DNA of 59,958 nucleotides, filler included. It is 7 parts of 7 records of this genome, joined end to end, with 100 filler letters (N's around TTAATTAATTAA, not from the genome) between each part and the next. Parts side by side here need not be neighbours in the genome. Positions count along the whole stretch, not along the records: positions 24,915 to 30,616 come from SRR31147125_21872; 6 more parts are not named here. The stretch is one strand, 5' to 3'. Positions within the stretch are counted from its first letter, which is position 1. Each line of letters opens with the position of its first letter. Both the position numbers and the translations under genes were made by a program. A model generated the notes under the pieces. That model was not told where the DNA came from. It made no database searches and saw only the letters and a list, made by a program, of their open reading frames with translations. Below, piece after piece: positions 1-59,958 of the stretch.

Positions 1-54
1 TGTTTCTTTTGTTCTGATGTGTGGGGATTGACCCACTTTATATAATTTCTCCAT
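1..54 (-). CDS. rnfD: Rnf complex subunit D, N-terminal fragment (runs off window)
   Basis: Manual translation MEKLYKVGQSPHIRTKET with GGAG RBS; SPH motif typical of RnfD N-terminus; directly downstream of rnfC. Confidence 0.8.
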   Translation of the reverse strand, partial: MEKLYKVGQSPHIRTKET

Positions 55-208
55 TTCACACTCCTTATATAGGAAATTCTCAAAATAAGTAATATATCAC
101 TAAAAACCATCAATGTTTCTAAGATTAAGTTTTGGAATATATTTTTCAAAATAAATTTCCTCATAATTATTTTTTTCGTATAATTCTAAAAGTAAAAATT
201 TTCAAATT

Positions 209-1522
209 TTATTTTTTCATACTTCTTAGTTTAGCTTTACCAATTTTGATTCCTTCTGTTAATGGTCTATTAGCTGGACAAACAAATGAACATGTTCCAC
301 ACTCGATGCAATCCATTAGATCATATTTCTGAAGTTCTTCCCACTTCTCAAATCTAGCGTATTTTGCATACATTAGAGGCGATAAGTTCATTGGACAGAC
401 ATCTACACATTTTCCACAAGTGATACAAGCTCTTGATTTATATGGACGCATCTCCTTTTTAGTTAAAGCTAAAAGTCCCGAAGTTCCTTTAATTACCGAT
501 TTTTCTTCTGTATATTGCGCTAGCCCCATCATTGGCCCACCCATCACAAGCTTCTCAGTAATATCTCTATCAATTCCACAAAAATCAAGGATTTCATTAA
601 ATGGAGTTCCTACCTTAACTTTTAAATTTTTAGGCTCTTTAATTCCGCCTCCTGAAATTGTCATTACTTTTTCAATTACAGGTATTCCTTCAACAATTGC
701 TTCATATATTGATAATGCAGTTGCCGTATTTTGTACTACAACTCCTACTTCTGCAGGAAGTTTTCCTGAAGGTACATCTCTATCAACAATCGCTTTGATT
801 AACTGTTTTTCCCCACCTTGAGGATATTTAGTTTTAAGAACCGCTACTTCCATTCCGTCAAATGGTTTTAGTGCTTCTTGCATTTTAGCTATTGCTTCAT
901 GTTTGTTTTCTTCAATTCCAACAAATACAGTTTTGATTCCAAGAGCATGTCTAATAATATCAAAACCTTTTACCATTTTCTCTGTTTGCTCTAACATTAA
1001 TCTGTTATCTGCATTTAAGTATGGTTCACATTCAGCACCATTAATAAGTAGAGTATCAATAACTTTATCCTTTGGAGGATTTAGTTTGATGTGAGTAGGG
1101 AACGTTGCTCCACCTTGTCCTACTACTCCTCTTTCTCTTATGTGCTTTAAAAGTTCATCTTTAGAAAGATTCTTATAGTTTTCGAATTTTTCATAAAGTT
1201 CTTCTTCTTCTTTAAAATCATTTTCAATCTTTACTGTCATTACTCGTCCGCTTACAGGGAAGGGGTGCATCTCAATCTTCTTAACTGTTCCACTTACTGA
1301 TGAATGAACAGGCGTTGATAAGAATCCTTCACTATCTCCAATTTTCTGCCCTTTTTTTACATAATCTCCTACCTTTACTAATGGGTCAAGTATAACTCCG
1401 ATGTGTTGTAGTAGTGGTACGTAAATCATTTTGGAAGGCTCAAAAGTTTCGATAGCTTTTTCTTCTGTTAAAGCTTTGTACTCTGGTGGATGAATTCCTC
1501 CCTTAAAGGTAAACAATTTCAT
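209..1522 (-). CDS. rnfC: Rnf electron transport complex subunit C
   Basis: FKGGIHP start, NGAECEPY, YPQGGEKQL, MGGPMMG and two CxxCxxCxxxCP Fe-S motifs; ATG at 1522 preceded by AGGAGAGG. Confidence 0.95.
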   Translation of the reverse strand: MKLFTFKGGIHPPEYKALTEEKAIETFEPSKMIYVPLLQHIGVILDPLVKVGDYVKKGQKIGDSEGFLSTPVHSSVSGTVKKIEMHPFPVSGRVMTVKIENDFKEEEELYEKFENYKNLSKDELLKHIRERGVVGQGGATFPTHIKLNPPKDKVIDTLLINGAECEPYLNADNRLMLEQTEKMVKGFDIIRHALGIKTVFVGIEENKHEAIAKMQEALKPFDGMEVAVLKTKYPQGGEKQLIKAIVDRDVPSGKLPAEVGVVVQNTATALSIYEAIVEGIPVIEKVMTISGGGIKEPKNLKVKVGTPFNEILDFCGIDRDITEKLVMGGPMMGLAQYTEEKSVIKGTSGLLALTKKEMRPYKSRACITCGKCVDVCPMNLSPLMYAKYARFEKWEELQKYDLMDCIECGTCSFVCPANRPLTEGIKIGKAKLRSMKK

Positions 1523-1887
1523 TTCCAAACCTCTCCTTTTCACACTTTTATTTTATTGTATTATAAACAACCATATTAGATTATTATAACACATTTTTCA
1601 TAAACTTTGTCCAAAAAATGCCTATGTTAAATTAAGGTTAACATCATAACATAGTACACTATACGTTAACGTTTGTAAAGTATAGTTATTTTTTTATCTT
1701 ATTTTTCACGAAATTACTAGCTTCCATTTAAGTGATTTAATTCCTAATAAAAATATAATATTCTACTTATACGTTTAATAGTATGCGATTATATTTTCTA
1801 TTATCCTATTTATTTTTTTGAACTGTGTAAAACTGTTTATCCACGCTTTATAAACTCTAATGATTTCTAGGAAAAAACTTGAGATTG

Positions 1888-2457
1888 TTATTTTTTTCTA
1901 TTGTACTTCTCTATTACACGTTCTATTGATTTAGCTGTACATACTGATTTGGCTGCTTTTGATGCCGTTTCTATTAGTTCGTCAACTGCTTCCTGCTCCG
2001 CTTTTGGGAAGTTACCTAGTACATAATTTATCACACCATCTCTAGTTTCAGGTTTTCCTATCCCACACTTTACTCTGATAAAGTTCTCACTGAAATGACT
2101 TATAATTGACTTAAGTCCGTTATGACCTCCAGCTCTTCCTTTTTGTTTGATTTTTAATTGACCTAATTTAAGATCCATATCATCAAAAACAACTACAACA
2201 TCCTCTTCAATATCTAATTTATAAAACGAAACTACCTCTTTAATGGAGTTACCACTAAGGTTCATAAATGTTTGAGGTTTTAGTAGCATTATTTTTTCGC
2301 CATTTACTATCGCTTCTCCAATAAGACCTTGAAATTTCTCCCTAAAATTTGTTATCTCAAACTGTTCCGCCAGGTAATCTATCACCATAAAACCAATATT
2401 GTGCCTTGTATTTTCATATTTTTCTCCCGGATTTCCTAACCCAACTATCAATTTCAT
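1888..2457 (-). CDS. pth: Peptidyl-tRNA hydrolase
   Basis: LIVGLGNPG, TRHNIGF, KPQTFMNLSG, GGHNGLKSI motifs. Confidence 0.97.
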   Translation of the reverse strand: MKLIVGLGNPGEKYENTRHNIGFMVIDYLAEQFEITNFREKFQGLIGEAIVNGEKIMLLKPQTFMNLSGNSIKEVVSFYKLDIEEDVVVVFDDMDLKLGQLKIKQKGRAGGHNGLKSIISHFSENFIRVKCGIGKPETRDGVINYVLGNFPKAEQEAVDELIETASKAAKSVCTAKSIERVIEKYNRKK

Positions 2458-2641
2458 TACTCTATTTTCCTCCTAAAATTTATTCTTTTAAAATTTAACC
2501 TTGCCTATGTCAGAAACTGCCTTTACCTCGGTGAAGATAAAACATTTTCGCCTTTACAAACCTTACACCTTGATCATCTAAAATTTCAGTGAAGAAACTA
2601 CAAAAGTCGCAGTTTTATTAGTAAACGATATATTATAACAT

Positions 2642-2690
2642 AAAAAAACTGCAGCGTATCAAGCTTTTTACAAGCTAAATAAACTGCAGT
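2642..2690 (-). terminator. Probable rho-independent terminator of amino-acid ABC operon
   Basis: Minus strand ACTGCAG...CTGCAGT stem followed by a T run just after the ATPase stop. Confidence 0.55.
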
Positions 2691-2701
2691 GTATATTAAT
2701 A

Positions 2702-3427
2702 CTAAAGAACTTTTCCTAAGAAATCTTTTGTTCTATCATGCTGAGGATTTCCAAATACAACTTCTGGTTTACCTTGCTCTACAATGTTCCCATCAGCCAT
2801 AAATACTACTCTGTCACATACCTCTCTTGCAAATCCCATCTCATGTGTAACAACAACCATTGTCATTCCATGATCTTGCGCAAGATCTTTCATTACCTGA
2901 AGTACCTCACCAACCATCTCTGGGTCTAGTGCTGACGTCGGTTCATCAAACAACATAATCTCTGGTTTCATTGCAAGTGCTCTCGCTATTGCAACCCTTT
3001 GTTTTTGTCCTCCCGAAAGACTATCAGGATACTCATTAGCCTTCTCTTTCAATCCTACTTTATCCAAAAGCTCTAATGCTAACTCATCGGCTTCTTCTTT
3101 AGTCATTTTCTTTAGATTAACAGGTGCTAAAGTTATGTTTTCTATAACTTTTAAATGAGGGAAAAGATTGAATGATTGAAAAACCATTCCAATTTTTTCT
3201 CTAAGCTTATTTACATTAATTGCAGGATCAGTTAAATCTATTTCGTCAATAAATATATGACCATCTGTTGCTTCTTCAAGTCCATTTAAACACCTAAGTA
3301 GCGTACTCTTTCCTGAACCAGACGGTCCTATCAAAGATACAACTTCATTATTTTTCACTTCAAAATCTATACCATCAAGAACTACATTATCCCCAAATGC
3401 TTTAACTAAATTTCTAACATTTATCAT
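2702..3427 (-). CDS. Polar amino-acid ABC transporter ATP-binding protein (GlnQ family)
   Basis: GPSGSGKS Walker [35 protein letters not shown]. Confidence 0.95.
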
Positions 3428-4067
3428 CCTTGTAGTTTCACCTCAATTCTTCTAAATACAGTTGTTAACATAAATATTAATACAAAGTAAAGAAATCCTA
3501 TCATTGTCCAAATTTCAAATGATCTATAAGTTGAAGCGATGACAATCTGTCCACTTTGAGTTAGTTCCCTAACACCTATTACCGTTAAGATAGATGTATC
3601 TTTTAGTGATATAATAAACTGATTTAATATTGCTGGTATCATATTTCTAAAAGCTTGAGGCAGTACTACCTTCCTCATTGCTAAACCATATGGAAGACCT
3701 AAACTTCTAGCTGCCTCCATTTGACCTTTATCAATTGCTTGAATTCCACCTCTAAAGATTTCTGACATGTAAGCTCCAGCATTTAAACTGATAACTATTA
3801 TACCAGCAACCTCTGCACTCATACTAAATCCAAGTGCTCCTGTCATTCCAAAATAAAGAAAAACGCCTGTACTATAAGCGGTGTTCCTCTAACTATATCA
3901 ATATAAGCTTTTGCAAATGGCTTTAGAAATTTATTATCGCCAATATTTATTAGTCCTATAAAAAGACCAATAAATGTTGCAAAAACAAGTGCTAAACTTG
4001 TTATTTCAAGTGTTATAAGCATCCCTCTAAGAAATGAAGGTAAGCTCTCCATAAAAAGACCTATCAT
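3424..4067 (-). CDS. Polar amino-acid ABC permease (HisM/GlnP family), split by a 1-nt frameshift near 3850
   Basis: ORF 3843-4067 (RGTPLIVQ) and ORF 3424-3846 ([21 protein letters not shown]) are consecutive halves of one permease. Confidence 0.85.
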
Positions 4068-4135
4068 TTTTTCTCCTCTCCAAATAAAAATTCTATTAAA
4101 TTTACTATTTATTCATCTAAAAACATACATAAAGA

Positions 4136-4166
4136 GAGCTTAATGCCAAACAAAGACATTAAGCTC
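4136..4166 (-). terminator. Hairpin between binding-protein and permease genes
   Basis: GAGCTTAATG / CATTAAGCTC 10-bp inverted repeat. Confidence 0.45.
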
Positions 4167-4203
4167 CACAACTTAAGATAATTTTTTAGTCTAACTTAGT
4201 CTC

Positions 4204-4971
4204 TTATCTATATTTATCAAGTATTTTATCATACTCGCCTGTTTCTTTTAGCTTTCTAAGACCAGAGTTAAATTTTTCAAGTAGTTCTTGGTTTTTACCT
4301 TTTTTAACTGCAAAACCATAGTCTGACTCATCTAATCTATCTCCAACTATTCTTAAATCAGAGTTAGAATCTAAAGATATTTTATAAGATATAACTGGTA
4401 AATCCTCAAACGTAATATCTGCATTTCCATTTATTACCTCTTGGAACATTGACGGAGAATCATCAAAATATCTAATTGATGCTTTTAGTTTTTTTACATT
4501 CTCTTCAGCATATTTTGATCCAGTTGTTCCTTTTTTTACCGCAAACTTTTTTCCTGCAAAATCAGAAAATGTTTTAATCGAACTATTTGAAGCCTTCACA
4601 ACTGCTACAGTTCCACTGTTATAATAGTCATCAGAAAAATCTAAAACTTTTTTTCTGTCACCTGTTATAGACATTGCCGCAATAGCTCCGTCTAATTGGC
4701 CTGCTATTACACCTGGAATTATACCATTAAAGTTCATTGGTTTTAATTCATACTTAAAACCTTCTAATTTAGCTACAGCATCTAAGATTTCCACATCAAT
4801 ACCTGTATATTCCCCATCTTTTTCATATGAAAATGGAGCGAATGCAGCATCTGTTGCAATTCTATATACTTTGTTTTTACTCTTTTTCTTTGAACCAAAT
4901 AAAGCATAAGATTCAGTTGATGTTAATAAAATCAACATTAAAGCTGTTAATATAAGTGACAATCTTTTCAT
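4204..4971 (-). CDS. Polar amino-acid ABC substrate-binding protein (GlnH family)
   Basis: Signal peptide, ATDAAFAPF, GIDVEI, DFSDDYY, AVKKGTTG, GEYDKILDKY. Confidence 0.92.
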   Translation of the reverse strand: MKRLSLILTALMLILLTSTESYALFGSKKKSKNKVYRIATDAAFAPFSYEKDGEYTGIDVEILDAVAKLEGFKYELKPMNFNGIIPGVIAGQLDGAIAAMSITGDRKKVLDFSDDYYNSGTVAVVKASNSSIKTFSDFAGKKFAVKKGTTGSKYAEENVKKLKASIRYFDDSPSMFQEVINGNADITFEDLPVISYKISLDSNSDLRIVGDRLDESDYGFAVKKGKNQELLEKFNSGLRKLKETGEYDKILDKYR

Positions 4972-5169
4972 GATTATTTACACCTTTCCTAGTAAAGTTA
5001 TTTAAATACTCAAGTATACTAACATATATCTAATGAATAGTCAATATATAATAAGTTTATCAATCATATACTAGGTTAATGCATTTTTCTATTTATTACT
5101 AATCTTATTTAATCGCCGTTATTTCAAAATGACAAATTATCTAATTAACTAATTAAAGTTAAGTAATCC

Positions 5170-5626
5170 CTATCTATATTTGTCTAATATTTTATCATAC
5201 TCGCCTGTTTCTTTTAATTTTTTAAGACCAGCATTAAACTGAGCTAATAACTCTTCGTTATTTCCTTTTTTTACTGCAAATCCATAATCTGCTTTAGTTA
5301 ATCTATCTCCTACTATTTTTAGCTTAGCATCTTTATCTAAAGAGATTTGATAACCAATAACAGGTAAATCTTCAAATGTAATATCCGCATTTCCATTTAT
5401 TACTTCTTGGAACATTGATGGAGAATCATCAAAATGTCTAATTGAAGCTCCTAATTTTTTCTCATTGTCTTGCGCATATTTAGCACCAGTCGTTCCTTTT
5501 TTAACTGCAAATTTTTTACCAACAAAGTCTGCTTCTGAATTAATTGAATTATCTGCAACATTTACAACTGCTACAATTCCACTCTCATAATAACCAGCTG
5601 AGAAATCTAATACTTTTGCTCTAGCT
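5170..5626 (-). CDS. Second tandem GlnH-family binding protein, 5' end missing (contig edge)
   Basis: C-terminal half closely similar to 4204-4971 (MFQEVINGNADITFEDLPVI...GEYDKILDKYR). Confidence 0.88.
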
Positions 5627-5726
5627 NNNNNNNNNNNNNNNNNNNNNNNNNNNNNNNNNNNNNNNNNNNNTTAATTAATTAANNNNNNNNNNNNNNNNNN
5701 NNNNNNNNNNNNNNNNNNNNNNNNNN
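5627..5726. other. Artificial contig linker (N44-TTAATTAATTAA-N44)
   Basis: N run with all-frame stop linker; gene context changes across it. Confidence 0.99.
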
Positions 5727-5780
5727 GACGAAGAAGCAAAAGAATTGCTAGATTTGTTGGGTATGCCTTTTGCAAAATAG
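5727..5780 (+). CDS. rplE: 50S ribosomal protein L5, C-terminal fragment
   Basis: [17 protein letters not shown] immediately before rpsN. Confidence 0.9.
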
Positions 5781-5791
5781 GAGGAATTATT

Positions 5792-5977
5792 TTGGCTAAG
5801 AAGAGTATGAAAATTAAACAGCAAAGAGGCTCTAAGTTTTCTACAAGGAACTACACGCGCTGTCGTATATGCGGTAGACCACACTCAGTGCTTAGAAAAT
5901 ATGGCATATGTCGTATATGCTTTAGAGAACTTGCTTACAAAGGTGAAATACCTGGCGTTAGAAAAGCTAGTTGGTAA
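5792..5977 (+). CDS. rpsN: 30S ribosomal protein S14, zinc-binding type Z
   Basis: 61 aa, RCRICGRP...CRICFRE motif. Confidence 0.97.
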
Positions 5978-6124
5978 AAATTTAGACTATAAGCTTTTAA
6001 GCTAAATAGTATGTAATGTTTGAATCTACGATATTAGCAAATTATCTTTTGACTAGATTTGCTATAAATTCGTAAAGTTACACAGCAAAATAAGCTGTGA
6101 TGGAATAATCGAGGAGGTATTAGT

Positions 6125-6521
6125 ATGCCGGTTACAGATCCAGTAGCGGATATGCTTACAAGGATTAGAAATGCTTTAATTGCAAAGCATGATGTGATAA
6201 ATCTTCCTTCTTCTAAGATGAAGAAATCTATTGTACAGATTCTTTTGACAGAAGGTTACGTAAAAGGATATGAAGTTATCGACACTAGTGTTGGGAAAAC
6301 ACTAAAAATTACATTAAAATATGGACCTAATGGCGAAAAAGTTATTACAGGACTAAAAAGAATTAGTAAACCTGGCCTTAGAGTTTATGTAAAAAAAGAT
6401 GAAGTTCCAAAAGTTCGGTGGATTGGGTATCGCAATTGTGTCTACATCAAAAGGTGTTATGACCGATGGCGAAGCAAGGACTGAGTCTGTTGGTGGAGAA
6501 GTATTAGCATATATTTGGTAA
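6125..6521 (+). CDS. rpsH: 30S ribosomal protein S8 (apparent 2-nt deletion near 6416)
   Basis: [22 protein letters not shown]; the C-terminal [17 protein letters not shown]...GGEVLAYIW continues in another frame. Confidence 0.93.
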
Positions 6522-6568
6522 TACGAGAAAATACAAAAAATTAAGATTTTTTTGGAGGTGCAAGGAAT

Positions 6569-7108
6569 ATGTCCAGAATAGGAAATTTACCTATCACAAT
6601 TCCAGCTGGCTTGGATATAAAAGTTTCTGATGATAACGTTGTATCCGTTAAAGGCCCAAAGGGCGAGCTTAGCACTAAGATTAATAGCGATATGCAAGTT
6701 GACATTGAAGATGGTGTTTTGAAAGTTAAAAGACCTTCTGATAGAAAAGACCATAAAGCTTTACATGGTCTAAGTCGTGCTCTTATAAACAACATGGTTC
6801 TTGGTGTAACAAGTGGTTTTTCAAAAACTCTTGAAATTCAAGGTGTTGGATACAGAGCTGCGCTTAAAGGTAAAAATTTAGTGTTAAATTTAGGATATTC
6901 AAATCCTGTGGATTTTGAACAGCCTACTGGAATTACTTTTGAAGTTCCTAACCAAACAACAATAGTTGTTTCAGGTTCTGATAAACAAGCAGTTGGTGAA
7001 ACTGCTGCAAATATTAGAAAAATTCGTCCACCGGAGCCTTATAAAGGCAAAGGTATTAGATATCAGGGCGAATATGTACGTCGTAAAGTCGGTAAGACTG
7101 GAATGTAG
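6569..7108 (+). CDS. rplF: 50S ribosomal protein L6
   Basis: [23 protein letters not shown]. Confidence 0.98.
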
Positions 7109-7128
7109 TTGAAAGGTGGCAATGAAAA

Positions 7129-7497
7129 TTGATTAAAAAAGCGGATAAAAACAAAAAACGTGTCGCTCGCCACTATAGGCAGCGTAATAAAATTTCAGGT
7201 ACTACTGAGCGTCCAAGATTATGTGTATTTAGATCATCTAAGCATATCTATGCACAGATAATTGATGACGTAAAGGGTGTAACTGTTGCATCTGCTTCTA
7301 CATTGGATGCAGACGTGAAAACAAAAATTGATGACAAAAACAAAACGGAAGTTGCTGCTATTGTTGGCGAGTTCGTTGGGAAAAGAGCAATTCAAGCTAA
7401 GATTTCTGAAGTTGTTTTCGACCGTGGTGGTTTTGTTTATACAGGTAGAGTTGCTGCTCTTGCAGATGGTGCAAGAAAAGCTGGTCTAAAATTCTAA
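7129..7497 (+). CDS. rplR: 50S ribosomal protein L18
   Basis: [26 protein letters not shown]. Confidence 0.98.
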
Positions 7498-7513
7498 AAG
7501 GAGGATAGAAGAC

Positions 7514-8014
7514 TTGCAACGTTTTGAAGAAAAAGATAAAGAGTTTAAGGAAAAACTAGTTGCCGTTAACAGAGTTTCAAAAGTTGTTAAAGGTGGACGT
7601 AACTTCCGCTTTACTGCTCTTGTAGTTATTGGTAACGAAAAAGGCAAGGTTGGAACTGGGCTTGGAAAAGCTATGGAAATCCCAGATGCGATTAGAAAAG
7701 CTGTTCAAAAGGCTAAACGTAATTTGGTTGAGGTTCCAATGGAAGGAACATCTATTCCTCATGAAATAGTTGGTGTATACGGCAGAGGAAAAGTTAAACT
7801 AATGCCTGCTGGCAAAGGTACTGGTGTTATAGCTGGTGGTCCTGCGCGTGCTGTATTAGAACTTGCTGGATACAAGGATATTAGAACAAAATCATATGGT
7901 TCCAACACACCTTCAAACTGTGTTAAAGCTACCATTGAGGGACTTAAAAACCTTAAAACAGCTGAACAAGTTTCGAAGTTACGTGGTATCAGCGTTGAGG
8001 AACTAAGGAGATAG
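7514..8014 (+). CDS. rpsE: 30S ribosomal protein S5
   Basis: [20 protein letters not shown]. Confidence 0.98.
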
Positions 8015-8018
8015 TACT

Positions 8019-8207
8019 ATGGCAAAGAAAAAACAACTTAAAATTAAGCTTGTTAAATCTGCGATTGGATATTCACAGAAACAAAAGGATACCTTAAGGG
8101 CTTTGGGTCTTAGAAAACTAGGCAAAGAAGTTGTTAAGGATGCAACTCCTGAAATAAAAGGTATGGTTAACGCTGTTAGCCACCTTGTGCAAGCAGAAGA
8201 AGTTTAA
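8019..8207 (+). CDS. rpmD: 50S ribosomal protein L30
   Basis: [15 protein letters not shown]; operon position. Confidence 0.96.
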
Positions 8208-8220
8208 GGAGGACCGATAG

Positions 8221-8664
8221 GTGAGAATAGGTGAATTAAAAGCCCCTGCTGGATCAACATCTAAGAAAAAACGTGTTGGTCGTGGTGTGGGTTCAGGAAT
8301 GGGAAAAACATCTACAAGAGGTCAAGATGGTCAAAACAGCAGAAGCGGTGGCGGTACTCGTCCTGGTTTTGAAGGTGGCCAAATGCCTCTTGCAAGAAGA
8401 CTTCCTAAAAGAGGATTTACAAATATATTTGGTAAAACATATGCGGTAATTAATGTTGATACTTTAGAGATGTTTGAAGATGGAACAGAAGTTACTGTAG
8501 AAATGCTAAAAGAACAAAAAGTAATCAAGAAGATAAACGACGGTCTAAAAATCTTAGGTAATGGCGAGCTTACTAAAAAGCTTACTGTTAAAGCTGTTAA
8601 GTTTACAGCTTCTGCTAAAGAAAAGATTGAAAAGGCTGGCGGAACAGCTGAGGTGATTGAATAA
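8221..8664 (+). CDS. rplO: 50S ribosomal protein L15
   Basis: [24 protein letters not shown]. Confidence 0.98.
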
Positions 8665-9938
8665 TGTTCAAGACATTAGTGAATGCGTGGAAAGTTCCAG
8701 ATTTGCGCAAAAAGATTCTTTTTACATTAATGATGCTATTTGTTTATAGATTAGGTGCTCACGTGCCGATCCCTGGCATCAATGTAGAGTATGTCTCACA
8801 AGCAATAGGCGATAGTGCACTGTTTGGATATATGGATATCTTTAGTGGTGGTGCGCTGGCTAACTTAACAATATTTGCTTTGGGTATTATGCCATACATC
8901 AACTCTTCCATCATAATGAACCTTCTACCAATGGCGATTCCTGCTTTGGAAAAGATGGTTAAAGAAGGACCTGAAGGAAGAAAGAAAATAGCGGCTATTA
9001 CAAGATACCTAACGGTTGTATTAGGTCTTATAATGTCAATAGGTATAGTTGCATCTCTTGGAGATCAAGCACTATACGAAGCAACATTGTTCAATAAGTT
9101 TACAGTAGTAATGTGTCTAACAGCTGGTACTGCACTTATCATGTGGATAGGTGAAAAGATTAATGAAGCTGGTATTGGAAACGGTATTTCGCTCATCATC
9201 TTTATCAGTATCGTATCAAAACTGCCAGAAATGGGTCTGATTATGTTACAAACAACATTCTTAGGCGTAGAACCAAACATGAGCGTTGCAACTTTCTTTG
9301 CAATAATTATAGTTATGCTATTGGTTGTAGCAGGCATTGTGTTTGTTGACCTTGGTGAAAGAAGAATTCCTGTACAATATGCTAAGCGTGTTGTTGGAAG
9401 AAAAATGTATGGTGGTCAATCAACATATATTCCAATGAAGATAAATCAGTCTGGTGTTTTACCGCTTATCTTTGCGGTTACATTGATGCAGTTTCCTGCT
9501 ATATTGGTTCAATCATTTTTCCAAGAATCAGGATTCGCTAACTTTTATGCAAATTATTTGGCAGCAGGAACTTGGACATATGCGATTGTTTATGCATTAC
9601 TAATATTCTTTTTTACATTCTTCTACACACAGATTTCGTTTAATCCAGTAGAAGTTTCTAAGAATATTCAAGGTAATGGCGGATTTATTCTTGGTATAAG
9701 ACCAGGTAAGCCTACATCAGATTACTTGTCAAAGATTCTTTCAAGAGTAACATTGTTTGGCGCGTTATTCTTAGCTATAATTGCTTCGATTCCAACGCTT
9801 CTAAATACACTTTCATCAATTGCTGGTGGTGTGTTTGGTGCAACAAGTCTTTTGATTATGGTAAATGTTTCACTTGAAACTACTAAACAGATTGAATCAC
9901 AAATGATGATGCGTCATTATAAAGGATTCTTGAAATAA
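8664..9938 (+). CDS. secY: Preprotein translocase SecY
   Basis: IFALGIMPYI, GIGNGISLII, GIRPGKPT; multiple TM segments. Confidence 0.98.
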   Translation: MFKTLVNAWKVPDLRKKILFTLMMLFVYRLGAHVPIPGINVEYVSQAIGDSALFGYMDIFSGGALANLTIFALGIMPYINSSIIMNLLPMAIPALEKMVKEGPEGRKKIAAITRYLTVVLGLIMSIGIVASLGDQALYEATLFNKFTVVMCLTAGTALIMWIGEKINEAGIGNGISLIIFISIVSKLPEMGLIMLQTTFLGVEPNMSVATFFAIIIVMLLVVAGIVFVDLGERRIPVQYAKRVVGRKMYGGQSTYIPMKINQSGVLPLIFAVTLMQFPAILVQSFFQESGFANFYANYLAAGTWTYAIVYALLIFFFTFFYTQISFNPVEVSKNIQGNGGFILGIRPGKPTSDYLSKILSRVTLFGALFLAIIASIPTLLNTLSSIAGGVFGATSLLIMVNVSLETTKQIESQMMMRHYKGFLK

Positions 9939-9949
9939 CTTATACGCGT

Positions 9950-9982
9950 AGCTCGATATGCTTAAAAGCATATGAGCTTTTT
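9950..9982 (+). terminator. Terminator-like hairpin after secY
   Basis: AGCTC-ATATGCTT / AAGCATAT-GAGCT stem followed by TTTT. Confidence 0.6.
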
Positions 9983-10050
9983 GCGGAAGGTTAAGTAGAT
10001 TATTATAGGCTTTAAACTGAACTAATATAAAGTGAAAGGGTAGTCATATT

Positions 10051-10674
10051 ATGAAATTGATTTTTTTGGGTCCTCCAGGTGCTGGTAAAGGAACCCAAGC
10101 CCAAAACACATGTGTTAAATATGGAATAGCTCATATTTCTACTGGAGATATGCTTAGGGCTGCTATGAAGCAAGGAACAGAGCTTGGATTAAAAGCTAAA
10201 GCGTTAGTGGAAGCTGGTAAGCTTGTTGCCGATGATATTATTATTGGAATGGTGAAAGAAAGACTTGCGCAAGATGACTGTAAAAATGGATTTTTGCTGG
10301 ATGGTTTTCCTAGAACTTTAGAACAAGCGAAAGCTTTGGATGGAATAGTTACCCTAGATGCTTGCATAAACATTGATGTACCTGCAAAACACTTAGTTGA
10401 TAGAATTTGCAGTAGACGCGTTTGTAAAGAATGCGGTGGAACTTTTGCACTTGCTTTTTTAAAAAGTGATGCGTGCGAGCTATGTGGCGGCGAGCTTTAT
10501 CAAAGACCTGACGACAATGAAGAAACTGTTAAAGGTAGAATTGATGTCTATGAAAAGCAAACAAAACCGCTTATAGATTTTTATAAAGAAAAAGATATTG
10601 TAATCAATATTGATGGAACAAACAGCATAGATAAAGTTACCGAAGATATATGTGAAGTTTTAGATAAGCTGTAA
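10051..10674 (+). CDS. adk: Adenylate kinase (zinc lid)
   Basis: GPPGAGKGTQA, LDGFPRT, CxxC...CxxC lid. Confidence 0.98.
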   Translation: MKLIFLGPPGAGKGTQAQNTCVKYGIAHISTGDMLRAAMKQGTELGLKAKALVEAGKLVADDIIIGMVKERLAQDDCKNGFLLDGFPRTLEQAKALDGIVTLDACINIDVPAKHLVDRICSRRVCKECGGTFALAFLKSDACELCGGELYQRPDDNEETVKGRIDVYEKQTKPLIDFYKEKDIVINIDGTNSIDKVTEDICEVLDKL

Positions 10675-10688
10675 AAAAGGTATATAAT

Positions 10689-11444
10689 ATGATAAAGTTA
10701 AAATCTGATATGCAGATTGAAAAAATGGCTGAGTCTGGTAAAATTGCTAGTCAAGTTATGGCAGAAATCTCTAATGGCGTAAAGGCAGGTATATCTACAA
10801 AAGAGTTGGATAAAATTGCTTATAAAGCTATTGCGAAAAATGGTGGAGTTCCATCATTTAAAGGATACAGAGGTTTTCCTGGTTCAATATGTGCTTCGAT
10901 TAATGAAGAAGTTGTTCATGGGATTCCTAGTGCAAAGCGTATATTGCATGAAGGTGATATAATAAGTGTTGACCTTGGGGTTTATATTAATGGATATCAC
11001 TCTGATCTTGCAAGAACTTTTGCTGTAGGAGAATGCGAACCAAGTGTACTTAATTTAATCGAGGTTACAAAGCAATCATTTTTCGAAGGTGTTAAGGCAA
11101 TTAAGCAAGGCAATAGAGTTTGCGACATTTCTAAAAATGTGCAAGATTATGCTGAAGCTGCTGGGTATTCTGTTGTTAGAGAATTAGTTGGTCATGGAAT
11201 AGGTAAAGACTTACATGAGTCGCCGGATGTTCCTAACTTTGTTTTTAAAGGACCAAACCCAAGGCTTAATGTAGGAATTGTTATTGCTATAGAGCCTATG
11301 ATAAACATGGGAACCCTAGAAGTTGACTTTTCTTCGGATGGGTGGACAGTTACAACTCGTGACAAAAAGCCGTCTGCGCACTATGAAAACACAGTTGCAC
11401 TTACAAAAGATGGGGTAAAGATTTTAACCGATGCTTATATATAG
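10689..11444 (+). CDS. map: Methionine aminopeptidase type I
   Basis: SINEEVVHGIP, GHGIG, AIEPMIN, SAHYENT. Confidence 0.97.
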   Translation: MIKLKSDMQIEKMAESGKIASQVMAEISNGVKAGISTKELDKIAYKAIAKNGGVPSFKGYRGFPGSICASINEEVVHGIPSAKRILHEGDIISVDLGVYINGYHSDLARTFAVGECEPSVLNLIEVTKQSFFEGVKAIKQGNRVCDISKNVQDYAEAAGYSVVRELVGHGIGKDLHESPDVPNFVFKGPNPRLNVGIVIAIEPMINMGTLEVDFSSDGWTVTTRDKKPSAHYENTVALTKDGVKILTDAYI

Positions 11445-11470
11445 GATATACAGATTATAAGGAGTAGGTT

Positions 11471-11769
11471 TTGAGTAATTATGCTGTAGAGATTGGACGG
11501 ATCGTCCTATCTAAGGCTGGAAGAGATAAAGGCAAATACTTTGTTATATGTGACATTAAAGATGAAGAATTTGTTTATATATCAAATGGAGATTTAAGAA
11601 AGCTCCAAAACCTAAGCTTAAAAAGATAAAACATTTACATTTAACACCGATTGTTCTTGAAAATATTAAAGAAAAGTTGTTAAATAGTAAAAAAGTGTTT
11701 GATAGTGAGCTTAGAAGTGCTATAATAAATGCTGGCTATAACGGTGAGCAAAATGAAAGGAGAGTTTAG
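11471..11769 (+). CDS. KOW-domain / L14e-like RNA-binding protein (1-nt frameshift near 11610); absent from ORF track
   Basis: Manual translation [18 protein letters not shown]...NGDLRKLQN / PKLKKIKHL; conserved position between map and infA in Firmicutes. Confidence 0.85.
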
Positions 11770-11770
11770 C

Positions 11771-11995
11771 TTGTCAAAAAGTGATGTTATTGAAGTAGAA
11801 GGTAAGGTTACAGATTCGTTTCCAAATGCCGAATTTGAAGTGGAATTAGAAAATGGTCATAAGATTTTGGCTCATATTTCTGGGAAATTACGCATGCACT
11901 ACATTAAGATAATACCTGGGGATAAAGTTACTGTAGAGCTATCACCATATGATCTTACACGTGGCAGGATTACATGGAGAGGAAAAGGCAGGTAA
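11771..11995 (+). CDS. infA: Translation initiation factor IF-1
   Basis: TTG start, [29 protein letters not shown]. Confidence 0.97.
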
Positions 11996-12057
11996 ACTTT
12001 GCGATTTTTAACCCATTATAGTTTTTTTGGGCATGTATTAATGATTAGGAGAATTGA

Positions 12058-12174
<117 letters not shown>

Positions 12175-12327
12175 GGATATTTGATATATAATTTTACTTG
12201 TTAGAAATAACGCATATGCTAGCGGCTGAATGCATTTTATGTGCACAAATTAGTATATGTTTTATATAGTGCAAACTTTAGTTTGCGAAATAAATTTACG
12301 AAATTTTTTCGGAGGTGTTAGAGAAAC

Positions 12328-12696
12328 ATGGCACGTATTGCAGGTGTTGATCTTCCTAGAGATAAAAGGGTTGAAATTGGACTAACATATATCTTTGGTA
12401 TTGGCTTAAGAAGCTCAAAAGATATTTTGTCAGAAACTGGTATAGATCCTAGTATAAGAGTCAAAGATTTATCCGAGGGAGATGTAGGTAAACTAAGAGA
12501 ACTTATCGAAAAATCATATACGGTTGAAGGTGATCTTAGAAGAGAAGTGAGTATGAACATTAAGCGTCTAATGGAAATTGGAGCTTATAGAGGTATTAGA
12601 CACCGTCGTGGGCTTCCTGTTAGAGGACAAAGCTCAAAACAAAACGCTAGAACAAGAAAAGGTCCTAAGCGTAGTGTGGCTAATAAGAAAAAATAG
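12328..12696 (+). CDS. rpsM: 30S ribosomal protein S13
   Basis: [24 protein letters not shown]. Confidence 0.98.
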
Positions 12697-12711
12697 CTTT
12701 GGAGGAAATAA

Positions 12712-13107
12712 ATGGCTAGTCCAAAAGGTGTAAAAAGTAGAAAACGTAGAGTTAAAAAGAATATAGAACGTGGTCAAGCACATATCAGATCATCTTTTAA
12801 CAATACTTTAGTTACTTTAACAGATTTAGAAGGTAACGGACTTTCATGGGCAAGTGCAGGTGGAATGGGTTTTAGAGGTTCAAAAAAATCTACGCCATTT
12901 GCTGCACAGCAAGCTGCAGAAAAAGCAGCTAAAGCTGCTATGGAACATGGTTTAAGATCTGTAGAAGTATATGTTAAAGGACCTGGTTCAGGTAGAGAAG
13001 CAGCAATTCGTGCTTTGCAAGCTGCTGGATTACAGGTTGTGCTAATTAAGGATGTGACGCCTATCCCTCATAACGGATGTCGTCCACCGAAGAGAAGAAG
13101 GGTGTAA
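12712..13107 (+). CDS. rpsK: 30S ribosomal protein S11
   Basis: [27 protein letters not shown]. Confidence 0.98.
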
Positions 13108-13120
13108 GGGGGTTATTTAG

Positions 13121-13744
13121 ATGGCAAGATATACAGATTCAGTATGTCGTCTTTGTAGAAGAGAAGGCGCAAAACTGTTTTTAAAAGGTGACCGCTGTTA
13201 TTCTTCTAAATGTGCTTTTGCTAAACGTCCTGTGCCACCAGGCCAACACGGACAAAGCAGAAAGAAACTATCTGAGTATGGAATGCAGCTTAGAGAAAAA
13301 CAAAAAGTTAAACGTGCATACGGAATGCAAGAGAAACAATTTAAGAAATACTTTGATATTGCTGAAAAGACTAAAGGCATCACTGGTGAGGTTTTACTTT
13401 CATTGCTTGAAAGAAGACTAGATAATACAGTGTTTAGACTAGGTCTTGCAGATTCACGTGCACAGGCAAGACAAACTGTGCTACATGGGCATGTCACAGT
13501 TAATGGTAAAAAAGTTAATATTGCATCTTATTTTGTAGAGGTTGGGGATGAAATCAAAGTAAAGGATTCATCTAAAGATATGGAAAGATTCAAAGAGATT
13601 AGAGAGAGTGAAGCAAGACCAGTTAACAAATGGCTTACATTTGATAACACAAACCTAGTAGGTAGAGTTGTAGCACTTCCTCAGCGTGATGATGTTGACT
13701 TGACAATCGAAGAACACATGATTGTTGAGCTTTATTCTAAATAA
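13121..13744 (+). CDS. rpsD: 30S ribosomal protein S4
   Basis: [27 protein letters not shown]. Confidence 0.98.
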
Positions 13745-13800
13745 TCTTAAAGTATCGTAAAAGTATAAAATAAGATAATCCTTAAATAAAGGAGTGTAAA

Positions 13801-14745
13801 ATGTTAGAAATTGAAAAGCCTAGAATTCAATGTGAAAAGATTGATGAGGATCAAAAATATGCAAGGTTTGTAATGGAGCCACTTGAAAGAGGCTTTGGTA
13901 CAACACTTGGTAATTCACTTAGAAGAATACTTCTATATTGTATACCAGGCGCAGCTGTTACAAGAGTAAGGTTTGAAAACGTACTTCATGAGTTTGCAAC
14001 AATTGAAGGTGTTTTAGAAGATGTTACAGACATTATATTAAACCTTAAGCAATTAGCAGTTAAAATGCATACTGATGAGCCAAAAACGCTAACTATTGAT
14101 GTTACTGGTGAAAGAGACATTACTGCTGCAGATATTATAACTGATAGTGAAGTTGAGATTGTAAACCCAGAACTTCATATAGCAACTTTAAACAACGACG
14201 GCAAGTTTTTTGCTGAGATTACGGTTGAAAAGGGCAGAGGGTATGTTTTGGCTGAGAAAAACAAGCTAGACGATATGCCTATTGGTATTATACCTGTTGA
14301 TTCTATGTTCACACCAACAAGAAAAGTTAACTTTAAAGTTGAAAATACTCGTGTTGGGCAAATAACAGACTTTGATAAACTAACACTAGAGCTATGGACA
14401 AATGGTAGCGTTAAGCCAGAAGATGCGGTATCACTTTCGGCAAAAATTATGAGTGAGCATTTAGCGCAATTTGTTGATTTATCAGAACATGTGAATGACG
14501 TTGAAATCATGGTTGAAAAAGAAGAAGACACTAAAGAAAAGATCTTAGAAATTACAATTGAAGAATTGGATCTTTCTGTTAGATCTTATAACTGTTTGAA
14601 GAGAGCTGGAATAAATACAGTTGAAGAGCTTGTGCTTAAAAACGAAGATGAAATGATGAAGGTTAGAAACCTTGGTAGAAAATCTTTAGAAGAGGTTCAG
14701 CATAAACTTCAAGCATTGGGTTTGAATTTGCGTATTAATGATTAA
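13801..14745 (+). CDS. rpoA: RNA polymerase alpha subunit
   Basis: [31 protein letters not shown]. Confidence 0.99.
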
Positions 14746-14762
14746 ATGGAGGTAAAAGGGCT

Positions 14763-15272
14763 ATGGCTAAGTATAGAAAGCTAAATAAGCCTTCTGGTCC
14801 AAGAAAGGCGATGCTAAGAAATTTAGCAACGCAGCTTATATGGACTGGCAGAATAGAAACAACTGAAGCTCGTGCAAAAGAAGTGAGAAGAATTGCTGAA
14901 AAGTATATCACTTTGGCTGTGCGTGAATGTGAAAATGATGTTGAAGTCACTAAAGTTATTAAAGACAACGATGGCGAAAAGAAAATCACATTTACAAATG
15001 ATAAACCATCTAAGCTTGCGGCTAGACGTAAAATGATGTCTTATCTATATGATTTGAAAGAAGAAAAGCAAGAAAAAGAAAGTAAATACGATTATAAACA
15101 AAGAACAAAAGACGCTAAGCATCCAGTTATTGAAAAGCTTTTTAGAGAGCTTGGACCAAAATACAAAGCAAGAGCAGAAGAAACTGGAACAGGCGGCGGT
15201 TATACTCGTATCATTAAAAAAGGACCAAGACGTGGCGATGCTACAGAAATGGTAATTATAGAGCTTGTGTAG
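14763..15272 (+). CDS. rplQ: 50S ribosomal protein L17 with internal insertions
   Basis: [23 protein letters not shown]; 169 aa. Confidence 0.95.
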
Positions 15273-15300
15273 TTTTAAGTTTATTTAACGTTTAACAATT

Positions 15301-15330
15301 AGGCTTGGGAATGATTTTCTTGAGCCTTTT
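15301..15330 (+). terminator. Terminator of alpha operon
   Basis: AGGCTTGGGAA / TTTCTTGAGCCT stem followed by T run. Confidence 0.6.
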
Positions 15331-15438
15331 GTTGTTGGCTTTAGATAAATATTTTACTAGCTTAAAGATAAAGTCATGAATTTTGTGTTAGTATAAGAAT
15401 AGGCTATATGTTAGTATAAAAAATAAGAAGATAATAAT

Positions 15439-16278
15439 ATGAATAATGAATATATAAAAACAAAGAATTTGAAGTATTCGTACATAAATGGGTATGACAA
15501 AATTACATTTGCTATTAATGGTTTAGATATTAGCATTAACAAAGGCGAGTTTGTTGCGATAATTGGACATAATGGTTCTGGAAAATCGACACTTGCTAAG
15601 CTTTTTAATGCATTATATATACCTTCAAGTGGCGAGGTAGAGATTGCTGGCTATAATACTAAGGATGAAGCGAGCCTGTTTGATATACGCAAAAACTGCG
15701 GTATGGTTTTTCAAAACCCTGATAATCAGATAGTTGCAACTTTGGTCGAAGAAGATGTCGCTTTTGGACCTGAAAATTTAGGTGTTGAATCAAAAGAGAT
15801 AAGAAGAAGAGTGACTGATGCACTAGATGTTGTTGGGCTTTCTGGATACGAGAAAAAAGCGCCTCATATGCTTTCTGGTGGACAAAAACAAAGAGTAGCT
15901 ATTGCTGGTATGCTTGCTATAGAGCCTAATATAATTGTTTTAGACGAGCCAACAGCAATGTTAGACCCGCATGGTAGAAAAGATGTTATAAAGACGGTTA
16001 AAAAGTTAAATGAGCAGGGAAAAACGATCATATATATAACGCATTACCTTGAAGAGACTGTTGATGCAGATAGAATTATAGTTTTAAAGGACGGCTTGTT
16101 ATTGGATCAAGGAACACCACATGAGATATTTGCTAAATACGACATGCTAAAATCAGCAAGGTTATCTGTGCCAAGAGTGACAAAACTGCAAAATCTTTTA
16201 AAAGAGCATGGTGTTGAATTTGATAAGACTATAATCGACCCTGATGAATTAGTGGAGGAATTATGTCAATTGTTATAG
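15439..16278 (+). CDS. ecfA1: ECF transporter ATPase EcfA1
   Basis: [27 protein letters not shown]; usual position after rplQ. Confidence 0.93.
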   Translation: MNNEYIKTKNLKYSYINGYDKITFAINGLDISINKGEFVAIIGHNGSGKSTLAKLFNALYIPSSGEVEIAGYNTKDEASLFDIRKNCGMVFQNPDNQIVATLVEEDVAFGPENLGVESKEIRRRVTDALDVVGLSGYEKKAPHMLSGGQKQRVAIAGMLAIEPNIIVLDEPTAMLDPHGRKDVIKTVKKLNEQGKTIIYITHYLEETVDADRIIVLKDGLLLDQGTPHEIFAKYDMLKSARLSVPRVTKLQNLLKEHGVEFDKTIIDPDELVEELCQLL

Positions 16279-16512
16279 AGAATTTATCCTTTACATATTC
16301 TACGGGAACGCCGTTTGAAACTAGAGCGCTAAAAGATATCAATTTAAAAATTGAGCAAGGTGAATTTTTGGGTATAATCGGTCACACTGGTTCTGGAAAA
16401 ACCACATTGATACATCAGCTAGCTGGGCTTATTAAGATACAGCAAGGTGATGTTTGTATTGATGGCGAATATATAAACGCTAAGGATTATGATAAAAAGA
16501 AGATTAGAAAAA
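16263..16512 (+). CDS. ecfA2: ECF transporter ATPase EcfA2, partial
   Basis: GTPFETRAL, GHTGSGKTT; truncated by contig end. Confidence 0.9.
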
Positions 16513-16612
16513 NNNNNNNNNNNNNNNNNNNNNNNNNNNNNNNNNNNNNNNNNNNNTTAATTAATTAANNNNNNNNNNNNNNNNNNNNNNNNNNNNNNNN
16601 NNNNNNNNNNNN
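16513..16612. other. Artificial contig linker
   Basis: N44-TTAATTAATTAA-N44. Confidence 0.99.
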
Positions 16613-16614
16613 GG

Positions 16615-16989
16615 GCATCGGAATCGTTTAAGAAGGAAGTCCCCCTGAATCTGCCGGAAGCCATTATCGTGGACCCAATTTCCCGCATTGTGGTCGCCGA
16701 CATTGACCTCCGGGAACGCCTGATCACTCGATTGCTCGATAATATCCCCATCGCGGCCAAGGGAAAAACAACCGGCTATCGGATTGAGCCCAAAGGCATC
16801 ACTCTGACCATCAGCGGTCCGGAGGCGATCGTCGGCAGGATCGAATCCAACCCCGCATTCTCGGTCACCATCGACCTGGAAGGCCTGGCATCGGGGTCCC
16901 ATTCTCTAAAGGCAGCCATCAAGCTGCCGCTTCATACAACCTTGGTTCAAGTCACTCCCGAACGATTTTCCGTAACCATCAGCAAATAA
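16615..16989 (+). CDS. CdaR/YbbR-like protein, C-terminal part
   Basis: Beta-rich repeat (IEPKGITLTISGP...IDLEGLASGSH...VTPERFSVTI) upstream of coaX. Confidence 0.7.
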   Translation, partial: ASESFKKEVPLNLPEAIIVDPISRIVVADIDLRERLITRLLDNIPIAAKGKTTGYRIEPKGITLTISGPEAIVGRIESNPAFSVTIDLEGLASGSHSLKAAIKLPLHTTLVQVTPERFSVTISK

Positions 16990-17005
16990 TACGTTGGAGG
17001 CGATC

Positions 17006-17773
17006 ATGCTGCTTGTCATCGATGTGGGGAACACCAATACGGTCATGGGTATCTATCAACAGGATACATTGGTCAAGGACTGGCGCATTCGCACGGAACG
17101 AAAAACTACGGAAGATGAGTTCAATGTGATCGTCAACAGCCTGTTCGCCATCGATGGAATCGATGCCAAGCAGATTCGCAAAACCGTCATTTCATCGGTC
17201 GTCCCCCCCATGGTTACCATCTTGGATTCCTTTTGCCGCAAATACCTGGGTCATGTCCCCCAATGGGTGGACGCACGATCCTATACCGGAATGCCGATTC
17301 TGATCAACAATCCCGCCGAACTGGGAGCGGATCGCATCGTCAATGCGGTGGCGGCTTACCACAAATACAAAAAAGGCCTCATTATCATCGATTTCGGAAC
17401 CGCCACAACCTTCGACGTCGTTTCTCAAAAAGGTGAATATTTGGGCGGGGCCATCAGCCCTGGAATCATGATCGCTTCCGAGGCCCTGTTTCGTGAAGCC
17501 TCGAAACTGCCACGGGTGGAGATCTTCGAACGACCGGAGAATGTCATCGGCAAGGATACCGCCGGCAGTATCAAATCAGGAATCATCTTCGGCTATGCCG
17601 GCCTGGTGGATGGAATTGTGGCCAAAATAAAGGCGGAGATGGAAAATGTTCCCATGGTGCTGGCCACGGGCGGCTTGGCACCGCTAATGGCCAATGTCGC
17701 CAACCTCGTCGATAAGGTGGATAGCTCGCTCACCCTTGAAGGGCTTCGCATTATCGCCGACAGTTTTAAATAA
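17006..17773 (+). CDS. coaX: Type III pantothenate kinase
   Basis: LLVIDVGNTNT, LGADRIVN, IDFGTATT, ATGG; GGAGG RBS. Confidence 0.96.
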   Translation: MLLVIDVGNTNTVMGIYQQDTLVKDWRIRTERKTTEDEFNVIVNSLFAIDGIDAKQIRKTVISSVVPPMVTILDSFCRKYLGHVPQWVDARSYTGMPILINNPAELGADRIVNAVAAYHKYKKGLIIIDFGTATTFDVVSQKGEYLGGAISPGIMIASEALFREASKLPRVEIFERPENVIGKDTAGSIKSGIIFGYAGLVDGIVAKIKAEMENVPMVLATGGLAPLMANVANLVDKVDSSLTLEGLRIIADSFK

Positions 17774-18700
17774 TCAAACTGGGGTTGAGGTCAGATAACC
17801 GGCAATCCCTTTTACACTGTTGATCAAAAAACTTCGTTCACGCGCCTGCATCGCCGGTGACAGCTGCCGAAACCCACGCAGCAGCGGATCTTCCTCCAAT
17901 AGCAGGTCAACCCATCGATCAATGACGCCCGATGAAATGTCGATTTCTGCGGCACCCTGATCGGCCAATGTCTGTTTCCAGAAGAGCAGCTGGTTCCGGT
18001 GTTTGCTCAACATGGCCATTCCATCCCGTCGCATTCCAAAATGGCCATAACACACAGTCTCCAACCGGGTTTCCATCAGCCGGTCAATACTGGCAAGCGA
18101 TGTTTCCAGAAAGAAACGGGGGGGCGTTGCCGGGCGAAGGTAAATCTCACCCGAGGCCTGGGGCAGACAGACCCCGCCGGCCTCCCCGGCAAAGAGATAG
18201 TTTTCGGTAGCGATTGCATAATGGTGCGGAGAATGCCCAGGGGTGTCGATTAGTCGAAAAGGCGCGGCGGCCAGCTGATCCGCGCGGGCAATGACCGAAG
18301 GGTCGATGGGAAGCATGCGGCCGTAGGCGCGACCGGTCTCGCCCAGTGTCTTTACGGTACCCTGCCACAAACGCTCGGGATCCACGAGATGGGCAGCTCC
18401 CTTGGGATGGCAGACCACCGGCGCATCTGCAAAGTGGCGTGTCAGATGACCAACGGCACCGGCATGGTCGATATGAATGTGTGTCAGACAGATGTAATCA
18501 AGACGATTAACCCCTATAGCCGTAATCGCGTCGATGAGCGGGTCCGCCGTCACTGCCGGGCCCACATCAACCAGATAAACGCAATCCGGCCCCTTTACCA
18601 GCCAAGCGCCGATAAAGTCATCGAATCCGTCGATGGGTGGAGTCAACACGATCAGAAAAAGATGGGGGGCAAGGGGACGAATGGTCGCCGCCATGGTCAA
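17774..18700 (-). CDS. Metallo-beta-lactamase-fold hydrolase
   Basis: THIHIDHAG, TPGHSPHH, YGHFG motifs. Confidence 0.9.
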   Translation of the reverse strand: MTMAATIRPLAPHLFLIVLTPPIDGFDDFIGAWLVKGPDCVYLVDVGPAVTADPLIDAITAIGVNRLDYICLTHIHIDHAGAVGHLTRHFADAPVVCHPKGAAHLVDPERLWQGTVKTLGETGRAYGRMLPIDPSVIARADQLAAAPFRLIDTPGHSPHHYAIATENYLFAGEAGGVCLPQASGEIYLRPATPPRFFLETSLASIDRLMETRLETVCYGHFGMRRDGMAMLSKHRNQLLFWKQTLADQGAAEIDISSGVIDRWVDLLLEEDPLLRGFRQLSPAMQARERSFLINSVKGIAGYLTSTPV

Positions 18701-18861
18701 TCCATTCCCATCTTTTGTTCCAGTTCACGGATCTTTTCGGCAAGGCGCTGCTTCTCAGATTCCGACAGCGCCGGATCTTCGAGTTGCCGATTCAATCCCA
18801 AGAGCAACATCTCTTCACGGTATTCCAGGCACGTATATTTACCGGTCGGTTTTGAATTCAT
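18697..18861 (-). CDS. Small coiled-coil hypothetical protein
   Basis: 54 aa (YTCLEYREEMLLLGL...) overlapping the MBL start, suggesting coupling. Confidence 0.65.
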   Translation of the reverse strand: MNSKPTGKYTCLEYREEMLLLGLNRQLEDPALSESEKQRLAEKIRELEQKMGMD

Positions 18862-18992
18862 ACAGAGGCCCCCACTGGACATTTTAAATTTGTCATTCAT
18901 CCGAAGCGGGAAAGAAAAAATGGGTACCAATGGTTAATGCGACTACCCTGCTTTTTTTAGGAAACCATCCTTATTTACCCTGATATACCACA

Positions 18993-19646
18993 TCAGGCAA
19001 GGCAATCTTTGTATGCTTGGTAAAATAGACCGTGATCCGCCATGCCGCGCCTCAGAATTTTATCGAAATCGGCGATGTTATCCACATTCACCGCCATATT
19101 CACACTTTTTTGAAAAGCAATCATATGATCCATGGTACGAAACCGGCGCGAAATCAGGGCCACGTATATGTTACGCCGAACAGCCATGTTGAGGCGTTCC
19201 AAATAAATCAAGACCCCATTGGTGTCGGGGTCCTTGGTATCGAAATACTCATTGACCACGATGAGGTCAAAACTGTGATAACGCATCGTTTTCAAGGCCT
19301 CACGACTATTGTTGACCTCGGTGGTGTGGTATTCGAGAACATCCAGGACCGGCGTGATGGCCTTTCTGATCATGGGATCGGATTCGCATAAAAGGGCCCT
19401 TTTGCCCTCCTCTTCCACAAAATCAAAAGGTTTGTCCGAGGCATCATAGCCCTCGCTGTCATCTTCATCAAAGGAGAAAAAGTCATCCTCGATGTCCGGT
19501 TGGTCGGAAGGGCCACCCTCATTTTTTGGGTGCACGCTGATGCGATTTTGACATTTGGGGCACTTTAGAAATGCCGTTTTGTCCGAGGGGAGTTTCTCGT
19601 CGGCAATCCGAAATTTACTTTGGCAGCTTTCACATATAATTTCCAT
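18993..19646 (-). CDS. Zinc-ribbon (MJ0042-type) protein with receiver-like C-terminal domain
   Basis: CESC...CPKC N-terminus, acidic linker, ALLCE...EALKTMRYHSFDLIVVN receiver-like fold. Confidence 0.8.
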   Translation of the reverse strand: MEIICESCQSKFRIADEKLPSDKTAFLKCPKCQNRISVHPKNEGGPSDQPDIEDDFFSFDEDDSEGYDASDKPFDFVEEEGKRALLCESDPMIRKAITPVLDVLEYHTTEVNNSREALKTMRYHSFDLIVVNEYFDTKDPDTNGVLIYLERLNMAVRRNIYVALISRRFRTMDHMIAFQKSVNMAVNVDNIADFDKILRRGMADHGLFYQAYKDCLA

Positions 19647-19698
19647 GATTTCTCCAATCGATCCTTACCGCGTGGGTTATTTTGCAGATCGATGATTT

Positions 19699-20862
19699 TC
19701 AGGCTTTGTCGTAATGTCGGTCGATCTGAAGGTTCTCGATGTCGGTAGTGGATTCCCCCCGGGCACTCTTCACCCGATCGATACCACGGCCGGCCACACC
19801 TTTGTGTGACGCAAAGGTCATGGCCGTTTCCTGGGTAATCAATCCCTGCTCGTAAAGGTTGACGATGTGATCATCAAAGGTAGTCATGCCGAAGGGACGG
19901 CCGGCCTCCATGATTTCATAAAAGGTCTTGCCTTCCGACTCACCGTTGAGGATGGCATCTTTTACTCGCAAGTTGGTCCCCAGTATTTCGAAAGCCGCCA
20001 CACGCCCCCCACCAATTTTCGGCAGCAACCGTTGGCCGACGATCCAACGGACGGTGTCGGCCAGGCGGATCCGGACCTGTTTCTCCTCTTCATTCGGAAA
20101 CATACCTAAAATACGGTTAATGGTCTGGCCGGCGTCCACGGTGTGCAGGGTGGTCAGCACCAAATGACCGGTTTCCGCCGCATTGAGCCCAATCTCCACC
20201 GTTTCCCGGTCTCGCATTTCACCCACCAGCACCACCTTGGGAGCCTGACGCAACGCGGCCCGCAAACCATTGGCAAAGCTATCGAAATCGGCGCCTAATT
20301 CACGCTGGTTGAAGGTTGCCTTCTTATGGGGATGCTGGTATTCAATGGGGTCTTCCAGTGTCACCACATGGACGGACCGGGCTTCGTTGATCTCCTCCAG
20401 GATTGCCGCCAATGATGTTGACTTTCCCGAGCCGGTGGACCCGGTCACGAAAACGATACCATTGAGTTCCTTACCGATTTTGTAGAATGTATCCGGAAGA
20501 TTCAAGTCTCGGATGGTCGGAATCTTGGATTCCAGTTTCCGCAGAACAATAGAGTAATGTCCCATTTGTGAAAAAATATTGACGCGGAACCGGGCCTTAC
20601 CGGGCAGCGAATAAGAAAGATCGCATGAACCGGTTTGGATCAAGGTTTCGGTAAGCCGCCGATCCTGATTTACAAGGTTCAGTGCGAAGGTCTCGGTCTG
20701 AAACGGAGTCAGCTCCTTGATCTCCGGTTTAATATCGACCGGCACCAATTCACCGGAGCTTTCAACTTGCAATGGCTTTCCCACGGTAAGGTTGAGGTCG
20801 GAAACATTGCTGTGGGAGTCCAGCATGCGCGTCAGGATATGATCGACTTCCTGTTTTTTCAT
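19699..20862 (-). CDS. PilT/PilU-family type IV pilus ATPase
   Basis: TGSTGSGKSTS, LEDPIEY, LRQAPKVVLVGEMRD, ETGHLVLTTLHT. Confidence 0.93.
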   Translation of the reverse strand: MKKQEVDHILTRMLDSHSNVSDLNLTVGKPLQVESSGELVPVDIKPEIKELTPFQTETFALNLVNQDRRLTETLIQTGSCDLSYSLPGKARFRVNIFSQMGHYSIVLRKLESKIPTIRDLNLPDTFYKIGKELNGIVFVTGSTGSGKSTSLAAILEEINEARSVHVVTLEDPIEYQHPHKKATFNQRELGADFDSFANGLRAALRQAPKVVLVGEMRDRETVEIGLNAAETGHLVLTTLHTVDAGQTINRILGMFPNEEEKQVRIRLADTVRWIVGQRLLPKIGGGRVAAFEILGTNLRVKDAILNGESEGKTFYEIMEAGRPFGMTTFDDHIVNLYEQGLITQETAMTFASHKGVAGRGIDRVKSARGESTTDIENLQIDRHYDKA

Positions 20863-21001
20863 GATTTCCCTTATTGCCTTGTCAGAAAATTATTCATTAC
20901 GAGCATGGCCATGCAAAACGCCAATTGACCGTCACAACCGTTCGACGCGACGTTTGAATAACGGCGTTTTGGATCCTTGCCCAGCGGATCCTATGGTTCT
21001 T

Positions 21002-21028
21002 CTATCGGCTGGTTGACGGCTATCCTTA
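21002..21028 (-). promoter_or_regulatory. Candidate sigma28 (FliA) promoter for second PilT paralog
   Basis: Minus strand TAAG-N15-GCCGATAG versus consensus TAAA-N15-GCCGATAA. Confidence 0.55.
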
Positions 21029-21337
21029 ATTGGAAATTTTATGGTGTGGTCCAGGGGGAAAGTTCCTTTTTAACCCTATTGTGCCGGATGCCTGGAAATG
21101 TAGAATGGCACCTGCAAAAAGGAAAATAGAAACAACCGTCGGACTTGACTTTCCGCTCGAGCTTGAGCGTTGTGGAGAATCGATAGGTCGGCTGGGACCC
21201 ATCCTATTGCCCCTCCCCGAATGACCAACAGCCACATGACTATTGACCCGGTTGTTGAGCATCGTTTGCGTCCGGATCGGCCGAAGGTAGCCTGAGGATG
21301 GGGTACCGGATGTTAGGGATATCGTTTGCCTGCGCCC

Positions 21338-22420
21338 TCAGGCTTCGGTGAAATCCGTTGGTGGTGTCTTAAGCAGCGGCCGGAAGCGGGCCTTGTCATT
21401 GGCCTTGGTGTAGGCGTCATCCGCAGTGATGCGTCCCTTGTTGTACAATTCCATGATCGCATCGTCGAGCAGTTGCATGCCATATTTCTTTCCGGTTTGC
21501 ATCATGGATGGTAACTGATGGGATTTTGACTCGCGGATCAGGTTCCGTACGGCCGGCGTGGCGATAAGGATTTCCAGCGCCGGCACACGGCCTTTCTTAT
21601 CGACGCGCTTGAACAAGGTCTGGGAAATAATGGCCCGGATACCATCGGAGAGGGTGGAGCGAATTTGGGCCTGTTCCTGGGCGGGAAAAACCTCCACGAT
21701 ACGATCAACGGTTTTGGGGGCACTGGTGGTATGCAGGGTGCCGAACACCAGATGGCCGGTGGACGCCGCCTCGATGGCCAACGAGATGGTCTCCAAGTCA
21801 CGCATTTCACCAACCAGGATAATATCGGGATCCTCGCGCAGGGCGCCGCGCAGGGCGGCGCTAAAGGATTTGGTGTGCAGACCGACCTCACGGTGATTGA
21901 CCAGACACGACCGACTTTTGTGGACGAACTCGATGGGGTCCTCGATGGTTATGATATGGTCGGCACGGGTCCGGTTGGCCACATCGATAATGGCGGCCAA
22001 GGTCGTGGATTTACCCGAACCGGTCGGCCCGGTGACAATGACCAGTCCCCGGGGCAGGGAGGCCAATTTGGAAATCACGGGCGGCAGCCCCAATTGTTCA
22101 GCCGTCAAGATGGTACTGGGAATCTCGCGGAATACGGCCCCGATACCGTTTTTCTGCATGAAATAGTTGGCGCGGTAGCGGGCCAGTCCCGGGATTTCAT
22201 AGCCGAAGTCCACATCGCCGGTTTCTTCGAAAAGCTTGACCTTGTCTTCGGGGGTGATTTCATAGAGCATCTTGCGCAGATCGTCGTTGTCAAGCACTTT
22301 ATATTTCACCCGCTCAACATCACCGTGGATACGCAGCGCAGGCGGCTGGCCGGATAGCAGGTGGAGGTCGGAAGCATTCTGTTCGTGCATAAGCTTGAAA
22401 AAAGCATCGATCTTGGCCAT
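21338..22420 (-). CDS. pilT: Twitching motility retraction ATPase PilT
   Basis: MAKIDAFF start, SDLHL, GPTGSGKSTT, LREDPDIILVGEMRD, AVRNLIRE motif. Confidence 0.95.
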   Translation of the reverse strand: MAKIDAFFKLMHEQNASDLHLLSGQPPALRIHGDVERVKYKVLDNDDLRKMLYEITPEDKVKLFEETGDVDFGYEIPGLARYRANYFMQKNGIGAVFREIPSTILTAEQLGLPPVISKLASLPRGLVIVTGPTGSGKSTTLAAIIDVANRTRADHIITIEDPIEFVHKSRSCLVNHREVGLHTKSFSAALRGALREDPDIILVGEMRDLETISLAIEAASTGHLVFGTLHTTSAPKTVDRIVEVFPAQEQAQIRSTLSDGIRAIISQTLFKRVDKKGRVPALEILIATPAVRNLIRESKSHQLPSMMQTGKKYGMQLLDDAIMELYNKGRITADDAYTKANDKARFRPLLKTPPTDFTEA

Positions 22421-22528
22421 ACAAGTCTCCTGAAAAATAAAAATTACATGGTTGGCAACTGATCGTTGCTGGATGAAATGATCATCCAACCCGGGTAGAG
22501 ATACCCGAAACAAACGCTTGATACCGAT

Positions 22529-22555
22529 ATATCGGCCGTCCGCCTCACTTGTTGA
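22529..22555 (-). promoter_or_regulatory. Candidate sigma28 (FliA) promoter for pilT
   Basis: Minus strand TCAA-N15-GCCGATAT. Confidence 0.5.
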
Positions 22556-23042
22556 GCACTTTTATTTTTGTATCTTCCACATCCAAAGATTCCATCCCTT
22601 CTTTGCCAATCTCCAAAAGTTTGGTATGCGCATCGATGATAGACCTTATCTGCACTTCTATCTGAATGCGCTGGCGCTTGAGTTCGGCAATATCTTCATG
22701 CAGCTGGGATAGACGACCGTGCGCTCGATTGAGAATTTTTTCGGCCTTGACCTCCGCATCGGCAATAATGATCTCCGCCGATTTCCGGGCATTGTCCTTC
22801 ATTTGCTCGAGAACTTTCTGAGAATTGAGCATCGCCCGTTTAAAGGTCTCCTCGCGCTCCTTGTATCCTTGTGTCTCCAGCTTTAATCGGCGGATCTCTT
22901 CTTCCTGCCGTTTGCTGGTTTCTTGAAGCGCCGCGACCGCATCGGCCGTTTGTTCAAGAAACCGATCCACCTCACGGACATCGAATCCGCGGAAGCGGAC
23001 TTTAAATTGCTGCTGCTGAATATCCAACGGCGTTAACTTCAT
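22545..23042 (-). CDS. divIVA: DivIVA-domain protein
   Basis: LTPLDIQQQQF..FRGFDVREVDRFL followed by coiled coil. Confidence 0.9.
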   Translation of the reverse strand: MKLTPLDIQQQQFKVRFRGFDVREVDRFLEQTADAVAALQETSKRQEEEIRRLKLETQGYKEREETFKRAMLNSQKVLEQMKDNARKSAEIIIADAEVKAEKILNRAHGRLSQLHEDIAELKRQRIQIEVQIRSIIDAHTKLLEIGKEGMESLDVEDTKIKVLNK

Positions 23043-23067
23043 TGAAGCGCCCCTGCTTTAGACGGTG

Positions 23068-23367
23068 TTAAATCATGGATGCAGCCATTCGCAAAAGGCT
23101 GTTGACAAAAAATGTGCGCAGAAAAATGATCCCGAGGAAAATGATGATGGGAGAGAAATCGATCCCTCCGAAGCTAATCGGCAGTTTCGACCGGATGGGA
23201 TACATGATCGGTTCGGTTACATTGTGAATGAATCTGACAATCGGATTGTACGGGTCAGGATTGACCCAGGACAATATTGCACGGGCAATGACAATCCACA
23301 TGAAGAATATCAGCACGATATCCATCACTTTGGCTGCCGCCATCAGAAAATAGCCTACGATATACAT
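23068..23367 (-). CDS. yggT: YggT family membrane protein
   Basis: ILSWVNPDPYNP, TEP, IDFSPII. Confidence 0.93.
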   Translation of the reverse strand: MYIVGYFLMAAAKVMDIVLIFFMWIVIARAILSWVNPDPYNPIVRFIHNVTEPIMYPIRSKLPISFGGIDFSPIIIFLGIIFLRTFFVNSLLRMAASMI

Positions 23368-23562
23368 GCAAAGAGATTCCTTAAGCGATAATGGGTGGTC
23401 CTTAAAAAGGCCGTGCTAGGACTTACAACAATGGAAAAATACGACCTTTTCCACGGATTCGTCAAGGTTTTTCATGGGGTTGCAGGAATTTGGAAGAGAA
23501 AATTGTGAATTCGAATACCACCGCTTGACATTTTTATCGGTCATTTGTCATTCATCAGCCGG

Positions 23563-23760
23563 CTATCCGCCGGCTATCATGGGGACGGGGATCACTCGGG
23601 AGCCGTCGGGTACCGGCGTGGAGGCGAAATGGGGACGTGAAACCAGCTTGCCATTTAGTTTCACGACCGCATAGGAATGGCCCTCCTCGAGTTCGGCAAG
23701 CAATGCAGCCAGCGTCAGCCCCTCCTGCCAGGGAAAATCGTGATAGCCCACGGAAACCAT
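23563..23760 (-). CDS. MoaD/ThiS family sulfur carrier
   Basis: 65 aa ubiquitin-like, C-terminal IAGG; directly after AOR. Confidence 0.85.
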   Translation of the reverse strand: MVSVGYHDFPWQEGLTLAALLAELEEGHSYAVVKLNGKLVSRPHFASTPVPDGSRVIPVPMIAGG

Positions 23761-24814
23761 CTATTTCACCCCATTTGCCGCCAATACTGCCATCACCTCT
23801 GGGAAATCGATGCCCAGCCGTTTGACCGTCGCCACCGTCGGGATGCCGTTGGGCGTCCAGCCGCGGCGTTTGTATACCGCATCTTTCAGGGTTTCATACT
23901 GGGCTTCGCGATGCCGGCGCAGTTCGGCCACCTTCCATGGCGTATCCTTGCCCTTGATATCGACGCCGAATTTTTCCGAAAGCTGGGTATCGTAGCGCTC
24001 CTGCCGTGATTCATACTCTTGGACGGTAACCGGTCCCACGGCACGGTAGGGCAGGCTGTCGTGCTCACGGGTCCCGTATCCCATCTTAAGGTTGAAAACA
24101 CGCTGGAAGTTGTAGACGGCCTCGCTCATGGTAATCAGATCGTCCGGGGCGACCTTGTTGCCGGTGACCGCCGTGTAATAATCGGCGTACCACCCCACGT
24201 GTTTCATCACCTTGGCCGGTTCAGCAGTGTCCTTGTTGTCCTCGGGAACAATGTCATTCCAGGGTAATTTACACAGGCCGCATAGGCCAAACCAGGTACG
24301 GAACATGGGAAACCAGTGCAGAGCCTCGGCTTTTTGCTCGAACGTGGGCATGAAGTTGTGAACCATATCCAGAAAAATCAACCAGGCCTCGTCGTGCTGG
24401 GGCCCCTTTAAGGCCAGACCATAGCCGCCCTGTTGGGCCAAGGATTCCTTGGTCATGTACTCGGAGAATTCCAACCCCTTGGATTCCATACCAATATCCT
24501 GAAGCATGGCGGCATCGGCACCGTATCGCTCGGCAAAGATCGTCTTCATCCGGCGGACCCCCTGACCGACAATGGCGCCGAATCCGTTACCGGCGGCCAT
24601 CTGATGGATCAACTCCAGGGCTCCCAGCCGGTTACCAAAGGAAAGATCCAGCCCACCCGTATGCTGGTTGTCGATCAACCCCCGTTCGAAGCACTCCATG
24701 ACGAAGGCGATGGCCGTGCCCACGCTGATGGTGTCGAGGCCATAGGTGTCACAATAGAAATTGATTTCAAGGATCGTAAAAGGATCGAAAATGCCCAGGT
24801 TGGATCCGCAGCCG
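23761..24814 (-). CDS. Tungsten aldehyde:ferredoxin oxidoreductase family, C-terminal part
   Basis: CDTYGLDTIS, MECFERG, RGWTPNGIPT..RLGI; 5' end beyond contig. Confidence 0.88.
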
Positions 24815-24914
24815 NNNNNNNNNNNNNNNNNNNNNNNNNNNNNNNNNNNNNNNNNNNNTTAATTAATTAANNNNNNNNNNNNNNNNNNNNNNNNNNNNNN
24901 NNNNNNNNNNNNNN
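24815..24914. other. Artificial contig linker
   Basis: N44-TTAATTAATTAA-N44. Confidence 0.99.
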
Positions 24915-24983
24915 CATAGTCAGGTTTTGTTAATATTTGTAACTCATTTTTCTTGCCACACTTCGGCTATTTTTTTAGCGCTC

Positions 24984-25013
24984 AACTACGGATAAAATTC
25001 TAAATGTTATATG
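24984..25013 (+). mobile_element. Integron core site (GTTATATG) at cassette 5' boundary; possible attI
   Basis: GTTATATG (25006-25013) is the exact reverse complement of CATATAAC (29072-29079) at the left end of the downstream attC; no attC-type right arm precedes it. Confidence 0.5.
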
Positions 25014-25065
25014 CATAGATATTAAAATCAAAATAATTTTATAGATAATATTTTTTATAAGGGAT

Positions 25066-26289
25066 ATGCTAATGGCTGATAAAACAATAAAGAAAAAATC
25101 AAATTGGCTATTTAGTAAATTTACAGCACTAATTGGTATTATAATAATTGCAGCCATAGGTTGGCTTGTTGGCCGGCAACTTGATTGGTGGAGTAGCGGT
25201 GATATACGTGATAAGTATATAGCTGTTGTAATAACCAACAAAAGTGATGCAACTTTTACGATTCCTAAAGAATTCCGTCAAGGATTTGGTGATCCTATTC
25301 CATTTTCATCGACAAATAAAAAACAAAATATTCGATTTGAAAAGATGGATGATTTATTATCTGCCGAGCAAGCACAAATAATTGCACAAAAATTACTTTC
25401 TGATGAAAATTGTATTATGATTATTGGTAACTCAACTAGCTCTCTTACTGAAGTGACTCTAAATTCTATCCTAAGCTCACAAAATACAAAGCCTGGTTTC
25501 TTATTACCAATTGCTACTGCTGACGATTTAATCGAGATGGCAAAAGACCAAAATTATACCGCCATTCTTAGAATGATGCCAAATAATGAAAGACAAGCTG
25601 TTAGCATCAAAAATTTTATTTTCCAAAAATTCAATAAGAGTGTAATTAAAATTGCTATACTATCTGATGAGGAAAACACTACATATTCTCATAATTTATC
25701 ACAAAAAATATCCGATAAAATTATTCTGGACAAGTCAGTAAATGGAAAGGAGGGAATTATTGTATTAAAAAAAGATTATGGTAACTCAAATAGGTTAATA
25801 AACGACTATAGTTTGTTGAAGCAATTTGCACAATTGCCGGATATAATAATTTTTGTAGGCATTTCTTCGAATGGTAGTTTATTGATGGAAGAATTGAAAA
25901 ACCTAAATATTTCTATTCCAGTAATTTTTACAGATGGATGTACTGTAAATAATTTGATGGAAAAATCAAAGAACAATCCCAATAACTATTTTATCTCAGC
26001 TGTTGATATTGATTTACAAGGTAATGAAAATAAAACACCGACTTATAATCCAGTTGGTATTGACGCTCGTGAATTGTCGAAAATAATAATAAGTAAGATA
26101 CGCAATAATGTTACAAGAGCAAGTGTAGCAAATAAAATTGAATCATTAAGAAAAGAGAATGAACAATTAATAGATAATGGGAGTGCTGGAAATTATCAAT
26201 TTAATAACAATGGAGATAACATGAAAATGAAGTGGCGAGTATATGCATATATAAACGACAAATTGGAAAAGGTTTTTGATGGAATCTAA
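25066..26289 (+). CDS. Membrane-anchored type I periplasmic-binding protein (LivJ/branched-chain ABC SBP-like)
   Basis: N-terminal TM helix; IIGNSTSS, LLPIATAD, ILRMMPNNERQA, IAIL..E..YS, VIFTDG motifs. Confidence 0.75.
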   Translation: MLMADKTIKKKSNWLFSKFTALIGIIIIAAIGWLVGRQLDWWSSGDIRDKYIAVVITNKSDATFTIPKEFRQGFGDPIPFSSTNKKQNIRFEKMDDLLSAEQAQIIAQKLLSDENCIMIIGNSTSSLTEVTLNSILSSQNTKPGFLLPIATADDLIEMAKDQNYTAILRMMPNNERQAVSIKNFIFQKFNKSVIKIAILSDEENTTYSHNLSQKISDKIILDKSVNGKEGIIVLKKDYGNSNRLINDYSLLKQFAQLPDIIIFVGISSNGSLLMEELKNLNISIPVIFTDGCTVNNLMEKSKNNPNNYFISAVDIDLQGNENKTPTYNPVGIDARELSKIIISKIRNNVTRASVANKIESLRKENEQLIDNGSAGNYQFNNNGDNMKMKWRVYAYINDKLEKVFDGI

Positions 26290-27678
26290 AAAGATTACTT
26301 TAATACAGCCGAGACATATTTATGCTCCAGATTTTTCATTTGAGAAAATTGGGCATATTTATATGCCTACATCATTGCTTGCTGCAGCAACCAAATTTCT
26401 TAATTCAGGAATTTCGGTAAAATTCTATGATGAGAATATTTATGAATGTGATACTTTTGATACTACAATCGGAATCAATTTACTCGGGGCTCCATATATA
26501 CCAACCATATACAATTATATTAAAAAGTTAAAAAGTTTATATTTTAGTAATTATAAGTTAATCATCGGTGGTCAAATAGCTAATGGCATAACTGCTTTTC
26601 AATTATCTACAATGTTCAATAAAAATATAGTTAATGGTAATAATTTTAATAATCTAAAAAATATCTTTTGCTTTGATCATCTACATCCTATCGAGGAACT
26701 TTCACTTATTCCAGCATATAAATTAATTCCAGAAGATTATATGAAAATCTATCTTTCTCATGAGTTTGGTTTTTATTTATCTCAAGGGTGTAAATACACA
26801 TGTGATTTTTGTGCTGCAAAACATAATGCAATTAATCCAGATACTGGCAAGATTAATGGTACAGGTGAGGTTTATAGAAATATAGAAATTGCTATTAAAG
26901 ATTTAAGATATTTAATAACTAAAGCAATTCAATTTGACATAAACAAATTAGTAATCTACTTATCAAACCTTGACCTTTTTCAAACACCTTCGATGTTGAA
27001 TCAATTCGCTTTAAAAGTAATTCGAATCAGGAAAGAGTATGGAAATTACGATTTAAAATTGAGAGGTCTATCAACTGTAAGATCTTTCATGCAAACTCAT
27101 AAAAAACACCCTGAAATAATTAAAAATATTATACAAGCGGGTTTATATCGTATTGGATTTGGGATTGATGGTGCAACACCAAAAGTTTGGAAAAAATTAG
27201 AAAACCTCAGACAGAATCAGAATGTATAAACGCGATATCTATTTCAAATATACATTATGGTATTATACCAGAAACTCTAATGGTATTTGGCCATAATAAT
27301 GTTGAGGATGAAGAATCTTTAAAATTAGCATACGAGTTTTCCGCTGAAATGCTAGATAAATATAGTGCTCTACCACGTCCTCATATTGCAAAAGATATTG
27401 TTCCTGGTAACGATGGCTGGTACAACTCGGCTAATAAAAATATTGTAAATTTATATATTAATAATCCAATGCTTTTCCAGAATTTAGATTTTACTGCAAT
27501 ACCTTCGCCGGTTACTCACCCTAATAATGAATTTCGTGACCTGGTTACAAAATACTATTTAAAAGTTTGTGAATTACCAAATTGCTTGACACAGTATGTT
27601 TTACCAGAATTGCCTAGCATGGATACTATAGAACTATCAAAGGTTAGAGCTTTTAATTTGAAAAGATACGATATATAA
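26279..27678 (+). CDS. B12-binding-like radical SAM protein, split by 1-nt frameshift in A run near 27191-27196
   Basis: GCKYTCDFCAA (CxxxCxxC), N-terminal LIQPR...LIIGGQ, AGLYRIGFGIDG; adding one A joins ORFs 26276-27229 and 27187-27678 into ~466 aa. Confidence 0.85.
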
Positions 27679-27690
27679 ATGGAGGCGGGA

Positions 27691-29049
27691 ATGGATTTAG
27701 ATAAATTCTTTGAGACAACTGTTGGCGTTATATGGAATTTGCCATTAGTTTTTTTAATAGTTTTTGTTGGTATTATATTAATTATTATCTCAAAAGGATT
27801 ACCAATAATAAAAATTAACCATGCATTCAAAATTTTGCGAGGTATGTACTCAGATAATGATCAACCCGGTCTTATCAGCCATTTTCAGGCTATGTCTGCT
27901 TCATTATCTGGTACTGTGGGGCTTGGTAATATTGCAGGTGTTTCTGTTGCTATAATTTCTGGTGGTCCAGGTTCGATTGTGTGGATGTGGCTTATAGGCA
28001 TTGTTGGAATGTTTATCCGATTTTTTACTTGTACGCTGGCTGTAAAATATAGAAAAGTATTACCTGACGGCAGTGTCTCCGGTGGGCCAATGCAGGTTAT
28101 TGAACAAGGTTTAAGTAAAAACTGGAAACCCCTCTCAATTATATCTGCGGTTTTAGTAATAATAGCTTCTTTTGGTGGTGGCACTATGTTCCAATCAAAT
28201 CAATTAAGTGTAGCAATGAATTATTATTTCTCAATTCCAAAAGTTTTTGTTGGTATTATTTTATCTGTATTAGTAGCATTAGTTATTCTTGGAGGTATTA
28301 AGCGCATTGGTTCAGTCGCAGCCAAAATAGTCCCCTTTATGTGCATTCTATATGTTTTTGGCTCTTTACTTGTTATATTTCTACATATATCAAAAATACC
28401 TTCTATGTTTATGCTAATATTTAGGGATGCATTTACAGGGCAAGCAGTTGCTGGTGGTATAATAGGTACAGTTATTGTTCAAGGGGTGAAGCGCGCTGTT
28501 TTCTCAAGTGAAGCAGGTTTGGGTAGCGCACCCATTGCTCATGCTGCAGTTAAAACAAATGAGCCGGTACGTCAAGGATTGGTTGCTATGCTTGATCCAT
28601 TCATTGATATTATAATTATTTGTACAATGACCGCTTTGGTAGTTACGATCTCAGGGGTTTACACCGATAGTAATATAATATCACAAGCTTCTTCTAATTC
28701 TGATCTTAAGGGATTAATAATCACAAGCGAGGCATTCAACCAATCAATTCCTGGCTTTGGTAAGTATTTTGTTAGTATAGCCGTATTCTTTTTTGCCTTA
28801 ACTTCTATTATAAGTTGGGCTTATTATGGTGAACAAGGCTGTCTTTATCTATTCGGCCAAAATTCTGTTATACCCTATCGGATATTCTTTATTATCGTTG
28901 TTTCTCTTGGAACAATTTGGAAATTTGGTCCTGTTATAAATTTCTCAGATACAATGTTTGGGTTAATGGTTATACCAACTCTAATGTCTACTGTATTGCT
29001 TAGTGGACAAGTTATGAAAATGGCAAAGCATTATTTTTCCAATAATTGA
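27691..29049 (+). CDS. Alanine/glycine:cation symporter (AGCS/AlsT family)
   Basis: GTVGLGNIAGV, GGPGSIVWMW, GGPM, FSSEAGLGSAPIAHA; GGAGG RBS at 27681. Confidence 0.95.
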   Translation: MDLDKFFETTVGVIWNLPLVFLIVFVGIILIIISKGLPIIKINHAFKILRGMYSDNDQPGLISHFQAMSASLSGTVGLGNIAGVSVAIISGGPGSIVWMWLIGIVGMFIRFFTCTLAVKYRKVLPDGSVSGGPMQVIEQGLSKNWKPLSIISAVLVIIASFGGGTMFQSNQLSVAMNYYFSIPKVFVGIILSVLVALVILGGIKRIGSVAAKIVPFMCILYVFGSLLVIFLHISKIPSMFMLIFRDAFTGQAVAGGIIGTVIVQGVKRAVFSSEAGLGSAPIAHAAVKTNEPVRQGLVAMLDPFIDIIIICTMTALVVTISGVYTDSNIISQASSNSDLKGLIITSEAFNQSIPGFGKYFVSIAVFFFALTSIISWAYYGEQGCLYLFGQNSVIPYRIFFIIVVSLGTIWKFGPVINFSDTMFGLMVIPTLMSTVLLSGQVMKMAKHYFSNN

Positions 29050-29072
29050 AATTACAGTTGTTGGACAAGATC

Positions 29073-29206
29073 ATATAACCAAGTGCTTGTACTGAACCGG
29101 CTAAGTGGGGCGATTTTCCGAACGTTCGGTGGTTTAATCAAGTCTGGTGTTTTTATTATCATTTTGTAGGTATCAATCGGCGGGCAGCACAGCACTATCG
29201 TTATAT
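29073..29206 (+). mobile_element. Integron attC recombination site
   Basis: ATATAAC...GTTATAT ends; AGTGCT(T)GTACTG pairs with CAGCACAGCACT with one extrahelical base and a mismatch that becomes G-T on the bottom strand; 134 bp; 23 nt after a stop codon. Confidence 0.75.
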
Positions 29207-29224
29207 TTAACTCCAAGGCTGACT

Positions 29225-29497
29225 ATGAAAAACCGCAAACATTTCTACCACAAGCCCTTACACTGGCCTCATACCAGCCAATCCCGCCTGCTTGTCACGC
29301 TTTACCTGTTAAACTGCGTGATCGGCTGGAATAAATTCACACTGCAGGCACAGAGCCAGCCTGCAGTTCCATTTCACGAGCCTTACAACGTGATGGAGTA
29401 TGGAGCAATAGGCGATGGACAGGTTAACGCCGCTGCCGAGATCCAGAAGGCCATTGTTCACCTAAATGAATGCCCTGACAACGTTGAATTTGGATAG
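29225..29497 (+). pseudogene. Truncated secreted beta-helix glycoside hydrolase (GH28/pectate-lyase-3-like N-terminus)
   Basis: YNVMEYGAIGDG...EIQKAI motif, then ends inside the 61-bp repeat. Confidence 0.6.
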
Positions 29498-29570
29498 GAA
29501 ACATTCCCTTTTTCATTGGTTTCGCAAGGGATTCGATGGAAAAAATGGCAAGGGGGTAAATCCCTTGCGA
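29486..29570. repeat. REP-like repeat, copy 1, with internal inverted repeat
   Basis: 29486-29546 recurs at 30556-30616; TCGCAAGGGATT (29522-29533) / AATCCCTTGCGA (29559-29570) perfect 12-bp IR. Confidence 0.8.
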
Positions 29571-29623
29571 GCAGGGATATTCTCTACTTAATTTGATAAA
29601 TAATAATAATTAAACGAGGCAAG

Positions 29624-30496
29624 ATGGTGAAAATAGGAATAATACAATTCGTTGTAATTCATCTGATTTTGCTGTCCGGCAATATTGGGTTTACAAAAGA
29701 AGAATCCGGAAAAAATAGTCTGATTGATTTTCGTGATTCCCGCTCTATAAAAAGCCAAAAACCTATATTGATAGCGCATAGAGGAGGGTACGTATCAGAT
29801 CAAAGTCCGGAATGCTCAATTGCAGCTATCCAGTTGGCTAAACAGCGAGGTTATGCAATGGTTGAATTGGACATCCAAAAAAGCAAAGATAATATTCCTA
29901 TTGTTTTTCATGATAATGATATGAAAACAGCATGTGGCATTAATAAAAGTATAAAAGACTTGAATGCTGACGAGATCGTAAAAATAGCTTATGCTAATTC
30001 TGATCAGATGATTTGCACTTTAGAAATGGCCCTGGATATTTGTCGTTCTTTGAATCTTGGACTTATGCTGGATGTGAAAATTAAGGGAGATGAAACGTTT
30101 TTTCAGAACATCGTTGCACTGGTAAAAAAGTATGGTTTTGAAAACTCTAGTGTTACAATAAATTCAGATCCCGTTTTACGAAAGCATTTAAAGGAAATTG
30201 CTTTGTTGACCGTTACTCAGGATGAATTCAATAAAGTGCAGAAAGGATTACCTTGTGATTTGAGCAATAAATTCTGGTTTGGATTACCGAACCAGTTGAC
30301 GAATGAGATGGTCAAACGTTTACAGCAGAATGATGCGTATGTGATTCCTGCTATCAACACATTCCGTTATCCGAATGAAGGGCATTATGAATTAGCACGC
30401 AAAGACATTCAAAGACTAAATGAAGCTGGCGTGGATGGTTATCAAATTGATTCCGTATATCAACCATTGTTTTTAGATAAGCAAAGAGAAAAATAA
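29624..30496 (+). CDS. Glycerophosphodiester phosphodiesterase family protein, secreted
   Basis: IAHRGG, PECSIAA, VELDIQKSKD.IPIVFHD, GVDGYQID; signal peptide. Confidence 0.9.
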   Translation: MVKIGIIQFVVIHLILLSGNIGFTKEESGKNSLIDFRDSRSIKSQKPILIAHRGGYVSDQSPECSIAAIQLAKQRGYAMVELDIQKSKDNIPIVFHDNDMKTACGINKSIKDLNADEIVKIAYANSDQMICTLEMALDICRSLNLGLMLDVKIKGDETFFQNIVALVKKYGFENSSVTINSDPVLRKHLKEIALLTVTQDEFNKVQKGLPCDLSNKFWFGLPNQLTNEMVKRLQQNDAYVIPAINTFRYPNEGHYELARKDIQRLNEAGVDGYQIDSVYQPLFLDKQREK

Positions 30497-30555
30497 TATA
30501 TAAATATGGCACTTTAGAGGAAATCGGTTTAGCATTATCTGCATTGGAAAGCATA

Positions 30556-30616
30556 GAATTTGGATAGGGAGGCAATTCCTTTTTCCTGGTTTCGCAAGGG
30601 ATTCCATGGAAAAAAT
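30556..30616. repeat. REP-like repeat, copy 2 (truncated at contig end)
   Basis: GAATTTGGATAGG...GGTTTCGCAAGGGATTC.ATGGAAAAAAT matches copy 1. Confidence 0.8.
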
Positions 30617-30716
30617 NNNNNNNNNNNNNNNNNNNNNNNNNNNNNNNNNNNNNNNNNNNNTTAATTAATTAANNNNNNNNNNNNNNNNNNNNNNNNNNNN
30701 NNNNNNNNNNNNNNNN
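30617..30716. other. Artificial contig linker
   Basis: N44-TTAATTAATTAA-N44. Confidence 0.99.
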
Positions 30717-30806
30717 TATTACTCAACAAGCCCTTATGACAATCAGGCTGCTCGGTGATTTCAAATCGGCAGCCTGAAAATTTAAGAAGATAGTAAGGTG
30801 AAAAAA

Positions 30807-31699
30807 ATGAAAAAGAAAATAACGCCGTTCCTGCTTTTATTCATATCTTTTGCATTAATTGCGGTGTTTAAAGGATATCCAATTTTATATTCGCTGGTTG
30901 GAAGTTTATTTGTAAAAGGCGCAGGAGGTGTTACCAGATTTGCTGGATTAGAAAACTTCAAAATGCTTTTTCAGGATCCAGATTTTATAAATTCGCTTTT
31001 GATGACACTGAAGTTTACATTGATTATAACCCCTATTCAAATTATCATGGCAGTAGGTTTAGCGCTGCTTTTAAACCGTGACCATGCATTGGCAAGGGCG
31101 ACAAGAACAATTGTGTATATACCAGTTGCAGTTAATTTAGTTGTAGCAGCTACCATTTGGAATCTTATGCTTAACCCGTCATCTGGCATAATCAACTCAT
31201 TGCTGAATATGTTTGGGATAGAATCCCAACCTTTACTGACAAGTTCAAAGCAGGCAATGTGGGTAATTATGATAGTATGCTGCTGAAAGGTGTAGCTTAC
31301 TGGATGATGTTTTTGCTGGCAGGGTTGCAGAATATAAATGACAGCATTTATGAATCTGGTAAAATAGACGGCACAAATGTGATCACTGAGTTTTTCTATC
31401 TGACATTACCGCTTTTAAAAAACTCATTGGTTTTTGTAGCAATTTCAGATACGATGATTAATTTATTTATGTTTGTTCCTGTATATATGTTAACGGAAGG
31501 AGGACCCCAAGGGTCTACAAACGTTTTAATGTATGAAGCATACAGGTCGGCATTTAAGTTTTCAAATTACGGCAGGTCATATGCAATAATAACTATATTG
31601 CTATTACTGACATGTGTAATTATCGGCATACAATTTTGGTTTCTAAGAGATAAAGATGAACCGAAAAGGATTGGAAAAAAACGAGGTAAAAGGGCATGA
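30807..31699 (+). CDS. Carbohydrate ABC permease 1 (frameshift near 31284)
   Basis: FAGLENF, GIINSLL then (W)KGVAYWMMFLLAGLQNI..YESGKIDG; expected TGG reads as TGA. Confidence 0.85.
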
Positions 31700-32550
31700 A
31701 AAGGAAAAACACAACACTAAGATTATTTTCAAATGCTGTTTACGTGTTTATAATAATCATAATTATTGCAGCTACATTGCTGCCAATATTTTTTGCACTG
31801 GGTTCATCTCTTAGATCTGATGAAGAGATATTTCACTATGCAACACCATTTACAATCAACACATTAGTACCTGTAAAGATAATGTTTGATAATTACATAG
31901 CGCTGTTTACTCAGTATTCTTTCTGGTTACCAATATTAAATTCTTTAATTGTTGCGATTGCTACAGTTGCTTTGGGCTTTATTGTAAATGCTTTAGCAGG
32001 ATTTGCATTTGCTAAGTTTAAATTTCCTGGAAGAAACTTGTTGTTTATTATCTATTTATTTTCGTTTATGATACCATTTGAGATGATAGCGGTGCCTTTA
32101 TACAAGACAGCAGAAGGGCTTAATCTAATCGATACATATGCAGCTTTGATACTGCCTATGGTAGCGAATGGAATGATAGTGTTTTTATATAGACAATTCT
32201 TTATGGATATCCCTGACAGCTTGATTGAGGCTGCTACTATAGATGGAGCAGGATTTATGAGAATATTTTTTCGAATTATAGTACCTGTATCAAAACCTGT
32301 TATAATCAGCGCAAGTCTTATGCTATTTATCAAACAATGGGATGCGTTCTTATGGCCTATGATAGCAACAACAAAAAACAGTATGAAGGTTATTCAGGTT
32401 GCAATAAGCAATTTCACTCTTGAATTTACTGTACTATGGGGAGTTATATTCGCAGCTACAATTATTGCTATAATTATCCCTGTATTGACATTGATACCTT
32501 TGCAGAAGTATTATATAAAAGGAGCAGTGACTTCTGGATTGAAGGGCTGA
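31696..32550 (+). CDS. Carbohydrate ABC permease 2
   Basis: AGFAFAKFKFPGR, IPDSLIEAATIDGA, WDAFLWP, GLKG end. Confidence 0.93.
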   Translation: MKRKNTTLRLFSNAVYVFIIIIIIAATLLPIFFALGSSLRSDEEIFHYATPFTINTLVPVKIMFDNYIALFTQYSFWLPILNSLIVAIATVALGFIVNALAGFAFAKFKFPGRNLLFIIYLFSFMIPFEMIAVPLYKTAEGLNLIDTYAALILPMVANGMIVFLYRQFFMDIPDSLIEAATIDGAGFMRIFFRIIVPVSKPVIISASLMLFIKQWDAFLWPMIATTKNSMKVIQVAISNFTLEFTVLWGVIFAATIIAIIIPVLTLIPLQKYYIKGAVTSGLKG

Positions 32551-34350
32551 TTGTGCAGTCTTATGATTGAGTTTTTAAACAAAATAATAAATAGCAAACT
32601 TAGAAATAAAGTATGGCTGGCGTTTATGCTTTTAAGCATAACGCAGGTCATGATTATTGGAGTTGTAATTTATTTGTCTAACTCAAAAATAATAGTAGAT
32701 AGTGAAAAATCACATCTGGAACAGCTTATAAATACAGTTAATCAAGACTTAGAAAGCAGGATAGAGGCGTTTAATGCGGATGCACTAAATATAGTAATTA
32801 GTGACGAAATTAAGCAAAATCTGAATCTCGATACCGAGCTTGAAATCGGAATCGCAAAAAGAGATATAATTAATTATTTAAACAGTAAGACTATAAGTAC
32901 TTATGGATATCTTGATATTTCAATAATAGATATGGATTTAAATACATATAGCGTCAGGGCGACGTATTATCTGCCGGAGGACTTTGATATAAGGCAAACT
33001 AAGGCTTTTAAAGAAGCAGAGAAATATAACGGAGGGTTAATTTGGGTCAGCAGCAATGACTTAAATCAGCTTTATGCAAAGGACTCTATCCTTCTAAAAC
33101 CATTAGGCGGCATTTCAGGAGCAGCTGTTATTAAAGATTATGTCAGCAACGAGATAAAAGGTTTATTAATACTGGTGATTAAGGATAAATATTTTAGAAA
33201 TATGGAGTATTCAAACGAGGAATTAGAGAATGTGGTTTTCTACCTCGTTTCCCCTGATAATTCCGTGATAATACCTATGAATTCAGATGGGGGTGAACTA
33301 GAACAGGATATACTTGACAAAATTAATACACAAGAAAAAAGAGGGTCTTTTATCCAAGAAAAAACAGACGAACGAGATGAATGTCTGGTATCTTACATAC
33401 AAAATGATGCTATGGGATGGCATTTGGTTTCAATAAGTACTTCTTCTGAGTTGGCGGCTACCTTTAATCAAACTGTATCAATTCTGCTAGTTACACTTAT
33501 ATTATCGTTGGTTGCATGTTTCTTTTTAGCAAGCGGTATATCAGGGTATGTTACAAAGGGATTAAAAGCTTTATCAGAAAAAATGCGGCGTGTAGGAAAA
33601 GGTGATTTTGGCGCACGAATCAATACAGGCAGATTAGATGAGATAGGTCGATTATCTAATGTGTTTGATGCTATGGCAGAGAATACAAACAGATTGATTA
33701 AGCAGAAATATGAGCAGGAATTAATGACAAAAGATGCAGAGTTCAGAGCTTTGCAGGCACAAATTAATCCGCACTTTCTGCACAACACATTGGACATGAT
33801 AAATTGGAGGCTAATAGAAAAAGGTGAAGAAGAAGTTAGCCAGTCAATAGTCGCTTTAGGCAATTTGCTAAGATATTCTGCTGAAAGCAAATCTTTAAAT
33901 GCCTCTGTAGAAGAAGAGATAAACAATGTAAAGGATTATCTATATCTTCGCCATGCAAACAGTAAAAATATGTTTGAATATCAGATTAATGCGGATGATG
34001 CAAATGGCATTACCTTGCCGAAGTTGACATTGCAGCCAATTGTTGAGAACTCTATAATCCATGGATTTGCAGGTAGAAAAAAAGGAAACATTGTCAATGT
34101 AAATGGCAGGCAGGAAAAGGATTGTTATATTATTAAAGTAAATGATAACGGTCTGGGAATGACAAATGAACAAATAAGCAGTATAGAAGCAGGGGATTAT
34201 AAATTATCAGATAAGAGAAGTCACATTGGGCTAAAAAATGTTGAGCAAAGAATAAAACATCTGCATGAAAACAGTGAATTTCACATATTAAGTGAATTTG
34301 GGCATGGAACAACTATAAAAATAGTAATTCCTATAAAAAAGAGAGATTAA
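32551..34350 (+). CDS. YesM/LytS-type sensor histidine kinase
   Basis: Two TM segments, HAMP, LQAQINPHFLHNTL, LQPIVENSIIHG, DNGLGM. Confidence 0.93.
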   Translation: MCSLMIEFLNKIINSKLRNKVWLAFMLLSITQVMIIGVVIYLSNSKIIVDSEKSHLEQLINTVNQDLESRIEAFNADALNIVISDEIKQNLNLDTELEIGIAKRDIINYLNSKTISTYGYLDISIIDMDLNTYSVRATYYLPEDFDIRQTKAFKEAEKYNGGLIWVSSNDLNQLYAKDSILLKPLGGISGAAVIKDYVSNEIKGLLILVIKDKYFRNMEYSNEELENVVFYLVSPDNSVIIPMNSDGGELEQDILDKINTQEKRGSFIQEKTDERDECLVSYIQNDAMGWHLVSISTSSELAATFNQTVSILLVTLILSLVACFFLASGISGYVTKGLKALSEKMRRVGKGDFGARINTGRLDEIGRLSNVFDAMAENTNRLIKQKYEQELMTKDAEFRALQAQINPHFLHNTLDMINWRLIEKGEEEVSQSIVALGNLLRYSAESKSLNASVEEEINNVKDYLYLRHANSKNMFEYQINADDANGITLPKLTLQPIVENSIIHGFAGRKKGNIVNVNGRQEKDCYIIKVNDNGLGMTNEQISSIEAGDYKLSDKRSHIGLKNVEQRIKHLHENSEFHILSEFGHGTTIKIVIPIKKRD

Positions 34351-34351
34351 T

Positions 34352-35557
34352 ATGAATATTGTTATAATAGACGACGAAGCTGTAATATGCAGCGGACTTG
34401 AAAATATTATCAAAAATGCACAAAACGATTGGCAGGTATATGAAGCATATACCGATGCTGAAGAAGCACTGGAGTTTTGTGATTGGGACAGTGTAGATTT
34501 ACTTCTGTCGGATATTAATATGCCTAATATTGATGGGCTGACACTGGTTGATGTTTTAAGGGACAGAGGACATGACTTACAGGTTATATTCATAAGCGGC
34601 TACACTGAATTTAAGTATGCCCAAAAGGCGCTGCAGCAAAAGGCAATAGATTATATTATCAAACCTGTTTCTGTAAAAGATTTAAAGCATGCTATCATTA
34701 AATCTGAAAAATTGCTTATTCATAAAAAGAAAATGCAGAATGATGAGCACTTCATTAGAAATAATATTAAATCAATAACAAAAAACTTTATCTATGATAT
34801 GTTGTTTGAAACCAGAAGGCTTAGCAAGCAGGAAGTAGAAGAGGGTATAACTTTCTGTAAGCTGAGTGATACAAGACTTTCACTTATTAGTTTTATGCTG
34901 GATAATACTGAAGAAGCGAACAAAGCTATACATAACCTTGATAAGGACGATACCGATATCTTTCTGTATATCAGTAAGAGCGGATATAACGTTATAGTTA
35001 TCTGCGAAAACAAGAAAGGGTATTCAAAAATTGATTACATCATGGAATGGATAAAAAAGAACTGTTCTAACATAATTATAGGAGAAACCAGATTTACAGA
35101 AAATATTTTTGAGCTATCAAATATTAATTATGAAATGATGTCTCAATACAAAAGCGGCACAGTAGATTATAAAATTATAGGTACCCGTGTTAACTCGTTA
35201 TATAGCAGCCAAAATAAGGAAGAATATTCACCGCATGTGATTAGTGCAATTGAATATATAAAGGAACATTATTCAAAAAGGATTTCTTTGTCCAGTTTAG
35301 CTGAGGAATTATATGTGCATCCCACTTATTTATCTAATTTGTTTAAAAAACAGATAGGTACAAATATCGTGGATTTTATTAATAACTATAGAATAGAAGT
35401 GGCAAAAGATTTGCTAAAGGATTCGAGGAACAAAATCTATTGGGTTGCCGAAAGGGTTGGATTTGCGAACCAGAGATATTTCAGCCAAAAGTTTAAAAAA
35501 ATAACTGGCTGTACTCCTGTAGAATACAAACAGAAGGCTTTCTTTAGATATAATTAA
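34352..35557 (+). CDS. YesN-type response regulator (receiver + AraC HTH)
   Basis: IIDDE, DINMPNIDGL; C-terminal YLSNLFKK...VGFANQRYFSQKFKK. Confidence 0.93.
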   Translation: MNIVIIDDEAVICSGLENIIKNAQNDWQVYEAYTDAEEALEFCDWDSVDLLLSDINMPNIDGLTLVDVLRDRGHDLQVIFISGYTEFKYAQKALQQKAIDYIIKPVSVKDLKHAIIKSEKLLIHKKKMQNDEHFIRNNIKSITKNFIYDMLFETRRLSKQEVEEGITFCKLSDTRLSLISFMLDNTEEANKAIHNLDKDDTDIFLYISKSGYNVIVICENKKGYSKIDYIMEWIKKNCSNIIIGETRFTENIFELSNINYEMMSQYKSGTVDYKIIGTRVNSLYSSQNKEEYSPHVISAIEYIKEHYSKRISLSSLAEELYVHPTYLSNLFKKQIGTNIVDFINNYRIEVAKDLLKDSRNKIYWVAERVGFANQRYFSQKFKKITGCTPVEYKQKAFFRYN

Positions 35558-35596
35558 TCATGTAGAAAATAAGGAGTATACAGAAAGAAGAGATAA

Positions 35597-35821
35597 ATGA
35601 AAGTAGACAAAAAATATGCAGGGATATTAACAGCTTTAATTATGTCAACTTTGATGGCTACGGTAATGTCTTTTGCATTAACTTTAATTAATATTGGGTT
35701 TAATTCGTCATTATTAAAATCATTTTTAAAAACCTGGAGAGCAGCAATATGTGTTGCCTTGCCTACAGGATTAATTTTAATGCCGTTAGTAAAGAAAATT
35801 GTAAGCAAGATAATAGAATAG
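35597..35821 (+). CDS. DUF2798-like small membrane protein
   Basis: 74 aa, two hydrophobic segments, MSTLMATVMSF...W...ALP pattern; RBS present. Confidence 0.65.
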   Translation: MKVDKKYAGILTALIMSTLMATVMSFALTLINIGFNSSLLKSFLKTWRAAICVALPTGLILMPLVKKIVSKIIE

Positions 35822-35845
35822 AGGTACTATGCTCACATAGATTTT

Positions 35846-36553
35846 TCAATGCATTTTATTGTTCAAAATAAGCATTATACAAACAATTGCTAACCCAGTT
35901 AAGAGCAGCATTATGTCGCCGAATTTTATACTATAATCTTTATACGATGTCTTTTTATGCAGGCTTTTAATGCCGCGTGTAAGGCTGGCTGCTGTTAGTT
36001 CGTCAGCAATTCGCGCAGTACGCATCAAAAGAGGGACCAAAATGTACTCCATCTGCTTAAGCGGGTGCAATAAGCCTTTAATACCCACAGGCATGCTGCG
36101 GATTGCCATAGCGTCCTTAATTGAAATGAATTCTTCTTTTAAGGTTGGAATGAACCTAAGTGTTACAGCTAAAGGAATAACAATAGTACTAGGCACACCA
36201 ATCTGCTCAAGTGATTTAATTATGTCGGTTACCTCTGTTGTCATATAAAATACTGATGCACTTGCCACCATAAAACCAACACGGGTAAATGTTTCAAACA
36301 ACACACCAAAGGATTTTGCTGTTTCTGAGTCATTTTTCAATAATAATACCGCCAAAGCAGTCAGTAATATGCCAGATAATGCAAGAAGCAATGCGGCTTT
36401 ATAGCGACCAATAGCCAAAAGAAAAACAGAAAAAATTAGCCAAGGCAGCAGGTTAATTAATGGGGAAGACATAAAGAATGTTCCTGTTATTAAAATAAGT
36501 ATAAAAGATAGTTTAATAAGCGGATGCCTTTTTTTGCTCCATTCAAATATCAT
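35846..36553 (-). CDS. ECF transporter transmembrane T component
   Basis: LRFIPTLKEEF..IKDAM..R, LTAASLTRG. Confidence 0.9.
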   Translation of the reverse strand: MIFEWSKKRHPLIKLSFILILITGTFFMSSPLINLLPWLIFSVFLLAIGRYKAALLLALSGILLTALAVLLLKNDSETAKSFGVLFETFTRVGFMVASASVFYMTTEVTDIIKSLEQIGVPSTIVIPLAVTLRFIPTLKEEFISIKDAMAIRSMPVGIKGLLHPLKQMEYILVPLLMRTARIADELTAASLTRGIKSLHKKTSYKDYSIKFGDIMLLLTGLAIVCIMLILNNKMH

Positions 36554-37992
36554 TAGCTGCTCCGTTCTGTCAATTTATAATCCTGCGAGATTTCTCCGTC
36601 CTGTATTTTTACAATACGGGTACATACACGATTTAATAACTCATTGTCATGGGTGATAACAAAAATTAGTTTACCTAATACAGCTTGTTCATGAATAGCT
36701 TCAGCTACCATAGCCATATGGCAATAGTCCAGACCGCTTGTGGGTTCATCCAGAAAAAGAATATTCTTGTTATGCGCAAGCATTGCGGCAATAACAAGCC
36801 GTTGTTTTTGACCGCCTGATAAAGAACCGGGATGTCTTTTAATCAGGCCTTCAAGGCTAAGCTGCGTTAACACTTTTTCTACTAATTGATCATTTTCTTC
36901 AGCTTCTTCACGACCAAGCGTAACCTCTTGCTCTACGCTTTCTGAAAACAGCTGATAATCAGCATCCTGCATCACAAAATATGATTGTTTAATGCGCTCC
37001 TTTGGAGTTGTATTTATGCCATTAATCAATATGCTGCCATCAATTTGTTTTAAAAGACCACACAATACTTTGGTCAAAGTTGTCTTACCAGTACCGTTAT
37101 CACCAATTAATCCAATGATTTCTCCGCCACATGCTTTAAAAGATATTTTATTTAATAATAATTCTTCATTTTTATACCCAAAAGATATTTTATTGCAGTA
37201 AAGTTCAATGCTTTTATTTTCGGGTATAGATTTGCTTCCCTTTTTAATATCCTCTATATTTATGCTGCGAAGACCATAGGAATTAAGTTCTTTTGTACTT
37301 ATTGTGTTTATTCTCTTGTGGTCTGCCTCCCAGCATATTGCTCCATCATTAATTAATATCAGCTTGTCTGCAGCGTCATATAAATAGTGCAGTCTGTGCT
37401 CTGCAATTATAATGGTGTGACCTAACTGTTTTAACTTAAGTATTAATTTGCCCAATGCTAATGTAGAGTGAAAGTCAAGATTTGCAGAAGGCTCATCAAA
37501 TACAAGTATTTTGGGCTTCATTGCAATTGCTGAGGCGATTGCTATTTTTTGTTTTTCACCGCTGGATAATGAAAACACACTTTTGTCACGTAAATGTTCA
37601 ATATCCAGAAGTGTAAAAACTTCATCTATCCGACGTTTTATTTCCTCAGAAGGCACACCATAGTTCTCCATTGCAAAAGCAACTTCGCTAGTTGTATTTG
37701 TAGTAAAAAACTGGGAGCGAGGGTCTTGAAATACGCAGCCGCACAAAGGGCTTGCTTCCCAATGACTATGGTCAGTTTCTTTACCATCAATTAATATGCT
37801 TCCTTCAATATCTGCTGGATACAGGTTTGGAATAAGGCCGTTTATACACCTTGTTACTGTGGTTTTTCCGCAGCCGCTTTTTCCGGATATCACAGTACAA
37901 GAACGTTTTTTTATTGTAAAGTCAATATTTTCTAAAGCGTAATCTTTACCTTCTGGAAATCTAAGATAAAGATTATTAAAGTTAATTGTCAC
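36553..37992 (-). CDS. ECF transporter dual-domain ATPase
   Basis: Two Walker A motifs (GKSGCGKT, GDNGTGKT), FQDPRSQFF, QDADYQLF. Confidence 0.93.
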   Translation of the reverse strand: MTINFNNLYLRFPEGKDYALENIDFTIKKRSCTVISGKSGCGKTTVTRCINGLIPNLYPADIEGSILIDGKETDHSHWEASPLCGCVFQDPRSQFFTTNTTSEVAFAMENYGVPSEEIKRRIDEVFTLLDIEHLRDKSVFSLSSGEKQKIAIASAIAMKPKILVFDEPSANLDFHSTLALGKLILKLKQLGHTIIIAEHRLHYLYDAADKLILINDGAICWEADHKRINTISTKELNSYGLRSINIEDIKKGSKSIPENKSIELYCNKISFGYKNEELLLNKISFKACGGEIIGLIGDNGTGKTTLTKVLCGLLKQIDGSILINGINTTPKERIKQSYFVMQDADYQLFSESVEQEVTLGREEAEENDQLVEKVLTQLSLEGLIKRHPGSLSGGQKQRLVIAAMLAHNKNILFLDEPTSGLDYCHMAMVAEAIHEQAVLGKLIFVITHDNELLNRVCTRIVKIQDGEISQDYKLTERSS

Positions 37993-38573
37993 GTTGTTAC
38001 ACCAGCTTTAATGAAATGCTTCTTCAATAGTATAGTACCAAAAAAGCCGCCTGCTGCAGAGCATACACCTACTGCTATAGAAGTAAGAGCAATTGCTGTG
38101 TTTGTCAAGTTTTCAGCGGCCTGCTGTTTATGTGTAGCCATACTTCCTGAAAACAATGATAGAAACCAGTCTGTTAGTAAAATAAAAAATAGTGATTGCC
38201 CTATATATAAACCAATGGAAAAAACAATATACGCTAAGATAATTTTTATCTTAGAGTTAAATGTTCCTGCAATACGATCCGCAATAAAGCCTGCAATCGG
38301 ACAAATTATTAACATGCCATATAGCCCCATCATCAACGAAAAAATAATTGCGTGTATCATTCCGCTAATTAGGAAAACGCCTCTTGCTGAAACTTTTGTT
38401 GCAAGCAGTAAAATAACCGAGCCGTTAATAAGTGCTGCAATACAAGGAACAGCAAAAATATGCAGTATAGGTACTGGCAAGGTTGCAATTCCTACAAGAA
38501 GATAAATGACTATGGCTACTGCATTGAACAGACCAATGGAAATTAGGCTTTTTATTGATAGTTTTTGTTGCAT
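37989..38573 (-). CDS. MptD-family putative ECF S component
   Basis: KLSIKSLISIGLF start, LLKKHFIKAG end, ~6 TM. Confidence 0.85.
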   Translation of the reverse strand: MQQKLSIKSLISIGLFNAVAIVIYLLVGIATLPVPILHIFAVPCIAALINGSVILLLATKVSARGVFLISGMIHAIIFSLMMGLYGMLIICPIAGFIADRIAGTFNSKIKIILAYIVFSIGLYIGQSLFFILLTDWFLSLFSGSMATHKQQAAENLTNTAIALTSIAVGVCSAAGGFFGTILLKKHFIKAGVTT

Positions 38574-38626
38574 TTTACACCTTTCTAATAAATACTTTAA
38601 AAATTGTCGTAATAATGTTAAAATAG

Positions 38627-38644
38627 AGTTAGCATAAGCTAACT
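38627..38644. promoter_or_regulatory. DtxR-family operator box 1
   Basis: AGTTAGC-ATAA-GCTAACT perfect 7-bp IR between the ECF operon and araC. Confidence 0.7.
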
Positions 38645-38814
38645 AAAGTATAGTATGTGTTATTTGTCCTGTCAATGAATTGTGAAAAATGAGTTGCAAA
38701 AGCTATATAGCAAAAAATGTAATTATAAGTGGTGTTTAATTAAATATTAGTGTAATTTGCTGACCTAATCAGTACAAAAAAATATCTTATTTGTATATAT
38801 TGAGGTGATAATAT

Positions 38815-39804
38815 ATGGATAGCATGTCTTTGCAGGAGAGTTTTTTCTCGCATATGGAAAATTCGGGGTTCAGTCTTGATATTAACAATTCTGAAAAATA
38901 TAATATGAAGTTTATAATGAATAAAGCACATGGAGATGGGCTAGTTGAAGTATATAACATTGATAACATGTTTTATATTATTATGGCAGATTATACGCCT
39001 TATAAAGAGGTTACGTTGTCATATAAAATATCACAGCCATTTCTTGAGATATCATACTTTGAAACAGATTCAATTTACTACACAGAGCGTAATCTTGGAC
39101 GTCAAAGAATGAATAAAGGCATACATTGTTATATAAGCACAAACAAAAAGGGATATATACATTATATGCCCAACAAGAGAGTTAAGTATATTAAAATTCT
39201 AATCTCTCAGGAACATGTATATGACTATCTGCAATCATTATATGGTAATGAGTATTTAATCTTAAGAAAAGCTTTTGAACACATTAGCTGCAATCCGAAT
39301 TTCCCTCAGCTAAAATATATATTTAATCAAATCAAAAGCTGCTGTATAAAAGGACAAACAAAGCAAATTTATTTCAGGGCAAAGATACTGGAAATGCTGG
39401 CTTTGATTACTCATTATTTAGAACAGAAAAAGGTAGAAGATACTTTTGTAAGATTGGACAGAAAGGATATGAATAATATAAAAACTATTGCTAAATTGCT
39501 TGAAAGTAATTTGGGTAAAACGCCTAAGCTCGAAGATTTATCAATGCAGGCAGGCATGAGCGTTAGTCGCTTTAAAAGAGCCTTTAAAAAGGTGTATGGT
39601 ATTACGGCTTTTGAATATTTAAGGAGTGTTAGGATGAATGCGGCGATTGACTTACTTAAAAAATCTAATGATACAATATGCGAAGTATCAAAACAAGTAG
39701 GCTATACAAATCCTGGACGTTTTTCTGCACATTTTAAAAATGCATTTAACTTAAGTCCAAAAGATTATAGAGCACTTTCTCGGTTACCTGTTAAAACCAG
39801 TTAA
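38815..39804 (+). CDS. AraC family regulator (PchR-like)
   Basis: C-terminal FKRAFKKVYG, VGYTNPGRFSAHFK HTH. Confidence 0.9.
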   Translation: MDSMSLQESFFSHMENSGFSLDINNSEKYNMKFIMNKAHGDGLVEVYNIDNMFYIIMADYTPYKEVTLSYKISQPFLEISYFETDSIYYTERNLGRQRMNKGIHCYISTNKKGYIHYMPNKRVKYIKILISQEHVYDYLQSLYGNEYLILRKAFEHISCNPNFPQLKYIFNQIKSCCIKGQTKQIYFRAKILEMLALITHYLEQKKVEDTFVRLDRKDMNNIKTIAKLLESNLGKTPKLEDLSMQAGMSVSRFKRAFKKVYGITAFEYLRSVRMNAAIDLLKKSNDTICEVSKQVGYTNPGRFSAHFKNAFNLSPKDYRALSRLPVKTS

Positions 39805-40286
39805 AAATGAACGGAGCAATGATTAAGTGCAAATGTACAATGTGTAACAGTATCAAAACCTAAATATCTCTATTTTCACGGAAAACACTAAAGTCATTCA
39901 AAAATATGATAAACATTAGTGCATAGAATATCAACGCTGAATCTTCTTGAAATAAGGCAACTTAAATTGCCAAACATTAGTAAATTTGCTATAATTGGAT
40001 ACAATAATTCAAAAAATTGATCATTTTTCGTTGTCTTTTTTGCTTTAAAAGATACTGCAGAAATATATTGAAATTTAAAGATGAAACGGATGATAATATA
40101 GCAAGTTATAGGTTTAGCAGCAGCTATATAATTATATTTAATTAGCCTTCATTTAATCTTGGTTTGGGCTCGTTAAAAAATACACAAAACGAAAGCATCT
40201 TCTTAAAATATATAATACGAAATGATGAAATTAAATGCCGAATCGGTATAGACATAAATTAAAAATTAGTTAAAGGAAAAGTGAAA

Positions 40287-40697
40287 ATGAAGTTATCCAA
40301 GTCACAAGAACATTATATTAAAGCAATTTACGAACTTTCTCATGGATCTGATGGTATTCGTTCATGTGATATCGCAAGTTTGATGCACTTGTCCAAGGCG
40401 AGTGTAAGTGTTGCTATGAAGAAACTCGTAAAGAAAGGATTGTTGGAAAAAGATGTTAATCATCATATCCATCTAACAGTTGCTGGCAAAAGGGAAGCGT
40501 TACGTATGATGGATAGTCTTAGATTAATCCAGCAGTTTCTTGTTGATGTATTACATGTAGATAAGGAGGTAGCAAAATGCGATGCTTGTGCCATAGAACA
40601 CGTTATCAGTATAGAAGGATTATGCTCTATCTGCCGATATTGCAAGAGAGATAAAGAATGTTCAGATAATTGTTTAATATCGCAGAGGGATGATTAA
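40287..40697 (+). CDS. DtxR/MntR family metal-dependent regulator
   Basis: SQEHYIKAIY, DIA..M.LSKASVSVAMKKL, DACAIEHVIS. Confidence 0.9.
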   Translation: MKLSKSQEHYIKAIYELSHGSDGIRSCDIASLMHLSKASVSVAMKKLVKKGLLEKDVNHHIHLTVAGKREALRMMDSLRLIQQFLVDVLHVDKEVAKCDACAIEHVISIEGLCSICRYCKRDKECSDNCLISQRDD

Positions 40698-40830
40698 GCA
40701 GAACGTTTTAAGCATACTATGGCATGTCATTTCCTTATGGTCAAAACCCTAGATCAATACTTGATATGCTGTATATCTCATATCCGTTTTTTGTGAATAA
40801 GAAGTCTATAATATCAGATTTGATAATGCT
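40698..40830 (-). pseudogene. Possible degenerate tyrosine recombinase remnant
   Basis: Broken frames read DFLFTKNG / RYTAYQVL*...MTCHSMLKTF, resembling YLF...R.QAY.IL...THSMRKTF of Firmicute integrases. Confidence 0.3.
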
Positions 40831-41093
40831 GCTTCTAATGAAGAAATGCTTTAAGTTAATAAGAATCTTGATTGCACAAATATAGGAATTAGCAGTTTGA
40901 AACAGTAGTAATAGGGTATAACATAAGTCACTAGAGATTAAATTCTAAATCATGTATTCTTACAACTAGATTTTTTTAGGTGTTTACTTTATTAAAAAAA
41001 CATGATATAATTTGCGTCGTGGTCTTAATAATACGGTTGTTGTTGATGAAAATAAATAATAAATAGAGAATAGAGGACTTTTTTTAAAGAACA

Positions 41094-41111
41094 AGTTAGC
41101 CGTTGCTAACT
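41094..41111. promoter_or_regulatory. DtxR-family operator box 2
   Basis: AGTTAGC-CGTT-GCTAACT. Confidence 0.7.
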
Positions 41112-41203
41112 CATATCATTTAACCAGAGTTCGATATATTAATATCAAAATACTTAATCAGAAACTACAAAAAAGAAAATGCGATGTTACTTTTCTGGAA
41201 ATA

Positions 41204-41223
41204 AAGTTAGCATAAACTAACTT
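41204..41223. promoter_or_regulatory. DtxR-family operator box 3
   Basis: AAGTTAG-CATAAA-CTAACTT just upstream of the RBS of the ABC ATPase. Confidence 0.7.
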
Positions 41224-41249
41224 ACAGGATTAGCAAGGAGATTATCTAC

Positions 41250-42068
41250 ATGTTGACAGCAAGAAATTTACAATTTAGCTATGGAAAAAAGCGTATCTTG
41301 CATAATATTAATTTTTGTGCAGATAAATCTCAAACAATATCATTAATTGAAGCCAAACGGTTCTGGAAAATCAACTTTGCTAAGATGTTTGTCAGGATTA
41401 TTGAAAACTACTGAACCTAGTATATATATTGATGGTCAACCTATTGAGCAGTTTAAAACAAAAGATATAGCCAAATATATTGCCTTTCTTCCCCAGTTTC
41501 AGGAAAAAATGAGCAGCATTTCTGTCTTTGAGTTAGTGTGTATGGGGCGTGCTCCCTATCAGGTGTCAGGATGGACGAGAACAAAGGAAGATAGAATAAA
41601 AGTTGATTGGGCAATGGAATACATGCAGGTTCAGGACATGAGAAATAGAATGATAAACACTTTGTCTGGGGGAGAAAAACAGCGAGTCTGGATTGCTATG
41701 ATTCTAGCACAGGATACACCCATTATACTTTTAGACGAACCTGTAACCTATATGGATATGAAACACCAATGGAATCTTCTAAACACAATTAATGATCTTA
41801 AAGAAAATTACAATAAAACAATTATTTCAGTTTTCCATGATATAAATCATGCTATTGAAACCTCTGATATGATTTATATGTTAAAAGAGGGCGAAGTTTA
41901 TTCTAGTGGTGCAGCAGCAGAAATTATTACAGAAAAGGCCATTAGAGGTGTATATGGGGTAAATGCATATGTTTGCAATTTTAAAAGATGCTGCAGACAG
42001 GTAGTTGTTCCCCAAAGCAGCAAAGGTAGTATTTCAAATATAAATAAAGAAAGTGAGTTTGCAATATG
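41250..42068 (+). CDS. Iron-chelate/cobalamin ABC ATPase (FepC/FhuC-like); frameshift near 41349, runs to contig end
   Basis: MLTARNLQFSYGKKRILHNI...LI / [32 protein letters not shown]. Confidence 0.88.
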
Positions 42069-42168
42069 NNNNNNNNNNNNNNNNNNNNNNNNNNNNNNNN
42101 NNNNNNNNNNNNTTAATTAATTAANNNNNNNNNNNNNNNNNNNNNNNNNNNNNNNNNNNNNNNNNNNN
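42069..42168. other. Artificial contig linker
   Basis: N44-TTAATTAATTAA-N44. Confidence 0.99.
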
Positions 42169-42196
42169 CAGCCAACTTAAACGTTTAAGTTGGCTG
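42169..42196. promoter_or_regulatory. Perfect 28-bp palindrome; core resembles a LacI/ScrR operator
   Basis: CAGCCAACTTAAAC|GTTTAAGTTGGCTG, about 80 nt upstream of scrA. Confidence 0.45.
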
Positions 42197-42279
42197 GAAT
42201 TTGGCTTTTCTTTGTTTGAATATCTTATGATTTAATATTTAGTTAACAAAGTTTATAATAAATAGGAGGAAGTGTGTGT

Positions 42280-44169
42280 ATGAATTACAAAAAAATAGCA
42301 GAAGATATTCTGCAGCATATTGGAGGTAAGGGGAATATTTCCAGCGCCGCTCATTGTGCGACAAGATTAAGACTTGTCTTAAATGATGAAGAGGCTGTAA
42401 GTAAAGCTGAGCTTGAGAAGATGATGGAAGTAAAAGGATGCTTTAGTTCATCTGGTCAATTTCAAATTATACTGGGACAAGGGGTTGTTAATAAGGTATA
42501 TGCTGAGATGACGCAAGGTGCTGAGATAAAGGCTGTCTCAACAAGTGAAGCAAAAAAAGATGCAATGAAAAATATGAATGTACTTCAAAGAGTAGCTAGA
42601 ACTCTTTCAAATATTTTTGTACCAATTATACCAGCAATAGTTGCAAGTGGGCTACTAATGGGTCTTCTAGGTATGGGAAGTAGATTTGGTTGGTTTGACG
42701 CGTCTAGTAGCATATTCTCATTGTTAGATATGTTTTCAAATGCAGCATTTGTATTTTTACCAATGCTAATTGCCTTTTCTGCGGCAAAAGAGTTTGCTTG
42801 TAATCCTTATCTGGCAGCAGTATTAGGTGGAATACTTATTCACCCTGCACTACAAAATGCTTGGACAGTAGGTGGAGGAATCTCAGATTACATTGAACTA
42901 TTTGGTATGAAAATTGCAAAAGTTGGATACCAAGGAACAGTATTGCCAATTTTAATAGCTGTATGGATTATGTCATATGTAGAAAAGAATGTTAGAAAAG
43001 TGGTTCCAAATTCTTTAGATCTTATCTTAACGCCGTTTATTACAATACTAGGAACTGGATTTGTTTCTCTGTTTGTGATAGGACCTATGGGTAGAGCGCT
43101 AGGAAATGGGATATCATTTTCTTTAGATAAAATATTAAACACAGCAGGACCGCTTGCTGGGCTTATTTTTGGTGGATTATATTCTTCAATTGTTATAACA
43201 GGAGTGCATCACTCATTCCATGCTTTTGAAGCAGAGATGATAAAAAATATAGGTGGAAACTTTTTATTACCAGTTTGGTCAATGGCAAACATTGCCCAAG
43301 GTGGAGCAGCATTTGCGGTATTCTTTAAATCAAAGAATATCAAAACTAAAGCTGTGGCACTTCCATCGGCAACTTCATGTTTATTAGGAATTACTGAAGC
43401 TGCGATATTTGGATGTAACTTAAAACTTGTTAGACCGTTTATATCCGCTGCAATAGGTGGAGCAGCAGGTGGAGCGTATGTTGTGCTAACTAAGGTTTAT
43501 ATGACTGGGGTAGGAGTAACAGCAATACCAGGAGCTGCAATAGTCGCAAATGGAAGTCTTATGAACTATTTAATAGGTTTTGTTATCGCTTTTGGAACTG
43601 CTTTTGTTCTTACATATATTGCAGGCTTTAATGAAGAGACTAGTGAAAGTTCTTCAGTAGAAACAGCTGAACTAAAAGAGGAAACTAATAAAGAAGCTGA
43701 GAAAGTTGCGGAAGCAAAGATAGTTAATATCTATTCACCTTTAGACGGTGAAATTGTAGATTTATCTGAAGTACCTGACGAAGCATTTGCTGGAAAGATG
43801 CTTGGTGACGGACTTGCAATTATTCCACAGGGGAATATGATTTCGGCACCTTGTGATACTGATGATTTAGGAATATTTGAAACAAATCACGCAGTTACAT
43901 TCGACGTTGAAGGTTTAGAATTAATAGTACATTTTGGAATAGATACTGTAAAACTTGACGGAGAAGGTTTCGAGAGAATTGCTGAGGATGGAAGTGAAGT
44001 AGAAACAGGAGCAGATTTAGTTAAATTTGACCTTGATTACCTAAAAGAGAATGCAAAATCTGTTGTAACACCTGTAATAATAGCTAATATGGATGAAGCT
44101 GAAATATTAGAGAGAACCAGTGGTAAAGTAAAAACAGGAGATTTATTAATGAAAGTTAGAGTTAAATAA
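42280..44169 (+). CDS. scrA: PTS sucrose-specific EIIBCA
   Basis: AHCATRLRL, IVITGVHHSF, LLGITEAAIFG, EIIA domain (DEAF..KMLGDG, VHFGIDTV); adjacent to GH32. Confidence 0.9.
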   Translation: MNYKKIAEDILQHIGGKGNISSAAHCATRLRLVLNDEEAVSKAELEKMMEVKGCFSSSGQFQIILGQGVVNKVYAEMTQGAEIKAVSTSEAKKDAMKNMNVLQRVARTLSNIFVPIIPAIVASGLLMGLLGMGSRFGWFDASSSIFSLLDMFSNAAFVFLPMLIAFSAAKEFACNPYLAAVLGGILIHPALQNAWTVGGGISDYIELFGMKIAKVGYQGTVLPILIAVWIMSYVEKNVRKVVPNSLDLILTPFITILGTGFVSLFVIGPMGRALGNGISFSLDKILNTAGPLAGLIFGGLYSSIVITGVHHSFHAFEAEMIKNIGGNFLLPVWSMANIAQGGAAFAVFFKSKNIKTKAVALPSATSCLLGITEAAIFGCNLKLVRPFISAAIGGAAGGAYVVLTKVYMTGVGVTAIPGAAIVANGSLMNYLIGFVIAFGTAFVLTYIAGFNEETSESSSVETAELKEETNKEAEKVAEAKIVNIYSPLDGEIVDLSEVPDEAFAGKMLGDGLAIIPQGNMISAPCDTDDLGIFETNHAVTFDVEGLELIVHFGIDTVKLDGEGFERIAEDGSEVETGADLVKFDLDYLKENAKSVVTPVIIANMDEAEILERTSGKVKTGDLLMKVRVK

Positions 44170-44287
44170 ATTTTAACAGAAATTAATTAAATATATGAGA
44201 GAATTGTTGTTTAGAGAGATGGGTAAGAAGTCCTTGCATTATGAGGCTTCTTATTGCTGTATATATTATGGAATCAATGGGGGACAC

Positions 44288-45741
44288 ATGGAAAAGTTAA
44301 ATAAAGAGATTAAAGTAAAATTTAAAGATGCAATGAAAAATATAAAAACTGATAAGCAATATGGACAGAAATTTCATTTGACTCCTTCAATAGGACTTTT
44401 AAATGATCCAAATGGATTTATCCAATTTAAAGGTGTTTATCATCTTTTCTATCAATGGAATCCATTTGCCTGTGAACACGGATCAAAATTTTGGGGTCAC
44501 TACACAAGTGTAGATTTAGTAAATTGGACTCATGAAGAGGCAGCTCTTATACCAGACACTTATTTTGAGAAAAATGGATGTTATTCTGGAAGTGCAGTTG
44601 AAGATAATGGACTCATGAAACTAATCTATACTGGGAATGTGAAAAATACTGATGGTTCAAGAGATAGTTATCAATGTCTTGCTGAATCAATAGATGGATT
44701 TCAGATAGAAAAAAAGGTCCTGTTATGAAAAACCAACCAGAAGGATATACAAGACATTTTAGAGATCCCAAAGTATGGAAAAAGGATAGTACTTGGTATA
44801 TGGTTATAGGAACTCAAACAAGTTCTGAGGAGGGCTGTGTATTACTGTTTAGCTCTTTAGATCTAAGGGAGTGGAGTTTTGTAGCTAAAATGGCTGGAAG
44901 TCATATGAATGGACTTGATGACTTCGGTTATATGTGGGAATGTCCTGATCTCTTTGAATTAGAGGAAAAAGATATTTTAATAGCTTCACCGCAGGGGCTT
45001 AAGGTAGAAGGTGATTTGTATCAAAATATATTTCAATCGGGCTATTTTGTCGGAAAACTTGATTATGAAAGCGGAGTATACCAACATAATGAGTTTATTG
45101 AACTAGATAGAGGATTCGATTTTTATGCCCCGCAAACGATGATTGACGATAAAGGTAGAAGGCTTATGTTTGCTTGGATGGGAATGCCAGAAGAGGAAGA
45201 TCATCCCACAGTTGAAAACGGGTGGGTTCACTGTATGACACTTCCAAGAGAGCTAAAACTGATAGATAATAAGTTACATCAGCTTCCTGTTGATGAATTA
45301 AAAACTTTGAGGAAAAATGAGGTAGAATATAGTAATATTCTTATAAGCGACGATATTGCGAGCTTCTCTTCTATAAAAGGCGAAGTAATGGAACTTTATG
45401 TCGAGTTTGATCAAATGGAGGCGGAAAAATTTGGTGTAGATTTTAGAGTGTCAAAATTTGGAGATGAAAAAACTTGCCTGATTTGGGATGCTAAAGAGAA
45501 TAAATTGATTTTTGATAGAAATATGTCTGGAAAAGGTTATAAGGGAGTTAGAAAGGTTAAACTTTCTGAGTTAAAATCACTGCACTTATTTATAGATCAA
45601 TCCTCTGTAGAGATATTTGTTAATGGAGGAGAAGAGGTGTTTTCTGCTAGAATATATACTGCTAAAAAATCAGATAACATTAATTTCTACTCTCTAAATG
45701 GAGCAACTAAGATAAAAAGCATAAAAAAATGGGATTTATAA
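44288..45741 (+). CDS. scrB: Sucrose-6-phosphate hydrolase GH32 (frameshift in A run near 44710)
   Basis: LNDPNG, YSGSA, FRDPKV, MWECPD, DFYAPQT. Confidence 0.9.
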
Positions 45742-45774
45742 TAAATAAGGATGCGACAACGCATCCTTATTTAT
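45741..45774. terminator. Bidirectional terminator between scrB and MCP
   Basis: ATAAATAAGGATGCG-ACAA-CGCATCCTTATTTAT 15-bp stem between convergent genes. Confidence 0.8.
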
Positions 45775-45805
45775 AGTGCTATAGTAAATTATAGATTTTT
45801 AATAA

Positions 45806-47794
45806 TTAATTAGTTTTAAAATAATTTAAATCCTCTTTAAGTTTTGAAACAAGTGAGTTTAAATCATTAACAAGTTCAAGTTTTTCAGTTAAAGTTGTTT
45901 TGATATCATTTGAGATTTCGCTAGTTTCTATACTAATAGACTCAATTTCAGTAGAACTATCAGTTATAGTACCAATTGCCGATGTAATCTCTCTAGACGC
46001 CGACGCCTGCTCATTTGCAGAGTTAGCTAATTCTTTAATGTCATCGTTATTTTTTTCAGTAAGTTCCATTATTTTAGATATATTCTCTTTTGAAGCGACC
46101 ATTAACCTGATTCCGTCAAGAACCTTTTCGTTAACGACATCTCCCCCTTTTTCAACATTTTCAACTTCTAATTGAACGTTTGCAATTAATTCTTCGATTT
46201 TATCTGTTTCCTTGTTAGTTTGCTCAGCTAATTTTCTGATTTCGTCAGCTACAACACTAAATCCTCTACCTGCTTCACCAGCTCTAGCAGCTTCAATAGC
46301 AGCATTTAATGCAAGTAAGTTAGTTTGTTCAGCAATAGAGTTTATAGCAGTTATAATTTGCCCTATGTTTAAAGAGATATCTTTAAGTTTGCTTATTTGC
46401 TCATTTGTTTGAGAAACACTTTCATTTATCTCTTCCATACTATCAGACATATTTTCGATATCATCATAACTTCCTTTTGCAATATTAAAAGATTCATTCA
46501 TCGATTTAACGCTTATGGAAACATTTTCTGACATGCTATCACTTGTTGCGCTGATCTCTTCAAGGGCAGCTAAACTCTCTTCAGAGGAAGCAGTTTGGTT
46601 TCTAACATTATCTAATACATCACTAACATGTTTATCTAGCTGAATGATTCCTGATGCATTTGAACCACCGTGTACTACATCCTGCATAGCCTCTGTTAGT
46701 TGGTTATTGTCTTCTTCTACTTTTATAGATAAATCCTTTACATCTTTGATTATTTCGTTTAATTTGTCCATAAAGCTATTAAATTCATCAGATAACTCTT
46801 CAAGTTCATCGTTTGTTTTGATATTTATTTTTGCACTTAGATCTCCACTAGCACCAACTTTGAAGGTCTCAACAAATTTGTATATACTATTAATTAAAGT
46901 TTTTCTGAAATATAAATAAACTAGCATTGAAATTAGTGTAAAAACAAGAACAAGTATCATTATTAACGTTCTAATACTATTATATTTAGCTGATAACTTT
47001 TTATACGCAGCTCCACCAGCCATTATCCAGTCAGTTCCAGGAACCTCTTTATGGATTGCATACTTTTTTAATCCGTCCTGTGTTTTGTATGTTAAAAAGT
47101 TATTCTCGGTTTGACCAGAGAATACAGCTTCAAATTCTGGAGAAAGTTCAGTAATATCTTTCATCAAAATATCAGGATTTTTATGCGCAAGAATCATTTT
47201 ATTTTTATGCAGTAAGAATGCATATCCGCTGTCACCAATTTGCACACCTGTAACTTTTTTCTGAATAGTATCTAGATTAACATCAAATCCAATAACTCCA
47301 ATTTCTCTTCCTTTCTTAAAAAGTTTTTGAGAAATTGTTATCGTTAAGTTACCAGTTATAACATCTTCGTAAGGTTCTGTAATGAAAAGTCCTTCTTTTT
47401 CATCAATGGCATTGACATACCATTGACGTTTTGTAGGGTCATAGCCATCTGGCATTTTTGTTTCAGGTTGAATCATAAATTTTTTATTTTTGAATCCAAT
47501 ATAAAAGTAAGTATAAATACCGCCGCTCTCCTGGTTAATTCTATCAAAGAGCTTTGTAGCAGACCACCAACCATAATCATTAAATGCTTGCTTAAGAATA
47601 ATACTGTGAAGTTTAACATCCCTCAAAACTCCCTCTACATTCTCTACAGCATAATCAATACTTTCCTTTGATTCTTTCTTTGATGTTTCAATTGCATTCT
47701 TTAAACCTATTCTGTATGTTGAAATTCCCATGATTAAAATAGGAACAACAGACATTAGAAAAAGCAAAATAGGTATCTTTCTTTTTAGTTTCAT
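45806..47794 (-). CDS. Methyl-accepting chemotaxis protein with dCache sensor
   Basis: [57 protein letters not shown]. Confidence 0.96.
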
Positions 47795-48080
47795 TTTACC
47801 TCCTAAAACACTTGTACTTAAAATCCCGCATCTACCAACATTCTATTCCTGAATAGAGTTACATATTCAGGAATAAAGTACCACATTATACCACAAATCA
47901 TCTGTTTTGTATATATTTTTTGGAAGTTGAATACATTTTGTCAATGATTGCGAAAGTATAGCGTTTTATAGGGAAAATGCTTAGAAATATAAATATTTAA
48001 ATATATTTATGGTTTTGACATTTGGAATTTTAGGTAATATAATCTAATTAAATTAAGCTAAACTTAAGGAGGCATAAGAG

Positions 48081-48470
48081 ATGAAACTAAAAATTGAAAC
48101 AAGTAAGCGGAATCAGTTTATTGAAATCACACTTGATATTAAAGAGTTGATAACAAGAAATGGGTGGAATGATGGAATACTTCTACTGCATACCGTACAT
48201 ACAACTGCAGGTTTAACTATAAATGAGAATGCGGACCCAGATGTTAAGTCTGATATGTTGAGAGCTCTGGATGAGATAGTTCCCAATATAAGGTTCAGTC
48301 ATATGGAAGGCAATTCTGATGCACATATAAAATCAAGTCTGATGGGAGCTTCATTAACTATTCCAGTAACAGATGGAAAGGTAGATTTAGGGATATGGCA
48401 GGGGATTTACTTCTGTGAGTTTGACGGGCCTCGAGAGAGAACAGTAGTTGTTAAGTTTGTTGGGAAATAA
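48081..48470 (+). CDS. yjbQ: YjbQ family protein
   Basis: HTTAGLTINENADPDV, EGNSDAHIKSS, LGIWQGIYFCEFDGPR. Confidence 0.95.
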   Translation: MKLKIETSKRNQFIEITLDIKELITRNGWNDGILLLHTVHTTAGLTINENADPDVKSDMLRALDEIVPNIRFSHMEGNSDAHIKSSLMGASLTIPVTDGKVDLGIWQGIYFCEFDGPRERTVVVKFVGK

Positions 48471-48480
48471 TATTTAAATA

Positions 48481-48510
48481 AAAAAAACACCCTCGAAGTC
48501 GAGGGTATTT
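48481..48510. terminator. Terminator between convergent yjbQ and lipoprotein genes
   Basis: ACCCTCGA-AG-TCGAGGGT flanked by A/T runs. Confidence 0.7.
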
Positions 48511-48516
48511 GCTATT

Positions 48517-49701
48517 TTAAGAATCTAAATCAACATCAAGTAATTTTTCGACTTTATTAACATGACCTTGTAAATATTGGAATGTTGTTATGACATTTAC
48601 TGTATTTGATGCTATTACAGCAAAGTTCCCATAAGCTAATGATTTTGTATTGTAATCTACAAGAACTGGGTAAATATATTTATAATAATAAGTACTTGCA
48701 GTAGTATTACTTAAATCTAAACTTGCAATATTTTCAACTAGCAGTTCATAAGCATTGTCACAGTAAGCTAGTTCTAATTCTCCAGTTGAACTACTACCAG
48801 TTGGTGTAACAGATGAATAAGACATTAGCGCTTCATCTTGACTAGCAAAAGTAGTTTCTAATAGAGCAATATCAGAATCAGATACGTCACCACTACTTAA
48901 GTATGTTGAGTAATCACTTTTTAAATCAGTTAATAAAGTTTCAACTTGAGTGATAAAACTTGAACTATAATAATCATCACTAGCATATGCGGTAAACTCT
49001 TCAATTTCAGCCTCAAGAATATCGATCTTAGTTTGAAGTTCTTCATCATAATCTACGGATGTTAGTGAAATATTAATTTTACTAAGTAACTCTGTATTTT
49101 GCTGAAAGTCTTCAGTGAATATATAATATAGCTCTTCAATTTCCACATAATATGGGTTTCTACTATTATTAGTTTCAATTTGAGTTTTCATAGTATCAAT
49201 TGTAGTAATCAATTCATCCAAGTTAGTTAAATCCTCACTTCCTGTAGTACTATCTAGTTGAGAATAACGATTAGGATAAGTTAGAGCTGTGGATATTCTC
49301 TCTCTTGCACCCAAAACTTCATCATATGTAAAAATTCCCAAAGTATCGTCTATATAACTCTCTTTTGCATCCTCTAGATCGGTAGTTCTTTCAATTAAAA
49401 CCTGATTATCAAATATTTCTGTATAGATAACTTGTAATCTAGTTATGATATTAGTTTCCAAAAGTGATTTTAGAGTAGTTGTAGTTAGAACACTTTTAAA
49501 ATCACCCAGTTGATCAATATTAGATGCGATATTTGTTGAATACATTGTTACTTCATCGTCAGTGTATTCGTTATAACTGTCTAGCGAATTATATGAAGAA
49601 TCATTACTTCCATCTTTTTCTTCACAAGCACTAAATGTAATTAATAATACTATTAAAAAGATTACTTTAATTTTAATATTGCTTAATCTCACCTGCATCA
49701 T
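48517..49701 (-). CDS. Hypothetical acidic lipoprotein (likely helical)
   Basis: Lipobox TFSAC; D/E/S/T/Y-rich; no recognised domain. Confidence 0.75.
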   Translation of the reverse strand: MMQVRLSNIKIKVIFLIVLLITFSACEEKDGSNDSSYNSLDSYNEYTDDEVTMYSTNIASNIDQLGDFKSVLTTTTLKSLLETNIITRLQVIYTEIFDNQVLIERTTDLEDAKESYIDDTLGIFTYDEVLGARERISTALTYPNRYSQLDSTTGSEDLTNLDELITTIDTMKTQIETNNSRNPYYVEIEELYYIFTEDFQQNTELLSKINISLTSVDYDEELQTKIDILEAEIEEFTAYASDDYYSSSFITQVETLLTDLKSDYSTYLSSGDVSDSDIALLETTFASQDEALMSYSSVTPTGSSSTGELELAYCDNAYELLVENIASLDLSNTTASTYYYKYIYPVLVDYNTKSLAYGNFAVIASNTVNVITTFQYLQGHVNKVEKLLDVDLDS

Positions 49702-50095
49702 CTCCTAAATAAATGGTGATAGAGCTGGGTCTATTTGCAAAATTTAGTGTTAAATAACCTGACCTAGCCTGTTGAACTGACGGACTACTTGTATCATAGA
49801 AAGTCCAATATATTAGATAACTGATTGATTCATATAGTTGAACTTCTTCTCCAGCAGTCACTGAATCTCCAGAAAAATCTCCACCAGAAATAGTAATAGA
49901 TTCTAGGCCGGAATCTGCCATAACTGTTCCTTCGGGATCTTCTAATCCGGGATCAACGTCTGGTCCGTATGCTTGGAATTCAACTGTTATAGAATCATCT
50001 TCTACAGTTGCATATGCTGTTACTACGTCTTTTTCACAGCTACCCAGTATCAGAGCTCCTGCTAGTAGAAGTAGGTTAAATGTTTTTTTCATCAT
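49673..50095 (-). CDS. Hypothetical acidic lipoprotein (likely beta-rich)
   Basis: Lipobox ILGSC; GGGAGG RBS. Confidence 0.75.
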   Translation of the reverse strand: MMKKTFNLLLLAGALILGSCEKDVVTAYATVEDDSITVEFQAYGPDVDPGLEDPEGTVMADSGLESITISGGDFSGDSVTAGEEVQLYESISYLIYWTFYDTSSPSVQQARSGYLTLNFANRPSSITIYLGDDAGEIKQY

Positions 50096-50162
50096 TTTTA
50101 AAGCCTCCCCATTAATTGTATAACGGCTATTAAGTTTTAAACTGCCTTCTTATTCTTTATAT

Positions 50163-50189
50163 TTATCGGAAATATATTTGTAAAACTTA
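50163..50189 (-). promoter_or_regulatory. Candidate sigma28 promoter for lipoprotein pair
   Basis: Minus strand TAAG-N15-TCCGATAA. Confidence 0.5.
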
Positions 50190-50270
50190 ACATATAAATG
50201 AAGAAAATAGTGCAAAACTATAGAAAATTAAGAATTAATTGCTTATCGAACATATTGATAGATTTATTAT

Positions 50271-50486
50271 CTATTCTACTGACAGGTAATAATCATTTTT
50301 AGGGTTTACTTTGTAACTTTTATCAACTTGTTCTTTAAGTATTCTTTCATATGTTTTAAGCTGTTCTTCGTTATAATCACCAGTTTTGTAATCATAGACA
50401 TGTATAACTTTATTCTCGTCATCAATCGTGATTCTATCAAGAATATATTTCTTATTATCTATTGTATCAAATATTTCATATTCTGT
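50271..50486 (-). CDS. C-terminal PD-(D/E)xK nuclease domain of an AddA/RecB-like helicase-nuclease, partial; absent from ORF track
   Basis: Manual translation ...YILDRITIDDENKVIHVYDYKTGDYNEEQLKTYERIL... Confidence 0.75.
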   Translation of the reverse strand, partial: TEYEIFDTIDNKKYILDRITIDDENKVIHVYDYKTGDYNEEQLKTYERILKEQVDKSYKVNPKNDYYLSVE

Positions 50487-50487
50487 A

Positions 50488-50587
50488 NNNNNNNNNNNNN
50501 NNNNNNNNNNNNNNNNNNNNNNNNNNNNNNNTTAATTAATTAANNNNNNNNNNNNNNNNNNNNNNNNNNNNNNNNNNNNNNNNNNNN
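50488..50587. other. Artificial contig linker
   Basis: N44-TTAATTAATTAA-N44. Confidence 0.99.
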
Positions 50588-50788
50588 TTTTGCACGGCCG
50601 ATAATTTCACCGTATCTGACAATATTTTGATTAACACCGATATCGATCAACGCTATTTTATGACCGTTGGGAATGGTATCTCGGGCAATAAGATTCTTCG
50701 CTGCCTCCGCTCCTGTCCTCAGACCTTCATCAATAACGACTACAGCCACATTATCAGCAGCGTGAACTGTTATTATTTTCGCATACAT
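50588..50788 (-). CDS. Galactarate dehydratase GarD / UxaA family, N-terminal SAF domain (partial)
   Basis: VHAADNVAVVV...IPNGHKIAL...IVRYGEIIGRA. Confidence 0.8.
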
Positions 50789-50830
50789 GGACCAACTCCC
50801 AACAGTACAGTCGTAAGCAACCTCAAGCGC

Positions 50831-52335
50831 CTACGCTTTGCTGCCTTTTCTCGATGAATAGATTGAAAACCAGACTGAAACCAGGATCAATATCCATAAG
50901 AATACGGCAATGGGACTTTTCGTGAAGAATATCGTCAAGGAGCCAAAGGACTCGAGGCTTTTTACGAAATAAACTTCTGCGGATTTACCTAAAATGAAGC
51001 CAATGATGAACGGCGCAACTTCTATTCCCAGTTTGGATCCAATAAATCCCAGCACCCCGAAAATCAGCAGAGTCCAGACATCGAACATGATTCCATAATT
51101 GATCGCATAAGCGCCAACTACACACATCATGATAATAATTGGATAGAGAATATACTTGGGAACAGTTACAACCCTGGCGATATATTTGATGGCAAAAAAC
51201 ATGATCAGAAACATCGCGAAGTTTGCCGACAGCAGTGCCACGACCATCGAGTGCCAGATATCGATATTTTCACCAATAAACAGCGGCCCTACCTGCAGGC
51301 CCTGAAGGGTAAAAGCACCAATCAGTACGGCGGTAGTGCTGTCACCGGGAATCCCGAGGGACAGCAGCGGAACCAGAGCGCCGCCGGTGAGACCGTTGTT
51401 GGCCGATTCCGAGGCAATAACCCCCTCTGGAGACCCTTTACCGAGTTTTGACGGATCTTTAGAAAAGTTCTTCTGCTGAGTATAGGAAAGCACCGAGGCA
51501 GCGCTGCCACCCACTCCCGGCAACATGCCGACAAAAGTACCGATTGCCCCCGAACGAAACAGGTTGACAAACTGCCCTTTGAAAACGCTGAAACTGAATT
51601 TGCCCGCCTGGCTGGTTGCTGTGGACAATTTGGTACCGTTTACCAACTGGATTTCATCTTTTGCACCTTTCTCGGCCTCCTCCAGGATCGTCCCGAGACC
51701 AAACAGGCCTATCAGTACAGGCAACAGTGAAAAACCGGTCTCGAGGTGATATTCCATAAAGTCGAACATCAGCCGCGTTTCACCGTTGCCGCCGACCGAA
51801 ATGTCATACGTACCGATCAAACTGAACCAGATTCCGAGGACACCACTGAAGATACCCACCAGCATGCTTTTTTTGGAAAGAGATGCAATGACGGACAACG
51901 CAAAGAGGATAATCAGGAATTTCTCAATATAGGAAAATTTTATCGCAAAATCTGCCAGTACGGGGGCAAAGAAGAACAGGATGAAGACACTGAACAGGCC
52001 GCCGAACAGAGAAGATGTAATGCCTGTCTTCAGTGCTTTTTCGCCTTGCCCATTCTGAGTCATCGGGTAACCGTCGAATGTTGTCGTAATTGAAGAGGGT
52101 GTCCCCGGTATGTTCAGCAGAATAGCCGGGACCAGCCCACCGGAAATGCCACCCACATAGAGCCCCAGCAGCAATCCCAGCCCGTTCACCATATCAAGCG
52201 AATAGGTCAGAGGAAGGCACACTGCAACAGCCATGGTGGCAGTCATCCCGGGGATCGCACCAAAGACAATACCGACAATAACACCTGATACAACAAAGAA
52301 AAAAGCTCAGGCGACAGAAGGGATAAGAATTCCAT
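50831..52335 (-). CDS. TctA-family tripartite tricarboxylate transporter large permease (frameshift in A run near 52300)
   Basis: GAIPGMTATMAVA, IPGTPSS, SESANNG, LGIPGD; true start MEFLSLLSPEL at 52335 is out of frame by 1 nt. Confidence 0.9.
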
Positions 52336-52337
52336 AG

Positions 52338-52781
52338 TCAGGGTAAAGTAATGTTAAAAAGATTGCCGAGTATGTACCACGCCGATACCGGGGCAATAAT
52401 TGAATTCAAAAGTATGATTATCGTTTTTTTCTTATTTAAGTCATGCACATACAAAAAAGAAAGGCACATCATAAACGGGATTGATACGAGCAGAAAACCA
52501 AGTCCTGTGTTAGGAAAAAGTGTACCCACATAATCCATCAGGATAAAATAGATTGTTACCGCAAAAATGGTTCCGAACAACCTTATCCTGTCATAGTTCT
52601 CCTCAAAAAATCTGAGAGATTTTCGGCCTGATTTTATATCTTTTAGAAATTGCCTCCCGTATAGAACCACGATCAGGATAAATAGGATAAGCAACAGCCA
52701 CATGATGATCTTCGGAAAGAAGATGTGAGACTGCTCAAAATCGATACTGATTGAAAGAAGATTAGACACGCTGTCTCCCAT
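52338..52781 (-). CDS. TctB-family small membrane subunit
   Basis: 4 TM, FFPKII, LFNITLP end; between TctC and TctA. Confidence 0.85.
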   Translation of the reverse strand: MGDSVSNLLSISIDFEQSHIFFPKIIMWLLLILFILIVVLYGRQFLKDIKSGRKSLRFFEENYDRIRLFGTIFAVTIYFILMDYVGTLFPNTGLGFLLVSIPFMMCLSFLYVHDLNKKKTIIILLNSIIAPVSAWYILGNLFNITLP

Positions 52782-52849
52782 AAAGCCCCCGGGGGATAGA
52801 AATTTGGCTCGAGTAGTTTTTGGCCGACAGGCTCTATTCCTGGATTCAG

Positions 52850-52879
52850 AATGCGGGGGGATAAACGCACCCCCGCATT
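52850..52879. terminator. Hairpin after binding-protein gene
   Basis: AATGCGGGGG / CCCCCGCATT 10-bp IR. Confidence 0.6.
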
Positions 52880-52902
52880 TTCATAGATTAATAGACTTAC
52901 TG

Positions 52903-53946
52903 CTACTTGATAGCGTCAATAATGACCCGATATTGATCCTTCTTGCTCATCAGGTATCCCTTGGCGTCGGTAGAAGGTTTGAAATTAGGAATAAAGGATT
53001 TTTTCTGTGTTTCCTGAATTGTACCTTCTGTAAAAATTTCGGTGAGTGCTTTATCCAGATATGCCACTGCTTCCGGGCTCATATCTTTGTTGTATAAAAA
53101 GAAGAATTCTTTATCGAATGTGAAATCTTTTGTGCCGTCCTGAGTTACTGACTGCTTCGGGGTAACGAACTCAAGAAGCATCGCCCTGGTGGTTTCGCCC
53201 ATTCCCTGTTCGTTGGCCTGCTCAATCGTTTCCTGTCTTGCAGTAAGCCACAGAAACTTCATGGCCTTCTGATCTTCGGCAGGCAGCCGTGTATACTGTT
53301 CATTAGCCTGAACCGATCCGTTGATAACATCTGCCTGTCCGTCGAATAGCAGCTGATTTTTATCTGCCTGAGAACCAGTGTTCACTGCCACCAGATTTTC
53401 CTCTTTACCTGGGTGTGTAAGTTTGATTGCGTTCTTCAGAGCACTGAAACCGATCTCAGATACGCCGCCGGGCTGAATGGCAACCCTGACTTTTTCACCG
53501 TTGCCGCAGGCTGCAATAACATCTGCTATGCTATTGTACGGAGAGCTCTTCGGTGCCAGGTAGGCATTCCCTGGGTTTATCGCGACAGTCGGGCCGACAT
53601 TGTATTCGGAGAAAATATCCTTGTAACCTTTTCTCCCGTATAGGAAACCAAGATATGATTGATCATGAAAGATCATCAGTGTATTACCGCTTGATACCTT
53701 TTCAAGAGCTTTAAACGCAGCCGAGGCCCCTACAGCATCAACCTTTACATTGGTACCGAGCTTTTCAGCCAGTGCCTGAGCAACAATGCTCGAGTTCTGA
53801 TAGGTGTCGCCGCCCGTTGATTTGGAGCCGATTACGATCCTGATATTGCCTTTGATTGGACTTTTTGCCGCCGCAACAGCATTGTTGACCCAGATTAGTG
53901 CCGTCACTGTAAGAAAAACCCCCAATACTTTCCACGCCTGCTTCAT
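52903..53946 (-). CDS. TctC/Bug-like substrate-binding protein
   Basis: Signal peptide from MKQAWK (GGAGGAGG RBS), IRIVIGSKSTGGDTY; first gene of tctCBA-like operon. Confidence 0.8.
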   Translation of the reverse strand: MKQAWKVLGVFLTVTALIWVNNAVAAAKSPIKGNIRIVIGSKSTGGDTYQNSSIVAQALAEKLGTNVKVDAVGASAAFKALEKVSSGNTLMIFHDQSYLGFLYGRKGYKDIFSEYNVGPTVAINPGNAYLAPKSSPYNSIADVIAACGNGEKVRVAIQPGGVSEIGFSALKNAIKLTHPGKEENLVAVNTGSQADKNQLLFDGQADVINGSVQANEQYTRLPAEDQKAMKFLWLTARQETIEQANEQGMGETTRAMLLEFVTPKQSVTQDGTKDFTFDKEFFFLYNKDMSPEAVAYLDKALTEIFTEGTIQETQKKSFIPNFKPSTDAKGYLMSKKDQYRVIIDAIK

Positions 53947-54047
53947 GACTTCCTCCTCCTGTTTAGTTCTGATTATTTGCCGATACAAAGAAAATGTAGC
54001 GGCTGACCCGCAATCGATAAACGTCTGACACAGTTTTAGGCAAACCA

Positions 54048-54105
54048 TGATGATAGCGCTACCATCACAATCGCCAATGTAAGCGCTAACATTAATAACT
54101 GTCAA
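54048..54105 (-). promoter_or_regulatory. Sigma70-like promoter with two LacI-type operators upstream of tctC
   Basis: TGATGATAGCGCTACCATCA (54048-54067) and AATGTAAGCGCTAACATT (54076-54093); TTGACA on minus strand at 54100-54105. Confidence 0.65.
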
Positions 54106-54529
54106 GAGAAATGTGGTTCAGAAACTTGTTATACTTAAGGGAACCTTGATAACATGTGGAGATAGAAACAGGAATAGTTACTTCTGCTCCTATTTATTTG
54201 AAAAATTTTTAACTAGAAGCAACCTGAAGATTCAAGATGCACCAGCTATCTCGCCTATCCTCCCCTCCAGCAGGACCGTCCAAAGGACATGTAAACGTTT
54301 TCTCAGGATAGTCGAATAGATCTGGAACCATCTCTATCCAATCAATAATGACCAAACGAAAATTGCAATACTACCACAGCAATTTTGCAAATAAAAACTA
54401 TGTTATTAAATGTTTATCCAGAACCTGCACGATAGTTTCACATGAGTTTCACGAATAAATTCAGCCGGGTCATAGTAGTTTTCCACTACATGATACTTTT
54501 TCGACACGGAGAAAGCACAAGCGAAGCTT

Positions 54530-54543
54530 TGTAATCGATTACT
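54530..54543. promoter_or_regulatory. LacI/FruR-type operator (distal)
   Basis: TGTAATCGATTACT with perfect GTAATCGATTAC core. Confidence 0.55.
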
Positions 54544-54693
54544 ATGCAAAATCCCCCGGAATACCGATCACTCCACTCCATCTCCCTCGTCATACAAATC
54601 GACAACACCTCCATATTCATCTGTTTTATTGGATTGAAATCGGATTTAGGGTAACAAGAAAACAAGCATTATATAGTTTACATAAATCAGGTG

Positions 54694-54723
54694 TTGACAT
54701 ACATTTGTGTAACCGATTACAAA
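54694..54723 (+). promoter_or_regulatory. Sigma70-like promoter with embedded LacI/FruR-type operator
   Basis: TTGACA at 54694; TGTAACCGATTACA at 54708-54721. Confidence 0.6.
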
Positions 54724-54843
54724 GATATTCAGATAGTGGAGCCATCGATCACCGCGATTCACTGGGTGTCGCCAGTTCTGAATCAGTTACCTGGTGCCCT
54801 GTACATAAGTGGTCCACGTAACGTGTTTGAAAAGAAGGCTCGA

Positions 54844-55105
54844 ATGACTATGGCAATTCAAGTGATAAGCGACTTCCAGGGCGGGGGTGTGCGGCAACAC
54901 AGCCGCGAATCCCAGCATCGCGACCCTGCTGGTCGGTCTGGGAGTCACGGAGCTGTCCGTCAGCCCGGCCAATGTGGCGGCGGTTAAAAACATCATCCGA
55001 GCCGTCAAGTACTCCAAACTACAGAAGAAAGCAGACAAAGTACTGCAGCTCGACAGTTCAGAGGCTGTGATGGAGTTGTATAGAAACAACGACGACCTGT
55101 TATAG
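54844..55105 (+). pseudogene. Remnant of PTS enzyme I (PtsI/multiphosphoryl-transfer protein) C-terminus
   Basis: GVCGNTAANP...LLVGLGVTELSVSP...VKNIIR; only ~75 aa remain, preceded by an out-of-frame MTMAIQVISDFQ start. Confidence 0.75.
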
Positions 55106-55138
55106 CATCCACCATCTTACTATACCGAGGAGGCATCC

Positions 55139-56675
55139 ATGACATCACAATATAGTAAATACAGCTCTGAGGGCCTGCTGATACCCGAGAAAAACCTTGC
55201 CTGGAACATGTACGGTGCGGGTGAAGAAAATATAGGAAAAGACGGAAAACCCGAGGAGTTCAGTGTTCCGCAGCCGGCAGCAAACCAGATGTTAGTGCGA
55301 GTCGACAGCGTCGGGCTCTGTTTTTCCGATGTGAAGCTGATCAACATGGGGAGAAAACACCCCAAGCTTTACAATCGCAATCTCACCAAGGAGCCTACCA
55401 GGCTGGGTCATGAGGCAAGCCTTACCGTCATAGCCGTGGGCGACGAGCTGAAAGACATATACACGCCCGGCCAGAGGCTGGCTGTACAGCCGGATATCTA
55501 TCAAAACGGCAAGAGTACCGCATACGGATACACCATCCCCGGCGGCCTCATACAATACCACCTGATCGGTCCGGAGATGCTCGAGATCGACGAGGGAGCC
55601 TGCCTGCTCGATGTCGGTACCGGTATGGGCTATGCAGAGGCATCTCTGCTTGAGCCCTGGGGCTGCGTTCTGGCATCCTACACCCAGAGAAGACGGCTTG
55701 ATCCCAAGGAAGGTGGCGGCATGTGGATAATCGGCAAGCCCGGTGATACGCGTGACTATAACTTTTCAGCAGGTATCGAAGCTCCCGCAACCATAATTCT
55801 CTCCGATGCTCCCGAATCTGTCGCGAAACTCACCGGACAGACATCGGCCCGGATTGTGGTCCGCGACAATGTTGCACCTGACCAGTACCAGGCACTTTCT
55901 GAAGAATTCACCGGTGGTGCCGGTTTTGACGACATCGTCATGCTCGATCCGCGCTCTGCAGAGACAGTGAGCGCCGTGGCCAGGCACATCATGCGCAGAG
56001 GAACCCTGAACATGGTGGGCGAGACCCCACTCGACGGATTGGTCAGCGCCGACGTGGGTCGTCTTCACTACGACTACATCGCTTTTATCGGCAGCCAGGG
56101 CCCGGATATCGGAGCGTCCTACGGCGGAGAGCGAAACCGCTGCGAACTGAAAAAGGTGGAACAACGGTATTCGTCGTAGCTGGCGGCCCTATGGGCCAGA
56201 TGCATGTCCAGAGGGCTATAGAGCTTCCGGAAGGACCGAGGTGATGGCCGAGGCGGATACCCTGATGAATAAAGACGGCATGCTCGTTTTTTTTGCTGGC
56301 GTCCCCAACGGAACAATGGCTCATCTTGATTTGAGTACGGTTTTTATGGCCAATGCCCAGTATACCGGCACCTCGGGTTTGAGTCTTGACGACCAGTTCC
56401 ACGTGTTGGACCAGGCTTCCAAAGGAGCGCTGTCTCCAGGACGAAGTGTTGGTGCCATAGGGGGCATGCAGGTAGCGAGAGAAGGCATCCAGGCGGTTAT
56501 CGAGGGGCGTTTTGCCGGAAAGATTATCATTTTCCCCCAGTTCAATGATCTTCCACTGATTGGACTCGATGAATTACACGAAACCGAGCCCGAGATCGCA
56601 GCGAAACTGGAACCGGGCAATATGTGGACCGCCGAAGCGGAAGAAGCGCTGTTTGAAAAATACTACAAGGGCTGA
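55139..56675 (+). pseudogene. Zinc-binding (sorbose-1-phosphate reductase-like) dehydrogenase, frameshifted and internally deleted
   Basis: VGLCFSDVKL, LGHE, EPWGCV; then GGTTVFVVAGGPMGQMHVQRA in another frame; jump at ~56240 to MAEADTLM...FAG. Confidence 0.75.
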
Positions 56676-56678
56676 AAC

Positions 56679-57614
56679 ATGATCTGTACGGTGACACTCA
56701 ATCCCGCCGTAGACCGCGAGTTGACAGTTGATAGCATAGTTTTCGATACTGTCCTTCGGGCCTCGGAATGGCAGGTTGACTGCGGTGGAAAAGGCTTCAA
56801 CGTGGCCCGCATGCTGAAATCACTTGGGACGCCGAGCATTGCGCTCGGCTTTGCAGCGGGAAAAAGCGGCGAAATGCTTCAGGGGATGCTGGAGGGGCTT
56901 GGAATCGAGACCGATTTCGTCTGGGTTGCAGGGGAAACCCGGACGAATGTTTCCATTGTCAGCGCTGACAATGAAAATTACGTAAAGGTCAACGAGCCGG
57001 GTCCCACCATTTCCGCAGCAGATCTCATCACGCTGGCGGATAAGATGCGTGATCGTGTTCAGGCCGGTGACTGGTGGGTGTTGGCCGGCAGTCTTTCTCC
57101 GGGGGTACCAGCGAACTATTACCGTGAGCTCATAGACATTATCCAGTCAGCTGGAGCCAGGGTCTTCTTAGACACCAGCAACGAGGCCCTGACACAGAGC
57201 TGCGGCGCCGGGCCAACATTGGTCAAGCCAAACGATGAGGAAGCGCACGAGCTGACCGGACTTCCCATCACGACCCCGGCAGAGATTGTCGCGGCAGGGA
57301 GTGCTATTGCCGAAATGGGACCGGAAAACGTGGTCATCTCACTCGGAAAAAAAGGTGCCCTGCTGGTGAGCGAGGGCAAGGGGTGGCTTGCCGCCAGTCC
57401 GGAAATAGTTGAGGCAAACCCCATCGGTGCCGGCGATTCCATGGTAGCCGGTATGGTATGGGGGCTCAGCCAGGGGGACAGCATGCGGGATGCGCTCTGT
57501 AAAGGGATTGCCTGCGGTGCGGCAACCGCGAGCTGCAACGGCACAACAGTGGGTTCGCTCCGGCAGGTACAGGAATTGTTGGAAAAAGTTGAGCTCAGCG
57601 ACGTGCCGTCTTGA
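56679..57614 (+). CDS. 1-phosphofructokinase/tagatose-6-phosphate kinase (PfkB family)
   Basis: TVTLNPAVD, GGKGFNVA, ETRTNV, KPNDEE, GAGDSMVAG. Confidence 0.92.
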   Translation: MICTVTLNPAVDRELTVDSIVFDTVLRASEWQVDCGGKGFNVARMLKSLGTPSIALGFAAGKSGEMLQGMLEGLGIETDFVWVAGETRTNVSIVSADNENYVKVNEPGPTISAADLITLADKMRDRVQAGDWWVLAGSLSPGVPANYYRELIDIIQSAGARVFLDTSNEALTQSCGAGPTLVKPNDEEAHELTGLPITTPAEIVAAGSAIAEMGPENVVISLGKKGALLVSEGKGWLAASPEIVEANPIGAGDSMVAGMVWGLSQGDSMRDALCKGIACGAATASCNGTTVGSLRQVQELLEKVELSDVPS

Positions 57615-57898
57615 ACTATTCGCTGAGAAAAAAACACCGCCTGTCCACGTCGTACGGTTATTGACTGGTTATATGCCATCCGCACCTTTGTCTGTAATCG
57701 CAGCAGTTCCATACAATAATTATCGGAATCCCGTGCTGAATGTGACCCACGAAAAGATACAGGACCTGGCCGGGATGAATAGATCACGCTTATCACAGAC
57801 AACAATACAAATGTTCCGGACAGCGCTGAACGCTGCTGAGGCCAACATTTGAGAGATTCTCTATCACAACATCAGATACTATCATCGGAGGAAGAACT

Positions 57899-57976
57899 AT
57901 GCTTACGATCGCCATTAATGGTTTTGGGAGAATAGGAAAACTGACATTCCGGCAAATATTTGGGGATGATCGGTAG
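57899..57976 (+). pseudogene. gap: N-terminal remnant of glyceraldehyde-3-phosphate dehydrogenase
   Basis: GGAGG RBS then MLTIAINGFGRIGKLTFRQIFGDDR*; INGFGRIG is the GAPDH signature. Confidence 0.8.
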
Positions 57977-58373
57977 AGACGACGACAAATATCGAATTCC
58001 ATATAAAAGAACCAGTGGAAAATAACCGGCAAGACTTCTGGAAAAAGTCGCTGCATGACAGATATTTTGCCCCTCTGAGGTGTTGAAATTCCACATAATG
58101 TATTATTTTTGTATAGTTCAATAGTTCCAAGCTTTCAACGACATTTAACATGCTCCAGTTTCTTGCTGGGTCTGATCGGCTGCGTGACTGGCCAAGGCTC
58201 AGTTATTGATTGATAAATTAGCTATATAGATATACACGTTTCACACCATCTGGAGTGGATGTTTCACAATAAAAACACAACGACAATACAGGAAAGACAG
58301 TATTTGTACTATATTGATAAAGTACGTTGGGGGAGGCTTGCGTTTGCCCGGTAAACCAATTACTGTAAAATGA

Positions 58374-59459
58374 TTGATTAATGGTTCGATTCCAACCGAG
58401 AACGAACGTGACACGAACGCTTTTGATATGCACAGGAACAAAAAACTACAGGCCACTCAACCGGCAGGGAACAATTCTCACAAAACTGATCCTCTGTATC
58501 AGAAAGTTGCCGATCACATCCGCCGGTGCATCACCCATGGGAATCTCGCCAACCGGGTCATTCTTACGGAATCGAGCATCAGCAGGATATTGAATATAAG
58601 CCGGACACCTGCCCGAAAGGCACTCGCACAGCTTGAACAGGAAACCCTCATACAGCGAAGAAGTACTCGCGGCTATGTGGTTGGAAACAGGCCTGAAGGA
58701 CCATCGCTGAAATTGACACCCGAGATGGTCCAGCTCCCTTCCGAAGACGATTTTCTTCACCCGGTAGAAGAGTGGCAAGGCGTGTATGAAAAAATAGAGA
58801 GTGAGATTGTCAGGCAGTCGATCCTTTCGAAGCACCGCCTCAATGCCCACATGCTGGCACAATATTATGGGTGTAATCGCAGTACGATTCAGGAGGTGCT
58901 CTATAAACTGGAAGTGAGTGGACTGGTGCAGAGACATTATCAGTCGAAATGGACCATCGTACCTCTTGATGATACACGGCTTCACGCCATCTTCGATGTG
59001 CGAAGCTGGCTCGAACCCAATTTACTGGCTCAGGCGATACCGGAGATTCCGAAAGACGTGCTGAACAGGGTGATTGCAGGTCACAAAGATGCGTTATCGA
59101 GATTTCCCGATACGACTCCTGCCGAACTCAATCAGCTTGAACTTGATATGCATGACGGACTGTTGCAGTATGCACAAAACGGTGTTGCCATGGTAGCTCT
59201 GCAGTCAGCCAAGGCGGGCCTTATCTCGAGCAAACATATCGTCGCGTCCAAAGAGGTACCGCTCGGCAGCGAAGATCCCTTCATTGAAGAACACATCGAT
59301 ATCCTCGAAGCAATCAACCGCCGGGACAAGGATGAAAGCAGGCTGCGGCTTCAGGCTCATCTGATCAAATCACGGCGGAAGGTGATAAAACGCCTGGGAA
59401 TGTTTCGAAACGTCATACTTAAAAACCCGACCGAATTCATGAAACCGTGGGTAAAATAA
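58374..59459 (+). CDS. GntR family regulator with two winged-HTH modules and FCD domain
   Basis: PLYQKVADHIR..I...SRTPARKAL; second HTH LAQYYGCNRSTIQEVL; FDVRSWLEP, EEHIDIL. Confidence 0.85.
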   Translation: MINGSIPTENERDTNAFDMHRNKKLQATQPAGNNSHKTDPLYQKVADHIRRCITHGNLANRVILTESSISRILNISRTPARKALAQLEQETLIQRRSTRGYVVGNRPEGPSLKLTPEMVQLPSEDDFLHPVEEWQGVYEKIESEIVRQSILSKHRLNAHMLAQYYGCNRSTIQEVLYKLEVSGLVQRHYQSKWTIVPLDDTRLHAIFDVRSWLEPNLLAQAIPEIPKDVLNRVIAGHKDALSRFPDTTPAELNQLELDMHDGLLQYAQNGVAMVALQSAKAGLISSKHIVASKEVPLGSEDPFIEEHIDILEAINRRDKDESRLRLQAHLIKSRRKVIKRLGMFRNVILKNPTEFMKPWVK

Positions 59460-59707
59460 GAAATCGGAGCGACAGACTAAATGTTTCGATAATAACCAGG
59501 GAACTGAATTTTTTCGAGCTTTGTGCGAAAATCATTCTGCCCCCGAATCGAAAGTACGGAAATATAAAACAATCCCCAACAGCAGTTTCAACTCCTTCCA
59601 AACAATTTCTGAAGGATAGAGACAATATCTTTTTCGTCACACTCTTTCGGGTTGGTCAACTGCATGCCCGAGTTCAGTGTTCGATCAGCGATACGCGACA
59701 TAAGCTC

Positions 59708-59914
59708 ATGGATCATCATCCCTCAAGCGAGGGGACGACACTTGCGGAGACAGAAAAACGCTGTATTGAACATGCACTTGCGCAACCCAAAGGGATTGTC
59801 GGAGGATCGTAAGGAGCCGCAAAATTGCTGGATATACCGAAATCGACCCTCCAGTATCGTCTGAAAAAATTCAATCTCAAACCATCCGACTATAACATAG
59901 TGCACGGTGTGTGA
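59708..59914 (+). pseudogene. Remnant of sigma54-activator (FhlA/NtrC-type) C-terminal Fis HTH with in-frame stop
   Basis: TLAETEKRCIEHAL...GIVGGS*GAAKLLDIPKSTLQYRLKK. Confidence 0.7.
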
Positions 59915-59958
59915 GAGACTGCGACGTGCAGGTTCCTAGAGCAGCGACGGACGTTTTT

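Follow-up and report, generated by a model that had tools for sequence, protein, structure and literature searches.

A lone attC-like element at the 3′ end of a three-gene operon on an AT-rich metagenome contig

A 134-nt element resembling an integron attC site was resolved directly downstream of a three-gene operon in the window, the whole stretch of 59,958 bases analysed here, which consists of seven unrelated contigs joined by N44-TTAATTAATTAA-N44 linkers. Operon and element share one contig (24915-30616). We tentatively assign the element as a genuine attC-type site, functional or decaying, that stands alone in the manner of a SALIN at the 3′ end of an accessory operon and in the right orientation, an assignment whose chances we put a little short of even. 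The site is described as lone because neither an integrase nor a second attC is in reach. It is possible that the whole operon was packaged as a single cassette, as the preliminary description had concluded. The features of the contig are listed in Table 1.

Table 1. Coordinates of the features on and next to the contig that carries the operon
Feature	Position	Strand	Remarks
Artificial contig joint	24815..24914	.	N44, TTAATTAATTAA, N44; the contig to the left is another one, 52.6% GC
Contig left end	24915..24943	.	common to other high-depth contigs of the same run
GTTATATG, proposed 5′ recombination core	25006..25013	+	without surrounding attC/attI features
Membrane-anchored type I periplasmic-binding-protein-like gene (407 aa)	25066..26289	+	39 homologues
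Radical SAM gene, weak B12-binding-like N-terminus	26276..27678	+	split by a frameshift in the window
AGCS, alanine/glycine:cation symporter	27679..29049	+	PF01235 429 bits; TIGR00835 428 bits
attC-like site	29073..29206	+	134 nt; layout scan, covariance model, fold
5′ half of attC-like site			R″ ATATAAC (29073-29079), spacer CA, AGTGCT stem, extrahelical T, GTACTG stem
3′ half of attC-like site			after the 87-nt variable part: CAGCAC, AGCACT, spacer ATC, R′ GTTATAT (29200-29206)
Secreted pectate-lyase-fold gene, 90-codon 5′ fragment, 46% GC	29225..29497	+	PF12708 18.5 bits, below cut-off
Multi-copy palindromic repeat, copy 1, stem TCGCAAGGGATT / AATCCCTTGCGA	29477..29590	+	not attC-like
Glycerophosphodiester phosphodiesterase (GDPD) gene	29624..30496	+	flanked by both repeat copies
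Multi-copy repeat, copy 2	30547..30616	+	cut by the contig end

The element begins with ATATAAC and ends with GTTATAT, 23 nt past the AGCS stop, and its arms carry an extrahelical base, all as first described. The arms read AGTGCT-T-GTACTG and CAGCAC-AGCACT and form 6/6 and 5/6 pairs with the extra T on the 5′ arm, giving 11 of 12 stem pairs, and a 2-nt bulge follows the second stem where reference sites have one A. The two R boxes pair with each other at all seven positions. The consensus of attC R boxes is RYYYAAC/GTTRRRY, from which each box of the element departs at one position. For comparison we used about 150 attC sites in integrase-adjacent arrays of two phyla. Like the IntI-adjacent sites of Bacteroidota (the phylum of G001) and Latescibacterota (G003), the element combines an nnnTAAC/GTTAnnn R box of 7 bp with a 2-nt 5′ spacer, a pair of 6-bp stems between which the ″ arm has a single extrahelical base, another bulge behind the second stem and a variable centre, and it lies on the strand of the upstream ORFs, that of the operon genes. 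The arrangement of R box, 2-nt spacer and two stems split by the extra base is found in 90 of the 102 reference matches, and a C precedes GTTA in all 102 of them as well as in the element. The length falls within the range of 57-141 given for attC sites in an excerpt of PMC5371416.

The element differs from the reference sites in several respects. Its spacers measure 2 nt and 3 nt, whereas those of the first reference set measure 2 nt and 5-6 nt (102/102); a 3′ spacer of 2-3 nt is confined to the second phylum, where the 3-nt form recurs beside IntI at L069 11382-11442 (25.2 bits) and at four sites in L071. The extrahelical base is a top-strand T, or bottom-strand A, a choice shared by 10 of 97 reference sites, in contrast to the top-strand C (bottom-strand G) of 86 of the 97. 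The element is also AT-richer than the reference sites, folds at the weak end of their range and lies outside any array.

A layout scan of both strands of the window returned one match, the element. In non-integron loci totalling 132,544 bases the same scan gave no match, and across 16 integrase-adjacent stretches it gave 102 matches on the array strand versus none on the opposite one. Five matches arose in 6 Mb of Markov sequence, and three looser ones in 400 kb of a real chromosome of 34% GC with both strands searched and all spacer variants allowed. The spacer range was widened after the element had been seen, and the chance estimate from the scan is therefore partly post hoc. The three chromosomal matches count towards a different explanation, which we consider rather unlikely: that the element is not an attC at all but an inverted repeat of other origin, which either arose by chance in DNA rich in A and T or represents a structured element of an unrecognised kind where the operon meets a gene fragment. 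Chance, however, would hardly produce together TAAC/GTTA, a 3/3 outer R box, the C before GTTA and the canonical 2-6-1-6 geometry, with the extra base on the correct arm, the same strand as the operon and a stop codon 23 nt upstream. Neither the full 3/3 outer R box nor the geometry of the element (2,1,x) occurs in any of the five simulated or three chromosomal matches.

The covariance model and the fold, both of which had been suggested as checks, gave mixed answers. Our covariance model, R1, derives from a single attC family, represented by 20 real sites with covarying pairs. With default filters R1 did not report the element; with filters off, its best match on the contig was 29073-29206 on the + strand, end to end and in register, yet the score of 11.0 bits (E 0.17 for the 5.7-kb contig, which scales arithmetically to about 2 for the whole window) is close to that of the next match, noise at 9.5 bits. 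The weakest real attC sites of other families found by R1 score 13-15 bits. No Rfam family was found on the contig at E up to 1. In the predicted bottom-strand MFE structure the R box and both stems are paired. Its energy, -12.0 kcal/mol, lies in the range of 146 real attC sites, 13% of which are as weak or weaker, and the R-box formation probability of 0.66 exceeds that of 85% of them. The fold z of -0.8 falls between the extremes of -8.0 and -0.09 seen in 30 real sites, but against shuffles (z -1.08 and -0.16) the element folds no better than shuffled sequence. The closeness of the R1 score to noise and the comparison with shuffles are both points for a structure other than attC, as is the mosaic of other repeats in which the element is found.

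The isolation of the element bears on the same question. According to passages of Cury et al. 2016 (PMC4889954), isolated single attC matches occur at about the false-positive rate of the model, which would suit a spurious match. The 60 other ORFs of the window contain no Phage_integrase match, and the layout scan found no second attC in its 59,958 bases; for both searches the true context is the 5.7-kb contig only. Between 25006 and 29072, neither R1 with filters off nor the layout scan detected an internal attC, in agreement with the preliminary description. Four complete relatives of the operon had no attC, and none of the five genomes of relatives searched had IntI above cut-off. The search for an integrase or related attC copies that had been proposed thus yielded neither in the sequence examined.

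The terminal inverted repeats, 22 nt long and imperfect, could in principle be those of a MITE or an IS end, perhaps with a TA duplication, since TA can be read on both sides of TAAC...GTTA and the contig is repeat-rich. We regard this origin as very improbable. At a likeness of at least 90%, only one copy of the element occurs in the run containing the contig, where the depth over 29073-29206 is flat at 33.3; the 22-nt arm has no exact match in metagenome_contigs, and there is no transposase nearby. A terminator was likewise considered for the element and rejected, as none is predicted in 29073-29206. The single copy and the lack of a predicted terminator argue against both a MITE and a terminator.

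At the other end of the operon, GTTATATG had been proposed as a core site matching the attC. The 8-mer is indeed present, 60 nt before the ATG at 25066, but no attC or attI structure surrounds it. It lies 91 nt from the contig end, and the DNA further left is unrelated. In 83,570 strand-bases of AT-rich contigs GTTATAT occurs 18 times and GTTATATG five times, corresponding to 3.2% and 0.9% per 150 nt, and because of this recurrence the left 8-mer is weak evidence. A second copy of GTTATATG is found at 27727, inside the AGCS gene. No fold was detected in the 98 nt ending at 25013 (z +0.40 and +0.51), and R1 recognised neither a whole nor a truncated attC at the left end. We also considered an attI at this boundary: CGGATAA...ATGTTAT resembles a reference attI core by eye, but an HMM of nine real attI cores gave no match at the left end at E up to 100, with unrelated places scoring up to 9.8 bits, and this candidate was rejected. 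Position 25006 is thus only one candidate for the 5′ limit of the operon, and an attG-type junction is possible.

These observations weigh on a stronger claim, namely that 25007-29200 is one excisable three-gene cassette in a working integron, beside attI or in an array, with GTTATATG as its own boundary. In its favour are the attC evidence for the element, the absence of an internal attC from the unit, and the G at 25013 (the eighth base), which complements the C before R″ (29072) as expected of the cassette's own R′. The distance between attI and the intI start codon is about 200 nt in nine reference integrons, and an intI could accordingly be located just past the available 91 nt. We nevertheless consider this cassette unlikely: the left end has no fold, R1 attC match or attI-HMM match, GTTATATG recurs at 27727, GTTA at 25006 is preceded by T versus C in 102 of 102 real sites, and the contig opens with 28 nt of high-depth repeat, which would be unexpected 60 nt from a single-copy attI. 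Excision of 25006-29206 as one circle had also been suggested; the attC reading on which it draws compares well with real attC sites in geometry, in-register model alignment, orientation and location behind the stop, but the sole further support for excision is a match of 7-8 nt. No joint of 29200 to 25007 was found among the contigs of one run, which is weak evidence, as contigs cannot show absence.

The unit had been called unusually large. At 4.2 kb with three genes it is indeed unusual, unlike the short, promoterless cassette with usually one ORF, but it is not unprecedented. Spacing in the reference arrays has a median of 541 bp, with 4 of 135 above 2 kb, and in real integrons there are neighbouring attC sites that enclose three-gene units of 3.3-3.7 kb (L032 10793-14313 and L038 8271-11456), which also speaks for the excisable cassette. 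Those units resemble the one in the window in having three co-directional, tightly packed genes before an attC; they differ in being bounded by attC on both sides in arrays next to intI, whereas the present unit has one attC and spans 4.2 kb or more. IntegronFinder clusters attC sites that lie within 4 kb of each other. The AGCS gene alone as a one-gene cassette was tried and discarded: its ATG adjoins the radical SAM stop with no GTT between, and the sole upstream GTTATATG (27727) is inside the ORF. The largest known cassettes were put at about 2 kb in the 2016 text available as passages of PMC4889954. SALINs and the insertion of cassettes at GWT "attG" sites are described in an extract of 10.1101/2022.09.11.507474. 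The present case is like these in having one attC after coding sequence, no other att site or integrase nearby, and a left junction that is a bare GTT-containing sequence with no hairpin. It is unlike them in that the unit would have three genes rather than one, that the insertion here is a candidate only, and that its lack of an integrase is a statement about the 5.7-kb contig alone.

The three genes overlap or abut, as had been claimed, with the AGCS start codon directly adjoining the radical SAM stop. Many of the 39 homologues of the binding protein carry PF13458 or PF01094. Its own Pfam matches are sub-threshold; its translation has a hydrophobic N-terminal stretch. The frameshift in the radical SAM gene is a 1-nt deficit in an A6 run (27190-27195). 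A Logan contig from the sample that is probably the source reads A7 at this position and keeps the frame intact; uninterrupted proteins of 464-493 aa are encoded both by this contig and by relatives. With low confidence, we infer that the operon serves to take up or bind a compound resembling an amino acid and to convert it by means of the radical SAM enzyme.

The named relatives of the binding protein belong to Bacteroidota, Latescibacterota and Nitrosomonas, and no relative was found in viral_contigs. The third gene of the operon is swapped, being AGCS here and an EamA-type transporter in four relatives. This patchy distribution, with mixed phyla among the relatives of the binding protein and of the neighbouring GDPD gene (Planctomycetota) and an exchanged third gene, was counted for the lone attC. 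A close relative contig carries a binding protein 81% and an AGCS 87% identical to those described here. In other phyla the module of radical SAM, binding protein and transporter is an immediate neighbour of Gabija, type I R-M and TIR genes. None of the five operon proteins submitted to PADLOC was matched by any model, and a literature search found no paper joining at least three of radical SAM, defense island, periplasmic binding protein and EamA.

Other repeats make the contig a mosaic. In the run containing it, the depth is 196 in the first bin of the contig versus 33 elsewhere along it, with a loose end behind 24943; this left end is a repeat or an assembly-graph branch point. Downstream of the element, the pectate-lyase-fold fragment runs into the multi-copy repeat and ends there, and the named relatives of the GDPD gene are Planctomycetota. 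We considered the multi-copy repeat as the attC of the organism and set it aside, as it lacks AAC/GTT boxes and was matched neither by R1 nor by the layout scan. It gave no exact-pattern match in metagenome_contigs and no copy in viral_contigs, and BLAST against 401 genomes (phylum of G001) returned only three short weak matches. The claim that the unit is visibly more AT-rich than the DNA after the attC did not stand: the GC content of 46% in 29200-29599 reflects no more than a gene fragment of ~290 nt and is followed by 34-37%, and the unit (25006-29206) has 31.8% versus 33.5% in the rest of the contig.

If the element is a lone attC, the known integron mechanism suggests how it would work. 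Once single-stranded, its bottom strand would form a hairpin whose R box, stems and extrahelical bases would be the recognition features for an integron integrase supplied in trans, with cleavage expected at G|TT, 29200|29201. The operon could have come in as a cassette, or could still be one, either in the first position next to an attI past the contig end or at a non-classical genomic GTT (attG-type) site. The most far-reaching version is, in our view, doubtful: an operon-sized 4.2-kb cassette of three translationally linked genes at attI or attG in a probable Planctomycetota genome, reflecting the transfer of a module between phyla and possibly a new defence or nutrient-competition system. 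So far the evidence consists of one well-shaped attC, standing alone on a metagenome contig of 5.7 kb, and does not extend to mobility. Should the attC be functional, the integron machinery could reach an entire three-gene operon that lies outside any recognisable integron, with implications for the limit of cassette growth and for the spread of cassettes to genomic sites other than att that was described recently. An operon-sized cassette, if true, would have roughly double the size that the passages of PMC4889954 gave for the largest cassettes known in 2016, and integrons would carry whole multi-gene modules between phyla.

The window joins seven contigs of 31.5–52.6% GC; the six joints between them are artificial, and any feature read across one is an artefact. 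The contig under study, at positions 24915–30616, is 5,702 nt long with 33.5% GC, and the 55–58% GC DNA to the left of its start is unrelated. The unit at 25006–29206 comprises genes for a binding protein, for a radical SAM enzyme and for an AGCS symporter, followed by an inverted-repeat element. The other six contigs carry 60 ORFs, which belong to housekeeping and transport genes and include no tyrosine recombinase. In the probable source run, the same contig is present as a 5,704-nt Logan contig with one additional A in the radical SAM A run (A7 vs A6), which leaves the frame intact, and one additional G behind 29496. Both homopolymer differences have the look of errors in the assembly of the window and, because A7 restores the reading frame, the radical SAM frameshift is probably one. 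The ATG of the AGCS gene abuts the radical SAM stop codon. Homologues of the binding protein (n = 39, E up to 1e-3) often carry PF13458 or PF01094.

Features of the contig, artificial joints of the window, and related trio loci (the last in the coordinates of each locus)
Feature	Positions	Strand	Remarks
Membrane-anchored binding-protein gene	25066–26289	+	407 aa; N-terminal hydrophobic anchor; type I periplasmic binding fold via homologues
Radical SAM gene, one gene in two frames	26276–27229 plus 27187–27678	+	broken in A6 run 27190–27195
AGCS symporter gene	27679–29049	+	PF01235, 429 bits
attC-like inverted-repeat element	29073–29206	+	
5′ fragment of secreted pectate-lyase-fold gene	29225–29497	+	90 codons; 46% GC
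Palindromic repeat, copy 1	29477–29590	+	
GDPD gene	29624–30496	+	between two repeat copies
Palindromic repeat, copy 2	30547–30616	+	cut by contig end
Artificial joints	5627–5726, 16513–16612, 24815–24914, 30617–30716, 42069–42168, 50488–50587		N44, TTAATTAATTAA, N44
Trio locus L001	9941–13535		
Trio locus L002	9923–13497		
Trio locus L003	9839–13676		
Trio locus L004	9917–13520		

The 134-nt attC-like element placed after the AGCS gene by the preliminary description is indeed present, starting 23 nt past the stop codon, in the orientation of the genes, and reading ATATAAC-CA-AGTGCT-T-GTACTG ... CAGCAC-AGCACT-ATC-GTTATAT. For comparison, IntI was called by TIGR02249 above its cut-off: of the genomes sampled, 113 of 401 in the phylum of G001 (Bacteroidota) and 17 of 168 in that of G003 (Latescibacterota) have it. 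From the former, 16 stretches of ~16 kb adjoining intI served as the reference set, and a search of these for AAC...GTT hairpins yielded one dominant attC family (GTATAACAAGCGTTTCAAGCGGAC...), which recurs in the arrays of 9 or more of the 16 sampled genomes. In an alignment of 20 members, 98.8% of cells pair and five pairs change on both sides, a number reached by 6 of 500 shuffles. The covariance model built from these 20 sites of one family (R1) resolved dense arrays in the reference stretches, with a median attC spacing of 541 bp and 146 of the 150 best matches on the array strand. The reference layout consists, on the 5′ side, of nnnTAAC, 2 nt (AA in 88 of 102), 6 bp, an extra base (C 86, T 10 and G 1 on the top strand) and 6 bp; after the variable part follow 6 bp, 6 bp, a 5–6-nt spacer and C-GTTAnnn. 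Our layout scan for this geometry allowed a 5′ spacer of 1–3 nt, a bulge of 0–2 nt, a 3′ spacer of 3–7 nt and at most one mismatch in 12 pairs. The 3′ spacer range was widened once the element had been seen, so the scan figures flatter the element somewhat.

The element is laid out like the reference attC sites, except that its 3′ spacer measures 3 nt whereas those of this first reference set measure 5–6 nt. Short 3′ spacers of this kind do occur in nature. In the phylum of G003, one attC next to intI aligns to R1 with an identical 3-nt gap (25.2 bits) and another with a 4-nt gap, and spacers of 2–3 nt are present at four sites in a different array. The sole match of the layout scan in the window is the element, which bears out the earlier observation that the unit contains no internal attC. 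The scan gave no match in 132.5 kb of non-integron loci, and in the reference arrays it gave 102 matches on the array strand and none on the opposite strand. Markov sequence (6 Mb) gave five matches, all of them lacking a 3/3 outer R box. Over both strands of 400 kb from an IntI-free chromosome of 34% GC there were three, none of which has canonical geometry or more than one of the three outer R-box pairs.

The covariance check, performed with R1 rather than the IntegronFinder model, was less clear-cut. The element went unreported at default filters; with the filters off, it was the best match on the contig, full-length and in register, scoring 11.0 bits (E 0.17); the runner-up reached 9.5 bits, and noise in a comparable 3.9-kb control stretch up to 5.9 bits. 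The fold of the element is at the weak end, yet inside the range of real attC sites, so its poor z-score is not disqualifying. In the probable source run, the element is single copy (at ≥90% likeness) with a flat depth of 33.3, and passages of Cury et al. 2016 (PMC4889954) put isolated single attC hits at about the false-positive rate of their model. The layout, the strand and the specificity of the scan argue for an attC, and an R1 score close to the 9.5-bit noise argues against one. On balance, the attC reading is reasonably supported, and we consider the element rather likely to be a true or a decayed attC.

The preliminary description went further and took 25006–29206 as a single excisable cassette, with a core site at its left end that matches the attC. 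This site lies only 91 nt from the contig start. The 98 nt ending at 25013 form no fold, R1 detects no attC there, whole or truncated, and the base before GTTA is T, not C. In nine reference integrons, the attI crossover lies ~200 nt from the start of intI in a conserved core, and an HMM of this core yields no match at the window's left boundary with E up to 100. Per 150 nt of such DNA, GTTATAT is expected by chance at 3.2% and the 8-mer at 0.9%, and a second GTTATATG occurs at 27727, within the AGCS gene. The left core site is only a candidate cassette boundary and, with no attC or attI structure found at the left end, the evidence stops short of one excisable cassette. The predicted circle joint of 29200 to 25007 is not found among the listed contigs of the probable source run, although contigs cannot show its absence. 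On the other six contigs, the layout scan finds no second attC, and no ORF is an IntI. It is possible that intI lies just past the contig end, or that the insertion occurred at a non-classical genomic site; a preprint (10.1101/2022.09.11.507474) reports SALINs, which are lone attC sites, and the insertion of cassettes at 'attG' sites with the motif GWT.

The size of the unit, described as unusual, is extreme without being exceptional in kind. Of 135 attC-to-attC spacings in the reference arrays, four are longer than 2 kb, and two of these (L032 10793–14313; L038 8271–11456) hold three co-directional genes each in 3.3–3.7 kb, between consecutive attC sites of IntI-adjacent arrays. With filters off, R1 finds no attC inside the L032 unit, whose genes encode an S74-chaperone-domain protein, an unknown protein and an S8 subtilase with a T9SS sorting tail. 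Both units exceed the ~2 kb that passages of Cury et al. 2016 (PMC4889954) give as the largest known cassette. A three-gene cassette of 4.2 kb would sit at the far end of this size range while still belonging to the same kind.

Beyond the element, the contig is a mosaic, because the pectate-lyase-fold fragment, which begins 19 nt past the element, is cut off by a multi-copy repeat. This ~100-nt repeat has a conserved stem (TCGCAAGGGATT / AATCCCTTGCGA) and a variable loop, with a variable base at 29535. In the probable source run, the bin 29505–29574 has a summed depth of ~826 vs 33 elsewhere. Seventy-four contigs align to the whole stretch; among the eight listed, seven cover the repeat, at depths of 32–37, five of them short (916–3,041 nt) and five carrying it no more than ~35 nt from one end. 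High depth is also seen over the first 28 nt of our contig, which is thus bounded by repeats at both ends. The right flanks of other copies resemble a ribosome-binding site followed by ATG. The repeat belongs to no Rfam family, shows no attC features, had no copy in metagenome or viral contig searches and, in 401 genomes of the phylum of G001, gave only three short weak matches. Among the 120 listed of 384 GDPD homologues (E up to 1e-20), many are 70–80% identical and most lie on contigs of 1–5 kb, which suggests that in other metagenomes, too, the gene is often flanked by repeats that break the assembly. The named relatives of the GDPD gene are from Sedimentisphaerales and Planctomycetota (73–77% identical).

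Relatives of the operon's binding protein lie at seven loci of the genome collection. In the four complete ones, the third gene, after the binding-protein gene and an intact radical SAM gene (464–493 aa), encodes an EamA-type transporter (PF13536) instead of AGCS, and this trio with its anchored binding protein is conserved across phyla. Neither R1 nor the layout scan finds an attC in the four loci, and none of the five relatives' genomes searched has IntI above the cut-off. At each locus, the GC content of the unit is 2–6 points below that of its flanks. The trio has defence genes as neighbours: GajA and GajB (Gabija) immediately follow it in L004, a TIR protein follows it in L003, and type I R-M subunits follow it in L002, which also has a phage-type integrase upstream; in L001, a Liv-type ABC transporter operon surrounds the trio. 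No PADLOC model covers the trio, which may be a defence-island cargo module. One 15,085-nt contig seems to carry both the closest AGCS relative (87% identical) and the closest relative of the binding protein (81% identical), so the AGCS form of the operon probably exists elsewhere. For the binding protein, named relatives come from Bacteroidota, Latescibacterota and Nitrosomonas, and for the neighbouring GDPD gene from Sedimentisphaerales and Planctomycetota; the operon is therefore patchy in distribution and was probably transferred horizontally. On the most likely account, the element is a lone attC-type site that ends an accessory operon which is, or once was, horizontally mobile.
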